From assembly GCA_951406725.2 (NCBI GenBank), contig OX597815.1, positions 209,808,001 to 209,872,000 of the forward strand: a DNA stretch of 64,000 nt. Reading direction: 5' to 3'. The notes below the pieces were generated by a model, which saw only the letters and a list, made by a program, of their open reading frames with translations, made no database searches and was not told where the DNA came from. Both the position numbers and the translations under genes were made by a program. This DNA is from Octopus vulgaris (lineage: Eukaryota). Shown here one piece after another: positions 1 through 64,000 of this stretch (positions are counted from its first letter, which is position 1; every line of letters starts with the position of its first letter).

Positions 1-36
1 AAATTCTACAAAATTTTCCTTGCCACCCTATATTGA

Positions 37-67
<31 letters not shown>

Positions 68-89
68 GCGGCGTACATACCCTCTCTCT

Positions 90-127
<38 letters not shown>

Positions 128-394
128 GGTGTTGTTCAAACGATGAATAGCCTTCGCGTAAACCAATTGGTTCGTTTTGTTCTCTTACTTTATTATTATT
201 ATCATCTCATAATCATCTCATAATAATGACCTTTATGACTCGTATCACTACCTCGGTCAATCTAAATGTATATATTTGTCACTACCTGTCATAAATAGCC
301 TTTTTCTATCTGCAATATGCATTTTCGTTGATTTTTCATATTTTACCCTTACATTTCCACGTGTATTTTATATTTTCTTTTCGTAACATATTTC

Positions 395-454
<60 letters not shown>

Positions 455-499
455 ACATGCATATATACACGAAATGTGTTAATAGAATATTCATGGAGT

Positions 500-830
500 T
501 TGCCATAAGGCTAAATCTAATGTTGTAGGTTATACAAAGGTGAAACATGCCGTCCCCTCAAAATAAGGGTAGAGAAACATCGCAAAGCTGTGACACGAGG
601 AGATATTGATAAATCGGGTATAGCTGATCGTGTATGGAAAAATAGAGACCACCTCTCTGTGTGCGATGAAGTTAAGATAATAGACAGAGAACATCAATGG
701 AAAATACGAAAACTAAAAGAAGCACCACATATGCTAGGACGCAATAACCTCCTAAGCAGACCGAGTGGAGATATGAATAGCATATGGTAACCGGTATTAA
801 GGAAGGATAGGAAAATATTAAATTTATAAG
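500..830 (+). pseudogene. Penelope-like element relic, C-terminal GIY-YIG endonuclease region
   Basis: ORF 590..790 KSGIADRVWKNRDH..DEVKIIDREHQWKIRKLKEAPHM fits the KS.IA.H..V.I.D.E..W..RK..EA pattern at the end of PLE GIY-YIG domains; boundaries approximate. Confidence 0.7.
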
Positions 831-976
831 CCCTAAAATTCATTCCATCATTGCCCGCGGGCATATGGTGTGATGGTTAAGAGCGCTACTATCTCCAAGA
901 TTCCTAGGTTAGTAATAATAATAATAACATCAAAAAATACCTTAGGAATGAGAGTCCAGGTTCGAAATTTCCCCAA

Positions 977-1022
977 GACACCTGATGAAGGCTGGAGAGT
1001 ATATCAGCCGAAACATTGTGGT
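977..1022 (+). ncRNA. Degenerate minimal type I hammerhead ribozyme in a Penelope-type terminal repeat
   Basis: GACAC-CTGATGA-A-GGCTG(gagagtatat)CAGCC-GAAA-C-ATT-GTGGT: both core boxes and a perfect 5-bp stem II; stem III pair broken (C.A), stem I partial. Confidence 0.6.
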
Positions 1023-1617
1023 AACAACAAACAAGGTGTGGACAAATATCCGTGAAATGTAAATAATGTAAATGTTTGCATGTGTTATAGAAAACGTACT
1101 ATTGAGAAAATAAAATAAGATGAAAGTGTTGGAAATTATATTTTGCTAATGCGTCCTAAGGTTTTGTCACAGTGTAAATATTGATGCGCAGACTGGAAAG
1201 AAAATAACTTTGAAGTAGGTTTATTTTAATTTAAAAAATGAATAAGCCTAGAATTCCCAGAAGACATCATACCGTCATGAATCATACTTAAGAGTAATCT
1301 TCTTTTACTAATGTCTTTCTTTTTCATACATTGAATTTAGTTTTATAAACTATTTTAAGCATTCATTATTTATTTAAAATTTTATCAATTTTCAGATCAC
1401 TCGAGACCTTTGGTGTGTATTGGAAGGGTTTGATTGATTGCAATTAATTGCTAATAATATGATGAAACAATGCTGTGAGGGAGAAAACTATATAGACAAA
1501 AAGGTACAAAGAGAAAAAGACTTAGAGGTGATATAATGGAAACAATAGAGATTAGATGTCATAAAAACAAGTTAATGGCTTGTGTACACATATATCTATC
1601 TATCTATCTATCTATCT

Positions 1618-1704
<87 letters not shown>

Positions 1705-1863
1705 ATATATATATATATATACACATATATATATACATCATGTGTTTTGAAGTTTTGCATTCGGTAAAATTTTGTTTACTTTTAGTAGTTTTGACCGCAT
1801 TGGTCCCTCTTAGCGTGTTGGTATCTACGAATAGTAGTACCCTCAATATAATATAAAAGTATA

Positions 1864-1895
<32 letters not shown>

Positions 1896-1906
1896 CATAT
1901 ATATAT

Positions 1907-1943
<37 letters not shown>

Positions 1944-1964
1944 TATATACATATATATATACAC

Positions 1965-2003
<39 letters not shown>

Positions 2004-5000
2004 CATATATATATTATATATATTTATGTGTGGTTAGAAGATGCATGGTTTCATTGCTGTTGTATGATTAAGGAATTAAAATCTGAAGCAGATGTTGTTC
2101 AGGGTTTTTATGTCAAGATAAAACACAAATAGTCACATCCTCAGAGCTCCTCTTATATTTCAATGCAAGAAACCTGTTACGTTTGTCTGCATTGGTTAAA
2201 ATATAGCTACTAGACATTTTTTGTTCACCAGAACAAAGCTCGGCGTGTTTTCGTTTGACTAGCAAATAAGTTCCACAGAAGATCGAAGGCAAAAGAAGAC
2301 ATTTATGAAACCTACGTAAGTTGGCATAGAAAAAAAAAACTTTGTAAACAGTAGAAATTTTGTTATGTTGTATTGTTCGAAAAGAAAATATTTAGGACGA
2401 CGATAGAACCATAGTGACAAATATAATAGTGGAATATTATAATACTGATTTTCATATCTATACATATGTACATAAAATGAAATAATAACATTACAATCAT
2501 TATGAGACCTAAGCTTCGTGAACATTCCTAGTCATGCTTATTTCTAGTTGAACAAAGCCACAAAGGCAAACACATGTACTAAAGGGAACGATGAATACAG
2601 ATCAACAAAGACAAAATTTCTCACATTAAAATATCGTGTGGATGACTTCAGCGTGTAGCTATATATATATATATATATATATATATTCTATCTAGCACAA
2701 AGCCCTCGACTATAACAAGAAGTTGGCATTCTAAAAACCATTGACCACAACAACTTTATTCAGGTCAGGAGAATAAACTTGCCATCAACTCCATTAAAAC
2801 TGTCTGCAAGGCTGTTTGATTCTTAAAGTATAAAAGTATGATCTATGAATAGAAAATATCAATAAAAACATCATGGCAGGAAGTTTGCGTCGTCATCATT
2901 GAAAGAAAGCAATTTTTTTTCTCATAATATATTACCGAGCTCTTATCTTGGATCAAGAACTGACTAAGGAAGTGTTACAGGCATTCACAAATCTCCATAG
3001 GCTATAAAACGTGGATACCGTTTTTAATAAAATGCTGTCAATTCAGGCTGTTGAGAGACTACTGGGTAAAAGGAAAATAAAAAGAAGGGAAAATGCGAGA
3101 CGATCATAATTCATGAATATATTGCTAACATCCATTCTGTTTGTTTTCTCCTATAAACAGTTATTATTAGATAACATGTTTAAAATAACTAAAATAAAAC
3201 GAAAATGGTTTTGAATAATATTTCAATATGTTGCCAAAAGTAATGAAAGAGAAAAACTGGGATGATAGCTAAAGAAAGGTTGAAGAAGCAAAAACGAAAA
3301 CAAAACAAACAAAAAAAAATGGAGGACATCATCACATCGCAGCGTAAATAATTTATAAGCATCTTAAAATGTAATTATTATGTTACTTGTGGGATTATGG
3401 CACAGAAACCAATTTGAGTAAGTTGGGGCGTAACAAAGTTCAAGAACCTTGTTTCATTATTTTGTTCGTTTAACTATCTTTGCCGCTCTCTGAAAGGTAA
3501 TTGGTGACCTTATTCGTGAACTAAACAGACTAACATTTGTCCGTTGGGAAAATTTATAAACTGGTGAATCACACTTAACAAGACAGACTAGACGTAGTCG
3601 ATTAACATTACAGCGCATTATCCGCATTACCCAAGAGGTTATATGACATCAAAACTACGAGAACTTGGGAAATAAAGGCCTGATCTCGAAAATACCTAAA
3701 CATATGTTTCACAAATATTCTATAGTAAAAATCACCATTTATATAGTGACCATTTTGTAAAAAACAAATACCAAAAAGGAAAAACCACGTTAATGTAAAT
3801 ATATATTTTATATATTAGCCTCAGGATTGATGCTTAATTAGGTTTGAGTTACGCATGCAAAATTAGTAAACATATATTGTCATACCACACTGCCTTTAGA
3901 ATATAGAAAAGAAAGCATAACAATTGTTACCTTGTTAAGCTATATTGTTGCACTGATGTGAAACTATTCGGAGAAGTGAATTTGTCAAATAAAAAGTCTA
4001 TGTATTAACATTACTGCATCTGCTGATGCTTCTAGTAATATTCTTTTCGTTTCATTTCCTTCTCGTCTTCTTCATAATCATCATCGTCGTCATTAAACAT
4101 TTTACATTATTGTACTATATTTCTTTAACATACATTTCCTACTATTGTTTATTTTTTAATAATTTTTGTAGTGATTATTTTATAAGAATACCACACACAT
4201 TTTACCAACATTTTATGAACACAAGCAAGTCACGTTTTATTCATTAACTCCTAGAAGGCTTTCATTTCTATTCTTGCGTTGGAAGACAAAAATAATGACG
4301 GTAAATAAATGAATGAATAAATAAAATATCCTGTATGAAAACGTACCACCTTCACCTGTTTTGTTTATTTGAGAGACTACTGGGTGAAAGGAGGAAAAGA
4401 GGGAATGAAAAAATACGAAATGCTGGTACTTCCTGAATGCATTACTAACCCTCACAGTGCTTTGTTTTCTCCTGTAAACAGTTATCATTAGATAACATAT
4501 TCTAAAGTAACTAAAAGAAGAAGAAAAATTGTATTGAAAACTATAGAAATCTACTGTGAATTTTGTATCAAATGTCACGGTTATCATGAAGAAGCAGTTA
4601 AGATGAAAAATAAATAATGATATTAATAATAAATTTCCCCACCATATCAACGACAAAAAAGTGAAATATTAATAGATGTAAAAATTTTATACTCTTCTGT
4701 GCCACTATGCCTCCAGCGAATATCAATGAATGTCGCATTGGAGTAAAACTAAAACAACGTTCTATCAGTTTTGATTTGTTTTCTGTTCTTTAAAAGATAG
4801 AAAAGAATAAGAAACCCCTACAGTTAACTATACTTATATAGTCTAAACAACAGCAACAACAAAACCTATACTAGCTGTAGCAGCAGTAACACTATCAACT
4901 AAAGCAACAACAACCACAAAATGGCGCTAAGAATAAAAAGAACACCAAAAATAAAATCTAAATCAAAATGAAGAAAAACAAAATGTAAGTAGAAAAATAA

Positions 5001-5204
5001 ATGAGGAAAACTAAGTTAAGGTTTTATTGAAATCTTGTTTACATGTATGGCAACGTGTTGAACTAAATTTATTCATGCATTTAGAATATGCTTTGAAGCT
5101 CAGATGTTATACTGTCGATCACATGACTGAAACACGAAACGTGTAATCGTGGAATATTATTCATATTATTTTGGTCTCTGAATTCTAGCAAATGATGAAA
5201 GATA

Positions 5205-5525
5205 CTGATGATGGTGATGATGATGATGAGGAGGAGGAGGAAGAAGAAGGAAGAGGCGAAGGAGGAGGAAGAGGCTGACGACGACGACGACGACAACGAT
5301 GCTGACGATGACGACGATGACGAGCACAGTGGCGATAAATATGATGGTGAATCTGGTGATGATGACGATGATCAGAATGAGAAGAGGACGAAAAGTCGAA
5401 TAAGTCTGATCATGATGAACCTGCTGATTATGATAATGATGATGGCGTACGTAGGTGGTGATACTGGTGGTGGTGGGGGTTCTGCCGCTGCTACTGCTGC
5501 TGTTACTGCTGCTGCTGCTGTTAGT
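5205..5525. repeat. Compound trinucleotide low-complexity tract (GAT/GAG/GAC/GGT/GCT)
   Basis: Direct inspection; explains ORFs 5081..5296, 5166..5546 and 5208..5543. Confidence 0.9.
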
Positions 5526-5769
5526 AACGCCTATAACAAGTAACAATATTCAATGCAGAATTATTTATGACAATTAGGGCCGTGACATCAGAGGTGACTG
5601 CGGGAAGAACAATGACCAGAAGGAGCACAATAACAGGGATAACCGCCGTGGACACAATAAACTCATTGATGTCGAATTACTGCCATAAAAATGGTTACAA
5701 CAATCCCTATGACTCCAATGACCACTATAAAAACATTAACCCTTTAATTGTGGGAATCAGATACATCCC

Positions 5770-6080
5770 CCCACCGAAAATTTTACCCAAAAATTTTTCG
5801 AAAATTTTCGCCAAGAATTTTTCGAAAATTTTCACCGAAAATTTTCCCCAAAAATTTTTCGAAAATTTTCGCCAAGAATTTATCGAAAATTTTCACCGAA
5901 AATTTTCCCCAAAAATTTCTCGAAAATTTTCGCCGAAAATTTTCCCCAAAAATTTTTCGAAAATTTTCGCCAAGAATTTATCGAAAATTTTCACCGAAAA
6001 TTTTCCCCAAAAATTTCTCGAAAATTTTCGCCGAAAATTTTCCCCAAAAATTTTTCGAAAATTTTCCCCCAAAAATTTTG
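5770..6080. repeat. A/T-tract minisatellite (GAAAATTTTC / TTTTCGAAAA cores, ~12-bp subunits, 98-bp higher-order unit)
   Basis: Repeated ccgaaaattttccccaaaaatttttcgaaaattttc; CAAGAATTTATCG recurs at 5873 and 5971. Confidence 0.9.
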
Positions 6081-6086
6081 GGTGTA

Positions 6087-6290
6087 TCACTCTATATATA
6101 CACAAAAATCAGCAGCAGCAGCCACCTAAATATCTATTTTTAGCCATAACATAAATCTATTTTTAGCTCGGGGAAAATTTTTGAAAAATTTTTGAGGATA
6201 ATTTTCCCCGAGCTAAAAATAGATTTGTTATGGCTAAAAATAGACTTTTAGGTGGCTGCTGCTGCTGCTTTCTGTGTATATATAGAGTGA
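6087..6290. mobile_element. Short foldback/MITE-like element, ~90-bp inverted arms
   Basis: TCACTCTATATATACAC...CAGCAGCAGCAGCCACCTAAA...GCTCGGGGAAAATT is mirrored by AATTTTCCCCGAGC...TTTAGGTGGCTGCTGCTGCTG...GTGTATATATAGAGTGA. Confidence 0.75.
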
Positions 6291-6392
6291 ATTCTGGTTT
6301 ACTACTACAGTCAAGATGCCTCACCATCCACGATACACCAGATTCTGCTTTACACTTAACAACTATGACAATGTCGACGTTTATAGACTTCA

Positions 6393-7455
6393 GGGATCTT
6401 TTCTGTTTGATAGACGGAATTTTCTAGTTAACTAAACAATTTGAAACTTCGTATACTGGGTAGAATGTGTCAAAAGAAAACATTATTGTAAACAAAATTG
6501 AAAACAAAATTGTAATTCGGAACTTAAACGTAGTTTAATTTTACGAATTTTAACCAATGAAATCGCAGCATTCGAGCTCAAATTATTTACTGTGTCTAAA
6601 AACTCATACGCACACGTCTTATTCATCCTTGTCTCTTCTTTTGTCTTCTACATGAGCTAGAAATAACAGCTATATCTCTTAAATCGATGAATTTCGTCTC
6701 CCAATAAAAATATTAACGATATTTTTTGAATATTTTCTTTATTTTTTTTTTACCGAAAAGGCTTCTCCCATGGTTTTGAAGGGCCAGAAATAACAAAAAC
6801 AAAACAATAATATGTCTAAATCGGTCTCGAGTGGAGTGTGAGTAGTATTGTAAAAAAATTCCGAAATATTTTTTCATAAAAGGATGCCCCCAGCTTGTCG
6901 GAAGCTGTGATATAAATTGGGAAAAAAATCCTCGACACCAGTGCGTAATTGGTACTTAATTTATCGACCCCGAAACGATGAAACATTGACACCCCTTCTG
7001 GTTTATTTACCTTTTGTGCAAATTTGTTGCGGCAAGTGGCAAAACACGAACGTGTAATGTATGCTTGTGTGCGTATGTGTGTGTATGTATATGTCCGTTT
7101 GTATGTGTGTGTACGCTTATATATTAATTACTATGTGCTTGTGCAAATGTATATGCATGTGTTTGAGAGAGAGAGAGAGTGAGAGTGTGTGTGTGTGTGT
7201 GTCGTGCGTCTGCTATATTTCTTTATCAATATCGATAACGCAGCAATGCTGGGATTTCATTGGTTAAAATTCGAAGATGTTCGGATTTCATTGGTTAAAA
7301 TTCGTAAAATTAAACTACGTTTAACTTACGAATTATAATTTTGTTTTCAATTTTGTTTAACAATGATGTTTTCTTTTGACACATTCTACCAGTATACGAA
7401 GTTTCAAATTGTTTAGTTAAATAGAAAATTCCATCTATCAAACAGAAAAGATCCG
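6393..7455. mobile_element. Non-autonomous DNA transposon/MITE with ~180-bp terminal inverted repeats
   Basis: ~6393-6572 (GGATCTTTTCTGTTTGATAGA...AACCAATGAAATC) is the reverse complement of ~7244-7455; interior non-coding with a SINE fragment and microsatellites; no TSD resolved. Confidence 0.75.
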
Positions 7456-7489
7456 AATTCAGCATATGGAGCATATTCGTTATATGGTC

Positions 7490-7850
7490 TTTCGTAAATT
7501 TTCACCGAAAATTTACCCCCAAAAATTTTCGAAAATTTTCACCGAAAATTTTACCCAAATATTTTCACCAGCAATTTTTCGAAAATTTTTGCCGAAAATT
7601 TTATCCAACAATTTTTCGAAAATTTTCACCGAAAATTTCCCCCAAAAATTTTTCGAAAATTTTCACCGAAAATTTTACCCAAAAGTCTTTCGAAAATTTT
7701 CCCCAAGAATTTTTCGAAAATTTTCACCGAAAATTTTACCCAAAAATTTTTCTAAAATTTCCCCCAAAAAATTTTCGAAAGTTTTCACCGAAAATTTTCC
7801 CCAAGAATTTTTCGAAAATTTTCCCCAAAAATTTTAAGAAAATTTTACCC
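7490..7850. repeat. Second block of the A/T-tract minisatellite, same orientation, more diverged
   Basis: Same ccgaaaatttt-cccaaaaatttttcgaaaattttc units as 5770-6080. Confidence 0.9.
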
Positions 7851-8079
7851 TGTGCTGTGCTGTGCATAATCTAGAGTGTTGTGCGAATATATATATATAT
7901 ATAAATGTGAGTGTTTGTATGTGTGTGTGAGTGTGCGTATGTGTGTATGCATATCTATGTGTGTGTAACATTGTGTCTGTGTATGTCCCTCATCACCGCT
8001 TGACAACTAGTGTTGGTGTTGGGCAAAAGAGACGGATAGAATAACTACCAGGCTTTAAAAATCCTGGTGTCGACTGCTG

Positions 8080-10194
8080 TTCTATTACCTTTGTTTTCAG
8101 TCATCTCTTGGGCATATTTAGAAGGGAAAGATCATAAATTTGCTGGTTCCATATACGTTTAGGTGCTTACTGAGCAGGATCTTGTGTAGTTCTCCTTGAT
8201 ATATTGTCTGTGGATATTTATATGTTGGCAAAGGGAATGTTTGGCTTCGTTAGTATAATCCTCTTTGTAATTAGAACAGTTTATGCAGTGTATGAGAGTT
8301 TTAGTAATGCACTTCATACCTGCATTTACTTGGCAGGAGAATCCACTTTTAAATTTCATAAAGGAACCAGGATCCAAATGTTTGAAGTTGTTGTTGTTAT
8401 TGCATATACCAAATCTATTATTTCCACGGTCCTTCATGAAGAATTCTAAATTATCCTCTTATGTGAAATTTAACCTCGTGAGTTCCGTCTGACGTTTATT
8501 TTCCTATAATATTTTCAACGACCAGATTTTTTATTTTGTTTTAGGGAGTGTAGAATTATTGGTAGTTTTGTTTTCATAGAGTGAAATATGTTGGTCACAC
8601 AGTTTATATGCGTCGATAAATGGGATAGTATTTTCATCAATTGTTTTTCTTGCGTGTTCTCAGGTATATAAAGTCCTATTTCATAGCCCTTATAATTCCA
8701 ATGTTTATTTATTTTAAGGTGTCATTCTGATTTTTTAGGAAGAGTTCATTGACTCAAATTTGACGTATTTTCGGATCAACTATTATTATAGAAATGTCTT
8801 GCGAAACTATATGGAATGTTCCATTTGGTGTGTGAAGGATAGGAAGTGTGGAATATCAAATACTGCTTTGCATATTTTTTCTAATTTTTTTTTATAGTTA
8901 AGAATTTTGTAACTTTTTATTACGTTTCAGTATTAAATTTGACAATAGATGTCAAGAAGTTTCTTTCTTTTTTTATGTTGATGCTTTGGTTCGCTTTCAA
9001 AAGATTTACGCTCATAAGGATTTCAGCTAGAGCCATCAAATTTTTTTACCTGAGGACTTTATCCGATGTGTCGAAATGTATCGTCCATTTTAAAGATAGA
9101 ATTCTTTGAACTCAAGGGAATCCGTTGTTACTGTGCAGTCGGATATTATTACATGGTTCTCTAAGAACGGTAATTAATTTCCACACTTATGGCTAACGCT
9201 TATAAAACAGTCTTTTGGTCCTGTCTTATCTGTCGCTGCACGACGGTTGTCGCTCTGACAGATATTGTTATATTCCAGAGTCGTGGGATAGAATTTTTCT
9301 ATCTGGCACTGGACGACCTATAGTCATACAATGTTATTATCCTCAAAAGATTGGATCCACATAATGTCCACTAGCTTCCGTCGTGAATTAGATAGATGGG
9401 TGAAGGGTATTTAGAACGTTATTGAATATTCGTAGATGATAATCTGATTTCTCCCCCAAAATAAAGCAGTCATCGAGGAAGAGTCTCCACTTCTCAATGA
9501 AATATTTATTAAAATTTTGGTTAAAAATATTCACTACTTCCTCGTTTTCTAAAAAACTCCATCACCAGGATAGCATATGATGATGCTACGTTCCCGTAGA
9601 TATGCTCCTTCTTTGTTTACATGCTTTACCATCAATTTGAAAAGTGTTATCCTCTAAAAACTGGCGTGTACTGAAATTTTCGTTTATCTTCTCTCTATGT
9701 TTCTCTGTCTAGTGTTTGATCGCTTTCAGACTCAGAGTGTGAGGTTTATTACTATAAATAGTACTAAGTACGAAACTTGTAAAGATAGTCCCTTCTGGGA
9801 CAGTGATATGTATTTGTGAAAATCCATGTCGACTCGTATATAACTGGGTATCAATGGGTCTAAGGAATATAATATCTAAAAGAAGACTTAGTCGTTTTCT
9901 AGATCGATGTCTCTTAGTAGCTTTGTGTACTAGTTATTCTGTTCACTTATAGCTTTCTGTATTCCCGAGCTTTGTGCTTCTTAAATAACCCATGGAAATT
10001 ACTTTCCTTAATTAGGCGTAGGAGTGGCTGTGTGCTAAGAAGCTTGCTTACCAACCACATGGTTCCGGGTTCAGTCCCACTGCGTGGCACCTTGAGCAGG
10101 TGTCTTCTACTATAGCCACGGGCCGATCAAAGTCGTGTGAGTGGATTTGGTAGACGGAAACCGAAAGAAGCCCGTCGTATATATGTATGTATAC

Positions 10195-10251
<57 letters not shown>

Positions 10252-10740
10252 TCCCGTCAACATCGCTTGACAACCGATGCTGGTGTGTTTTCGTCCCCGT
10301 AAATTAGCGGTTCGGCTAAATGAGACCGATAGAATAAGTACTAGGCTTACAAAGAATAAGTCCTGGGGTCAATTTGCTCGACTAATGGCGGTGCTCCAGC
10401 ATGGCTACAGTCAAATGACTGAAACAAGTAAAAGAATAAAAGAGAAAGAGTTACAAAAGTAGTCTATTTCTCTATCTGTTAAGGAGTCTCGGTGTTGGTT
10501 AATTAATATTCCGATTTTATTCCTTGCTGCTTTTTACAGACTTTTTTGTTGGTTCCTTATATTAATTTTCGTCTGTTATCAGTTCCACTATTTTATCTTT
10601 ATAATAGTCCCCATCCATAATCAATATCGCCTCGCCCTTATCGGCTTCTTTTAGGATGATTGAGATGCCATCCTTCAGTGCTAGTAAATCTTCCTTTTCT
10701 ACTTTATAAAGGTTTTGTTTGTTTGCAGACACTGAGAGGG
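8080..10740 (-). mobile_element. Degraded Penelope-like retroelement (RT + GIY-YIG), interrupted by a SINE
   Basis: N-terminal RT motif QNL..E...L..L....IILKEADKGEAILIMD..YY (ORF 10562..10828); catalytic WRLFLDDCFIL at ~9453-9495; GIY-YIG-like CITKTLIHCINCSNYKEDY...SLCQHINIHRQ (ORF 8159..8437); many stops and frameshifts. Confidence 0.85.
10013..10445 (+). mobile_element. tRNA-derived SINE family A, full length, internal (TA)n(TG)n
   Basis: A-box-like GTGGCTGTGTG, B-box-like GGTTCAGTCCC, conserved body, AAAAGAAT-type tail; homologous copies elsewhere in the window. Confidence 0.9.
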
Positions 10741-11142
10741 AATTTCTTACCTTTTCTTTCTTTCTTTCTTCCTTCCTTTCTTTCTTTCCTTCTTTCTTTC
10801 TTTTTCGTTTTCTTCTCTCTCTAGCCAAGCCTCCAAAGCATCGTCACACACAATTTTACACATATACGAGCACACATACATACATACACACACATACACA
10901 TACACAAACACATACATACATATATACATACCCATAAAAACACATACACATATGTATGAATACATACACATACAGATTGAAAATAACCAACATCCTCTTC
11001 CCAGTTCAGCACCAGATTTTATTCAACGAACTCACATTAGCATAAATTTTCTGTAAGGAAATTATTCTTGATGAATCTTTCAAAAAGCGATAGAAGCGCT
11101 AAATAAATAATTATCGAACATCCTGACTACTTCTTTTTCTTA

Positions 11143-11220
<78 letters not shown>

Positions 11221-11222
<2 letters not shown>

Positions 11223-11516
11223 CCGCGAGCACCGTGACCGACCAGGCTATCAGATGTTGCTACACATCCCTGGTCACAATGCGCTTCGCATTGTTTTCTT
11301 TTAGACTTCAAATGACGCCACCACGCTGGCTAAGCGAGCAGACCAACAGAAGAAAGAGTGAGAGAAAGTTATGGCGAAAGAGTACAGCAGGGACCGCCAC
11401 CATCCCCTGCCGGGGCCTCGTGGAGCTTGTAGATGTTTACGGTCAATAAACACACACAATACCCGTTCTGGGAATCGAAACCGCGAGTCCGCTGCCCTAA
11501 CCACTGGGCTATTGCG

Positions 11517-11518
<2 letters not shown>
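11221..11518 (-). mobile_element. tRNA-derived SINE family C
   Basis: Minus-strand head AGCGCAATAGCCCAGTGGTTAGGGCAGCGGACTCGCGGTTTCGATTCCC (A and B boxes); 5' half shared with 49030-49345. Confidence 0.8.
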
Positions 11519-11551
<33 letters not shown>

Positions 11552-13020
11552 GAATGTGCTTGCGTGTGTGTTTGTATGTACGTGTGTCTTTGTGTTTGTT
11601 CCCAACCCCTACTTGACGACTGGTGTTTGTTTGCGACCCGGTTGCGATTTAGTAAAAGGAGAACGATATCAGAAGGGTAGAAAAAATTTTAATAATTTCT
11701 GGAAGCCAATTGTTCGGCTAAGCCCTTTAAGGTAATACCCATATATAGTAGCAGTCAGATGACTGGAACAAGTAAAAGACAAAAGGTAAAATAACCATTG
11801 AATCTACAATGACCATTCTGAACAAAATTTCCACCACCATCGCAATGGTAACAATGACCATAATAGCTATATTAAACCCAATGGACACCATAGACTTAAT
11901 AACCACAATGTAAACAAATACATTACGCACAAAGAACAGAAAAAGACCACTATTAACATGATAATCATAATTGTTACTACGAAGACAACGGCTACAATAG
12001 GCACAATAACTATAATGAATATAATGGCAATGCTGAACATAATTCTTGGTAATTTTGGCACAAGGACAGCTCTTTTGAAGGTAATGGGCAAGTCGATGAC
12101 ATAGACCGCAGTACTCGATCGGTTTGATCAGTTAAAGTTTAGCGAGAGTCACGTGACAACTTGCTGGGGCTACCTGCTGGAGCCTAGCGGCGGGTATTTA
12201 AAGGGAAATTTCACAAGCCAGTCAGTCACCCGCTGACACTCGTTGACGCTGCATCGAAGAGGCCAGGGAACAGACGAAAGAAGGAGAAGGAAGACATGCA
12301 CTCAACACCAGAGCTGAAGACACCTCTGAAAGGGGGGAGGGCGCCACGTCAAAACGGTAGAGGAGTAGGGGCCGAAACCGGACGTAGTTCCTCCTGATGA
12401 TGTCTTGAGCTAACTGGATCCTATAGAGGAGCTGTTGTGGTAGCAGACCACGAAACATGGTTGAAATTCCTTCCTTCCTATTTTGTCGACTCAAAAATTA
12501 TGAAAGGAAATGTCGACCCCGGCTGAATTTGAACTCAAAATGTATACTGTCGGCAGAAATACAGTAAAGTATTTTTTTCCTCGACACTTTAACAATTGTG
12601 CTAGCTCTCAATGATAATAATTATAAAACAATGTGTATAATGACAATAGCTGTCCAAACAATAACAAAGGCCAATATTCTCACAGTGACTACCATAAGCA
12701 CGATGACACAAAAGCTACAGTAATCGCGATAACAGCCGTAGACGAGTGGTAATGATGAGCGCAATGGCTAAGGTGACAACAATCATGCATTAATTCACCA
12801 TAATTATAAATTTGACATTTTCAATATTGTGTGTTTCTAGGCAAGAAAGAAATCAATATATTTCAACTATGTATACTATGTATAAATAAATGTAAATATC
12901 TTTTCTGTCCTTGAACATATTGCATACACAGACAACGCTTTGTGTCTATCTATACCAGAAAGAGCTGGATAAATGTGTATACCACACACACACGCATAAA
13001 TATATTTATAGATATATATG

Positions 13021-13079
<59 letters not shown>

Positions 13080-13349
13080 TACACATTGTAGAAATCTACG
13101 TAGGAACTACATATTTATACTGGGGTTATCTTAATTTCCACTGCGTATGCTCTGTATATCATAACTAGTAACGCATAAACCCATGTTTTCGAAAAAGTGG
13201 TAATTGGTCAGGGTGATGTTAGATGAATTAGGTTCGTGAAACAATATTTCAAAGTATAACACTGTAAATTTTAAAGGGAAATTTGAAAAGTCTGTGAGTC
13301 TTGAGAAATTTATCTTTCATACAGTTGCTATTTTGACACAATTAGTTTG

Positions 13350-13510
13350 CAGGAATTCCTTCCGCACATTTACAAAAATACGATTCCAAAAGTGACTGGA
13401 ACACTGGGATCGGTGTGATTACTTCGAAGGAGATGATTTTAAACATAGGTAAATAAGTTTTTGTTTTATTAAACATAACTAGTCCAAGAATGTTTGATAC
13501 CACCTCGTAT
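13350..13510 (+). mobile_element. mariner 3' end relic
   Basis: GATTACTTCGAAGGAGAT encodes DYFEGD (mariner transposase C-terminus), followed by a TIR-like end ...ACCACCTCGTA. Confidence 0.65.
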
Positions 13511-16500
13511 GACGAGTTCATTACATCTTTTGCGAATATGTAATCCCTTTAACTTTTACGCAGTGTTGTGACCGCTTTTCAAACATTTGAATGACGCATC
13601 TGCTGTTAACCATTGCCCAGATGGTTTCTTATTATCAAACAACAATTATTTTCTCACGGTGCAAAATAGGTTCCTGATTCTGTATATTAACAATGGTACT
13701 TAAACCTCGAACCATCTGAATTTCTAATCTTAAGTCAGTTGTGGAAGTCTTATATTTCAACAATTGAATTTTGCTGATGACCCACATATGACGAGAAAGA
13801 GTCATGGAAGAGTGGACAAAGTCTGTTACAAGTTATCAAATCGCTGTTCGAAAGCTTTTGCCGTCTATTTACTTTACTAGTCCTCATTTTAATGGACTTT
13901 TGGTTCACCTTGCGACATACTTTAAAGGTTCTTCTCTTTAAAACGTAATTTTAGCAATGAACCGCAAAACACTGCAGGTTTTAAAGATTAACACAACACT
14001 CTCCCATATAAAACGTAGGTGTATGTTTGTTGTTTCAAGCTCTATGATGATCAAATTTAAAGTTGTATATGATAAGCTGTACTTGTTTGACAGTCACCAG
14101 ATTATGGAAAATTGCAGGTCCATGAAAACAAGAACAAACACCACTTGAACAGCGAATCAAACGAAATATAAAAGATTATGTGAATTGAATGGATTAACAA
14201 ACTACTCTCTCAAATATGTATAACGATAGCGTTAAATTTAATTCATATTGAAAACGGAAATTTTATGAATAAATCATACATTCACTGATATATGCACGCA
14301 TATTTACATGCACATATATAGGCATGCAAACAAACATACAAATATACAAGCATGCATATAGACATACATACACACACAAGTGTGTATGTGTCTGTTTGCG
14401 TTTGAGTGTGTGTGTGTATATATATATATATTCACTTGCATATATAGAGTTGATGGAATGTTGTATAGAATGATTTGCGGTTTTTGTCCCAAATCTTCAT
14501 ACTGAGATCAAATTTGGCTTTCATCCATGCAAGTTTCATAAAATGCTTGGGACGACGCTGGTCGCCAACCACATTGAACCTATTTGTTTCTTACATAAGA
14601 ACTTGGACGGGACAAGGAAGACTAGCCTGAAATACAAATGCTAGAGTATGTGTGCGTGTAATTAAGCTATATATTACTGGTTGTGGCACCTAAGAGGTCA
14701 GATGGCAGTTACGGAGCGAATGTTACCACTAGAAATATTGATGTCTCTTCAGACATCCTGACCGGAAGTGCACAGCCACTTTATGCTGAAGGTACATAGA
14801 TTGTGAATTAGTTCGATTGTAATAAAAACTGAAATGAAACATTCTGAGATATATTTCTTCTGAGATTTCTTTTATTAGCGGACCGAGCGCTTAACCGTGT
14901 TAAGCTAGATTTATGTTATCAGCGGGCCGAGCTGATATCTATGGGTGCTTATTTAAATCGTGCCCTAGTTCTCATCAATATGATAAAGTCTCCTAAACAG
15001 ACTCCTGCATGAAAGCGGTACGCGAAAATTTCGCTTGCTGAGTGCAAAATACTCCCAGATTCGGTAAATATTTTGGAATGATTCCCAACTCAAGATTCTG
15101 TATCCGTTCCACTGTAGTCCAGATTATTCCAGCAACTTCCAGTTGATTTTCTACGGTGTTGTTTCGTCTTTTAATCGCTATATAGAGTATAAGTAAAGGT
15201 CTAGCATTGTACCTCACTTGGTTCCTAAAAAGAAGACTAGCGATTCTTCGTTCTGGCCTTAAAAGGTGTCCTCCGTTATCCTTGCTCCATTATCATTGGA
15301 CGCTACCTGCTGTTTCCTAAACTTGGCTTCTGTTTTACACTTAATCATTCACTTGACTATCGTTATAAGCCATACATGAACATTCAACATCTGCTCGGTT
15401 TCAATCCGACGAGTTACATTCCATAATCAAGAATATATTGCTTGATGATATAGAAACTTAGCAGTTGAATTAACATTATAGAGTGTACTTTCTTCTCAGG
15501 TATGGAAAATCATTTGTGTGTGTGTGTGTGTATGTATTTATGTGTGTGTGTGTGTGTTCGTGCATTATGTCATTCACGAAATCCATTGTAAACATATATT
15601 TTCGAGCTAAGATTAGTTGCTCTGTTTCCGTCACTATAGCTACTCCCCCTCCCTTCCGCTTCCCTCCCACTCCCCCCCTCTATCTCTCACACACACAGAC
15701 ACACATAAAAATACATGCATACGTCAGGAGTTTTCCTAATTTGCTCAGAAGCACAACACGTGACTTTGCATTTTACAATTTTGATTCTAAATATGTCTGT
15801 TCCCCTTAATATATTGAGCATTTGAAAATACATCTGCTACGGTGTGGAATAGTAGTTTTTGAGACATCAAAAGAGGAATGCATGATAAACCGATACTATT
15901 GATGCATTACTTAGTTAAGCCTGTGTAGAAGCCTGTATTTTACAAATATGAGTCAAATTCCCTTGAGTTCAAAGAATTCTATCTTTAAAATGGACGATGC
16001 ATTTCGACACATCGGATAAAGTCCTCAGGTAAAAGAATATGATGGCTCTAGCTGAAATCTGTATGAGCGTAAATCTTTTGAAAGCGAACCAAAGCATCAA
16101 CATAAAAAAAAAGAAAGAAACTTCTTGACATCTATTGTCAAATTTAATACTGAAAAGTAACAAAAAGTTACAAAATTCGTAACTATAAATATTTCTTATA
16201 GGCAATTTTGATACAACAAAACAAAATTAAAAAAACATTACATCATGACACTCACACACATGCACGCAATGGAATTTCGGCATCTGGCTTTCGAGCATCG
16301 CTCTTTTCTGTCAAGATAAAGTCAGAGTGAAATATAAGAGTTAAAGAGAAGGAAATTTGACATGATGTACTGAAGGAGCACCAGTGGCAAGTGTTAGAAC
16401 GGAGAAATGTTATCTCTAGCAGAGATGGGATTTATCGGCCTTAATGTTGGTCATGTACAAAGAAAGGCGGGGATTAGAGTGAGCAGTAATTGAATATATG

Positions 16501-16524
16501 TAGCATTATGTAAGTGCAAACGAA

Positions 16525-17476
16525 GCTGGCAGAATATTTAGCACGCCGGACGAAAGGCTTAGCGGTACTTCGCCCATCGCTACGTTCTGAGTTCAAATTC
16601 CGCCGAGGTCGACTTTGCCGTTCATCCTTTCGGAGCCGATAAATTAAGTACCAGTTACGCACTGGAGTCGACGTAATCGACTTAATCCGTTTCTCTGTTC
16701 TTGTTTGTCCCCTCTGTGTTTAGCCCCTTGTGGGTAGTAAAGAAATAGGTATTTCACACATCGCTACGTTCTCAGTTCAATTTCCGCCGAGGTCGACTTA
16801 ATAAATTAAGTTCCAGTTGCGTACTGGGGTCGATCTAATCGACTGGCCCCTTCCCCCAAAATTTCGGGTTTTGTTTCTTGAGTAATAAAGAACATCTGAA
16901 GGTGGCGAGCTGGTAGAATCGTTAGCACGCCGGGCGAAATGCTTAGTGGTATTTCGTCCGCCGCTGTGTTCTGAGTTCAAATTCCGCCGAGGTCCACTTT
17001 GTCTTTTATCCTTTCCGGGTCGATAAATTAAGCACCAGTTACGCATTGGGGTCGATGTAATTGACTTAATCCGTTCGTTTGTTCTTGTTTGTCCCCTCTG
17101 TGTGTAGCCCCTTGTGGGTAGTAAAGAAATAGGTATTTCGCACATCGCTACGTTCTCAGTTCAAATTCCGCCGAGGTCGACTTTACCTCTCATCCTTTCT
17201 AATCGACTGGCCCCCTCCCCCAAAATTTCAGGCCTTGTGCCTAGAGTAGAAAATATTATGTAAGTGCAAACGAAATTGGCTAGCTGGCAGAACCGTTAGG
17301 ACGCCGGACGAAAGGCTTAGCGGTATTTCACACGTCGCTACATTCTCAGTTCAAATTCTGCCGAGGTCGACTTTACGTTTCATCCTTTTGGGTTCGATAA
17401 AATAAGTACCAATTGAATACCGGGGTCGACTACTCCCTTCCCCCAGAATTGTTGCCCTTATAGCAAAATTGGAAGT
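16525..17476 (+). mobile_element. Nested cluster of SINE family B copies with two alternative tails
   Basis: Repeated GAGCTGGCAGAA..GTTAGCACGCCGG heads and GTTCAAATTCCGCCGAGGTCGACTTTGCC..CATCCTTTCGGGGTCGATAAATTAAGTACCAG bodies; ATTATGTAAGTGCA flank present three times. Confidence 0.9.
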
Positions 17477-20195
17477 CATTATGTAAGTGCATATGGACAT
17501 GTAGGAGAAAGTGAAGCACTACGCTTGCATCAGAAAAGAAAGAGCGAAAAGAGGGAGTCACAACATTTGTGTGTACATACTTCTAGGTATGACCTTACAG
17601 ACCGACACGCTACCACTCAATGAAAGGAAGTGTTCGATATTTCAAAGTTTTCCTATCATATTCCTCATGCTTATTTGTGAGAGTTCTAGTCCTAAATCAA
17701 TTCTGGGCGCTTCTTGCGTCGCATTAAACTGCATACATAGAGACAGCGTCTAGCACAACTGAATTCTCTACTGTTATCCGACGCATATCATGCTTATCTG
17801 GTTTAGTTAACTGCTTTAGATCTGTTTCACAGCAAGTGGCAACAAGCTGAAAATCACTTCTAGTTTAATTCACTACTTTAGATCTATTCACCAGCAGGTA
17901 CCAACAAACTTTCAACCTTTGCAACATCTGCAATTAGCACTCAACACACCCTGACCACTTCAACAACGAAGAGCATCGTTTGCGGTCAAAGTATTAACAT
18001 TCACAGGGCAGGGTGGGAACAGATACTATAACTTTATTTCAAAATTTTGCCAGAAAAGGCATAACACAGAGTAGCTTGCGGACAAAGACATTGGTGTGAT
18101 GAATGATGAAAAAGGATGATATCGATCGGAGAAGACAACAAACGCCCGCCGATTTTTTGCTTCTCTAATGCGTTATTCTAATTTTTTTAAAAAACAAAAT
18201 GAGGCATTGAAACTCTTACATTAGTTTTTATAATTGTTCCATTACATTTTTTTTGTCTTTTTACAAAAAAAAAAACAAAAAACAAAAACAAACACACAAA
18301 AATGAGGTAATAAACCTCTAACACAGACTGAGACATTAAGTCTCTTCAACAATCCCCTATCAATTCTCTTGCTGCCTGCAGGCAACCCCTCAGCCGCAAG
18401 TCGGGACCCCAAAGATATAATTGTAATATTTATTCGAATAGGACTCCCTTTCTTTCACCACCAGCGCCGCCACCTGGTCCTGACTTTCAAGACAACTCTC
18501 TACAAAGTTGTCAACAACCTATCCCCTAAGATAGAATACCACATATTCTTTACTTTCAGTGGGATGGGCCACAGCTTCCTCTATGCTATAACTTAGCAAA
18601 CACGACCTCTGTATGGCTCAAAGTATAAACTAACCTTATTTCATATAACAAATAGCTTATTTCTACAACAGTACGCCAATAGATATCTTCTTTTCTTTCA
18701 CTATATGACCTACGAGCAATTGACTTCATTGTTGGTGTAAGCGCTCCAACTGAGATGGTTGTTACTAATTAATCCTAGGTCTTTGATACTGTTGGATACT
18801 ATAAATGGTTCTCTTGAAGGAAGAGAAAATAGATCTTTAAGCACATTCGCTTTTCCGAAGGGCATGAGTTAGAGTTTTGAGCATGTTGCTTCGTTTACCT
18901 ATTGATCCAGTGATTTACAGAATGTAGATCAGAATAATGTTTTGTTTGGTGATAAGTTTTGAAGCTACACACACACACACACGGGCACGCACGTACACAC
19001 ACAAACACACACACACAAATACACACACACACACATACACACGCACACACACACATATATGTACGCACACATACACACACAAACACGCACGCACACATAT
19101 AATGCTCCTTGAACGAACAATACAAAAATATATCGCATTCGTGCTCACAGAGACACGCATGCTTATTCGCACAGTCGCCTTTCAACCTTAACTCTTTCTG
19201 TTATTAAATGTGCTTATTGCTAAGAATCTATTTCTATATATATTCATGATTTTCTCATTTATTAATATTCTTTTTATGCAAATATGCGGATCAGTGTATT
19301 TGTAGTTGCCAATACATTACATGCACTTGCTTCAATTCCTTTATTTATATGTGTGTATTCTGCAAAAACATGCATTTTCATCATTATATATTCCGCTTGA
19401 TAACATGGAGTTAGTTAGCCAATATAGCCAAACCAGGTCATATATTTTAATTTCAGCATTCTTTTATTTTTTTAAAAAATCTAATTTCCTATTAAATTTT
19501 CCAGAGTGTATCATTGTCTTTTTGGTCATGAGTTCTCGTATGGGGAAAAAAATTCTATCCTATTATTATTCTTGACATTTAGAAATGTATTTCCTGAGTC
19601 TTTGTATGCATGCCTTGCTGATGCATACGTCTATTGAATTGATTTGTAGGAATCATTGTCAAAAGGAGGATGTATGCTTGTATGTGCATGCGTATCCGTT
19701 TGTGTATGTGTGTGCCTTTCAGATAGTGCAAGCGTGTTCCTGTAAGTTTTAGAGATGGTGTATTTAGAAATTATGGTGGCAATTTAAAAACTGAATCTGT
19801 TACGCTAAAAATTACATAATTTCATGTGCCAACTGCAAATTCATTGTTTTAGCTTACTTTTAAAGTGTAGATTTTACAATCATAAACAAATTTTCTGTAT
19901 TCAATTTTATATCTACTTATTTTGTGTTGGTATTTTTATTTATGTTCAATTAATATTACATGGCACTGTGAAACATGTGAGAAACATTACAACGCATTAT
20001 TGAATGCACCCTTCCTTTCATAGATGAAGAATTTTTGAAAGTAAATTATTCCATAGTGCTAGTTCAGAAAACAGCTCCACTACAATGACTACCAGTTAGT
20101 TGTGTACAAGGAGAACACCTTTATTTGGTTACTTGAACTGCTAAATATCGCAGTCAAATCTCAACTTATCTCAACACAGCTTAACTAAGCTATTC

Positions 20196-20530
20196 TCTTT
20201 TTTACTTGTTCCAGTCATGTGACTGCGGCCATGCCGGAGCATCGCCTCTAGTCGAGCAAACCGACCCCAGGACTTATTTTTTGTAAGCCTAGTACTTATT
20301 CTATCGTTCTCTTTTGCAGGAAACACACAAGCATCGGTTGTCAAGCGATGTTGGGGGAGACAAACACAAATATATATACATATATACGACGAGTTTCTTT
20401 CAGTTTCCGTCTACCAAATCCACTCACAAGACTTTGGTCGGCCCGAGGCTATAGTAGAAGACACTTGCCCAAGGTGCCACGCAGTGGGACTGAACCTGGA
20501 ACCATGTGGTTGGTAAACAAGCTACTTACA
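20196..20530 (-). mobile_element. SINE family A copy
   Basis: Reverse complement of the 10013-10445 element with an internal deletion and a 5' clip. Confidence 0.85.
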
Positions 20531-20721
20531 ACTGATGAAAGGTTGTTCTTTATGTTACTTGTCTTGTTTTCCTTTTGTTGCTCTCTTTGGTTTCATACCC
20601 AAGTTTGCCTTCGTATTTCATGTTGTTTACGTTTTATGACGTCCTGTACCCATATATGCATATGTATATACATATATATGTAAGTATGTACATATATGTA
20701 TGCATATGTGCATATATATAT

Positions 20722-20764
<43 letters not shown>

Positions 20765-20778
20765 TATATATATATATA

Positions 20779-20837
<59 letters not shown>

Positions 20838-21069
20838 ACCAAAAAATAAGCAACAAGAATGGATCCGGTAATTTAGTACAATTGTTTCATACTATAACAA
20901 TTTATTAAAGCTGCAAATATTACAGCAAATATAATATGTCAAGTAATCTTCAGCTAATTTCATATAGGTTTTCCGATAATGTAAAATTCTCAAATCAATT
21001 AGTAACATCTTAGAGAGTGTAAAAATACCGATAAAGTTGCAGATGTGTGTTTCAGGAACTTGAAGTAAG

Positions 21070-21138
<69 letters not shown>

Positions 21139-21149
21139 GTGCACGCGCG

Positions 21150-21385
21150 TGTATGTATGCGTGCGCGTCTTTGTGTCTGTGTTAATCCCCTCCACACCGC
21201 TTGACAACTGGTGTTGGTGTGTCTATGTTCACCTTAACTAAGCGGTTCGGTAAAAGACGACCGATAAAATAAGTACTAGGCTTAAAAGAAAAGTCCCGAG
21301 GCCGATTTATTCGGCTGAAACCCTTCAAGGTGGTGCCCTAGTATGGCCGCAGTCAAATGAGTGAAACAAGTAAAAGATAAAAGAT
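21150..21385 (+). mobile_element. SINE family A 3' half
   Basis: CCGCTTGACAACTGGTGTTGGTGTG...CAGTCAAATGAGTGAAACAAGTAAAAGA matches the family A tail. Confidence 0.8.
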
Positions 21386-22557
21386 TAAGATATATTTCAT
21401 GAAAGACAGAGTATGGCGTTTGATGTTTGCTGTATTACAATGTAACATATTGCCGAGCAGTTTATAATCTTTAATGGCTTCAAGGGAGTAAATCTAAAAT
21501 TAATATCTATAGCTTAGTTATGCTATGTTGATGTAGAATTCTTTTGTTACGTTCGGTTATACAACGTGAGGGCGAACACTATCGGCCGACTGGTGCTTCA
21601 GAGAAGTCCTGCCTAACCGAAAGCCCCTTCACTGCAGACCAGCTCACTAGCGAAAGGTAAAGTCGACTTCGGTGAAATATGAACTCAGGACGTAATGCTA
21701 GACGAAATGCCGCTAAGCCTCTTGTCCGGCGCGCTGGCGATTCTGACAGTCACCGCCTTACAACAAGTAATGTTAAGATTTAAATATATATATATATAAA
21801 TTTCACCATACACTCTAATTTCTGTTATTTATTTAGGAATACAATTTTTAGTACACTTCATTTTTAAGATGGTAAGATTATCCTTTAGGGAGATCTACCT
21901 GTTATTTTTTGTCGGTTGATTTACAGGTGACGGAGCGCTCGTTAGCGTAGTAAGAAATAAGTTATGAATCCCGGTAAAGATCATGTTTTGTTGTTTTACT
22001 GAGTCTACTAATAAAATTTACATGAATAATCCGCTTTTTGAAATATTCAACTACCATACCTAAGCACTTAATTCATATTCTCTACTTCATATTCCTATAA
22101 TTAAACGGTCAAAGTTATTTATTGATCTAAATCTACAAAGTAAGATTTATGAATTACAGTGAGAGGTTATGGCAGGGGAAATCAAAGCAGACTTGTTAGT
22201 TTTCATGAAAGTTTGACAAAAGCTATATCCTCTCAGGAAATATGCAAACACAGCATAAAGATATAAATCTCAGTAGACTTTCAATCCATAATTAACAAGT
22301 GGAATATCTAAATCTATATTCAATTAATCTTTTCAATTTTAACACAGCAATATTACTATCGTTGCTTTATGATATATTAGGATTTTCCAGAAAATTGTGA
22401 TGTCATTTATCAAGCTTTAAACTCTTCTTTATCATTTCACACTTTCTATATTTATACCTCTCAACTTAATTTTTACCAACAAGCATACATACATACAAAC
22501 ACATACATATGCACACATCCCTCCAGCTCTCCCTTTCGCTCTCTCTCTCTCTCTGTA

Positions 22558-22621
<64 letters not shown>

Positions 22622-22686
22622 CATCCATCCATCCATCCATCCATCCATCCATCCATGCATCCATCCATCCATTCATCCATCCATCC

Positions 22687-22812
<126 letters not shown>

Positions 22813-22876
22813 TTCACTGTAAATAGACATATTCGCAGAGGCTTAGTAAGTATCACCGTTAGCGGGGACACGCTAC

Positions 22877-22922
22877 CCTGAACTGATGACGGGCAATAGC
22901 CAGAAACATGCATGTATTCAGG
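22877..22922 (+). ncRNA. Minimal type I hammerhead ribozyme
   Basis: CCTGAA-CTGATGA-C-G-GGC(aata)GCC-A-GAAA-CATGCATG-TA-TTCAGG: perfect 6-bp stem I, intact core boxes, palindromic stem III, GUA cleavage triplet; base of stem II is a G.A mismatch. Confidence 0.8.
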
Positions 22923-23268
22923 TTGCTAGTCCTAGCTGGTGTGGGTGTTTGCCTCCCCTTTGCGAATATAAGGACACAGGAAATGTGTCGAAGCCGACAA
23001 GAAGCGTCGATGCTTCCTAGGGCTATATAGCGGTGAGGTAATTCCCTCTACGGGACTATCACATTATGTTGACTTTATACAACCACTCTATCGCTCCACC
23101 ACCGCTCATGTCTCGTTGAGACATTTAGAAATTCAATATTTCTAATATATATATATATATATATATATGTAGTTAATCCAAACAAGAAAGCACAAAAAAC
23201 ACAACAACGCAAGAACGTGGAACAAATATAGTATTATTGGACGCTCAGGAAAGACGGAAAGAAGTGGG

Positions 23269-23303
23269 GTTTAACGTTTCGAGCGGAGTTCTTCGTCGGA
23301 AGC
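23269..23303 (-). ncRNA. Hammerhead-like motif with variant core
   Basis: Minus strand GCTT-CCGACGA-A-GAAC(tcc)GCTC-GAAA-C-GTT-AAAC; CCGACGA replaces CUGANGA, one mismatch each in stems I and II. Confidence 0.5.
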
Positions 23304-23659
23304 ATAGGAGAAGGATAGATCCAGAGAAGGGAAGACAGAGGGAAAAAATCGCCAACGGTACACACGAGGTCAATTGTCATTAAATGTGACAGAGGAGGTT
23401 AGAACACGTGCAATGCTAGAAATAAGAGCTAAAGTACTCTCATGCTGCAGTTAACGTTCATAATTGTATACATTCATACTGACAGCGATCTTAAACGGCC
23501 GAAATCGGCAGACGTATCATCGAAAATTTCGGCTTTAAGACCGAACCCTCTTCAGTAGTGTCGGCAATCACACACCAGATTCCGGATAAGATCGTCACAA
23601 GTATATATGCCTACTCCATAGAAATTTATGGAGGATTTAGCGAATAGCTTATGTGTATA

Positions 23660-23797
23660 CGTGTCTAGGACATTTACCTCTCACGGACAATAACCCCACA
23701 ATAACAATTACCCCTAAGGGCAACAGATCATGATTTAAAACTTATGAATATATTGGAGAAGGGGTAATTGTCCTGGTGGGGTAATTGTCCTGATACG
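23660..23797. mobile_element. Small MITE with GGACAATTACCCC-type subterminal repeats
   Basis: AGGACATTTACC, GGACAATAACCCC and ACAATTACCCC on the left; GGGGTAATTGTCCT twice on the right, inverted. Confidence 0.6.
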
Positions 23798-23870
23798 GTG
23801 ATTACAATTAATTAAGCTAGGCATCAGTTTTCTTTCTGATGATACATTGCTAAACAGCTGCCTATTTTAA

Positions 23871-23909
<39 letters not shown>

Positions 23910-23917
<8 letters not shown>

Positions 23918-24194
23918 AAAGGCTTCCAAATAAGGAAGCGTTGTGCTAGAAACACAAAAAGGGATAAATTCATGAAAGGAAAGAAAATTAAAAACATTTA
24001 CCATCTCAGCTATATCCCAGACCGAACGGTTTCTACCTATTTTTAGCAAACACACAGCTAAAAATAGGTCGAAACCGTCCGGTCTGGGATATAGCTGAGA
24101 TGGTAAATGTTTTTAATTTCCTTTCCTTTCATGAATTTATCCCTTTTTGTGTTTCTAGCACAACGCTTCCTTATTTGGAAGCCTTTTATTATAT
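23910..24194. repeat. Near-perfect inverted repeat, 138-bp arms, 9-nt loop
   Basis: 23910-24047 is the reverse complement of 24057-24194 with about 3 mismatches; loop AAACACACA. Confidence 0.95.
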
Positions 24195-24559
24195 TTCTAT
24201 ACGAAAAATATATAGTCTAATGACTAACTTGTCTTTTGCGCTAGGCCACTGGTAATAATAATTTATTTTATTACCCTATTTGATTTTATATATATATGTA
24301 CTCTTTTATATATACTCTCTTATATATTTCGTTTTTGGATTTGGTTTGCAAGATTCTTTATGAGAGTGAAGACTATTGAAAAGGTTGTAAGACTCAACGA
24401 AAATTTTTAGGAAAATAAGAAATAAGTGAAAATTTTACCGGTGAGTGTGTTAAATCATAAGGCACGAAAAGAAAATGACACTCCCCAGACACAACAGAAT
24501 ATATATATATATATATATATATATATTGCAGTTGCAAAGAAGATGAAATCAATAGCAAA

Positions 24560-25575
24560 GTAAAATACGCTTGAACAATTGTCTAATAAGTGGTAACAAA
24601 AGCCTTTGCATGGCAATTGTGTGGCCCGTATAAAAAAGCTGATGTATTCCAGAAGCACACCCATCAGTGGCTGCAGAACTCAGGGCTAAAGGCAGAGAGT
24701 GAAGGCTCCATCATGGCCGCCCAAGATCAGAGCATTTTTACCCGGAACTATCAAGCCAATGTGATGAAATATGGTGTAGACCCAAAGTGCCGATACTGCA
24801 ATGGTAGGATAGAAATAGTCGACCACCTAATCTCTGGATGTAAGGTTTTAGCACCTGTAGAGTACCAATCAGGACATGACAGAGTTGGCCAATATCTACA
24901 TTGGAAAATGTATCGGCATTATAAAATCAAAACTGTTGACAAATGGTACAAGCACCACCCTGAGGCTGTAACTGAGAGAGGAAATATAACTATTGTTTGG
25001 GACTTCCTAGTATGTACAGATCGGACCATCAAGGCAAATAAACCAGATATTGTTGTGGAAGACCAAAACAAAGTATGTGTATTAATTGACATAAGCATTC
25101 CCTGTAACCATATCTCAGCAAAAGAATTTGATAAGCTTAGAAAATATAAAGATTTGCTAATCCAAATCGAAAAGATGTGGCATCTCAAGATGGTTACAAT
25201 ATCAGTGATCGTAGGAGCACTTGGAATGATAAAAAAACCCTGAAATTATTTTAAAATGAATACTGGCTTACCATCAATGCAGGAAATGCAAAATATTGCC
25301 TTAACTGGGACGTCACACCTAGTGTGAAGAGCATTGTCGCTGTGAATAGTCTGTCCTTTTCCCTCTTTATTTTATTTGTTTACTTTTCTATTTTTTCATT
25401 TTTTCATTTTTCTCTCTGTCTTCCTCTTTTTCTTTATCACATGACTCTGTAAACGTACAATCTGATGTGTTTGTTTTAAAGGCCTACCATTGTATACAGT
25501 ACGTTTCTCTGCCTTAGGTGTCAGAAAGACATTCAATAACAAATGGAAACAGGATTGAAACAAGATGCTAATGAA
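24560..25575 (+). mobile_element. R4/Dong-like non-LTR retrotransposon, 5'-truncated (CCHC + restriction-like endonuclease + 3' UTR)
   Basis: ORF 24590..25243: CRYC..EIVDHLISGC, HDRVGQYLHW, WDF..TDRTIKANKPDIVV, LIDISIP, K.RKYKDL, VIVGALG; ends in an (AAT)n run. Confidence 0.9.
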
Positions 25576-25640
<65 letters not shown>

Positions 25641-25680
25641 TGATGACGATAAGAATGATGATGATGATGATGATGATGAT

Positions 25681-26010
25681 GAAATACTAAAGATATGTCA
25701 TCTTAAAACGAGAACTGTTCCTGTTATTAAAGGTGCCCTATGTATGATAAAAATAAAGGGTTGTCAGGGACTTCTAGATAAATCCCCAGGAGAACCTATC
25801 TCAGAGAAATCCGAAAGATTGTCCTGACAAGTACTGCCCACATCTTTAGAAATACGCTATCCATTTAAATGTTTGTGTTCTTATTACTTGAAGATATTTC
25901 GCTACCCACCCCACAAGCTTTCAGTCGTACTATAACATCTCTTACCCTTCACTCACCCCAGGACGCTGGGTGTGTCTCCAACAAGTGACTGTAACAAGCA
26001 TGCAATTAAA
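25681..26010 (+). mobile_element. R4/Dong-like extreme 3' fragment
   Basis: EILKICHLKTRTVPVIKGALCMIK is paralogous to QIEKMWHLKMVTISVIVGALGMIK at the end of the 24590 ORF; flanked by (GAT)n and (AAT)n. Confidence 0.75.
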
Positions 26011-26028
26011 AGTAAAATAATAATAATA

Positions 26029-26086
<58 letters not shown>

Positions 26087-26352
26087 TTATGATTATGATG
26101 ATGATGATGATGATGATAAGCAACTCCATGGTAACTCCAATCTCCGTGAACTGCAAAAGATAACCATGATAGGTACTGCCCATATACTGCGGAATGCAAT
26201 CTCTATCTAAAACGAAATAAATGTGGTGATAATTTTAGCATGCGCAGCAAAATTAAAGTGCTCCTTGCTATTTCTTGGCCTCCGGAAGATGCCCGGTACT
26301 AAGGCAGCGGAAATAAAGTTATAATGAAGGCAAGCCATAAATAATAATGATG

Positions 26353-26434
<82 letters not shown>

Positions 26435-26489
26435 TAATAATAATTATTATTATTATTATCATCATCAATATTATTATTATTATTATTAT

Positions 26490-26970
26490 TATTGAGTGAG
26501 AGAGCAGTGCATGTCATCAAAATGACACTGGGGTAAAATATACGAAGCCCAATATACCTATCATGACTACCCGTCTGATAAGGGTACATACACCAGGCAC
26601 ATGCATCACAACCATATGTGCGCGACATGGTGATCTCATATCAAGATAAACAGCACATGACCTTGCAGGTGGGGCCCAGTTAGAATTTTCTTCAGGTCAA
26701 ATAACCCATCCTGCTCAAAAAGGTTGTTTAAGAATGTTGAACAAAACACCCATGTTTCCAAAGGTGAATTATCCAAACCTCCAAGAATCCCTCTCAACAC
26801 ATGGCTATGATGCTCCCCCACTACTTCTGCTCGTGATCAGAGATGCACATATCGTCAGCCACTAAGGGACATGGTCAACTGGTTAAGGTCAAACAACTGA
26901 CAAGCAAATCTGTGGTATTGAGCAGAATATTTGCTGTAGGCCATCTTTTATACCAAGACAAAACAAAACA
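26490..26970 (-). mobile_element. Non-coding repeat ending in (AAT)n on the minus strand, probably a non-autonomous or 3' UTR retro-insertion
   Basis: Complex ~480-bp sequence bounded by (ATT)n on both sides; no credible ORF; family not identified. Confidence 0.5.
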
Positions 26971-26986
26971 TTATTATTATTATTAT

Positions 26987-27222
26987 TCAGTATTTTTATT
27001 TTTATAGCGTGCTTTCACTTCACTACCGAGCGCAGTTCTGTGTGCCTTGGGTATGTGCTGTGATTTGTTGTGATGCTCTGATGGTTATTGTATGGAAAGT
27101 GTTCTGCGTAGGATGTGTGCAGTGCCCAGTAGTACAATTTTCTGTGTTATATGTGTTTGTAAGTCCTGGTGTTTTTGTTATATATTTATCTGAATATTTT
27201 TTTATCATGCCTAATTGTCCGA
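26987..27222 (-). mobile_element. R4/Dong-like extreme 3' fragment
   Basis: Minus strand LGMIKKYSDKYITKTPGL, then a frameshifted QKI.LLGTAHILR-type end, followed by an (AAT)n tail. Confidence 0.75.
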
Positions 27223-27249
27223 GGTGACAAGTGATATGAGTTGTCACTA

Positions 27250-28280
27250 TAAATAGGTAAGTACGAGACAGTATGAGGGAGTACGTAGTAGGCAGTATGG
27301 TGTGTTCGCTTTCGTGTCAGAGTCTGTTGTAACTTTATTATCTGAAGTTTATTGTTGAATTGCCATTGATCTTTTTTGCATGTTTTTCGTTTTGGGGTTA
27401 CCTTTGTTTTAAAAATTGTTTAAAAACTATTCGTGTCTTGCGACACATTGTTAGCCTTCACAAGCTTGTTTCTTGTTGGTTTCCCCGTTTAGTGGGATGA
27501 AACGTTTTCATCCTGTGTAGGATGTCCTACACAAAATTGATGACAACACATTTTACGAGCTCTGGCAGAGCAAGTATGAGGAGGACTACATAAGGGATTC
27601 CGGAGACAGTACGGATGATTATGCGGCGGCGACCCGAACAAGTATGAGACGTCACAACAGCAAGCCTGAGGCAGTCAAGAAGTTCCAGTAGACAATGTGA
27701 GACTAAATCCCCTCAGGGTGGTGATGGAAAGAATTAAGAGAAGAGCAATTGCTTATAGTACGCTAACTTTGAAGATCAGAAAGATAGAGAGAGAATCAAT
27801 AGGGGAAACTGAAAAGGCATTAAAACCTATTGTGTATAAATTGGTGTCGTGAAGCGCGGAAGAAAGTTTGGAACGGTGGAGACGCAATTTGTGGCTGAGA
27901 GCGATGCCAAGATGGACTCGGCGATTACCCTACAGACAAGTGGATTATCTTTTTTTACCGTCATATCTCGGCAAAAGAACGAGGGAAATAATGATAAATG
28001 GGTTCAAACTGGAAATCAGACAAATGTGGCTCCTGGCGGCAGCCTTCCTCAACATAAAAGAGTTGGAAAATATTGGAGTTGGAGGAAAAAAGTGCCCAGA
28101 ACTGGTGCGGCAGGGGCGTTAGAGCAACAATACAGGCCACACCAACATATATTGATAACATCTTAGAGTTCGTCAAGATACAAGAGTGAAGGTCGCTGTT
28201 CAGGGCGAAGTACCAAAATGCTTCAGGTGTTCGAAAAAGGGACGCATAAGAAAAATGTGTCCTCATGCACTGCTCTCTCA
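27250..28280 (+). pseudogene. Degraded 5' part (5' UTR + ORF1) of a Tx1-like LINE related to the element at 57 kb
   Basis: Frameshifted pieces EKALKPI, KRGRKFGTVETQF, FLPSYLGKRT, NWCG and VAVQGEVPKCFRCSKKGRIRKMCP align in order with ORF1 EKCLKPI, TWGRKYATIVVYF, LLPSYMGRRT, NWKG and VVVEGRKPRCYGCGEKGHIRAECP. Confidence 0.85.
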
Positions 28281-29373
28281 CTCAATAATAATAATAATAA
28301 CAATAATAATAATTTTCGCAAAAGGCCACGACAGAGGCCTCAGTAACTTTCCATAAAAGGCAAAACGAACGACGAGAAATGAACTGTATCGTCAGAAAGG
28401 GTATGAACGGCTTCATGAACATGTTTCGACTATTCAGTATCGGCAGATAGAGCGGTACACATGGATGTAGGGTCAAATTCTTGCTAAAAAGTATTGGTGA
28501 CGTGTCTGTAAGCTTTTCTAAAAGTTATATAAAGATTGGATATTACACTCCAAAGGAGCATGACCTCAGATGCTACAAACAACGCTGCTTAATTATAAGT
28601 GTTCTTCCTTACCTACTTGTTCTATCTAAAACAACTATGAACACTAATCGTATCAGCTAAAATATGTCTATTTTATACCGTTAATGCTTTAAATTATCAT
28701 ATACACAATGGCATTTATGTTTTTTGAATTATGGAAACGAATACTATCATTGTAGTCATAATCGAGTTAACACGAAGACTACGAGCCTAACTTCTCATTT
28801 TGTGTATCACCAATTATGATTTGATGACCACCACCAAAATAAACATCAATGCAGTCTGTAATATGTTTGATGCAAACTGTGTGAGAGTGGGATAAAAACA
28901 TTTATACTAGGCTGAAATTCGAATAACTAACTTCATAGTAACGGTCACGTCAGGAGCTTTAAATCTGAGTTTGTACGGAAGAGTTAACGGGAAAATGATT
29001 ATTTTTTTAAAATACAGTGTGGCTTTCTCTACACCAAAGATTTCTCCTTATCAGGAGATGCCAACGAAAAATAAAGTATAAAATAATCAGATCTGTATTA
29101 GAAGTTCTAGAACTAAATGGAAAACTAAATAATACTTGCGTTAGATAAAAATTCACTTATAAACAACATTTTCCTTATTGATTCTTTTCAGAATAACTCT
29201 CGAAATAAATACAGAAGAGATGAAGAAATTTCAAATAAGTCTATGTTGTTAAACTCTGAATAAAAAAAAAAACTTACAAAATACACAAAATAACAAAACT
29301 GGAGATTAGGGTGATAATGATGTAAATGCTGTTAAAGAAGCAGAACGGGAAATCTTGAGTAGTTAAGTAAAAT

Positions 29374-29436
<63 letters not shown>

Positions 29437-29489
29437 CATACATATATATATACATACATATATATATATATACATACATATATATATAT

Positions 29490-29560
<71 letters not shown>

Positions 29561-29561
29561 T

Positions 29562-29625
<64 letters not shown>

Positions 29626-30197
29626 ACATATGTATCCATATGACTTGTCAATACAACAAAATAGCTGCACATTGGGAAGATTAGCAGTGTAGATTAACAA
29701 CACAACTATTGCAAGATGTAGTTAATGCTAGAATTGTGTAATATCATTCAAGGTGTAGTAGTAAAAAAGAAATTTTTAAGATTTCTCTTTATAGCAGACA
29801 ACATACAATAGCGGGTATTTATCTATATATTTGGACTGCTTTACTGTAACAGCATAACAATAGTTGGCTATTCAACGCATTATGTTATTTCAAAATAACT
29901 ATGGAAATGGATATTTTTTCAAATGGTATATTGCATGTTACTCTACTCGTACTCGCAATGACTGTTTGCGTCTTCTTTTTTAGAATTATTCGATATCAAC
30001 ATCTCCCCGCATCATATATATATATATATATATATATATGTTTGAGATGCTGATCGATAGATAATCAATAGTAGATCGCAGAGAGACAAAATATAATTCA
30101 AATAGAAACATTTATAAGGCTATTTTTATGTTTCAGGTATAACGAATATTGCATATTTACATGTAATCTGAATACACACTTCCATTTTGCTTTGTTA

Positions 30198-30416
30198 TCA
30201 GATTTTTTGATGGACAATGTCAGGTATTCCACATGCCAAGCATTGGTTCACTGAATTTTGATGGTTAAATTCACAAGGAACTGTCTGTTCAACGCTGTCT
30301 ATCACAGGATATTTTCGTTTGAATTCATTGACTTTCTCGTCAACGAGTACAGTTTTTTGACGTCGTATAATTGTATATATTGAAGATATATAGAAATTCT
30401 CACGCACAGTTCCTAT
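30198..30416 (-). CDS. Candidate terminal coding exon of an unidentified host gene
   Basis: cattttgtag acceptor, then an open complex frame IGTVRENFYISSIYTIIRRQK...CLACGIPDIVHQKI*; no family recognised. Confidence 0.3.
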   Translation of the reverse strand: MGTVRENFYISSIYTIIRRQKTVLVDEKVNEFKRKYPVIDSVEQTVPCEFNHQNSVNQCLACGIPDIVHQKI

Positions 30417-30567
30417 CTACAAAATGATTTCAGTCACAAAGCATTACTCCAAACAATGGTATGATAAAACACAGTATCTCGGCATTATGTGCAGTAGAAT
30501 GCACGACGGATCACGTAGTAATGAAGTAAACTATCAAATCACACAGTTATAGTAAGCATATTTGGAG

Positions 30568-30800
30568 TGGAAGCGCATGGCTTAGTGTGTTACACTCACG
30601 ATCCTAAGATTTTGGGTTCGATTTCTGGACTAGTTTATGCGCTGTGTTCTTGAGTAAAACACTTCATTTCACGTTTCTCCAGTTCTTCAGCTGGCAAAAG
30701 TGAGTAATCCTGCGATGGATCGGTGCCCCATCTAGGAGGTGTTAAATACGCCACCGAATATAGAAAAACGGGATTAAGTGCTTATGCTAGAGAAGGGTAT
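30568..30800 (+). mobile_element. Degraded tRNA-derived SINE (CORE-like body)
   Basis: GCATGGCTTAGTG, GGGTTCGATTTCTGG, TGTGTTCTTGAGTAAAACACTTCATTTCAC and CCTGCGATGGA; related head at ~63570-63690. Confidence 0.6.
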
Positions 30801-33111
30801 TTAAACGCGTTTATTTTTTATTGAGTGAAGATATTTAATTCAGGGAGCATTATTTAGATAACTAAATATAATTCGGAGATAACAAATAACAGTTAGTAGA
30901 AGTGTATTGAGTATATCAATTATTTAATTTCTCAGTTACTCAGTAGCATATTTATCTACGTAGTTAGTAAAGAATCACTCTGGATTTGCCATGTCTGTGT
31001 GTGTGTGTGTATCTATATATATATATATGTGTGTGTGTGTGTATGTGTGTACATAATGTGCTAATATATGGATGTTTGTCGTGTTTGTATGTGGTGAGTA
31101 TATGTGTACGTGTGAAATTCTATATGTGTGTTCCATTTTTTATTGTGCGTTTTTATTATTTCTATGTCTCACTTCGGTTTTCATTACGACACACTCACAC
31201 ACATACACACACACAGCAGTAGCAACATAGATGTAGATAAAGAGTTATATTTTGGTGGTCGACAAGGTAAGTGAACGGAGTGTTCAAAGATTGATAAATA
31301 ACTTTTTGTCTGAGGTTTGTCTACAAAATTCACGAATGAACTCCACGAAAGCAAAGTTTAATGCAAGCTAGAATGAACTCTCATGGCGTCTATAAGGATT
31401 CCCATAGATCTTTACAGACGTCATTCAATACGTCTGTGTTGGAACGATTTGGCATGAGTTTCGATGATCGTTGTTTGTATTCCAGTTCTTCAATAAAAGG
31501 TAACGTGTCCATAAATTATAGTGTTAAGAAACTAAACATTCAAGAAAAAAGTACACACTTAAAATATTATTCAACCGGTAGACTTGACCTGTATTGTGTG
31601 ATGTACTTGGGTCGTTGAATTGCTGGTACAGTGTAGTCGGAAACGTCGGCACTCCTAATATCCCTTTCATAAAATGTGTCCTTGGAGGTTATGACCCAGG
31701 TATCATGCTGTGCATTTTAACTATTCAACATGCACTTTGGTAGAACAATCAGTGAGATATATATGACACGGCATTTTAAGGAGTCTAAGGCAAAATGATG
31801 AAAGGAAACATTGCATTTTAAAAGGTTTTAAAATAGAAAATGGGTAATTGGGTACATACTGTATAAAAAATATTGAATAGCATGGTTCTAGAATCAAGCG
31901 CATTTAATATATTAAAGATAGATTTATAGTCTAAATTTTCTTCTTTGTACAACATTGAATGGGTTAACTAGCAAACGTCTACGCAGTCATCCGTTCTGTA
32001 AGAAATAGCAGCCAAATTTCCGTTAAATCAAATCCCCACCGTATTATGTTGGGACAAATTACAGATAATGAAGTACTGCATACACCTAGCAAAAAGTCTA
32101 GATTTTCATGGATTAATTGTACTTAACCAAAGGATTGCTCGACCAAGTCTGACCGAGGATTAAAACAGAAATAACAACAACAAAATAATAGGATAAATAT
32201 TTTCTCTCTCAATATTATACAATTAAGACTTTCTCAAATAAAAAGAAAAACATCTCTAGCAGAAAACTGATATAAAAATTTCTAGTGGACCGTATAGAAT
32301 GAATCAAAAGATATTCTTAAAGAACTTGCCTCACCAAATTTTCTTTTAACTTTCAGACTAAATGAACCCCAAAATGCAACTCTTGTCTCTCTTCAGTGAT
32401 ATAATAAATTGAAAGATGATTAGGAAAATAATATCAAAACTAAAATAAGGAGCTAATATATTAAACGTAGTGAATTCAAACAAAAATCGTTATTCTTATT
32501 ATCGTGATTAATATCTTCTCATTGCGAGTGCAAATTTCTTCGATAAAAATATCTCTTTCATTAACTACATTTGATATGTTAGCTCGCATTTAACTACGCG
32601 TTCTTTATGCAAAGAAGGCACTCTTATGAATCTTTTTCTGCTATTTAAGAAGGGAGCTGTCTGATTGGAATGCAAAACACTTAACGACTGAAACACATAC
32701 TGAGATATTAGGAGACGGAGTATTTACTTGGTTGCTCGACTTCTACAAACAGCAACCATTTCTTTTCTCTATTCACAAAGAAGGACATTAGAGTACATGA
32801 TCCTCAGTACCCCCACCAAAACAAAACAAAAAAACCTAGAACGGTTAGCGGATAATCTTTTGAGCATAAGCCTGTTCAAAGAAAACTGAGTCGCAGCGGT
32901 ATTTACAGTGGACTATACGGGTCATAAACAAGAGGTATACACTTCGTATTTGGTCACGGTGAAATTTGTATATTTAGAAATTATGGTTTGCTTATTGATC
33001 ACGTTATAAAAATTGCTTTCTTTTTACTCTCGACACATAGCTGATGTATTGAAAAAAATCAATAAAGATGTTTAAGAAAGTACAAATATAACTTTGTGTT
33101 GCTTAGCTTAC

Positions 33112-33259
33112 AATAAAAGGATGAAGGAGAGGTCGATTGCATTGAGTGTAGATTAGCAAAAAAATCAATGAAGACAAACGGAAATTCCATCAAAATGTTA
33201 GAGATCTTGGTTCTGTTAGCAAGTCCAAACATTATTTGAAGAACAAATTTAAGCATCAC
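33112..33259 (-). CDS. Candidate internal coding exon (148 nt)
   Basis: ctaac..catcag acceptor, gtaagc donor, single open frame VMLKFVLQIMFGLANRTKISNILMEFPFVFIDFF...SSFY. Confidence 0.3.
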
Positions 33260-34059
33260 CTGATGAAGTTAGTTTAAGAACGTTTGTGTCATACCAATTG
33301 AAAAAAACTATACTGCACCTATTTGGTCTTCGCAATTCATATTAAACTAGATGCCCTCAGATTGTTGACGGATAGTTTCTGTATTTGCAAAACTTCTATA
33401 TACAAAACTGTATCTTGTAAAGGACGTTGATTTTTTCTGAAACTATTTGCCTTACCAAGAGAACCTATTAAACGAGAACGAGATGAAGCGTCTGAAGAGC
33501 TGTTTTACAAAGCGATAGGTTTTCCATGTAAATTACTATGTAAATTTTCGTTAGATACAGCATGCATTTTAAATTTGTCAAACGTCCCCACTTGGACAAA
33601 TCATTTATAATCAACTGAGACATTACACTTAAAATTTTCAATGAGATTAGTTCAGGTGATGATGATGAAATATGAAGTAAAAAGAAAATAATTTCATAAC
33701 TAGAATGAAAACGTCGTGCCAGATATTTAACATGGGCATTCGTATCGTGTAGCGATGGCTTTTAGGGTCTTAAACTTAATCATGAGGTATAGAGCATGCA
33801 CATGTTAGAAGTTTCAACAATTAATTCTATTGAAGCTAATGTTTTTAATGATATTATTTCATAGTGATTTTGTAATAATGAGAAACTAATTTTGCTTTAC
33901 TACTCAAGGAAGTATGGTGAATATATATCGACAATAATTTCGATGGACTATTTATGCTATGGGATCCACTAGGCAACGTATAACCGTTCAAGTATTCATT
34001 AAGTGGACCAAATTTTAAAAAATAACGCAGTGTAAAATTAAGTGTTTACCAATTTTTTT

Positions 34060-34300
34060 TCTACTTAAGTTCTATGTTCAAGTCTGTGAATGAATTAAAT
34101 CAAATTCTCCAAGGACAATATTCTGATCTTGTGGAAAGTTGTCAAAAAGAAAAAAAATTAATGGCTCTGTGAATAAATTGCTTTACTGGCAGAAGCAATT
34201 TGCAGACTTTTAAAAAAGCAATTCATTAGAGAATTGTATTTAAGACTGCTGAGAATATACGAATGGCTTGATTCAAAATTTCAAAATCCAATTTTCAGGC
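34060..34300 (+). pseudogene. Possible hAT transposase relic
   Basis: SVNELNQILQGQYSDLVESCQK and KLLYWQKQF resemble the NELN..LQG...KL.LW segment of hAT transposases; heavily degraded. Confidence 0.35.
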
Positions 34301-34908
34301 GTTCTATGTATGAAAATACATTACGGTTTTTTTCTTTTGCATTCTATTATTGATCTATCGACCAAATGATGGCAGCGACCCATAAATGTGGAGTAACTAT
34401 GGGATCATAAAAAATATGCAACATGTGAGAACAACTAAAAATTTAAGGAGTATTGAAATTTATACTAATTGCTGACACAAACCAATAAATTTTTAAGTTG
34501 GTTAAATGATCCACAATCTTCCTTTCTAAACGCGTGCCTTAGTGATGGGGAGATTTTTTTTTTTTAGTGCCAGAGATATATTCAAAACAAAAAAATATAC
34601 TAAGTGTTAATAAAGTTGAGACAATCAGATCGAAATTAATCAATCATTGAAAATCAATTATGAATTATTGAATGCAGAGAAAGCTTGAAAAGATTTATAT
34701 GTGAAGAACGATATTTGATTATCTGTAGTCGACTTTGACTAGACGTCGGGTCGAGAAAAAAAATATTGTTTGGAATAAGAGAAAAATGATAGTGATGTCA
34801 CAGGGCTAAGTAATTGGTAAGCTGAGTTTATGACATTAGCAGACACTACAAACCTGACAACTACTACTAAACACCACTGCCACCACTATAACTATCCACT
34901 CCGCCCCG

Positions 34909-34970
<62 letters not shown>

Positions 34971-35035
34971 AACTAGTAGTACTAGTACTACTACTACTGC
35001 TAGTTGTAGTAGTTGCAGTCAAGGTAGTAGTTGCA

Positions 35036-35490
35036 GGAATTTGAACTCAGAACGTAAAGACAGACGAAATACCTATTTCTTTACTATCCACAAGGGGCTA
35101 AACACAGAGAGGACAAACAAGGACGAACAAACGGATTAAGTCGATTATATCGACCCCAGTACGTAACTGGTACTTATTTAATCGACCCCGGAAGGATGAA
35201 GGGCAAAGTCGACCACGGCGGAATTTGAACTCAGAACGTTGCGGCAGACGAAATACCTGTTTCTTTATTACCCACAAGGAGCTAAACATAGAGGGGACAA
35301 ACAAGGACAGACAAACGGATTAAGTCGTTTACATCGACTCCAGTGCGTAACTGGTGCTTAATTTATTGACGCCGAAAGGATGAAAGGCAACGTCGACCTC
35401 AGCGGAATTTAAACTCAGAGCGTAGCAGCAGACAAAATACCGCTAAGCATTTAGCCCGGCGTGCTAACGTTTCTGCCAGCTCAATGCCTT
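35036..35490 (-). mobile_element. SINE family B multimer (head + ~2.3 units)
   Basis: Single head at 35440-35490; GACGAAATACCT[A/G]TTTCTTTA junctions at ~35063 and ~35247. Confidence 0.9.
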
Positions 35491-36599
35491 CAATGCATAT
35501 AGGTATTAATACGGGGAGGACCGTGAAAGAAATGTGGTTTCGGAGGAAGAAGAGACGAAAGTATAGAAGAAAAGATGGAGAAATTGATAGTGTGTGTTAG
35601 TGCCGAGTACTTTGAATATTAGAAGTGATAGAAAAATGCGTGGAGAGAAAACTAATTATATTTAATCATGATGTTCCAAAGACTGTTTTAGGTTGGTGGT
35701 ATACTGAATAATTTTAACTAGAGAAAGGATAGTTCGGTGCAAAGAACTGAAAGGTAAAGAAAACAGAAAAGTACTAAACGAATGAATAGTGATGGGAAAT
35801 TGAAGATGATAACCAACATGAATATTTTGCGATGGAATGCATATCTCTACATTTAAACACAATACGTAATTGTTCAAAATTTTCCTGCCAGGATATAAGC
35901 ACATGTTGCAGAGACTTACAGGTGCATATCTATAGATACACACATATAAAACACACACACACACACACACGCACATACGCACAGAGACAGCGACACACAC
36001 ATATGCATATATATATATATATATATATCCCGTTAAATCAGTTAATATGGATCATAAATTCAAACTCACGCACACATATAGCCTAATGAGGTGCGCTACC
36101 ATTTTCCTATACACTTCAACTTGTAGAAAATGAAATTCGTGACATTTTCACAAAAGTATATATATTATCTCTATTTACGGAATTGTCTAACAAATATATG
36201 CACATACACGTGCGCGAGCATATCTGTTAAAATTTGTGTTGTGTGAAAGAGATTAACTACACCAATATGAACAAGCTATGTGGTAGTAGCAGCAGTACTA
36301 AATATGTGGTGCGGTTCGCACTATGACACGGACCAGCACCGAGTAAGACAGTGGAAGCATTTAAAGGTAAAATATACATGTCCTTTGACAAATCAAAACA
36401 TTTGCATTACAAAATCGATAGCTTCTATTACATAATACTTATCTCTTACTACAGAATCACAAATTATGGCAAGTTTTGAAACCTCTACAATTTCATTCAC
36501 AAGGAAGAGAATCGGACGGTAATTTGTAGGGTGATGCCTGTGACAGTCTTGTTTCTGCTCTAAATCTATCTAGTTAGAAGTAATTATGATAACGGGATG

Positions 36600-36800
36600 T
36601 AAGGCGGCGAGGTGGCAGAATGCTTGGTGGCATTTCATCTGTCGTTACTTTCCTAAGCTCCAATGCAACCGAGGTCGACTTTGGCTTTCATTCTTTCGGG
36701 GTCGAGGAATTAAGTAACAGTTGAGCGCTGGTGTCAGTGTAATCGAATGTCACCCCCCCAAAAAATTTCAGGTCTTGTACCTATAATGGAAAGGGTTATT
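36600..36800 (+). mobile_element. SINE family B monomer with the alternative CCCCAAAATTTCAGG tail
   Basis: AAGGCGGCGAGGTGGCAGAA head, CCGAGGTCGACTTTGG body, tail CCCCAAAAAATTTCAGGTCTTGTACCTATAATGGAAAGGGTTATTAT. Confidence 0.8.
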
Positions 36801-37274
36801 ATAACAAGATGTGAGGAGTCATCTCTTTAAATACCTAAGTTGCTGGGGATCAATTTTTTGGGGTTGCATCTAGTTTGTATGATGATATTTAGTTACACGT
36901 TTCAGCTCCATTAAAGAACCTCTTTAGAATGTAAGATAGTTGGGGTTTTTTTGCCATAAAGTTTTAACTCAAAACCTTTTGTCAAAGAATGAAAGTGAAT
37001 TTCACATGTGATGACCACGTCAGTAGCTACGTTGTTCATTGTAGCAAATCCAATGCTAGAATTTAAATTTTCATTTTGAAAAAGAAATTTGCAGACATGA
37101 CTGTGTGGTTAAGGGTTAAGGTTTTTGATTCAGTTCCACTTCTATTATAACTGCAGGCCCAAAAATTCCCTTGCGCTTGAAGAGAGAAGGAGGGAAACCG
37201 TGTGGAAGCCTGTCGATATCTATTTATCTATCTATCTATATGTATATATATCTATTTATCTATCTATCTATCTA

Positions 37275-37365
<91 letters not shown>

Positions 37366-37919
37366 AGGCTCTTGAACAGACAGAACACAACAAAGAGAAA
37401 AAGTTAGACGAAAGCAGAGTAAACGGGAAACTAGACGAAATCTTAATAGACAAAGACACGATGCATGGAATATTCGCAGCTGAGGTTTCCTCGTCAGTCA
37501 ATGAACCAAAATATCACCGTTGTTTCGCGCCATGATCATTGAGACCAATCAATCTTGGAGGCGCCGTTGATGTTATTAAGCTACTAGGGATAAGCTAGTG
37601 AATGTATACTGAGACAGAAACAAACAAGACATTGTATAAATACAAAAGACGAAGAATTATGCATATATAAGTATACGAAGCCTTACGGCTATATACAACG
37701 GACGAAAAACTATAGAAATACAAATACAACAGAAAGAGCTTTGCAGCCCACACATATGCGTATGTATGTGCGTACAAGGAATTGATTTGAAAAGCCCACT
37801 CGATTGGGAGAAAGCGCTAATCCGAATGATATGATCTGAATGATATGATATATATGTAAAAAATGTAATATATAAATAAATATCTATAAATATGAACCAT
37901 CCGATCTGATTGCCTCATT

Positions 37920-37969
<50 letters not shown>

Positions 37970-38917
37970 CGCTGAAGATTGTATGTGTGCGTATGTCTTT
38001 GTGTTTGTGTCTCGACCATACCGCTTGCCAATTGATATTAATTCGTTTATCATCAAGAAGTTTAGGATATATACCATACCTTGAAAAGTTAGCGCTGCAG
38101 TCGTTTTGGTCACCTTAGTCTGTCAAAATAACGTCCAAACGTGATCGCTGTCCAATGACTGAAGCACATACGAGATAAAAGACAATTGAACAGTAGAAAA
38201 CTACAGTATCAAATTGTGTAAGATTTCAGATACGTTTATCTCATATGTTATTGAGCTACATAACGAAGAGAGTGGTAATATTCTAGAATGGAAGGTTGGT
38301 TATTTGAATAAAACAAGGGTTGACTGAATAACATATTTTTTTCATTGATCTTAACTAACTTGCGTTTAGCGCGTTAATTAGCCGGCATATATAGCATCTT
38401 AAGTCCATTAATGTGATAATATACTGTTGGAATTGTTTGGTGGAAGAGTGTTTGTCGAACTGCTATATAGTAGTCCAACAAACGCACTTTGCCACCAAAC
38501 AACATGAATCTACCAACTGCCACAAAATTCAAACCAAGACGGACGGATGGGATGGCCTTTAAGTCGAAGATTTTAAACTAACGGAGACAACACTTGAATA
38601 TCAACTGAGAAAACACAACTAAATCTCATTATGCAAAATAAACAGTTGCATAATAAAATACTTTTTCGTTTGGAGAACCCCAGTGGCTGGAAACAATTAT
38701 AGTGACTAAAAAATAACTATCCAACCTTGTGTCTGGTTGACTCCAATTTCTTCCATTTTATATCACACGACAAATTCCCAGACATAAACATGGAAGTATA
38801 TAGTAATGCTACCCGATAGTATTGGGTAATTCTGAGTGTGGACGAGCTTTATACTGTACTCTGCCACGTTCTTAACGGAATAATATACCATAATTAGATA
38901 TATGAATATAGCGTAAC

Positions 38918-39015
<98 letters not shown>

Positions 39016-39019
39016 CATC

Positions 39020-39222
39020 TATCTTCCTTTTTTTATTTTTATTTTCCTTTTTTTCTTCTCCACCCCCTTTTACGATCCCTTTTGATCGAAAACCTACGCC
39101 ACTTTTTTTGTTTCTTTTGTTTTTTTGTTTTCTTTTTGTTTTTTCTTCATCCCACAAAAGAAAAGCTCTACCTTGTAATTTGTCCCATCTGTGTGCAGCC
39201 CTGTGTGGCCAATAAAGAAACT
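39020..39222 (+). mobile_element. 5'-truncated 3' UTR fragment of a Tx1-like LINE in a (CTAT)n tract
   Basis: ATCCCACAAA...TTGT...GCCCTGTGTGGCCAATAAAGAAA resembles the 3' end of the 57-62 kb LINE; 16-bp TSD TATCTATCTTTC[C/T]ATC at 39004-39019 and 39223-39238. Confidence 0.7.
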
Positions 39223-40215
39223 TATCTATCTTTCTATCCATTGATGATGTGTTAGTGATATCTTGGGTATTGGGAATATTTGGTTTTGTGATTTGTTTTC
39301 TTTTGACGTCTCATAAGACATTTATTTCTTTAAAATTCCTAAAAGACTTAAGTCATTATTTAATGTTTCGAAATTTATTACACCTAAAAAAGAAAAAAAA
39401 AAGAAAAGAAACTAAGAAAACAAAGAAAACAAACTTTACTTTCAAACGCTTAATTTGCTTCTTTTGCAATAACATTTTCCTGTTGTGAAACGTAGTACCT
39501 CTTTGCTCCTTGAAACAAGCTCTCCCACCTTTATAACAAAACAATCAGATATTGGCTACACCGCTTAGTAGCTACTCCATAAATTTCATACAAATTTTAA
39601 CCACCGACGTTATCAGCATTTCTTATCTCAAAACATTCACGAATTAAAAAGAAACATCCAATTCATAACTAAGAAAACCAAACGATTTGTTCTATCTGCA
39701 ATGTGTACTCCGTATAACAAAATATATAAAAAAGAAAAACTGGGAACATAATTCTTACGGCTTTCGACTTTAAAACTTTTAATGACACCTAAACAAATCT
39801 AGTTATACCTTTTGTACTGCGAAAATTTTACAATTTTACACTGACGACGGTGAATGTCAAAAGGTTTATATTTTCGCAGACATACATATATCTTTTTGCA
39901 TACGAATATACATATCCTGCGCCCTATATTTTATCTCTACTATTAGGTCATTACACTTAGATTTCTCAGACAATGGTTATATTGTCATCCAATAAGAGTA
40001 CTTTATTCCATACAATCCAAACATCTCTTTACATTGGCACTGTATGTTTATTTCACCGAATATCATGTTTCATTTCTCAGTCATCGAATAAAGAACAAGA
40101 TTAAACATGAAGGAAATATATCAGACGTTTCAGCTTCAAATATATTACATTATTTTACTTTCACACACACACACACACACACATATTCATATATATCGTA
40201 ACATATAATTGCCAA

Positions 40216-40315
40216 NNNNNNNNNNNNNNNNNNNNNNNNNNNNNNNNNNNNNNNNNNNNNNNNNNNNNNNNNNNNNNNNNNNNNNNNNNNNNNNNNNNNN
40301 NNNNNNNNNNNNNNN
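40216..40315. other. Assembly gap (100 N)
   Basis: Run of N; the right side abuts a SINE family A head (40316-40432, minus strand). Confidence 1.
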
Positions 40316-40900
40316 AGGCATTGGTCGACCCGGGGCTATAGCAGAAGACACTTGCCCAAGATGCCACGCAGTGGGACTGAACCCGGAGCCATGTGGTTGG
40401 TTAGCAAGCTACTTACCACACAGCCACTCCTACGTGCACGTTTCACAGTTGATAGAACGCCTAGATGCGACAGACTTGCTCCAAGAATGTCTATACGAGA
40501 TCAAAACAAAACACACCGAAGAGTCACTTGGTTATGTCCCTAGCTAAGGTTTTCTCCTATATTTTTCATTCAAATAATTTTCCATTATTTTGTTCCAGTT
40601 TATATACAACTTGTTTTACCTTAATCCAAGTCTTCCTTGTTTATATCTCATGCTAGTTACTCAAATTTTTGTACATCTCATCTCTATATTTCTTTTGCTC
40701 TGTCCCTTTATCTTTATAATTCATTTTGCTCTCAGCGATCATGATTTCTTAAGATCTGTCACTAATATAGCAATAACTTGCTCCAATCTACCGGTCCCAC
40801 CTTTACTTTTGTCTTTCTGTTACATTTTCTATGTTTTTCTTTTATTCTTTTGCACGTAAAATATTAATGGTCAAATGGCCAACATTTATATATTGTATAA

Positions 40901-41872
40901 GGCGGCGAGCTGGCAGAAACGTTAGCACGCCGGGCGAAATGCTCAAACGGTATTTCGTCTGCCGTTACGTTCTGAGTTCAAATTCCGCCGCGGTCGACTT
41001 TGCCTTTCATCCTTTCGGGGTCGATTAAATAAGTACCAGTTACGTACTGCGGTCGATATAATTGACTTAATCCGTTTGTCTGTCTTTGTTTGTCCTCTCT
41101 GCGTTTAGCCCCTTGTGGGTAGTAAAGAAATAGGTATTTCGTCTGCCGCTACGTTCTGAGTTCAAATTCCGCCGAGGTCGACTTTGCCTTTAATTCCTTC
41201 GGGGTGGATAAATTAAGTACCAGTTACGCACTGGGATCGATATAATCGACTTAATCCGTTTGTCTGTCCTTGTTTGTCTCCTCTGTGTTCAGCCCCTTCT
41301 GGGTAGTAAAGAAATAGGTATTTCGTCTGCCATTACGTTCTGAGTTCAAATTCCGCTGAGGTCGACTTTGCCTTTCATCCTTTCGGGGTCGATTAAATAA
41401 GTACCAGTTACGTACTGCGGTCGATATAATTGACTTAATCCGTTTGTCTGTCTTTGTTTGTCCTCTCTGCGTTTAGCCCCTTGTGGGTAGTAAAGAAATA
41501 GGTATTTCGTCTGCCGCTACGTTCTGAGTTCAAATTCCGCCGAGGTCGACTTTGCCTTTAATTCCTTCGGGGTGGATAAATTAAGTACCAGTTACGCACT
41601 GGGGTCGATATAATCGACTTAATCCGTTTGTCTGTCCTTGTTTGTCTCCTCTGTGTTCAGCCCCTTCTGCGTAGTAAAGAAATAGGTATTTCGTCTGCCA
41701 TTACGTTCTGAGTTCAAATTCCGCTGAGGTCGACTTTGCCTTTCATCCTTTCGGGGTCGATTAAATAAGTACCAGTTACGTACTGCGGTCGATATAATCG
41801 ACTTAATCCGTTTGTCTGTCCTTGTTTGTCCCCTCTATGTTTAGCCCCTTGTGGGCAGCAAAAGAAATAAGG
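40901..41872 (+). mobile_element. SINE family B pentamer: one head + five 184-bp units
   Basis: Units start with GTATTTCGTCT at 40950, 41134, 41318, 41502 and 41686; 14-bp TSD TATATATTG[T/C]ATAA at 40887-40900 and 41873-41886. Confidence 0.95.
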
Positions 41873-42404
41873 TATATATTGCATAAAAGTGGATGTCAAA
41901 GATGTAAGAAAACAAAAAAAAAAAAAAAAATCGAGGCAAAAATTAATCCTAATAGTTTGTAGTACAGGTCAATAAATTGATTTCCTGTGAGAAAAGTTTG
42001 TCTAAAACCTTAAACGTTTTACTCTTCATAGCAAAAGAACTTACCAAATATCCATCGAAATTTTCCAAAGAAGCAGTATTTTGATGATAAAGACCCATAT
42101 ACGAAGCATGGTGAAGAGTTGTTTTACAGACGTTGGCAGCAGGTGCCAAAATGTATGAAGAGGATTGTAAATTGTTGATGATGACGATAACGATAATATT
42201 GATTACGACGCTTGTGGATATTAATTTCCTACGTTTGCTTGTGATAACGTTTTACACGCAAACAATGTAATTCAAAGGACACATTAATGTAATACGACAT
42301 TTTGCAAGATAAACAATTATATGTTTACATTTATATAAGCACATACAAACCGCTACATACGCAGAATACGTCAGGGAATTGCTTAAGTATATGAAAAAAA
42401 ATAT

Positions 42405-42442
42405 CACCATCATCATCATCATCATCATTATCATGATCATCG

Positions 42443-42478
<36 letters not shown>

Positions 42479-42488
42479 CCACCACCGC

Positions 42489-42520
<32 letters not shown>

Positions 42521-42623
42521 CCACCACCATCATCATCACCACCACCACCGCCACCACCACCACCACCACCACCATGATGATCCTCATGATCATCATCATC
42601 GTCATCGTCACCATCATCCTCAT

Positions 42624-42661
<38 letters not shown>

Positions 42662-42811
42662 CCACCACCATCATCATCACCACCACCATCTTCATCACCA
42701 CCACCATCTTCATCATCATCACCACCACCATCATCATCACCACCACCATCTTCATCACGACCACCATCTTCATCATCATCATCACCACCACCATCATCAG
42801 CATCGTCATCG

Positions 42812-42858
<47 letters not shown>

Positions 42859-42925
42859 GTCATCAACGCCACCACTACTATACTACCACCACCACCACCA
42901 CCACCATCACCATCATCATCATCTT
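42405..42925. repeat. Long compound (CAT)n/(CAC)n trinucleotide tract
   Basis: Direct inspection; explains the poly-M/V and poly-I/T ORFs. Confidence 0.95.
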
Positions 42926-43556
42926 TATCAAGACCACTGTCGCCGCCGTCGGCATCGTCAACATTAACATTTCTCTCGTTGTTCGTCAATCGAATTAGAC
43001 GGATTTAATCGATAGCAGTTGTTGCAAGATGAAGTGTTGCTTAACTCTAGGTTAAGTTATGATTGAGCAGACGTCAGTTCAAACACAACGTAGCCATGAA
43101 ATGACTCTGCCATCTTTCCTTTCAGACGTTCTGTATTATAAGGCCGCAGCATCCAAAGAGTTTTTACTCTTTTTTTTTTAAGACACGATGGTGTAAGTCA
43201 AAGAAATTTCGGGATTATTTTATAAAAGCATGTAATGAAGAAGTAAATAAAAGCCAGATTTTGAATATATGTGGGACCGAGTATTTCTGATTTCATTTGT
43301 ACACCGATAGTATTGGGTATTTTCTTCAATCGCCCCTGAAAGTGGCTATCGAAATATGTTGAATACTGTGATAAATGCTTTCATTAAATATATATATATA
43401 GAGAGAGAGGGGGAGGAAAGAGAAGAAAGGAGTGAGAGAAAAGAAAAGAGAAACCGGGAGAGAGAGAGAAAAATGGAGAGAGAGGGAGGTTTAGGGAAGG
43501 AAAGAAATATAGGGAGAGAAAGAGAGAGAGGGAGAGAGAGAAACATACAAAGAAAC

Positions 43557-43591
<35 letters not shown>

Positions 43592-43599
43592 GCTTGGCC

Positions 43600-43940
43600 G
43601 AAATGGGGTCCCTCTGACGTTAGTCGTTCAGACGTCTCTTCGGGTTGAGATGCTGCATCTCCGCGTTGAGAGGTTACAACTTCGGTACTAGGGACATGTG
43701 ATTAAAATGTCGCAGGAAAGAATTGCAAGACGGATTCTTCGAGACGAGCTTGCCAGCAGGAGACTTAAAAGTAGACCAAGAACGAGAGAGATATCAATAT
43801 TCTCTGTTTGCGCACTTGGGAATTCAACCTGTGAGTCTAATGTATATTGCATCTAGTAGGACCTTATGGAAGAGGTACTTGAGGACTTTACGTTCATCAA
43901 CCTCTCAGGAATAGTGGGCAGAAAAGATAGATAATGGAAG
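43600..43940 (+). mobile_element. RTE-like LINE 3' relic
   Basis: LRVEMLHLRVERLQLRY*GHVIKMSQERIARRIL...SRPRTR fits the QLRW.GHV.RM...R.P....GRPR C-terminal motif of RTE ORFs. Confidence 0.7.
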
Positions 43941-44309
43941 GCTGTATACACACACACACACACACACACATATGTATATCATTTTAGTACTTAAAGGTAC
44001 TTAAATGATAGGCACCAGGTTGAGTCGAATTAACTTGTAAACAGCACTTTTAGTCGAATATATATACTGGGTACCGAAGTTCATCCAGTGAAATATTCAG
44101 GTAATGTATACAGAGTATTTAACCCTTATGAGTATTTCAATAGCCTATGGGCTAATCCAAAATTGTACGTTGCATTGATCGTACGGTATTTGATAGAAGT
44201 AGTATTAGCAGCAGCATCAGTAGTAGTAGTAGTAGTAGTAGTAGTAGTTGATGTTATTTTTGATGACGATGATGATGATGATCAACTGATTGTATTATAG
44301 AGAATACAA

Positions 44310-45952
44310 GACAAAATTACAAGAAACTAACACAAAGCAAAAGACAAAATGGCAAACATTGGAAACGAAACCCTTGAATACAGAACTAAGATGTGGAAAG
44401 TAAACCAAATTGTAAGAAAAGACAAACAAAAACCAAGAAACAAAAGCCTTGATCACTAACATAATAATTCTTAATAATACAAAACATAGGAATGCACAAA
44501 CAATGATATGAAGAAAAGGGGACGCAACGAAGATTTGAGAATAGAATATTCTAAAGGCGAGAATCCTGACGATAACAATCTAAAGGTGAAAATTAAATAA
44601 TTTAAACAATTGAAGATCTGCGTTTAGATCAACGAAATTGCCTGCCAAGGATTAACTGAATTATAAAACAGCATGAAAAATAATGCATCATACGCATTTG
44701 TCAATGGAGAAAGCAAAAACTCTTCTGCAAGCATCAAAGGAAAAAGAAAAATCTCAAAAACCCTTAAGAAACAGAATCAAGTTTTCCAAATTTCATCAAC
44801 TCCTCAGTTGCCAAACATCTTCACTGCAGTATAGAAGTCCAACGAAAATAATTATAGAGACGTCTCAAAATATATTCCACACGACAACACTTAAAATGCA
44901 ACCTCAGTAACACACCTGCAAAAGAATCAATATAACCTGTTATATGTCCTCCGATAACCGATAATCTATAATCTATAAAGCCTTAGCTGCAATGATATCG
45001 CAGAAAGTGAACAAATACGGAGAAGACAACATGTAAAGATCAGTTATTGATCAGCAAACGATAGTCAAAATCTATCGACGGAAAAAGAAGGGCTTCAGCA
45101 CGTCGTAGATTGGATACTGGATAGTATCTTATTTGGATAGTATCTTCCACAAACGATTACAGAAGAACTAGTCAGGAATAGGGTGGTACCAATAATAAGA
45201 AAATACATAGCACCTACGAGTAAATGTGAAACAGTTTTGCAATGGCAGATAGAAAAGGAAATTGTAAAAATTAAACTCTTTTCCAGAAGAAAAATATTCC
45301 AAGAGACTTCCTCTCGCCACTCCTCTGTCTGGCACCGGTGTGCTTGGCCGACATGCTAAACCGAATTGGATGTTGATTCAAATGTTGTGGTATGAGAATG
45401 AAACATCTTTCGCATATGAATGAATTCAAGTTCTATGTTGCAATTCAAAACAATAATGCAAGCGATACACAGATTTAGTAAAGAAATATTTATGAAATTC
45501 GGATTAGAAAAAAGCACCAAAGCAAACTTGAAAAGAGGAAAATAAATTTAGAGTAATAGTATTATACTACAGAAGGGAACTTAGATTACCCAAGAATTAC
45601 CTAAACACAGACAAATAAAATAATTGGTTGACAATGAACTAGATTATTTACAATACACACAAATGACAGAAGAGAATAAAAACGAATAATTTGGACGCAT
45701 CAGATTAATACTTAAAGCAAAGCTAAATGCAAAACATACGTTAATAGGCGCAGGCGTGGCCGTGTATAGGTGCAGGCGTGGCTGTGTACACGCGCAGGCG
45801 TCGCTGTGTGGTACGTAGCTTACTTCATAATGACATGGTTCCGGGTTCAGTCTCTCTGCGAGGCATCTTGCGCAAGCGTTTTCTTCTATAGCTTCGGGCC
45901 GACCAAAGAATTCTGAGGGGATTTGGTAGGTGGAAACTGAAAGAGACCCGTC

Positions 45953-46039
<87 letters not shown>

Positions 46040-46065
46040 ATATATATATATGTAATGTATGTGTG

Positions 46066-46109
<44 letters not shown>

Positions 46110-46525
46110 TGTCTGTGTTTGTCTCTCAACCATCGCTCGACAACCGATGCTGGTGTGTTTATGTCCCCGTAACTTAGCGGTTCAACAAAAGAGACCGATA
46201 GAATAAGTACTCGGCTTACAAAGAATAAGCCCTGGGTCGATTTGTTCGACTAAAAGCAGTGCCTTAGCTTGGTCACAGTCAAATGATTGAAGCAAGTTAA
46301 AGCATAAAATAATAACAGGTAGCAATACTATAAATGCCTTATCAGTAGGTCACAGAGTGTTATTTTCAGTTGGACTAAACACATTTATTAGACTAGACAG
46401 GGAAACAAGAACAGTATTAACTCTTTTACAACACTTTACTCAGAATAAAACATTGAAAGGCTATATTTAGTATAAAGAGAAATCGGTAGAGGTTTATACA
46501 AGTAGAAAATTATTACAAAATATTC
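44310..46525 (+). mobile_element. Old R4/Dong-like RT relic interrupted by SINE A
   Basis: Degraded IFQ.D.LSPLL (~45295-45325) and KHLSHMNEFKFY (HL.YMDDLKLY-like, ~45400-45437) in A-rich sense sequence. Confidence 0.6.
45745..46310 (+). mobile_element. SINE family A with a triplicated 5' end and expanded internal microsatellite
   Basis: Homologous to 10013-10445; GCAGGCGT(G/C)GC(C/T)GTGT occurs three times at 22-bp spacing. Confidence 0.9.
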
Positions 46526-46526
46526 A

Positions 46527-46684
46527 CAGGCGCGGCTGTGTGATAAGAAGCTTGCTTCCCAACCACATGGTTGCGGGTTCAGTCCCACTGTGTGGTTCCA
46601 TGATCCAGTGTCTACTACAATAACCTCGGGTTGACCAAAGACTTCTGAGTGGATTTAGCAGATGGAAATTGAAAGAAGCTCGTC

Positions 46685-46716
<32 letters not shown>

Positions 46717-46910
46717 ATGTCTGTGTTTGTCCACTTCACCATCGCTTGACAACAGATGTTGGTGTGTTTACGTCCCTGTAACTTAGAGGTTCGGCAAAAG
46801 ACAACGATAAAATAAGTACTAGGGTTACAGAGGTCCTGAGGTCGATTTGTTCGACTAAAGGCAGTACTCCAACATGGCCGCAGTCGAATGATTGAAACAA
46901 GTAAAAGAAT
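46527..46910 (+). mobile_element. SINE family A copy
   Basis: Homologous to 10013-10445 from head to tail. Confidence 0.85.
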
Positions 46911-47199
46911 AGCAGAAGAAATATAGTTAAAAATGCCTAGCATAGTATCATGAAAAATTAATTCAAGCATCTACGAAACATGAACAAAGCCAAGATCTGT
47001 GATCTGTCTTCAAGAAAACTAAAAATATAAAAATATAAAAAAAAAGAAGCTGCAATAAAATAGCCGTGAATAAAACGGAGAAAGAACAACAGAAATGGTG
47101 AAAAAAATTAAAATCTAAGCTATAATTGGGGCTACAATGTGCTACTCTTTCAGGAACTAGATGGGTAAACACACGTCTCAAGGATACCAGATGCAGATG

Positions 47200-48260
47200 A
47201 GAGCAAGGCATTCTGGAGAGAGATCTGGGACCAACATGTAGAGCACAATGATGAAGCGGAGTGGCTGCATGAAAACCAAGACAGGTTAAGAAATATAGAA
47301 GGCTATGAAGGTATAAAGATAACTACAGAAATGATAAAAAAAGCAGTTAAGAAAATTACCAAATTGGATGAGCCCAGGACCGGATAGTGTTCTGGATGAT
47401 GAAGCTGACAAGGTTCAATAAAAGGATAGCACAATAGCTAGTTGAGTGCTAACATGAAGGCGCAGTACCCAACTGGACGGCAAAAGGAAAGACATTGTTA
47501 TGTGGCAAGGATCCTGAAAAGGGAAATGTTGCATGCAACTTTGGACCAATAACGAGTCTCTACTAATGTGGAAACTGATGTCAGGTGCATTGGCCGGGGA
47601 AATGTGCAGATACTTGGAAAAAAGTGGGCTGCTACGAATAGAACAGAAAGGGTGCCGAAAAAGGAGCCTGGGAACGATGGGTCAGATTTTAATTGATAAT
47701 CTAATTATCAGGAACTGCAAGAAAAGACATAGAAATCCGAGCATGGCATGGGTTGATTGACGCAATGCATACAATATGATGCCACGCTCTTGGATAATAA
47801 GAACAATGGAAATGTATAGAAACAGAGAAAATGAAAAGCCTTATACGGAATGGCATGAATACTGGAGAACGGATTTGACAGCTGGGAAGGTCAAAATCAA
47901 GAGAGGGATCATTCAAGGAAACAATGTGTCCCCACTGATATTCGTGCTGGGAATGATCCCCCCGAGTGAAATACTCCAGAAAACAAAGTTGGGGTATGAT
48001 CTGGGAAGAGATATGGGAAAACTAAACCACTTGCTATTCATGGACGAATTGAAGCCATTCACAAAAACTGAGGCACAACTGGACAGTCTAGTCCAGTCTG
48101 TGCGGATTTTCTCCAGTAGAACTGTTACAAAAAGTTTGCCTTAATGACACGACCAGAATAACCAAGAAAGTATTACATAACATGGCACCGTTGGCTGCAG
48201 TTAGTAAGCCTGCTACGCATCGAAGACTCCAAGGAGCTCCAACAAACCCTGTGATAAAGA
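47200..48260 (+). mobile_element. R4/Dong-like RT relic, internally deleted, with (GAT)n(AAT)n tail
   Basis: EQKGCRKRSLGTMGQILID, SMAWVD, KIKRGIIQGNNVSPLIFVLGMIP and NHLLFMDELKPF (ORFs 47533..47760 and 47776..48144). Confidence 0.85.
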
Positions 48261-48276
48261 GATGATAATGATAATA

Positions 48277-48336
<60 letters not shown>

Positions 48337-48342
48337 GTGATA

Positions 48343-48393
<51 letters not shown>

Positions 48394-49029
48394 GCTTTCT
48401 GTTGAATAAATAAAATCATGTACTTCAACACAGATGTTCCAGAGTTGTGGTGGGAGGAAAGGAGAGAAAAATACAGCTACTCTAGATATAAAAAGCAATA
48501 GTAAAGGAAAAGAGAATCGAAAGAAAATCGTGAATAATAGAAAAAAAGAGACTTTCTCGTGACGATTGAAGTACTAGATGCGTTTAACAAATATAGAAAA
48601 CAGTTTAGAAAATGTCTAGAAGTAGAAATAAATTTTGGAACAGCTCCAAAATGCTATTTCTCTTGAAACAGGCACAGCATTAAGAGCACTCGATTGTTAA
48701 CAGTGAGTCATAAGATTACATGTAACAATTAATTTTAAGGAACGTAAATCTCGTAAAGATACCAAAGACGTTGGAAAAAATACGAAAAAGAATGAAAACG
48801 AACCTTGCGCAAGATGTTGTTGATGACGATGAGGAAGATGAAGAGAAAGAGGGGAAGAAGGGACGGAGAGTGAGAAGAAAGAGATGTGAGGGATCGATAT
48901 GTTGGAGAAAGTAATGCGACAAATAGTGCAAGATTCCAGAGTCGAGAGAGAGAGAGATAGAGAAAGAGAGGGGTAGAGTGGGGGAGAGAGGTGGCTCGTA
49001 GTAACTACACCTGTTGAATATAGCAGCTC

Positions 49030-49345
49030 TATTTCTTTCGAAAGGCACCATTTTTTCGTTTTTCGTCGCCCTTCTCAAGCCTAGCCAAGCTCATGGGCCC
49101 GGTTTCCCGGTTCTGTGGCGTTTGTGTTCCCCCCAGCTGGACAGGACGCCAGTCCATCGCAGCGTTACTCAAGAAACAGGAAGAGAGGGTGAGAGAAAGT
49201 TGGGGCGAAAGAGTACAACAGGGGTCACCACCATCCCCTGTTGGAACCTCAGGAAGCTTTTGGGTGTTTTCGCTCAATAAACACACAACACTCGGTCTGG
49301 GAATCGAAACCGCGATCCTCCAACCGCGTGTCCGCTGCCCCACCA
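49030..49345 (-). mobile_element. SINE family C variant with a different 3' half
   Basis: Head and body shared with 11221-11518; tail CTGCGATGGACTGGCGTCCTGTCCAG...GAAACCGGGCCCATGAGC differs. Confidence 0.8.
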
Positions 49346-50021
49346 TAAATCACACCATAGCTCTTTTTAAAAAAGGTCTGGCACTTTACATAGTGTAGCC
49401 TGTTACCTTTAAACAGAACAATCATCACGGATGGTATACCTTTCAGCTTAGAGCTGAACAATCCATGTTGACCTAAGATTTAGATGTAACCATACAAAAA
49501 CAATAAGACTGCATGTTAGTGCAGCTATACTGCTTAAGCGCTAATATTGAAAGTATACCATCGCAAAATATCATCATTTTAGTAAAATGAATTTTTTAAA
49601 AATTCTTCCGCTATACAGATACAGTGAGCTCAGTAACAATGTCGATGATACAACGGTGAAGACCATTTTCTCTTCTTTCCTATAACGATGTTTACGTATG
49701 AAGGATTACCAACCTACCTATTTTACTTGATGGGAAGACGGACGCAATGCTGCTAAGCATTGCGCCCGGCGTGCTAACGATTGTGCCAGCTTGCCGCCTT
49801 ATACCTATCAGATAATGATAAGAGAAAACGCCGGAAGATATTTTACAGACTATACAAGAGCACTTTTAACATGAAAGTACTAAGGGAATTTCAATAACGA
49901 AGGTGGTCAACGTTTCATAACAGAACGACAGAATGTTATTCCTTTGCGCCGAATATATCTATTAGCACTTGTTAAATAACAACGAATCAAATGGAGAAGA
50001 ATGATGAACGTATTCAAAGAT

Positions 50022-50432
50022 ATACTCTTTTACTCTTTTAATTGTTTCAGTCATTTGACTGCGGCCATGCTGGAGCACCGCCTTTAATCGAGCAACTCGA
50101 CCCCGGGACTTATTCTTTTTGTAAGCCCAGTACTTATTCTATCGGTCTCTTTTGCCTAACCGCTGATTGACGGGGACGTAAACACACCAGCATTGGTTGT
50201 CAAGCAATGCTAGGGGGACAAACACAGACACACAAACACATACACACACATATATATATATATATATACGACGGGCTTCTTTCAGTTTCCGTCTACCAAA
50301 TCCACTCACAAGTCATTGGTCGGCCCGAGGCTATAGCAGAAGACATTTGCCCAAGATGCCACGCAGTGGGACTGAACCCGGAACCATGTAGTTGGTAAAC
50401 AAGCTACTTACCACACAGCCACTCCTGCGCCT
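50022..50432 (-). mobile_element. SINE family A, full length
   Basis: Reverse complement of 10013-10445, including head AGGCGCAGGAGTGGCTGTGTGGTAAG and (AAAAGAGT)n tail. Confidence 0.92.
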
Positions 50433-51149
50433 GTATAAGTAATAAATTAATTTATTTTGAAGCTTTACTGCAATTTTTAGCTCATATGAATATAATATAG
50501 TAAATATTTTTTATGATGGGTGATTAGAAACAAATGTGAGTAAGTTAATGGGGATAAAATAATAAGCAGTACATTTCAAAATCGTATAACTAAGCTCAAG
50601 ACTATAAGAGAAATGCATATCTTGAATTTGGTAGATGAATTTGCGACGGATGGAACATTCAGAACCTTACGTCATCACAAATAAACATACTGGAAATCGA
50701 TGAAAATGATAATCTTTATAAAGCACCTGATTTTGTTATTCACAAATAAAGCGGAAAATGAAAAATAGACACCATAGGAATACGTTTTCATAACAGGTGC
50801 GTATTTTCCAGCTTTACACGGTGCAAAAATAATTTTTTGAAATGAAATTACGATATTTTTGTACCAAGTATGGCGACCAATAATTATTATGTAAGACTAA
50901 CTTGGATCTCGATAGGCTTGCTAAATTAAGAAAATACACTCTGAAAATCTAAAGAATATCAGCCGTACAAATAGGTTTTAAAATAGACATTAGATAACGA
51001 AAACGCAAAACATTGGAGGAAAGCAAAGAGATTGGTAATGAAAAGAAGCTAAGCCACAAAGATAAATCTACCATGTGAAAAACAAAGAACTTAAAAGATA
51101 AAAAATAGTATAAAATCTTAGAACATATGCAATAAATGATCAAGAAAAC

Positions 51150-53350
51150 CAGAACCAGAACAACTCACGTAAGTTAATACTATGAATAGAAAGTAATATG
51201 AGAAAGATTTAAGAATAGAAAATTGCGCAGATGAGAAGTTGGTGTATATTACAAAACCTAAAACTGGGTCTAGCTAAATAAATGTGAACGCCAGTTCTTC
51301 CGCTGACGCATAGGAAGCATGTCACAGGAATAAAATATTATGAGAAAATATCAAAAACAACACTTGACTGGTTATCGAAGACTTAATGAAAACGTTTCAG
51401 AACAGGCAAAATAATTTATCCAGGGGTAGCGAAATTTAGGAAGAAAAGTGGTACTCCCTAGGAATATACTCATTTAGGAATATCATGCCTGTAATGTGAA
51501 ATATTCATTATCCACATCGAGAAATACAAAAAAAAAAAACTTTTTAAATGTTGTTCACTCAATACTTAATGAAATCAATAACGAATTGTCAGAATTGAAA
51601 ATTAGGAAGATACAAATACTAAAGAAATATCATCAAATAAAAAATTTACAAGAAATGAAAGAACGCTTGTAGCAATATTTCCTTGTTTTATTTCAAAGAC
51701 TCCGTCGTTTTGAAGAGCGATAACGAATCTTTGAACAAAATACACAGTTCGACTCGAGATTATTTGATCAAAAGCCAGTTAAAAATGAAATGAAAATCAA
51801 ATCAGAAATACTACAAGAGAAGATGGAGAGCACTGAAGAGACAGGAGGACAACGAAGGAATAAAAGCAGGGACGAGTGAGTTCGAAACAAAAACACACAC
51901 TAATAATCATCTTAGGTAGGAAAGCATATGATTTACAATGTAGCGTAGTCCGCTTCACAAAAAGACAAAAACAAAAATGAAGAAACAACCTGGAAGGTAG
52001 AAGGATGTTATAAAATTCTAAAAGCCTGGTTGAAATGTTTAAGAAGCGCCCATAAATCGCTAGCAAAATTATTAACAAAGCTAAAAAAGAACATGTCTTG
52101 CTCAGTGAGGGAGAAAGCATCTTAATTTCCATGACTAAAGAAGCAGTAAATCCTAAAAAACTGCAGATCCATAACATGGCTTCCTATGGTTTACAACGTC
52201 TTAAATGCATTAATATTGTAGTGGTTGAACAAGTAGATGGAAAAAAATATTTTCTGAAGAATTGAAGCGATGCTGAAAGTTTCTTAGAGTTGTAAATAAC
52301 AGGAGCTGATCAAGAAAAACATGAATCGAAGACTGTTGAAGTGGAAGGAAGATTTTGAATATAGCATAGATTGCCAACTCGAAGGCTTTTGCCAGTGGTT
52401 CCTGCAATTGGGTACTGGAAGCCTTAGACATGAACAAGTTAGGACCGATAATAATCATATACTTTAAAGCAATCCGCAGTAAAGAGCAAATATGGTTGTA
52501 GAGACTAAAAAACACAACCAAAAATATTATATTATATTATCTGTATTGGGAAATATATTCTCCGTTTGTTCTTGGTGCATTTTAAGCCGACATGTTAAAC
52601 CAAGGAGTCGTCAGATAAAAATACTGTTCTGTGTATAAGGAACTATCTTTTGTAAATGGATGATCTGAAGATGTAGATTGCGGATATATAGAACAAAATC
52701 CCACACATGCCGAAAATAGAATTACTACCACGAAGACTTTAGGGATTTTAAGTATTTGAAGTTATTCATTCAGAAAAACACATCAAGACAACTTGAAAAT
52801 CGGTAATTTTTAAGAACATTAATGTTCTTAAAATACTATAAAACAGTCCATGATAAAATGTAGGTACGTAAAACTCTGGTAGTAAAAATAGTGAAAAAAC
52901 TAAACAGAGCTGAAGTACCAACGAAGACTCTCAACAATGGCCGAAAAGTAGGTGGCTGAAAGAAGAAACTAAAGCTTTCTTGATTGCACAAATAACCAAA
53001 GGCACTCCACCAAAAGGTAGCAAAAGTATTTGATTAAGCAGACTGTACTAACTACAGAATACGTGGGAAGGAGAAAGAATTGACTTCTATGGCTACTCCG
53101 TCTTAGTTAAGAGAGTATACATACTCAAACATGACTGATTTAGGATTACGCTTATTAGAAATTATGCTAACGCTATGAAACACTGAAATAAAAAGAGATG
53201 GTATACACCAGATAAGGTCTACGAGAATATCAAAACAACCATTCCCTTAAGATATGCCAATACACACAGACTAGAGAAACTAACCGTCCAGGTATTGTTG
53301 TCAAGGGCTACAGGAAAAGAAATGCTTCATTTAAATTCCAACAGATGTGA
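51150..53350 (+). mobile_element. Old R4/Dong-like relic (RT to RLE), continuing after the mariner at ~54260-54430
   Basis: NYLL*MDDLKM at ~52640-52675; DMPIHTD..NRPGIVVK at ~53250-53305; boundaries approximate. Confidence 0.6.
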
Positions 53351-53404
53351 ATACATTTCTAAATGATATTTAAGTATACATTTCGTAAGAAATTTATCAA
53401 AGTA

Positions 53405-54249
53405 CGTGGTGAGATCAATAAGTATCTGGACTGTTACCATAGTAACGAAGCTAAAGCATGCCGAGTTGAGCCACTCGGAACAGATTGACCTGAAACTTTG
53501 CTGTGCATGCCCACTAAGTTTTGACCTACTAGATCACTTCTACTATTTACAGAAGTGCTTGGAAGTAACGTGTGTAACACCGCATTGAGCATGACAGAGA
53601 AAGTTGAGCAGAGAATCTGGATCATATTTTGTCAAACGTTTGGCGATTCCTGCTCAGAGGCCTATGCAATGTTTTCAAAAACTTTTCCTCATCCTCGACA
53701 CAATCAAGGAGATCTTGTGCAACTGAGACTCGAGTGTCATTTTGGTCAGCTGGAATCAGTTTTGGCACAAATTTGGCAGACACGCCTCTTATACCCAAAT
53801 CTTCAGTGATAATGGACTGAACGGAACCGTACCTAATCTGTACATCCTCTGATAACTCACGGATGGTGAATCGACGATTTCCCCTCACAGCTGTACGCAC
53901 ATCTCCGATATTATTTCCAGTTCTGCTGGCTGCAGGTCTCCCAGGACGTTCGTCACTATCGACATTGTTTTCGGCCACTCTTGTGCGCGAGTCATACACT
54001 TTCTGCAACTTTGTGTAGGCCTCTGCTTCGGTGTCATCAGGACATTTTCTGTCACGGTCAATGTGACGATTACACGCTACACACCTTTCTTCCAAGCACT
54101 ACTGTAAACAGTGTAAGTGAGTTAGAACGCTAAACATTAGTGTGCATGCACAACATAGGTCGAAGTCAATCTGTGCCGTGCGGCTTTACTCTGCGTGCTT
54201 TAACTTCGTTATTATGGCAACGGTCGAGATACTTATCGATCAGACTTCG
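53405..54249. mobile_element. mariner-derived element with two inverted 5' ends; transposase N-terminal fragments on both strands
   Basis: TA on both sides; the ends are imperfect inverted copies over >150 bp; + strand MTEKVEQRIWIIFC..GDSCSEAY; minus strand EAYTKLQKVY..DERPGRP..NRRFTIRELSE..SVQSIITEDLG...VSAKFVPKL; no DD34D domain. Confidence 0.9.
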
Positions 54250-54631
54250 TATAATGTTTTGACAACAGAGATAATCCAGATAGGGGTCTGAAAACAAAAA
54301 GAGTTTTGGGAAAGTTAAAAGAGCATGGAGTAAATAACAGCAAAATCCCTGTAACTTACAAATGTGAGTTCCAAGCAAAAGATAGAAATTTGTTATACTG
54401 GAAGAAACTTAACAGTTGGCAGAAAAGCGTAAGATTTTTTGAGTCCTCACTGAGTGCAGTGCAGTGCCGGAATATATTTTAATGCTCATTAAGACCATGC
54501 ACGTTGGCGGGATTTAAACGCATAAATAAATGTCTTAGGTAACTGACAAGCTGACTGTCGCTGTAGGGAACACTTTTTGAAACATTTGTTTTAAATTAAT
54601 TTGGCAAGTGAAATAATCAAATGTACTATAT

Positions 54632-55231
54632 TCTTCTTTACTACCCACAAGGGGCTAAACACAGAGAGGACAAACAATGACAGACAAACGGATTAAGTCG
54701 TGTACATCGACCCCAGTGCGTAACTGGTACTTATTTAATCGACCCCCGAAAGGATGAAAGGGAAAGTCGACCTCGGCGGAATTTGAACTCAGAACGTAAC
54801 GGCAGGCGAAATACCTATTTCATTACTATCCACAAGGAGCTAAACACAGAGAGGACAAATAAGGACAAACAAACGGATTAAGTCGATTACATCGACCCCA
54901 GTGCGTGACTGGTACTTATCTAATCGACCTCGAAAGGATGAAAGGTAAAGTCGACCTCGGCGGAATTTGAATTCAGAACGTAACGGCAGGCGAAATACCT
55001 ATTTCATTACTACCCACAAGGAGCTAAACACAGAGGGGACAAACAAGGACAGACAAACGGATTAAGTCGAATATATCGACCCCAGTGCGTAACTGGTACT
55101 TAATTTATCGACCCCGAAAGGACGAAAGGCAAAGTCGATCTCGGCGGAATTTGAACTCAGAACGTAGCGGCAGACGAAACACTGCTAAGCATTTCGCCCG
55201 GCGTGCTAACTTTTCTGCCAGCGCGCCGCCT
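54632..55231 (-). mobile_element. SINE family B trimer
   Basis: One head plus three ~184-bp units; perfect 18-bp TSD TAATCAAATGTACTATAT at 54614-54631 and 55232-55249. Confidence 0.95.
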
Positions 55232-55943
55232 TAATCAAATGTACTATATATTTGATTGGCTCAGCAGTTAAGATTTTTAAAAAATAATTATAATGTTGTT
55301 ACTACTGTCATTGGACTTGCTACTTTTGACTTTATACACTTAAAATTTTAATTAATAGATCTTCTAGTCAAATTGTATTTATCTATGGAACTGAAGGGTA
55401 TAAATTTAAATTAGAAATCATTTGAAGCAGAATGAAATTGCTTAATTTAAAGTTCAATCTCCCATTTTATCTCCTCTTTATACGGCTTCTCAATGTTTAT
55501 GGCTACCTGAGTTAAGAAACAGAGATGGAACAGGTAGAAGGAAAATGATGTTTAAAGTGATAAAAGAGTTGTTAGACAAGAATAAATGCAAAAACCAGGC
55601 AAAGATGCTTTTGGTTTCACAGACAGAAACAGAGCAAGAATGAGAGGGGAAAAGAAAAGGGTATAGAGTATCTATGGGATGGAGTAAGAGTGCTTATCTG
55701 GTTAAGTGAGAAGCGATGGGATTAACTGAAAGTAAAGAAGAAGATAAATAAAAAAAAATATGGGAAGAGACAGTGCATGAACCGAGTGAATAGGGACCAC
55801 AGAGAAACAGTAGATCAGGAGAGTATTTGGATGATAATGCAGCATATAATGAATGGAGTAAACAGAAACAGGAGAGAGGGCGCACATAAACTATGTATGA
55901 AAATTGATCTGCTCATTTGAAAGAAACAAAACAAGAATGAAGA

Positions 55944-55998
<55 letters not shown>

Positions 55999-56471
55999 AA
56001 TAGATGAAATTGATAACGATTAATTTCAAGAACAAAAGAAATAATTGTCTAACTCCAAATTTACTCCTTTTCTAATCGGCACAGGCCACAGCTAGCCATT
56101 CAAACATTATCTATCTCTCGTTTAAACCTTCGCCAGAAAGAGGAAAGAAGAAAGGTCAGGAGAAAAGTAAAAAATAGTTCAGGAAAAGCATTTCTATGAT
56201 AAGGTCGCTGAAGGCACCAGGAATGTATATATATTCATACATATTATGTAGATAGCGTTTAAGACCAAGTTTTGTCCTATTCAAGCATATCTGCTTATTT
56301 CAGCGTGTAGATGTTATATTTGTGAGAGATATGCATAAGAGTTGAAAATCCTGGAAAATATTTTCTGCAGAGTAATAATATCAAAACAGGAGATTAGAAA
56401 TTTTTTTTTGTATCATTTATTTACCATATACTACTCAAGAATACTAAAAACTTTTTCAATCTCCTGTTTTG

Positions 56472-56519
<48 letters not shown>

Positions 56520-57320
56520 ATATATATATTATTATATATATATATTATTATTATTATTTTATGTTATATATATATATATATATATACATACATACATGTC
56601 TACATATATTTATACATATATATGTATAGTTACCTGTCTATCTATAATTACATAGCTAGGTGCAGACGTACCCGCACACACACACACACACACACACGCA
56701 CATATATAAATCTATATATATAAAACTCAACTTGTGTGTCTGTGTGTGTATCTGTGTGTGTGTCTGTGTGTTTAATTTCCCGGCACATCTCCTCCTAGCC
56801 AACAAATCGTAGAACCACCAAAAATGGATCACTTAAAGTTTAGGCGAATCAAAATTGAACTGCGCTATTTCTGTTCCGAAATTCATCCCGCAAGTGCAAA
56901 AATCGATAATGTGTTTGTTTAGGCCTTATCCCATGCATTGAATAGTGAACCTTACTCAGTCAGCTGTTTGACGGGAACTGAGTTCACAACGCATGCAAGC
57001 TTGCGTAAAGTGCATGAAAAATAAAAAATCAAGATGTAAAAATGAATCGCCGTAAACGTTGTAGAAATTCGCCAAAGAATTTTTGAATGCGTCGGTTGTG
57101 TTGAAAGTAAGCTAAAATATTGTTAATAATTGTGTTTGATTTACCTTGTTGAAAATTTGTTTGTTAAAACGTTGTTTTGAAAATTTGACTGGTTTGTGAA
57201 CCAGAGAACTTTGTTATTCCCCTCCTTTAAGGAGGGGAAGTATTGTGAAATATATATTTTGTGTGTTAACACAATTTAACAAAAAAAAAAAAAAAAATAC
57301 ATATATCCATTTTTGTGAAA

Positions 57321-58811
57321 ATGGATAACAAAAAAGTAATTACCAATGAAGGTTCACCTTCAAAGGCAAAGAATGTAGGTTCACCTACAAAAGGAAAAAT
57401 TGTAGGTTCACCTACAAAAGAAAACAAAGCAGGAGAACCTGAAACAATTTCACCGACAATTGAAACAGAAAAAAAAACGTTCAACTTTGCCGCCGCAGCA
57501 GGCAGGAAGACAGAGGACATCGACCCAGAAGAAATAGACTTCGAAGAATACAAGGAAATGTATAAGAGGGAGGGAAACAGCATAAAGGCTACCCTCCCCA
57601 AAGAAATCAAAACAAACACGATGAAGAAAATAGTGACTTTTAAATCGTTCTTAATCAAGGAGAAAAAAATAGGAAAAATTACAAAAGAGCAGGCAGAAAA
57701 ATGCCTAAAACCAATATGGGCTGACATGGAACACGTTACATGGGGAAGGAAGTATGCCACAATTGTGGTATACTTCAAAGATGAAGAAAAAGCGAAGATT
57801 CATTCAATCAACCCCATTAGAACGAATGAAATCATTCTTCTACCCTCCTATATGGGGAGGCGTACATCAAGGATCAAAATAGAAGAGATCCCAATGGAAA
57901 TTGAAGTAAAGAGCCTCATCCCAGCCCTATTCATGGGGATGGAAGGAAAAATAAAAATTATCAACATAACCAAGATTAAGATGGAGAATTGGAAGGGACA
58001 GGCGCTGCAGGTAATAGTGCAGGCTGCGCCAGAGACGTTAGAGGAGGTCCCCGAAAGTATCGACTTCGATGACGACATAAACTTGCGGGTGGTGGTGGAG
58101 GGGCGTAAGCCCAGATGCTACGGGTGTGGCGAAAAGGGCCACATCCGAGCAGAATGCCCCGCCCGCAAGAAGGAGGAAGAAGAGAAGAGGAAAACAGAAG
58201 AAGAGGAGAGGAGGAAAAATATCATAACAGAAGAAGAGAAAACAGAAGAAGACGATTTCGTAACGCCAAGGAAAGTAAAAAAAAGAAAAAACACAGACAT
58301 GAACACACCAAACCCTGGCATAAAAAAGACCAACACCCAGGGAGGGAAACCCACCCCTCCCAAACTTGGTTCCCCACAAAAAGGGAAAAAAGATAAGACC
58401 CCCCCAGACCAACCCGAACCAATCCCACCCCATAGTACCCAGCATTACCCTCCCCTCCAAACGACTTCCCCGTGCTCCTCCCCGTCATACTCCCCGGCCT
58501 CCCCCTCCACATCCTCCCCATCACCCCCACAAAGCCCACAAAAAAGAATAACAGAATTTCAAATAGTATATGCTGCAATAAATAAGGACAACGACAGACT
58601 TAGAAGCGCAATGGGAAACATACCAAGCGCGGGAAAAATAAAAACCCATAGAAATCTACATAAAAATGTAGAAATTTACAAATTGGACCTTTTGAACTAC
58701 AACATAATAAACGCACAGTTTGCAGGGGACATAAGGGGTCCGCGACTCGAAGTGGACGAGTCACTGATTAAAGCGGACTTCAACCCCCGACCAACAGGGA
58801 CACCATCGTAA
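57321..58811 (+). CDS. LINE ORF1p, nucleic-acid-binding protein with a CCHC zinc knuckle
   Basis: First ATG at 57321 within ORF 57315..58811; FAAAA motif, CYGCGEKGHIRAEC knuckle, E/K-rich and P/S-rich regions; lies directly upstream of ORF2. Confidence 0.9.
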   Translation: MDNKKVITNEGSPSKAKNVGSPTKGKIVGSPTKENKAGEPETISPTIETEKKTFNFAAAAGRKTEDIDPEEIDFEEYKEMYKREGNSIKATLPKEIKTNTMKKIVTFKSFLIKEKKIGKITKEQAEKCLKPIWADMEHVTWGRKYATIVVYFKDEEKAKIHSINPIRTNEIILLPSYMGRRTSRIKIEEIPMEIEVKSLIPALFMGMEGKIKIINITKIKMENWKGQALQVIVQAAPETLEEVPESIDFDDDINLRVVVEGRKPRCYGCGEKGHIRAECPARKKEEEEKRKTEEEERRKNIITEEEKTEEDDFVTPRKVKKRKNTDMNTPNPGIKKTNTQGGKPTPPKLGSPQKGKKDKTPPDQPEPIPPHSTQHYPPLQTTSPCSSPSYSPASPSTSSPSPPQSPQKRITEFQIVYAAINKDNDRLRSAMGNIPSAGKIKTHRNLHKNVEIYKLDLLNYNIINAQFAGDIRGPRLEVDESLIKADFNPRPTGTPS

Positions 58812-58821
58812 GGTAAGTAAA

Positions 58822-61800
58822 ATGTCTCGTATTTGTGTAGGATGTGTAAATGTGCGTGGCTTGATGGCGAGCTGGAAGCAAGGGCGCTTCCTAAATGACA
58901 TCAGGTCACGGGATTTAGATGTTGTTGTTGCCACAGAAACCCGGTTAAAAGGGCCAAGATATCTGCTCCCGCTGTTCGACGGTTACGAGAGAATTATCTC
59001 TCCGAACCCGTCGGTCGGCGGAAGTGGGGTGTTGGTCCTGGTGAAAAAGAACCGGGTTTCTGGGAAAAAGTTGATTTTTGCAGATCCAGAAGGTAGGCTG
59101 GTCGTCGTTGATTTGACGTTCAGCAGTCGTAAGACAATCAGACTGGTTGCGGTTTACGCCCCCAATAATAAGGGGAATAGTGAGTATTTTCGGAATCTGG
59201 AGAAGTTTCTCAGTACATCGTGCCCTTTAGTAATGTTAGGAGACTACAACACAATCTGCAATGTGCGGGTAGACTGTGTAGGCTCGCAAACAGACAGGAA
59301 AGGAAATGCTTGCTTCCTGGATCTACTAAGACGTTTTGAGCTGGTAGATCCATATAGACTGGAACATCCGGACGCTCCATTGTGGACATGGACAAACAGC
59401 GACGGATCGTCAAGGTCATACATAGACAGGATTTTAATTAGGAAGGTAGATAGAAACCTAGTTAAGAGTCCACAGCTCCACATAGTCAGCTACAGTGACC
59501 ACAAGATGGTCACCTGTAAGCTAGACGTAGATAAGATAAATAGAGGTCCTGGTTACTGGAAACTTAATACGTCCCTTTTGGCGATTAAGGAGTACAGTGA
59601 CAGGATTAGGTTAATGATCCAGAGGGCCATGACCGGCTCCATTATCAATAACAAATGGTGGTATGCCCTCAAGCGAGCCATAAGATATGAGTCTATTAGA
59701 TATAGTATAGATCTCGTAGCTAGAGAGGCTAGAAAAGAAACTACTCTAGTTAAGGACCTAGAGGAAGCAATGCGAACTGGCAACGCGGCTCAGGTGAAGG
59801 CCAAGAGACTGGTTTTAAACCAGCACCTCGAAGCCAAACACATGGGTTGCATTGTCAGAGCTAGACAACGTACAATGGGGAGCGAAGGAATTAATGCCGC
59901 GAGATGGGCCCGAGTGGTGGAAGCCCAACGTGGCAACGATGCCACAATTCGATCTCTGACGAACCAACAAGGTAAGTTGACAGACGAGCCCGAGGAGATG
60001 TGTCAAGCTTTTCAGGACCACTTCGCCCAGCTCTTTGGGGGTGGCGGCGGGCCGGATGAGAGGAGGGACCTTACGGACCTCCTTGACGGACTGCCGCGGC
60101 TCTCGGGGCAGGACGCGGAGTGTAGTGAGAAGCCGATCACGCCTGAGGAGGTAATAGAGGCCATGGCAGACTGCGGTGCGGGTAGGGCGCCGGGGCTGGA
60201 TGGTCTGCCCTACGAGCTTTATAAAAGTATGCCGGACTTGTTCGGGGACTTACTGGCGAACGTCTACGCGAACTGGCAGCAGAATGGGTTCATACCCAGA
60301 TCTGTGCGCCGGGGAGTGGTGACACTAGTCAGGAAGGACCAGAGCAAGGGGGACGTCATTGATAATTTCAGGCCCATCACTCTGCTTAACGCAGAGTTGA
60401 AGATTTTGGCCAAAGTGTTATCGAACAGATTGGCGCATGTCGCGAATGGACTGATCGGGAAAGCGCAAACGTGCGCCGTACCGGGCAGAACCATTCAGGA
60501 TAATCTCCATCTAATTAGATACACGATAGAGGGAATGGATAACGATCCCGGCAAGGGAGGGGCAGTGGTCCATTTAGACCAGTCAAAAGCTTTCGATAGG
60601 GTCGACCATCGTTACCTGGTGTCCGTCCTGGCTCAGTTCGGCCTGGGTCTTGGCTTCCTCAGGTGGATCATACAATTGTATGACAACGTCGACTCGGTAG
60701 TTCGGGTGAACGGCTTTATTTCTAAGCCGTTCAAGGTCAAACGCTCGGTCCGTCAGGGATGTCCGCTCTCCCCGCTTTTGTATGTAGTGGCTCTCGAGCC
60801 GCTGCTGCGAAAACTGAGTGGCATCCCGAGGCAGCCAGGTCGTGGAATGTCGGTTTCGGCGTACGCGGATGACATCACTATCATCGTGACCGAAATGGAC
60901 CTCCTACGTAAAGTAGGCAAGGCCATAGAGGTTTACGAGACGGTGACAGGAGCAAAGGTTAATCGTGAAAAGTCAGTCGGCTTGCAACTCGGCACCTGGA
61001 GAGGCAAGTCGATGCCTCCAGACAGCGTCGTGGGACGTTGGACGGAGGGCCCGATTAAGTTGCTCGGGGTCTGGTTTGGACCAGGCCTCCAAATAGAGAA
61101 GAACTGGAGCGAGGTATCGAGCAGGGTGACCGCAGTAGTCAAGACCTGGTCTTGGCGGTGGTTATCCCTGAAAGGTAGGGCGGAGGTAGCCAATGTGTTT
61201 ATCGCATCGGTGATCACCTACCGCCTTGCCGTCGTGCCTTGCCCGGATTCGTGGTTGAACAAGTTGGAGAGACAGCTCTTTCACTTTTTGTGGAAGGGCT
61301 CGAAACCACTTGTGAAACGCTCTATTTGTTGTCAAAAACCGTTACAGGGTGGACTAGGGATGCCGTGGCTAATGATGCGCAGAAATGCGCTGAGGCTAAG
61401 GCACCTGTGGCTCCATCTGGATGGTGAACGGGTGTGGTCTCCGCTGGCGAAGCAGATGTTTCCCAGGTTCACCAGTTTCGGTGGACGGGAAGACTGGTAT
61501 AATCGTAGATCGAAGTTGGGTACATGGTACACGGAGTGCCGCAAGGCACTCCGACTATTCCGTCGCTCGGGCAATGCCTGCGGCAGTGGTTCTACCGCTG
61601 TGTTTTATAGAGGTTTTGTAGAGGCCGGTAACGATGATACGCTAGGGGAAACCCTAGGTTTCGACGATAATCAGCTGGCCAGTCTGTTCCAACGTACATT
61701 CGGGCCGAAGGCACTGGATAATTTCCAGAAGTCTTTGGCTTGGCAGTGTTACCGAGGAGCCTTACCTGTTCGAGATAAACTCGCAAGGCATGGTGCCCCA

Positions 61801-62214
61801 GTCAGCCCGACCTGCGCGAGATGTGGGCGAGACAGGGAAACCGTCTCGCACGCGATCGTGCAGTGCCCGGAGGTGACAGACATGTGGGTTTATGCCGAAC
61901 AACTGATGTCAAGTGGAGGAAGAGTACAGCTATCAGCCGAATCCATTGTGAAAATCAGCCCACCTGATTTCTTAACGAAAGAAGGTAAGAATTGTTTTCT
62001 CTCTGTGGTTTCAATTGCGAAACAGGCAGTATGGAAGACGCGGGTGAAAGGGATGCTAACAGGCGACTTCATCTCCGGTTCTAGTCTGGTGGAATACTTC
62101 AAATTCCACCTGAAAAGACAAATAGAACTGGAGAGGAGGAGCCTGAGTAAGAAAGTGTTCGATGAAAGGTGGAAGAATGTGGCGAATAAAAGGTCCCTCA
62201 CAAATGCGAGATAG
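58822..62214 (+). CDS. LINE ORF2p: APE endonuclease + reverse transcriptase + C-terminal zinc motif (1130 aa)
   Basis: APE motifs NVRGL, TETR, VYAP, GDYN, IDRIL and SDH; RT motifs PGLDG, FRPITLLN, LDQSKAFDRV, VRQGCPLSP and YADD; CARC..ETVSHAIVQC. Confidence 0.97.
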   Translation: MSRICVGCVNVRGLMASWKQGRFLNDIRSRDLDVVVATETRLKGPRYLLPLFDGYERIISPNPSVGGSGVLVLVKKNRVSGKKLIFADPEGRLVVVDLTFSSRKTIRLVAVYAPNNKGNSEYFRNLEKFLSTSCPLVMLGDYNTICNVRVDCVGSQTDRKGNACFLDLLRRFELVDPYRLEHPDAPLWTWTNSDGSSRSYIDRILIRKVDRNLVKSPQLHIVSYSDHKMVTCKLDVDKINRGPGYWKLNTSLLAIKEYSDRIRLMIQRAMTGSIINNKWWYALKRAIRYESIRYSIDLVAREARKETTLVKDLEEAMRTGNAAQVKAKRLVLNQHLEAKHMGCIVRARQRTMGSEGINAARWARVVEAQRGNDATIRSLTNQQGKLTDEPEEMCQAFQDHFAQLFGGGGGPDERRDLTDLLDGLPRLSGQDAECSEKPITPEEVIEAMADCGAGRAPGLDGLPYELYKSMPDLFGDLLANVYANWQQNGFIPRSVRRGVVTLVRKDQSKGDVIDNFRPITLLNAELKILAKVLSNRLAHVANGLIGKAQTCAVPGRTIQDNLHLIRYTIEGMDNDPGKGGAVVHLDQSKAFDRVDHRYLVSVLAQFGLGLGFLRWIIQLYDNVDSVVRVNGFISKPFKVKRSVRQGCPLSPLLYVVALEPLLRKLSGIPRQPGRGMSVSAYADDITIIVTEMDLLRKVGKAIEVYETVTGAKVNREKSVGLQLGTWRGKSMPPDSVVGRWTEGPIKLLGVWFGPGLQIEKNWSEVSSRVTAVVKTWSWRWLSLKGRAEVANVFIASVITYRLAVVPCPDSWLNKLERQLFHFLWKGSKPLVKRSICCQKPLQGGLGMPWLMMRRNALRLRHLWLHLDGERVWSPLAKQMFPRFTSFGGREDWYNRRSKLGTWYTECRKALRLFRRSGNACGSGSTAVFYRGFVEAGNDDTLGETLGFDDNQLASLFQRTFGPKALDNFQKSLAWQCYRGALPVRDKLARHGAPVSPTCARCGRDRETVSHAIVQCPEVTDMWVYAEQLMSSGGRVQLSAESIVKISPPDFLTKEGKNCFLSVVSIAKQAVWKTRVKGMLTGDFISGSSLVEYFKFHLKRQIELERRSLSKKVFDERWKNVANKRSLTNAR

Positions 62215-63569
62215 ACCTGGAAAAAAAAGTAAACACAAGTCTAAGTGTCGTGGCGGGGAGCGTGGGGTCCGCGGACCCGCCCCACTGCATTCTGTCAATT
62301 TGTAAAAGTGTCTTTGTAATTGTAATTTCATTCGATTTTATTGTTCAGTCAAATTTTTAAATTGATCCCACAAAGCATCTTATTGTATCATCATTCGTGA
62401 TTGTCATGTTCTTGTCTATGTCGCCCCTAGTGGGTAATAAAGAATTTGAAATTCGGCAAAGAAATGAACTTTCGGGATGTAGCCTGGAGGGTTTTTTCGT
62501 ATTAATCGTTTGGACTTTGTGAACACATACTAATTGTTTTCATAACATTTTTAACGCTTTGAATTAAATGAGACCATTGAGTCTGCAGTTTGAATCACTT
62601 TAACCAAATTTTAGCAGGCCGGATTTTTGATCATCACGATACATCGCCAGCAACTCCCTGAAATACTCCCCTGAAATCCCCGTTGAGAAATACTGATCTA
62701 AAAGAATAACTCAACAATGCAATTATTTGATCAGTAAAAATTTATGAAACGCTTCTACGTACTTCCTATTGAAGAAATGGAACACATAAGCGCAAAAATA
62801 GAGGGCATTAAATGCTTGATTTTAAAACCAAAATAATTGAATTTTGATTGAACTTCATCCAAGTTTAGCTTAATTCGCGCGTGCATAGAACGCACGAGCG
62901 CACGAGCGGGGCAATACTGCTAGTAATCATATACATACATTCCTATATATATATACATACATTCCTATATATATATACATACATATATACATATATATGT
63001 ATAGTTACCTGTCTATCTATAATTACTTAGCTGGGTTATAATATACTTGTGCACCTTTTTATGAATATAGTTCTTCAAGGGGACTTTTAATGTGTCACCA
63101 ACATCATTGAGGTAAGGAAAAGATTATCAACGACATGTCTAAGGTTCAATTAGTTTAATCGCATCCTCTCTATTAATTAATGCAATTATATCATGTTAAC
63201 ACAGTCCCGTAATATTTAGTAAATTTATTATTCAATTTGCAGTTGGGTAAAATCGTAAATTATTGACACTTTATTAAAAAGCATAATAGCATAACCTGGA
63301 AGAAATATGGATTATATGGAAAAACGCGAGCAAGAGAAATAATATTTTTAAGATTATAAACCTGGAAAAGTACAGGACAAGTTATTATATTTATCTTTAA
63401 GAAATTACATTTATCCTTCATTATATTGGTATAACTCGAGGTAACCAAAAATTGGCTCATCTGTCAGCACCATTAGGCTGTGGCCGGAATGATGTAATAA
63501 GAATTTTACCTGCATAATCAAAACAGATCCCGTAAACAAACTTAAAAGTTATATACATACATATATGTG

Positions 63570-63866
63570 CGAGGGCGCATGACCAAGGGTTTAGTTTGTT
63601 GCATTCACGATCCAACGATCGTGATTTCGGTTCCTAGACCGGGTGGTGCGTTGTATTCTTGAGCAAAACGTTTCATCTCACGTTGTTCTCCGATTGCTTT
63701 GACAATCGAGGCGTGTTACACAGTGCAACTGGTCAGACAACATCGATTTGAAAGAGTGAGTTAGCTAATGTGCAGCACGAACATTTGATAATTATCAACA
63801 AATCTTTTGTGCAGGTCGTTCGGCAAAACTGAACGCTCATACGTCGTCTGCGAAGGAAGAGTCCAT
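63570..63866 (+). mobile_element. Degraded tRNA-derived SINE followed by (CATAT)n(CTAT)n(TA)n
   Basis: GGGCGCATGACC..TTTCGGTTCCTAGACC..TTCTTGAGCAAAACGTTTCATCTCAC resembles 30568-30800. Confidence 0.55.
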
Positions 63867-63903
63867 CATATCATATCATATCATATCATATCATATCATA
63901 TCA

Positions 63904-63966
<63 letters not shown>

Positions 63967-64000
63967 ATATATATATATATATATATATACATACATATAT

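Follow-up and report, generated by a model that had tools for sequence, protein, structure and literature searches.

The window analysed here, a stretch of 64,000 nucleotides from Octopus vulgaris, contains a pentameric SINE array in which one tRNA-like head precedes five tandem units inside a single TSD (Table 1). Four of the units measure 184 bp and the last is slightly longer, periods of 184 and 368 are recovered by TRF, and all four junctions between parts of the array are identical in sequence. Units 1 and 3 differ from each other at 3 sites and units 2 and 4 at 2, against 18-20 differences between the two variant classes that an earlier note on this DNA had termed A and B. That note had described a head and five 184-bp units within one TSD, alternating A-B-A-B-A as a 368-bp higher-order repeat, and both the structure and the alternation are borne out. 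Read depth agrees with the assembled copy number: in run X1, which may be the source sample, the contig with the private variants of units 2 and 4 has a depth of 141 vs 69 in the flank, which indicates that the reads contain two copies of these variants and that an assembly error does not account for the 368-bp duplication.

Unit 3 is a hybrid and unit 4 a copy of unit 2, as results from unequal exchange between the first and third units of a trimer; by this route the middle 368 bp of an original trimer was likely duplicated to give the pentamer, with unit 5 likely representing the original host copy. The units lie ~5% from the consensus, compared with 2 differences between the two 368-bp copies. 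No exact copy of the unit-2 motif was found elsewhere in the genome, and three one-mismatch matches to this private motif, considered as parent or daughter of the pentamer, proved to be unrelated copies. Contigs under four organism labels span one or both ends of the insertion, and the flanks in the three other labels diverge by ~1-2%, which implies that the pentamer insertion predates those splits. One or both ends are likewise reached by contigs of X2, X4, X7 and X8, and no locus-private internal contig was seen for X2, X4 or X8 among the matches listed. A fragment of a different, very high-copy repeat adjoins the left flank of the array on its upstream side; contigs of other loci join this repeat directly to the SINE head, which suggests that the two repeats are frequently adjacent.

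Table 1. Coordinates of the SINE arrays in the window and their parts
Feature	Position	Strand	Remarks
Pentamer, 5' TSD copy, 14 bp	40887..40900	+	13/14 match to 3' copy
Pentamer, tRNA-like head with 13-bp hairpin	40901..40949	+	49 bp
Pentamer, insertion site in head (first base of hairpin 3' arm)	40949/40950	+	
Pentamer, unit 1 (118-bp body and 66-bp A-type LINE-like tail)	40950..41133	+	
Pentamer, unit 2 ('B' variant of the earlier note, but A-tailed)	41134..41317	+	private motif exact in pentamer only
Pentamer, unit 3, hybrid (5' part as unit 5, 3' part as unit 1)	41318..41501	+	
Pentamer, unit 4 (copy of unit 2)	41502..41685	+	2 differences
Pentamer, unit 5, terminal, A2-like tail	41686..41872	+	~187 bp
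Pentamer, range with 2 x 368-bp local duplication	40992..41797	+	breakpoint between unit positions 43 and 113; 2 differences/368 bp
Pentamer, 3' TSD copy	41873..41886	+	
Trimer 54632-55231 with its TSD	54614..55249	-	TSD 18/18 at 54614-54631 and 55232-55249
Head, 2 A units and first 37 bp of a further unit	35036..35482	-	
Composite head-A-B(old)-head-A-B(partial)	16524..17253	+	20-bp TSD

Three further arrays had been reported for the window. The trimer at 54632-55231 is confirmed together with its 18-bp TSD, and its unit variants are mostly unshared. The multimer placed at 35.0-35.5 kb contains two complete units, whereas that at 16.5-17.2 kb is a composite rather than a pure 184-bp multimer. 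As had also been observed for the pentamer, no T4 run occurs in its units on the element strand, and none occurs in those of the trimer.

Parts and junctions of the SINE family

Models of the family were derived from 600 kb of evenly spaced stretches of the 2.80-Gb genome plus the window (664 kb). Each element is assembled from a 48-bp head, a shared body of 118 bp and a tail of 66 bp (A) or ~46 bp (B), the two tails being about equally common in the 664 kb and a third type being present besides them. The family displays the traits of the SINE class in being short, non-coding and dispersed, with high copy number and TSDs. In the head, ARAGORN detected no tRNA gene and Rfam returned no tRNA match; its A- and B-box-like motifs, and with them the A-box label, are putative, and body positions ~48-88 presumably resemble the Meta/CORE-type central domain of metazoan SINEs. 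The head forms a stable hairpin with a 13-bp stem (z -3.6), and the junction lies where the 3' arm of this stem begins, at its first base, as the earlier note had also placed it.

An exact junction 22-mer has 35,605 matches genome-wide, against 0 for its reversed control, and exact head-loop matches number 57,681. Exact matches account for only 8 of the 22 junctions of the unbiased sample, which puts the true number of junctions near 1e5, with a wide error. The fixed junction that the earlier note had described is borne out; both junctions of the window's trimer carry AATGAAATAG, a small variant of the string that had been quoted. The 32 A-tailed elements of the unbiased sample comprise 19 monomers, 6 dimers and 7 trimers. 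In nearly all internal junctions an A tail is joined to the first position of a body (245 of ~290 part joins); A-body-A has 17,144 matches and A-body-B 1,128, while a B tail leads to a body in 2 matches at one locus, compared with the full junction count for the A tail. The sole exact B-tail tandem, L126 (G000:C24:32711415-32714446), comprises four near-identical headless B units and apparently arose by local duplication. A rarer type of junction, with 9 cases, links the A tail to position 15 of the head; it runs through a short shared A-rich stretch and is usually followed by a B unit (L036, L065, L011, L026, L098, L203, L213). Elements of the form H-A-H-B number 10.

The head hairpin as an insertion target

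Within genomic DNA, the head junction serves as a target at which both nested copies of the SINE and a LINE have inserted with TSDs. A nested pattern of old head, TSD/start of body and new head was matched 92 times, or at 78 loci after neighbours had been merged by hand, against 12 matches (9 loci) for a control at a B-box anchor, although this anchor is 1.7-2.4x commoner. Of 28 nested loci examined, 22 resume the host body at position 1 directly after a tail. In 11, a base private to the host recurs on either side of the insertion and so identifies the repeat as a true TSD. The host remainder is missing in 6 of the 28, and some nested-pattern loci have one outer TSD, so that composites can move as a unit. 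Four loci (L189, L194, L202, L206) consist of a partial head, the start of a body and a full element without host remainder; the composites at L189 and L202 sit inside one outer TSD and seem to reflect unit transfer or a 5' template jump. Elsewhere, at L216 (G000:C5:87873285-87876328), L196 and several neighbours, heads and TSDs alone form tandem runs with a period of ~58-69 bp, which reach 21 heads in L216 and constitute a second mini-satellite seeded by head-retaining insertions.

At one junction lies a 4-kb LINE with endonuclease and reverse transcriptase remnants, a TSD and an A-like tail. Its endonuclease match is weak (E 6e-5, with PF03372 below cutoff), its reverse transcriptase matches RVT_1 (E 1.5e-11), its best PDB match is LINE-1 ORF2p (E 2e-4), and its homologues carry endonuclease and reverse transcriptase domains together with PF13966. 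We take this partner to be a putative Tx1-type element. The last ~50 nt of the LINE 3' end align with the A tail, and the B tail is dissimilar. Of 303 candidate LINE 3' ends, 40 were scored; among the 30 best-scoring that were fetched, 28 lie at the SINE head site, in hosts that are B in 12 cases, A in 10 and other in 6. Five elements (L328, L331, L334, L335, L337) have ~440 bp of the LINE 3' end in common and differ upstream, and are possibly non-autonomous passengers at the same site. Another stretch of 80 kb that was scanned contained no LINE at the head site. The foreign-looking 3' end of L162 was set aside as a LINE family, being unique in the genome, as were the internal deletions of L112 and L252 as truncated in-place insertions, since these carry A-type 5' sequence.

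Away from the head, target preferences differ between tails: the 5' TSD copy starts with GG in 8 of 21 A1-ended vs 0 of 26 B-ended elements, and the targets of B-ended elements start with AAT/ATT in 17 of 26. The GG-starting off-target sites of A1 elements would fit priming through pairing of the RNA 3' end.

Growth of the arrays

Arrays that start with A units and end in a B unit allow the ages of their parts to be compared, with the proviso that most loci were selected through exact-match patterns and that contig C1 contributes many of them. Over 90 shared sites in 74 such chimeras, the last unit has 6.8 differences and the first 3.6; the last exceeds the first in 59 and falls below it in 8 (p 3e-11). 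The switch to B alleles is located at the junction, and B alleles run from body position 15 in 93 of 133 chimeric B units (27 of 36 in monomers). In a mixture fit, TSD mismatch amounts to 9.7% in 62 chimeras, 8.2% in 22 B monomers and 5.1% in 78 A-only elements, the difference between chimeras and A-only elements being of modest significance (p 0.03) and that between B monomers and A-only elements not being significant. Among 46 chimeras, TSD mismatch and last-unit divergence were uncorrelated. An old TSD and an old last unit with young units added are what would be expected if A copies had entered an old B insertion.

Junctions have been made many times independently. Every combination of diagnostic alleles occurs in dimers and trimers, which can end in an A1, A2 or B unit and whose rare variants are mostly unshared between units. 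No sibling families were detected among 111 arrays or among 133 chimeric B units; in the ~8,770 pairs that the latter form, two share at least 3 rare variants, and one of these two consists of loci on the same 6-kb stretch.

Longer arrays have a different internal structure. Most arrays have 2-3 units, a few of 7-11 units have homogeneous middles, and the longest seen reach about 11. In arrays of at least 4 units, unique variants make up 0.4% of middle units, vs 2.4% for the first unit and 1.8% for the last A unit, whereas trimers show ~2.7% at all three positions; variant sharing between units of long arrays is stair-like. Arrays of at least 4 units, the pentamer included, have likely been extended or homogenised in place after insertion by local DNA duplication. 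In having tandem units from part of a SINE and an extended terminal unit, the arrays show one trait of a SINE-derived satellite; another, long homogenised arrays with 4 or more middle units and up to hundreds, may be approached by the few of 7-11 units. One of them, L104, has the same 20-bp tail deletion in four A units and a B unit at its end.

These observations are probably best explained by arrays that grow in place through self-targeted SINE insertion, those of at least 4 units being lengthened later by local duplication. An A-tailed SINE would insert at a single base of the head hairpin in an existing family copy, with endonuclease and reverse transcriptase presumably supplied by the L1/Tx1-like LINE that targets the same base. 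The RNA 3' end would prime on the start of the target, and the head of the new copy would anneal to the homologous host head to give a seamless 5' joint, as in R2. Each event would then add one headless 184-bp unit within the old TSD of the host and, as every junction rebuilds the target, stacks of 2-3 units of mixed subfamilies could accumulate before local DNA duplication extends some to 4 or more. That the usual 5' joint would be seamless follows from the retention of an old head in ~1% of arrays, a rough correction that assumes a detection of ~0.2. Arrays have mostly not moved as units, and some unit transfer is possible. Of 116 eligible elements, among them multimers, 56 lie within a single TSD (null 0 of 150); such a TSD, from which the earlier note had inferred unit movement, is no proof of it because seamless insertion into an older copy keeps the TSD of the host.

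Several results count against in-place growth. Chimera heads look young from end to end, with 2.5 differences compared with 2.1 for A heads and 4.3 for B heads and an old-head share of 0.21 (95% -0.09 to 0.55), so that the cDNA would mostly have to overwrite the host head. Independent sequential insertion also does not predict that the 77/80 haplotype is concordant in 21 of 23 A-A dimers (p 1e-4), the haplotypes being without age difference; in AAB trimers it is concordant in 8 of 14. A-only arrays show no age gap between first and last units, and local exchange is visible in body positions 60-118 (4 shared rare variants vs a null of 0.1), which may not be the full cause of the agreement in A-A dimers. 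No orthologous pair of monomer and array was seen.

A template jump during a single insertion is an unlikely though live minority alternative; the earlier note had suggested jumping on RNAs cut in the loop. Reverse transcriptase working on any family RNA, often the transcript of an old copy, would stall at the head hairpin and continue on an A RNA from its 3' end, and multimers would thereby insert as units at new sites. Young chimera heads, the haplotype agreement, single TSDs around multimers, a 6-7 nt match of the A 3' end to the hairpin arm and the few composites with one outer TSD are all in its favour. It would nevertheless require old copies as routine templates, the TSDs of chimeras look as old as those of B hosts (p 0.03), the B tail is unlike the LINE tail, and the LINE and the SINE hit the same base in genomic DNA with TSDs; a site-specific LINE target fits the junction better than cut RNA.

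Ordinary nested insertion, giving old head, TSD and new head, could alternatively be followed by loss of one head through recombination between direct repeats of ~65 bp. Nested forms do exist, and head repeats do recombine, as the head-only runs attest, but such loss predicts mostly old 5' head sequence in place of the young heads observed, and would have to be nearly complete, given that the 78 nested loci correspond, after correction for detection, to so small a share of tens of thousands of arrays. This course of events is very unlikely.

Still less probable is the spread of the junction by one or a few dimeric or multimeric masters, with unequal exchange altering unit number. Of this earlier proposal, unequal exchange survives for long arrays, where local duplication accounts for at least 4 units, and the haplotype agreement of dimers speaks for a shared source; a single master does not survive, given that all haplotype combinations and A, A2 and B last units occur, that sibling arrays are lacking in the sample and that junctions formed de novo in nested loci. 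Unlike in an Alu-like fixed dimeric master, position-specific diagnostic alleles and sibling copies are absent. As a general source, masters are largely refuted, and for part of the A-A dimers they could still hold.

Non-LTR retrozymes are composed of tandem 150-400-bp repeats dispersed by retrotransposition, and rolling-circle reverse transcription of a 184-nt circular RNA in their manner, also raised in the earlier note, would explain an exact unit length, a fixed junction and the near-identity of long-array units, but is scarcely credible, since units of dimers and trimers carry mostly unshared variants and mix subfamilies, long-array identity is limited to middle units, the junction fold is ordinary compared with shuffles (z 0.44) and no ribozyme match at E<=10 was returned by Rfam. 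Unlike retrozymes, the octopus units had no ribozyme found in them and are not copies of one template. A known RNA family or ribozyme was set aside after Rfam gave three chance-level, non-ribozyme matches, as were HDV, hammerhead, twister and pistol folds, judged by eye.

In-place growth, the preferred reading, lends itself to a broader proposal that is evenly balanced in our judgement: the SINE may have gained its tail from a LINE whose target is the head of that very SINE. Each insertion would then overwrite the head of the host by annealing, lengthen the stack by exactly one unit and restore the target, yielding ~1e5 junctions, and the LINE endonuclease, by nicking junctions repeatedly, may also drive the duplications that lengthen and homogenise arrays.

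Comparison with known systems

In crocodilians, SINEU-3 and Tx1-Mar LINEs share a common target inside another transposon, and sequential insertion produces tandem copies (PMC4494074). The octopus SINE and LINE similarly have the same target in a transposon, but the target of SINEU-3 is a Mariner element and a TSD lies between its tandem copies (PMC4494074), whereas in the octopus the SINE is itself the target, at its head, and an extra head and TSD are missing from nearly all stacks. The 5' joint has a counterpart in the 'anneal' junctions of R2 and PRINT, in which the cDNA 3' end pairs with homologous upstream target to give a seamless joint without duplication (PMC11331408); R2 is an autonomous RLE-type element of rDNA studied with engineered templates, while the octopus joint would be made by a non-autonomous SINE in its own copies (PMC11331408).

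In the squamate sSat, part of a SINE is repeated in tandem, the terminal unit is longer, dimeric and trimeric patterns alternate and longer arrays are homogenised (PMC10702118). The octopus arrays resemble it in their partial-SINE units, longer last unit, alternation and the homogenised middles of their few long arrays. Seeding of sSat is ascribed mainly to unequal recombination, whereas site-specific retrotransposition at a fixed junction would seed the short octopus arrays at tens of thousands of loci (PMC10702118). Tandem HCD SINEs of bivalves amount to ~3% of copies, include TSD-(SINE)n-TSD forms and are ascribed to recombination between TSDs; both systems are multimers of mollusc tRNA SINEs, but 13 of 32 A-tailed octopus elements are multimeric and their units are headless (PMC11481361). 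Octopus repeat papers report abundant SINEs and L1-Tx1, and their accessible text makes no mention of the headless-stack structure (PMC13282606, PMC8967140). No report of a SINE targeting its own head was found in a literature search confined largely to openly accessible papers. If arrays do grow in place with later local duplication, as is probable, the octopus system would represent a target-specific SINE/LINE pair that is new in targeting its own head.

Direct evidence for a route from SINE to satellite is scarce (PMC10702118). The octopus arrays support the amplification from SINE to tandem repeat that the earlier note had envisaged, and offer a concrete, testable route from interspersed repeats to tandem arrays as well as what would be a natural, genome-scale case of homology-resolved 5' joining, otherwise seen mainly in engineered R2. 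They also carry two warnings: one TSD around a multimer does not prove movement as a unit, and copy ages and subfamily trees of a dominant repeat blend events of different age. Tandem repeats of another kind occur in the window as well, at 5772-6079 and 7496-7850, where AT-rich minisatellites are built from AAAATTTT-based subunits with periods of 24/37/61/98.
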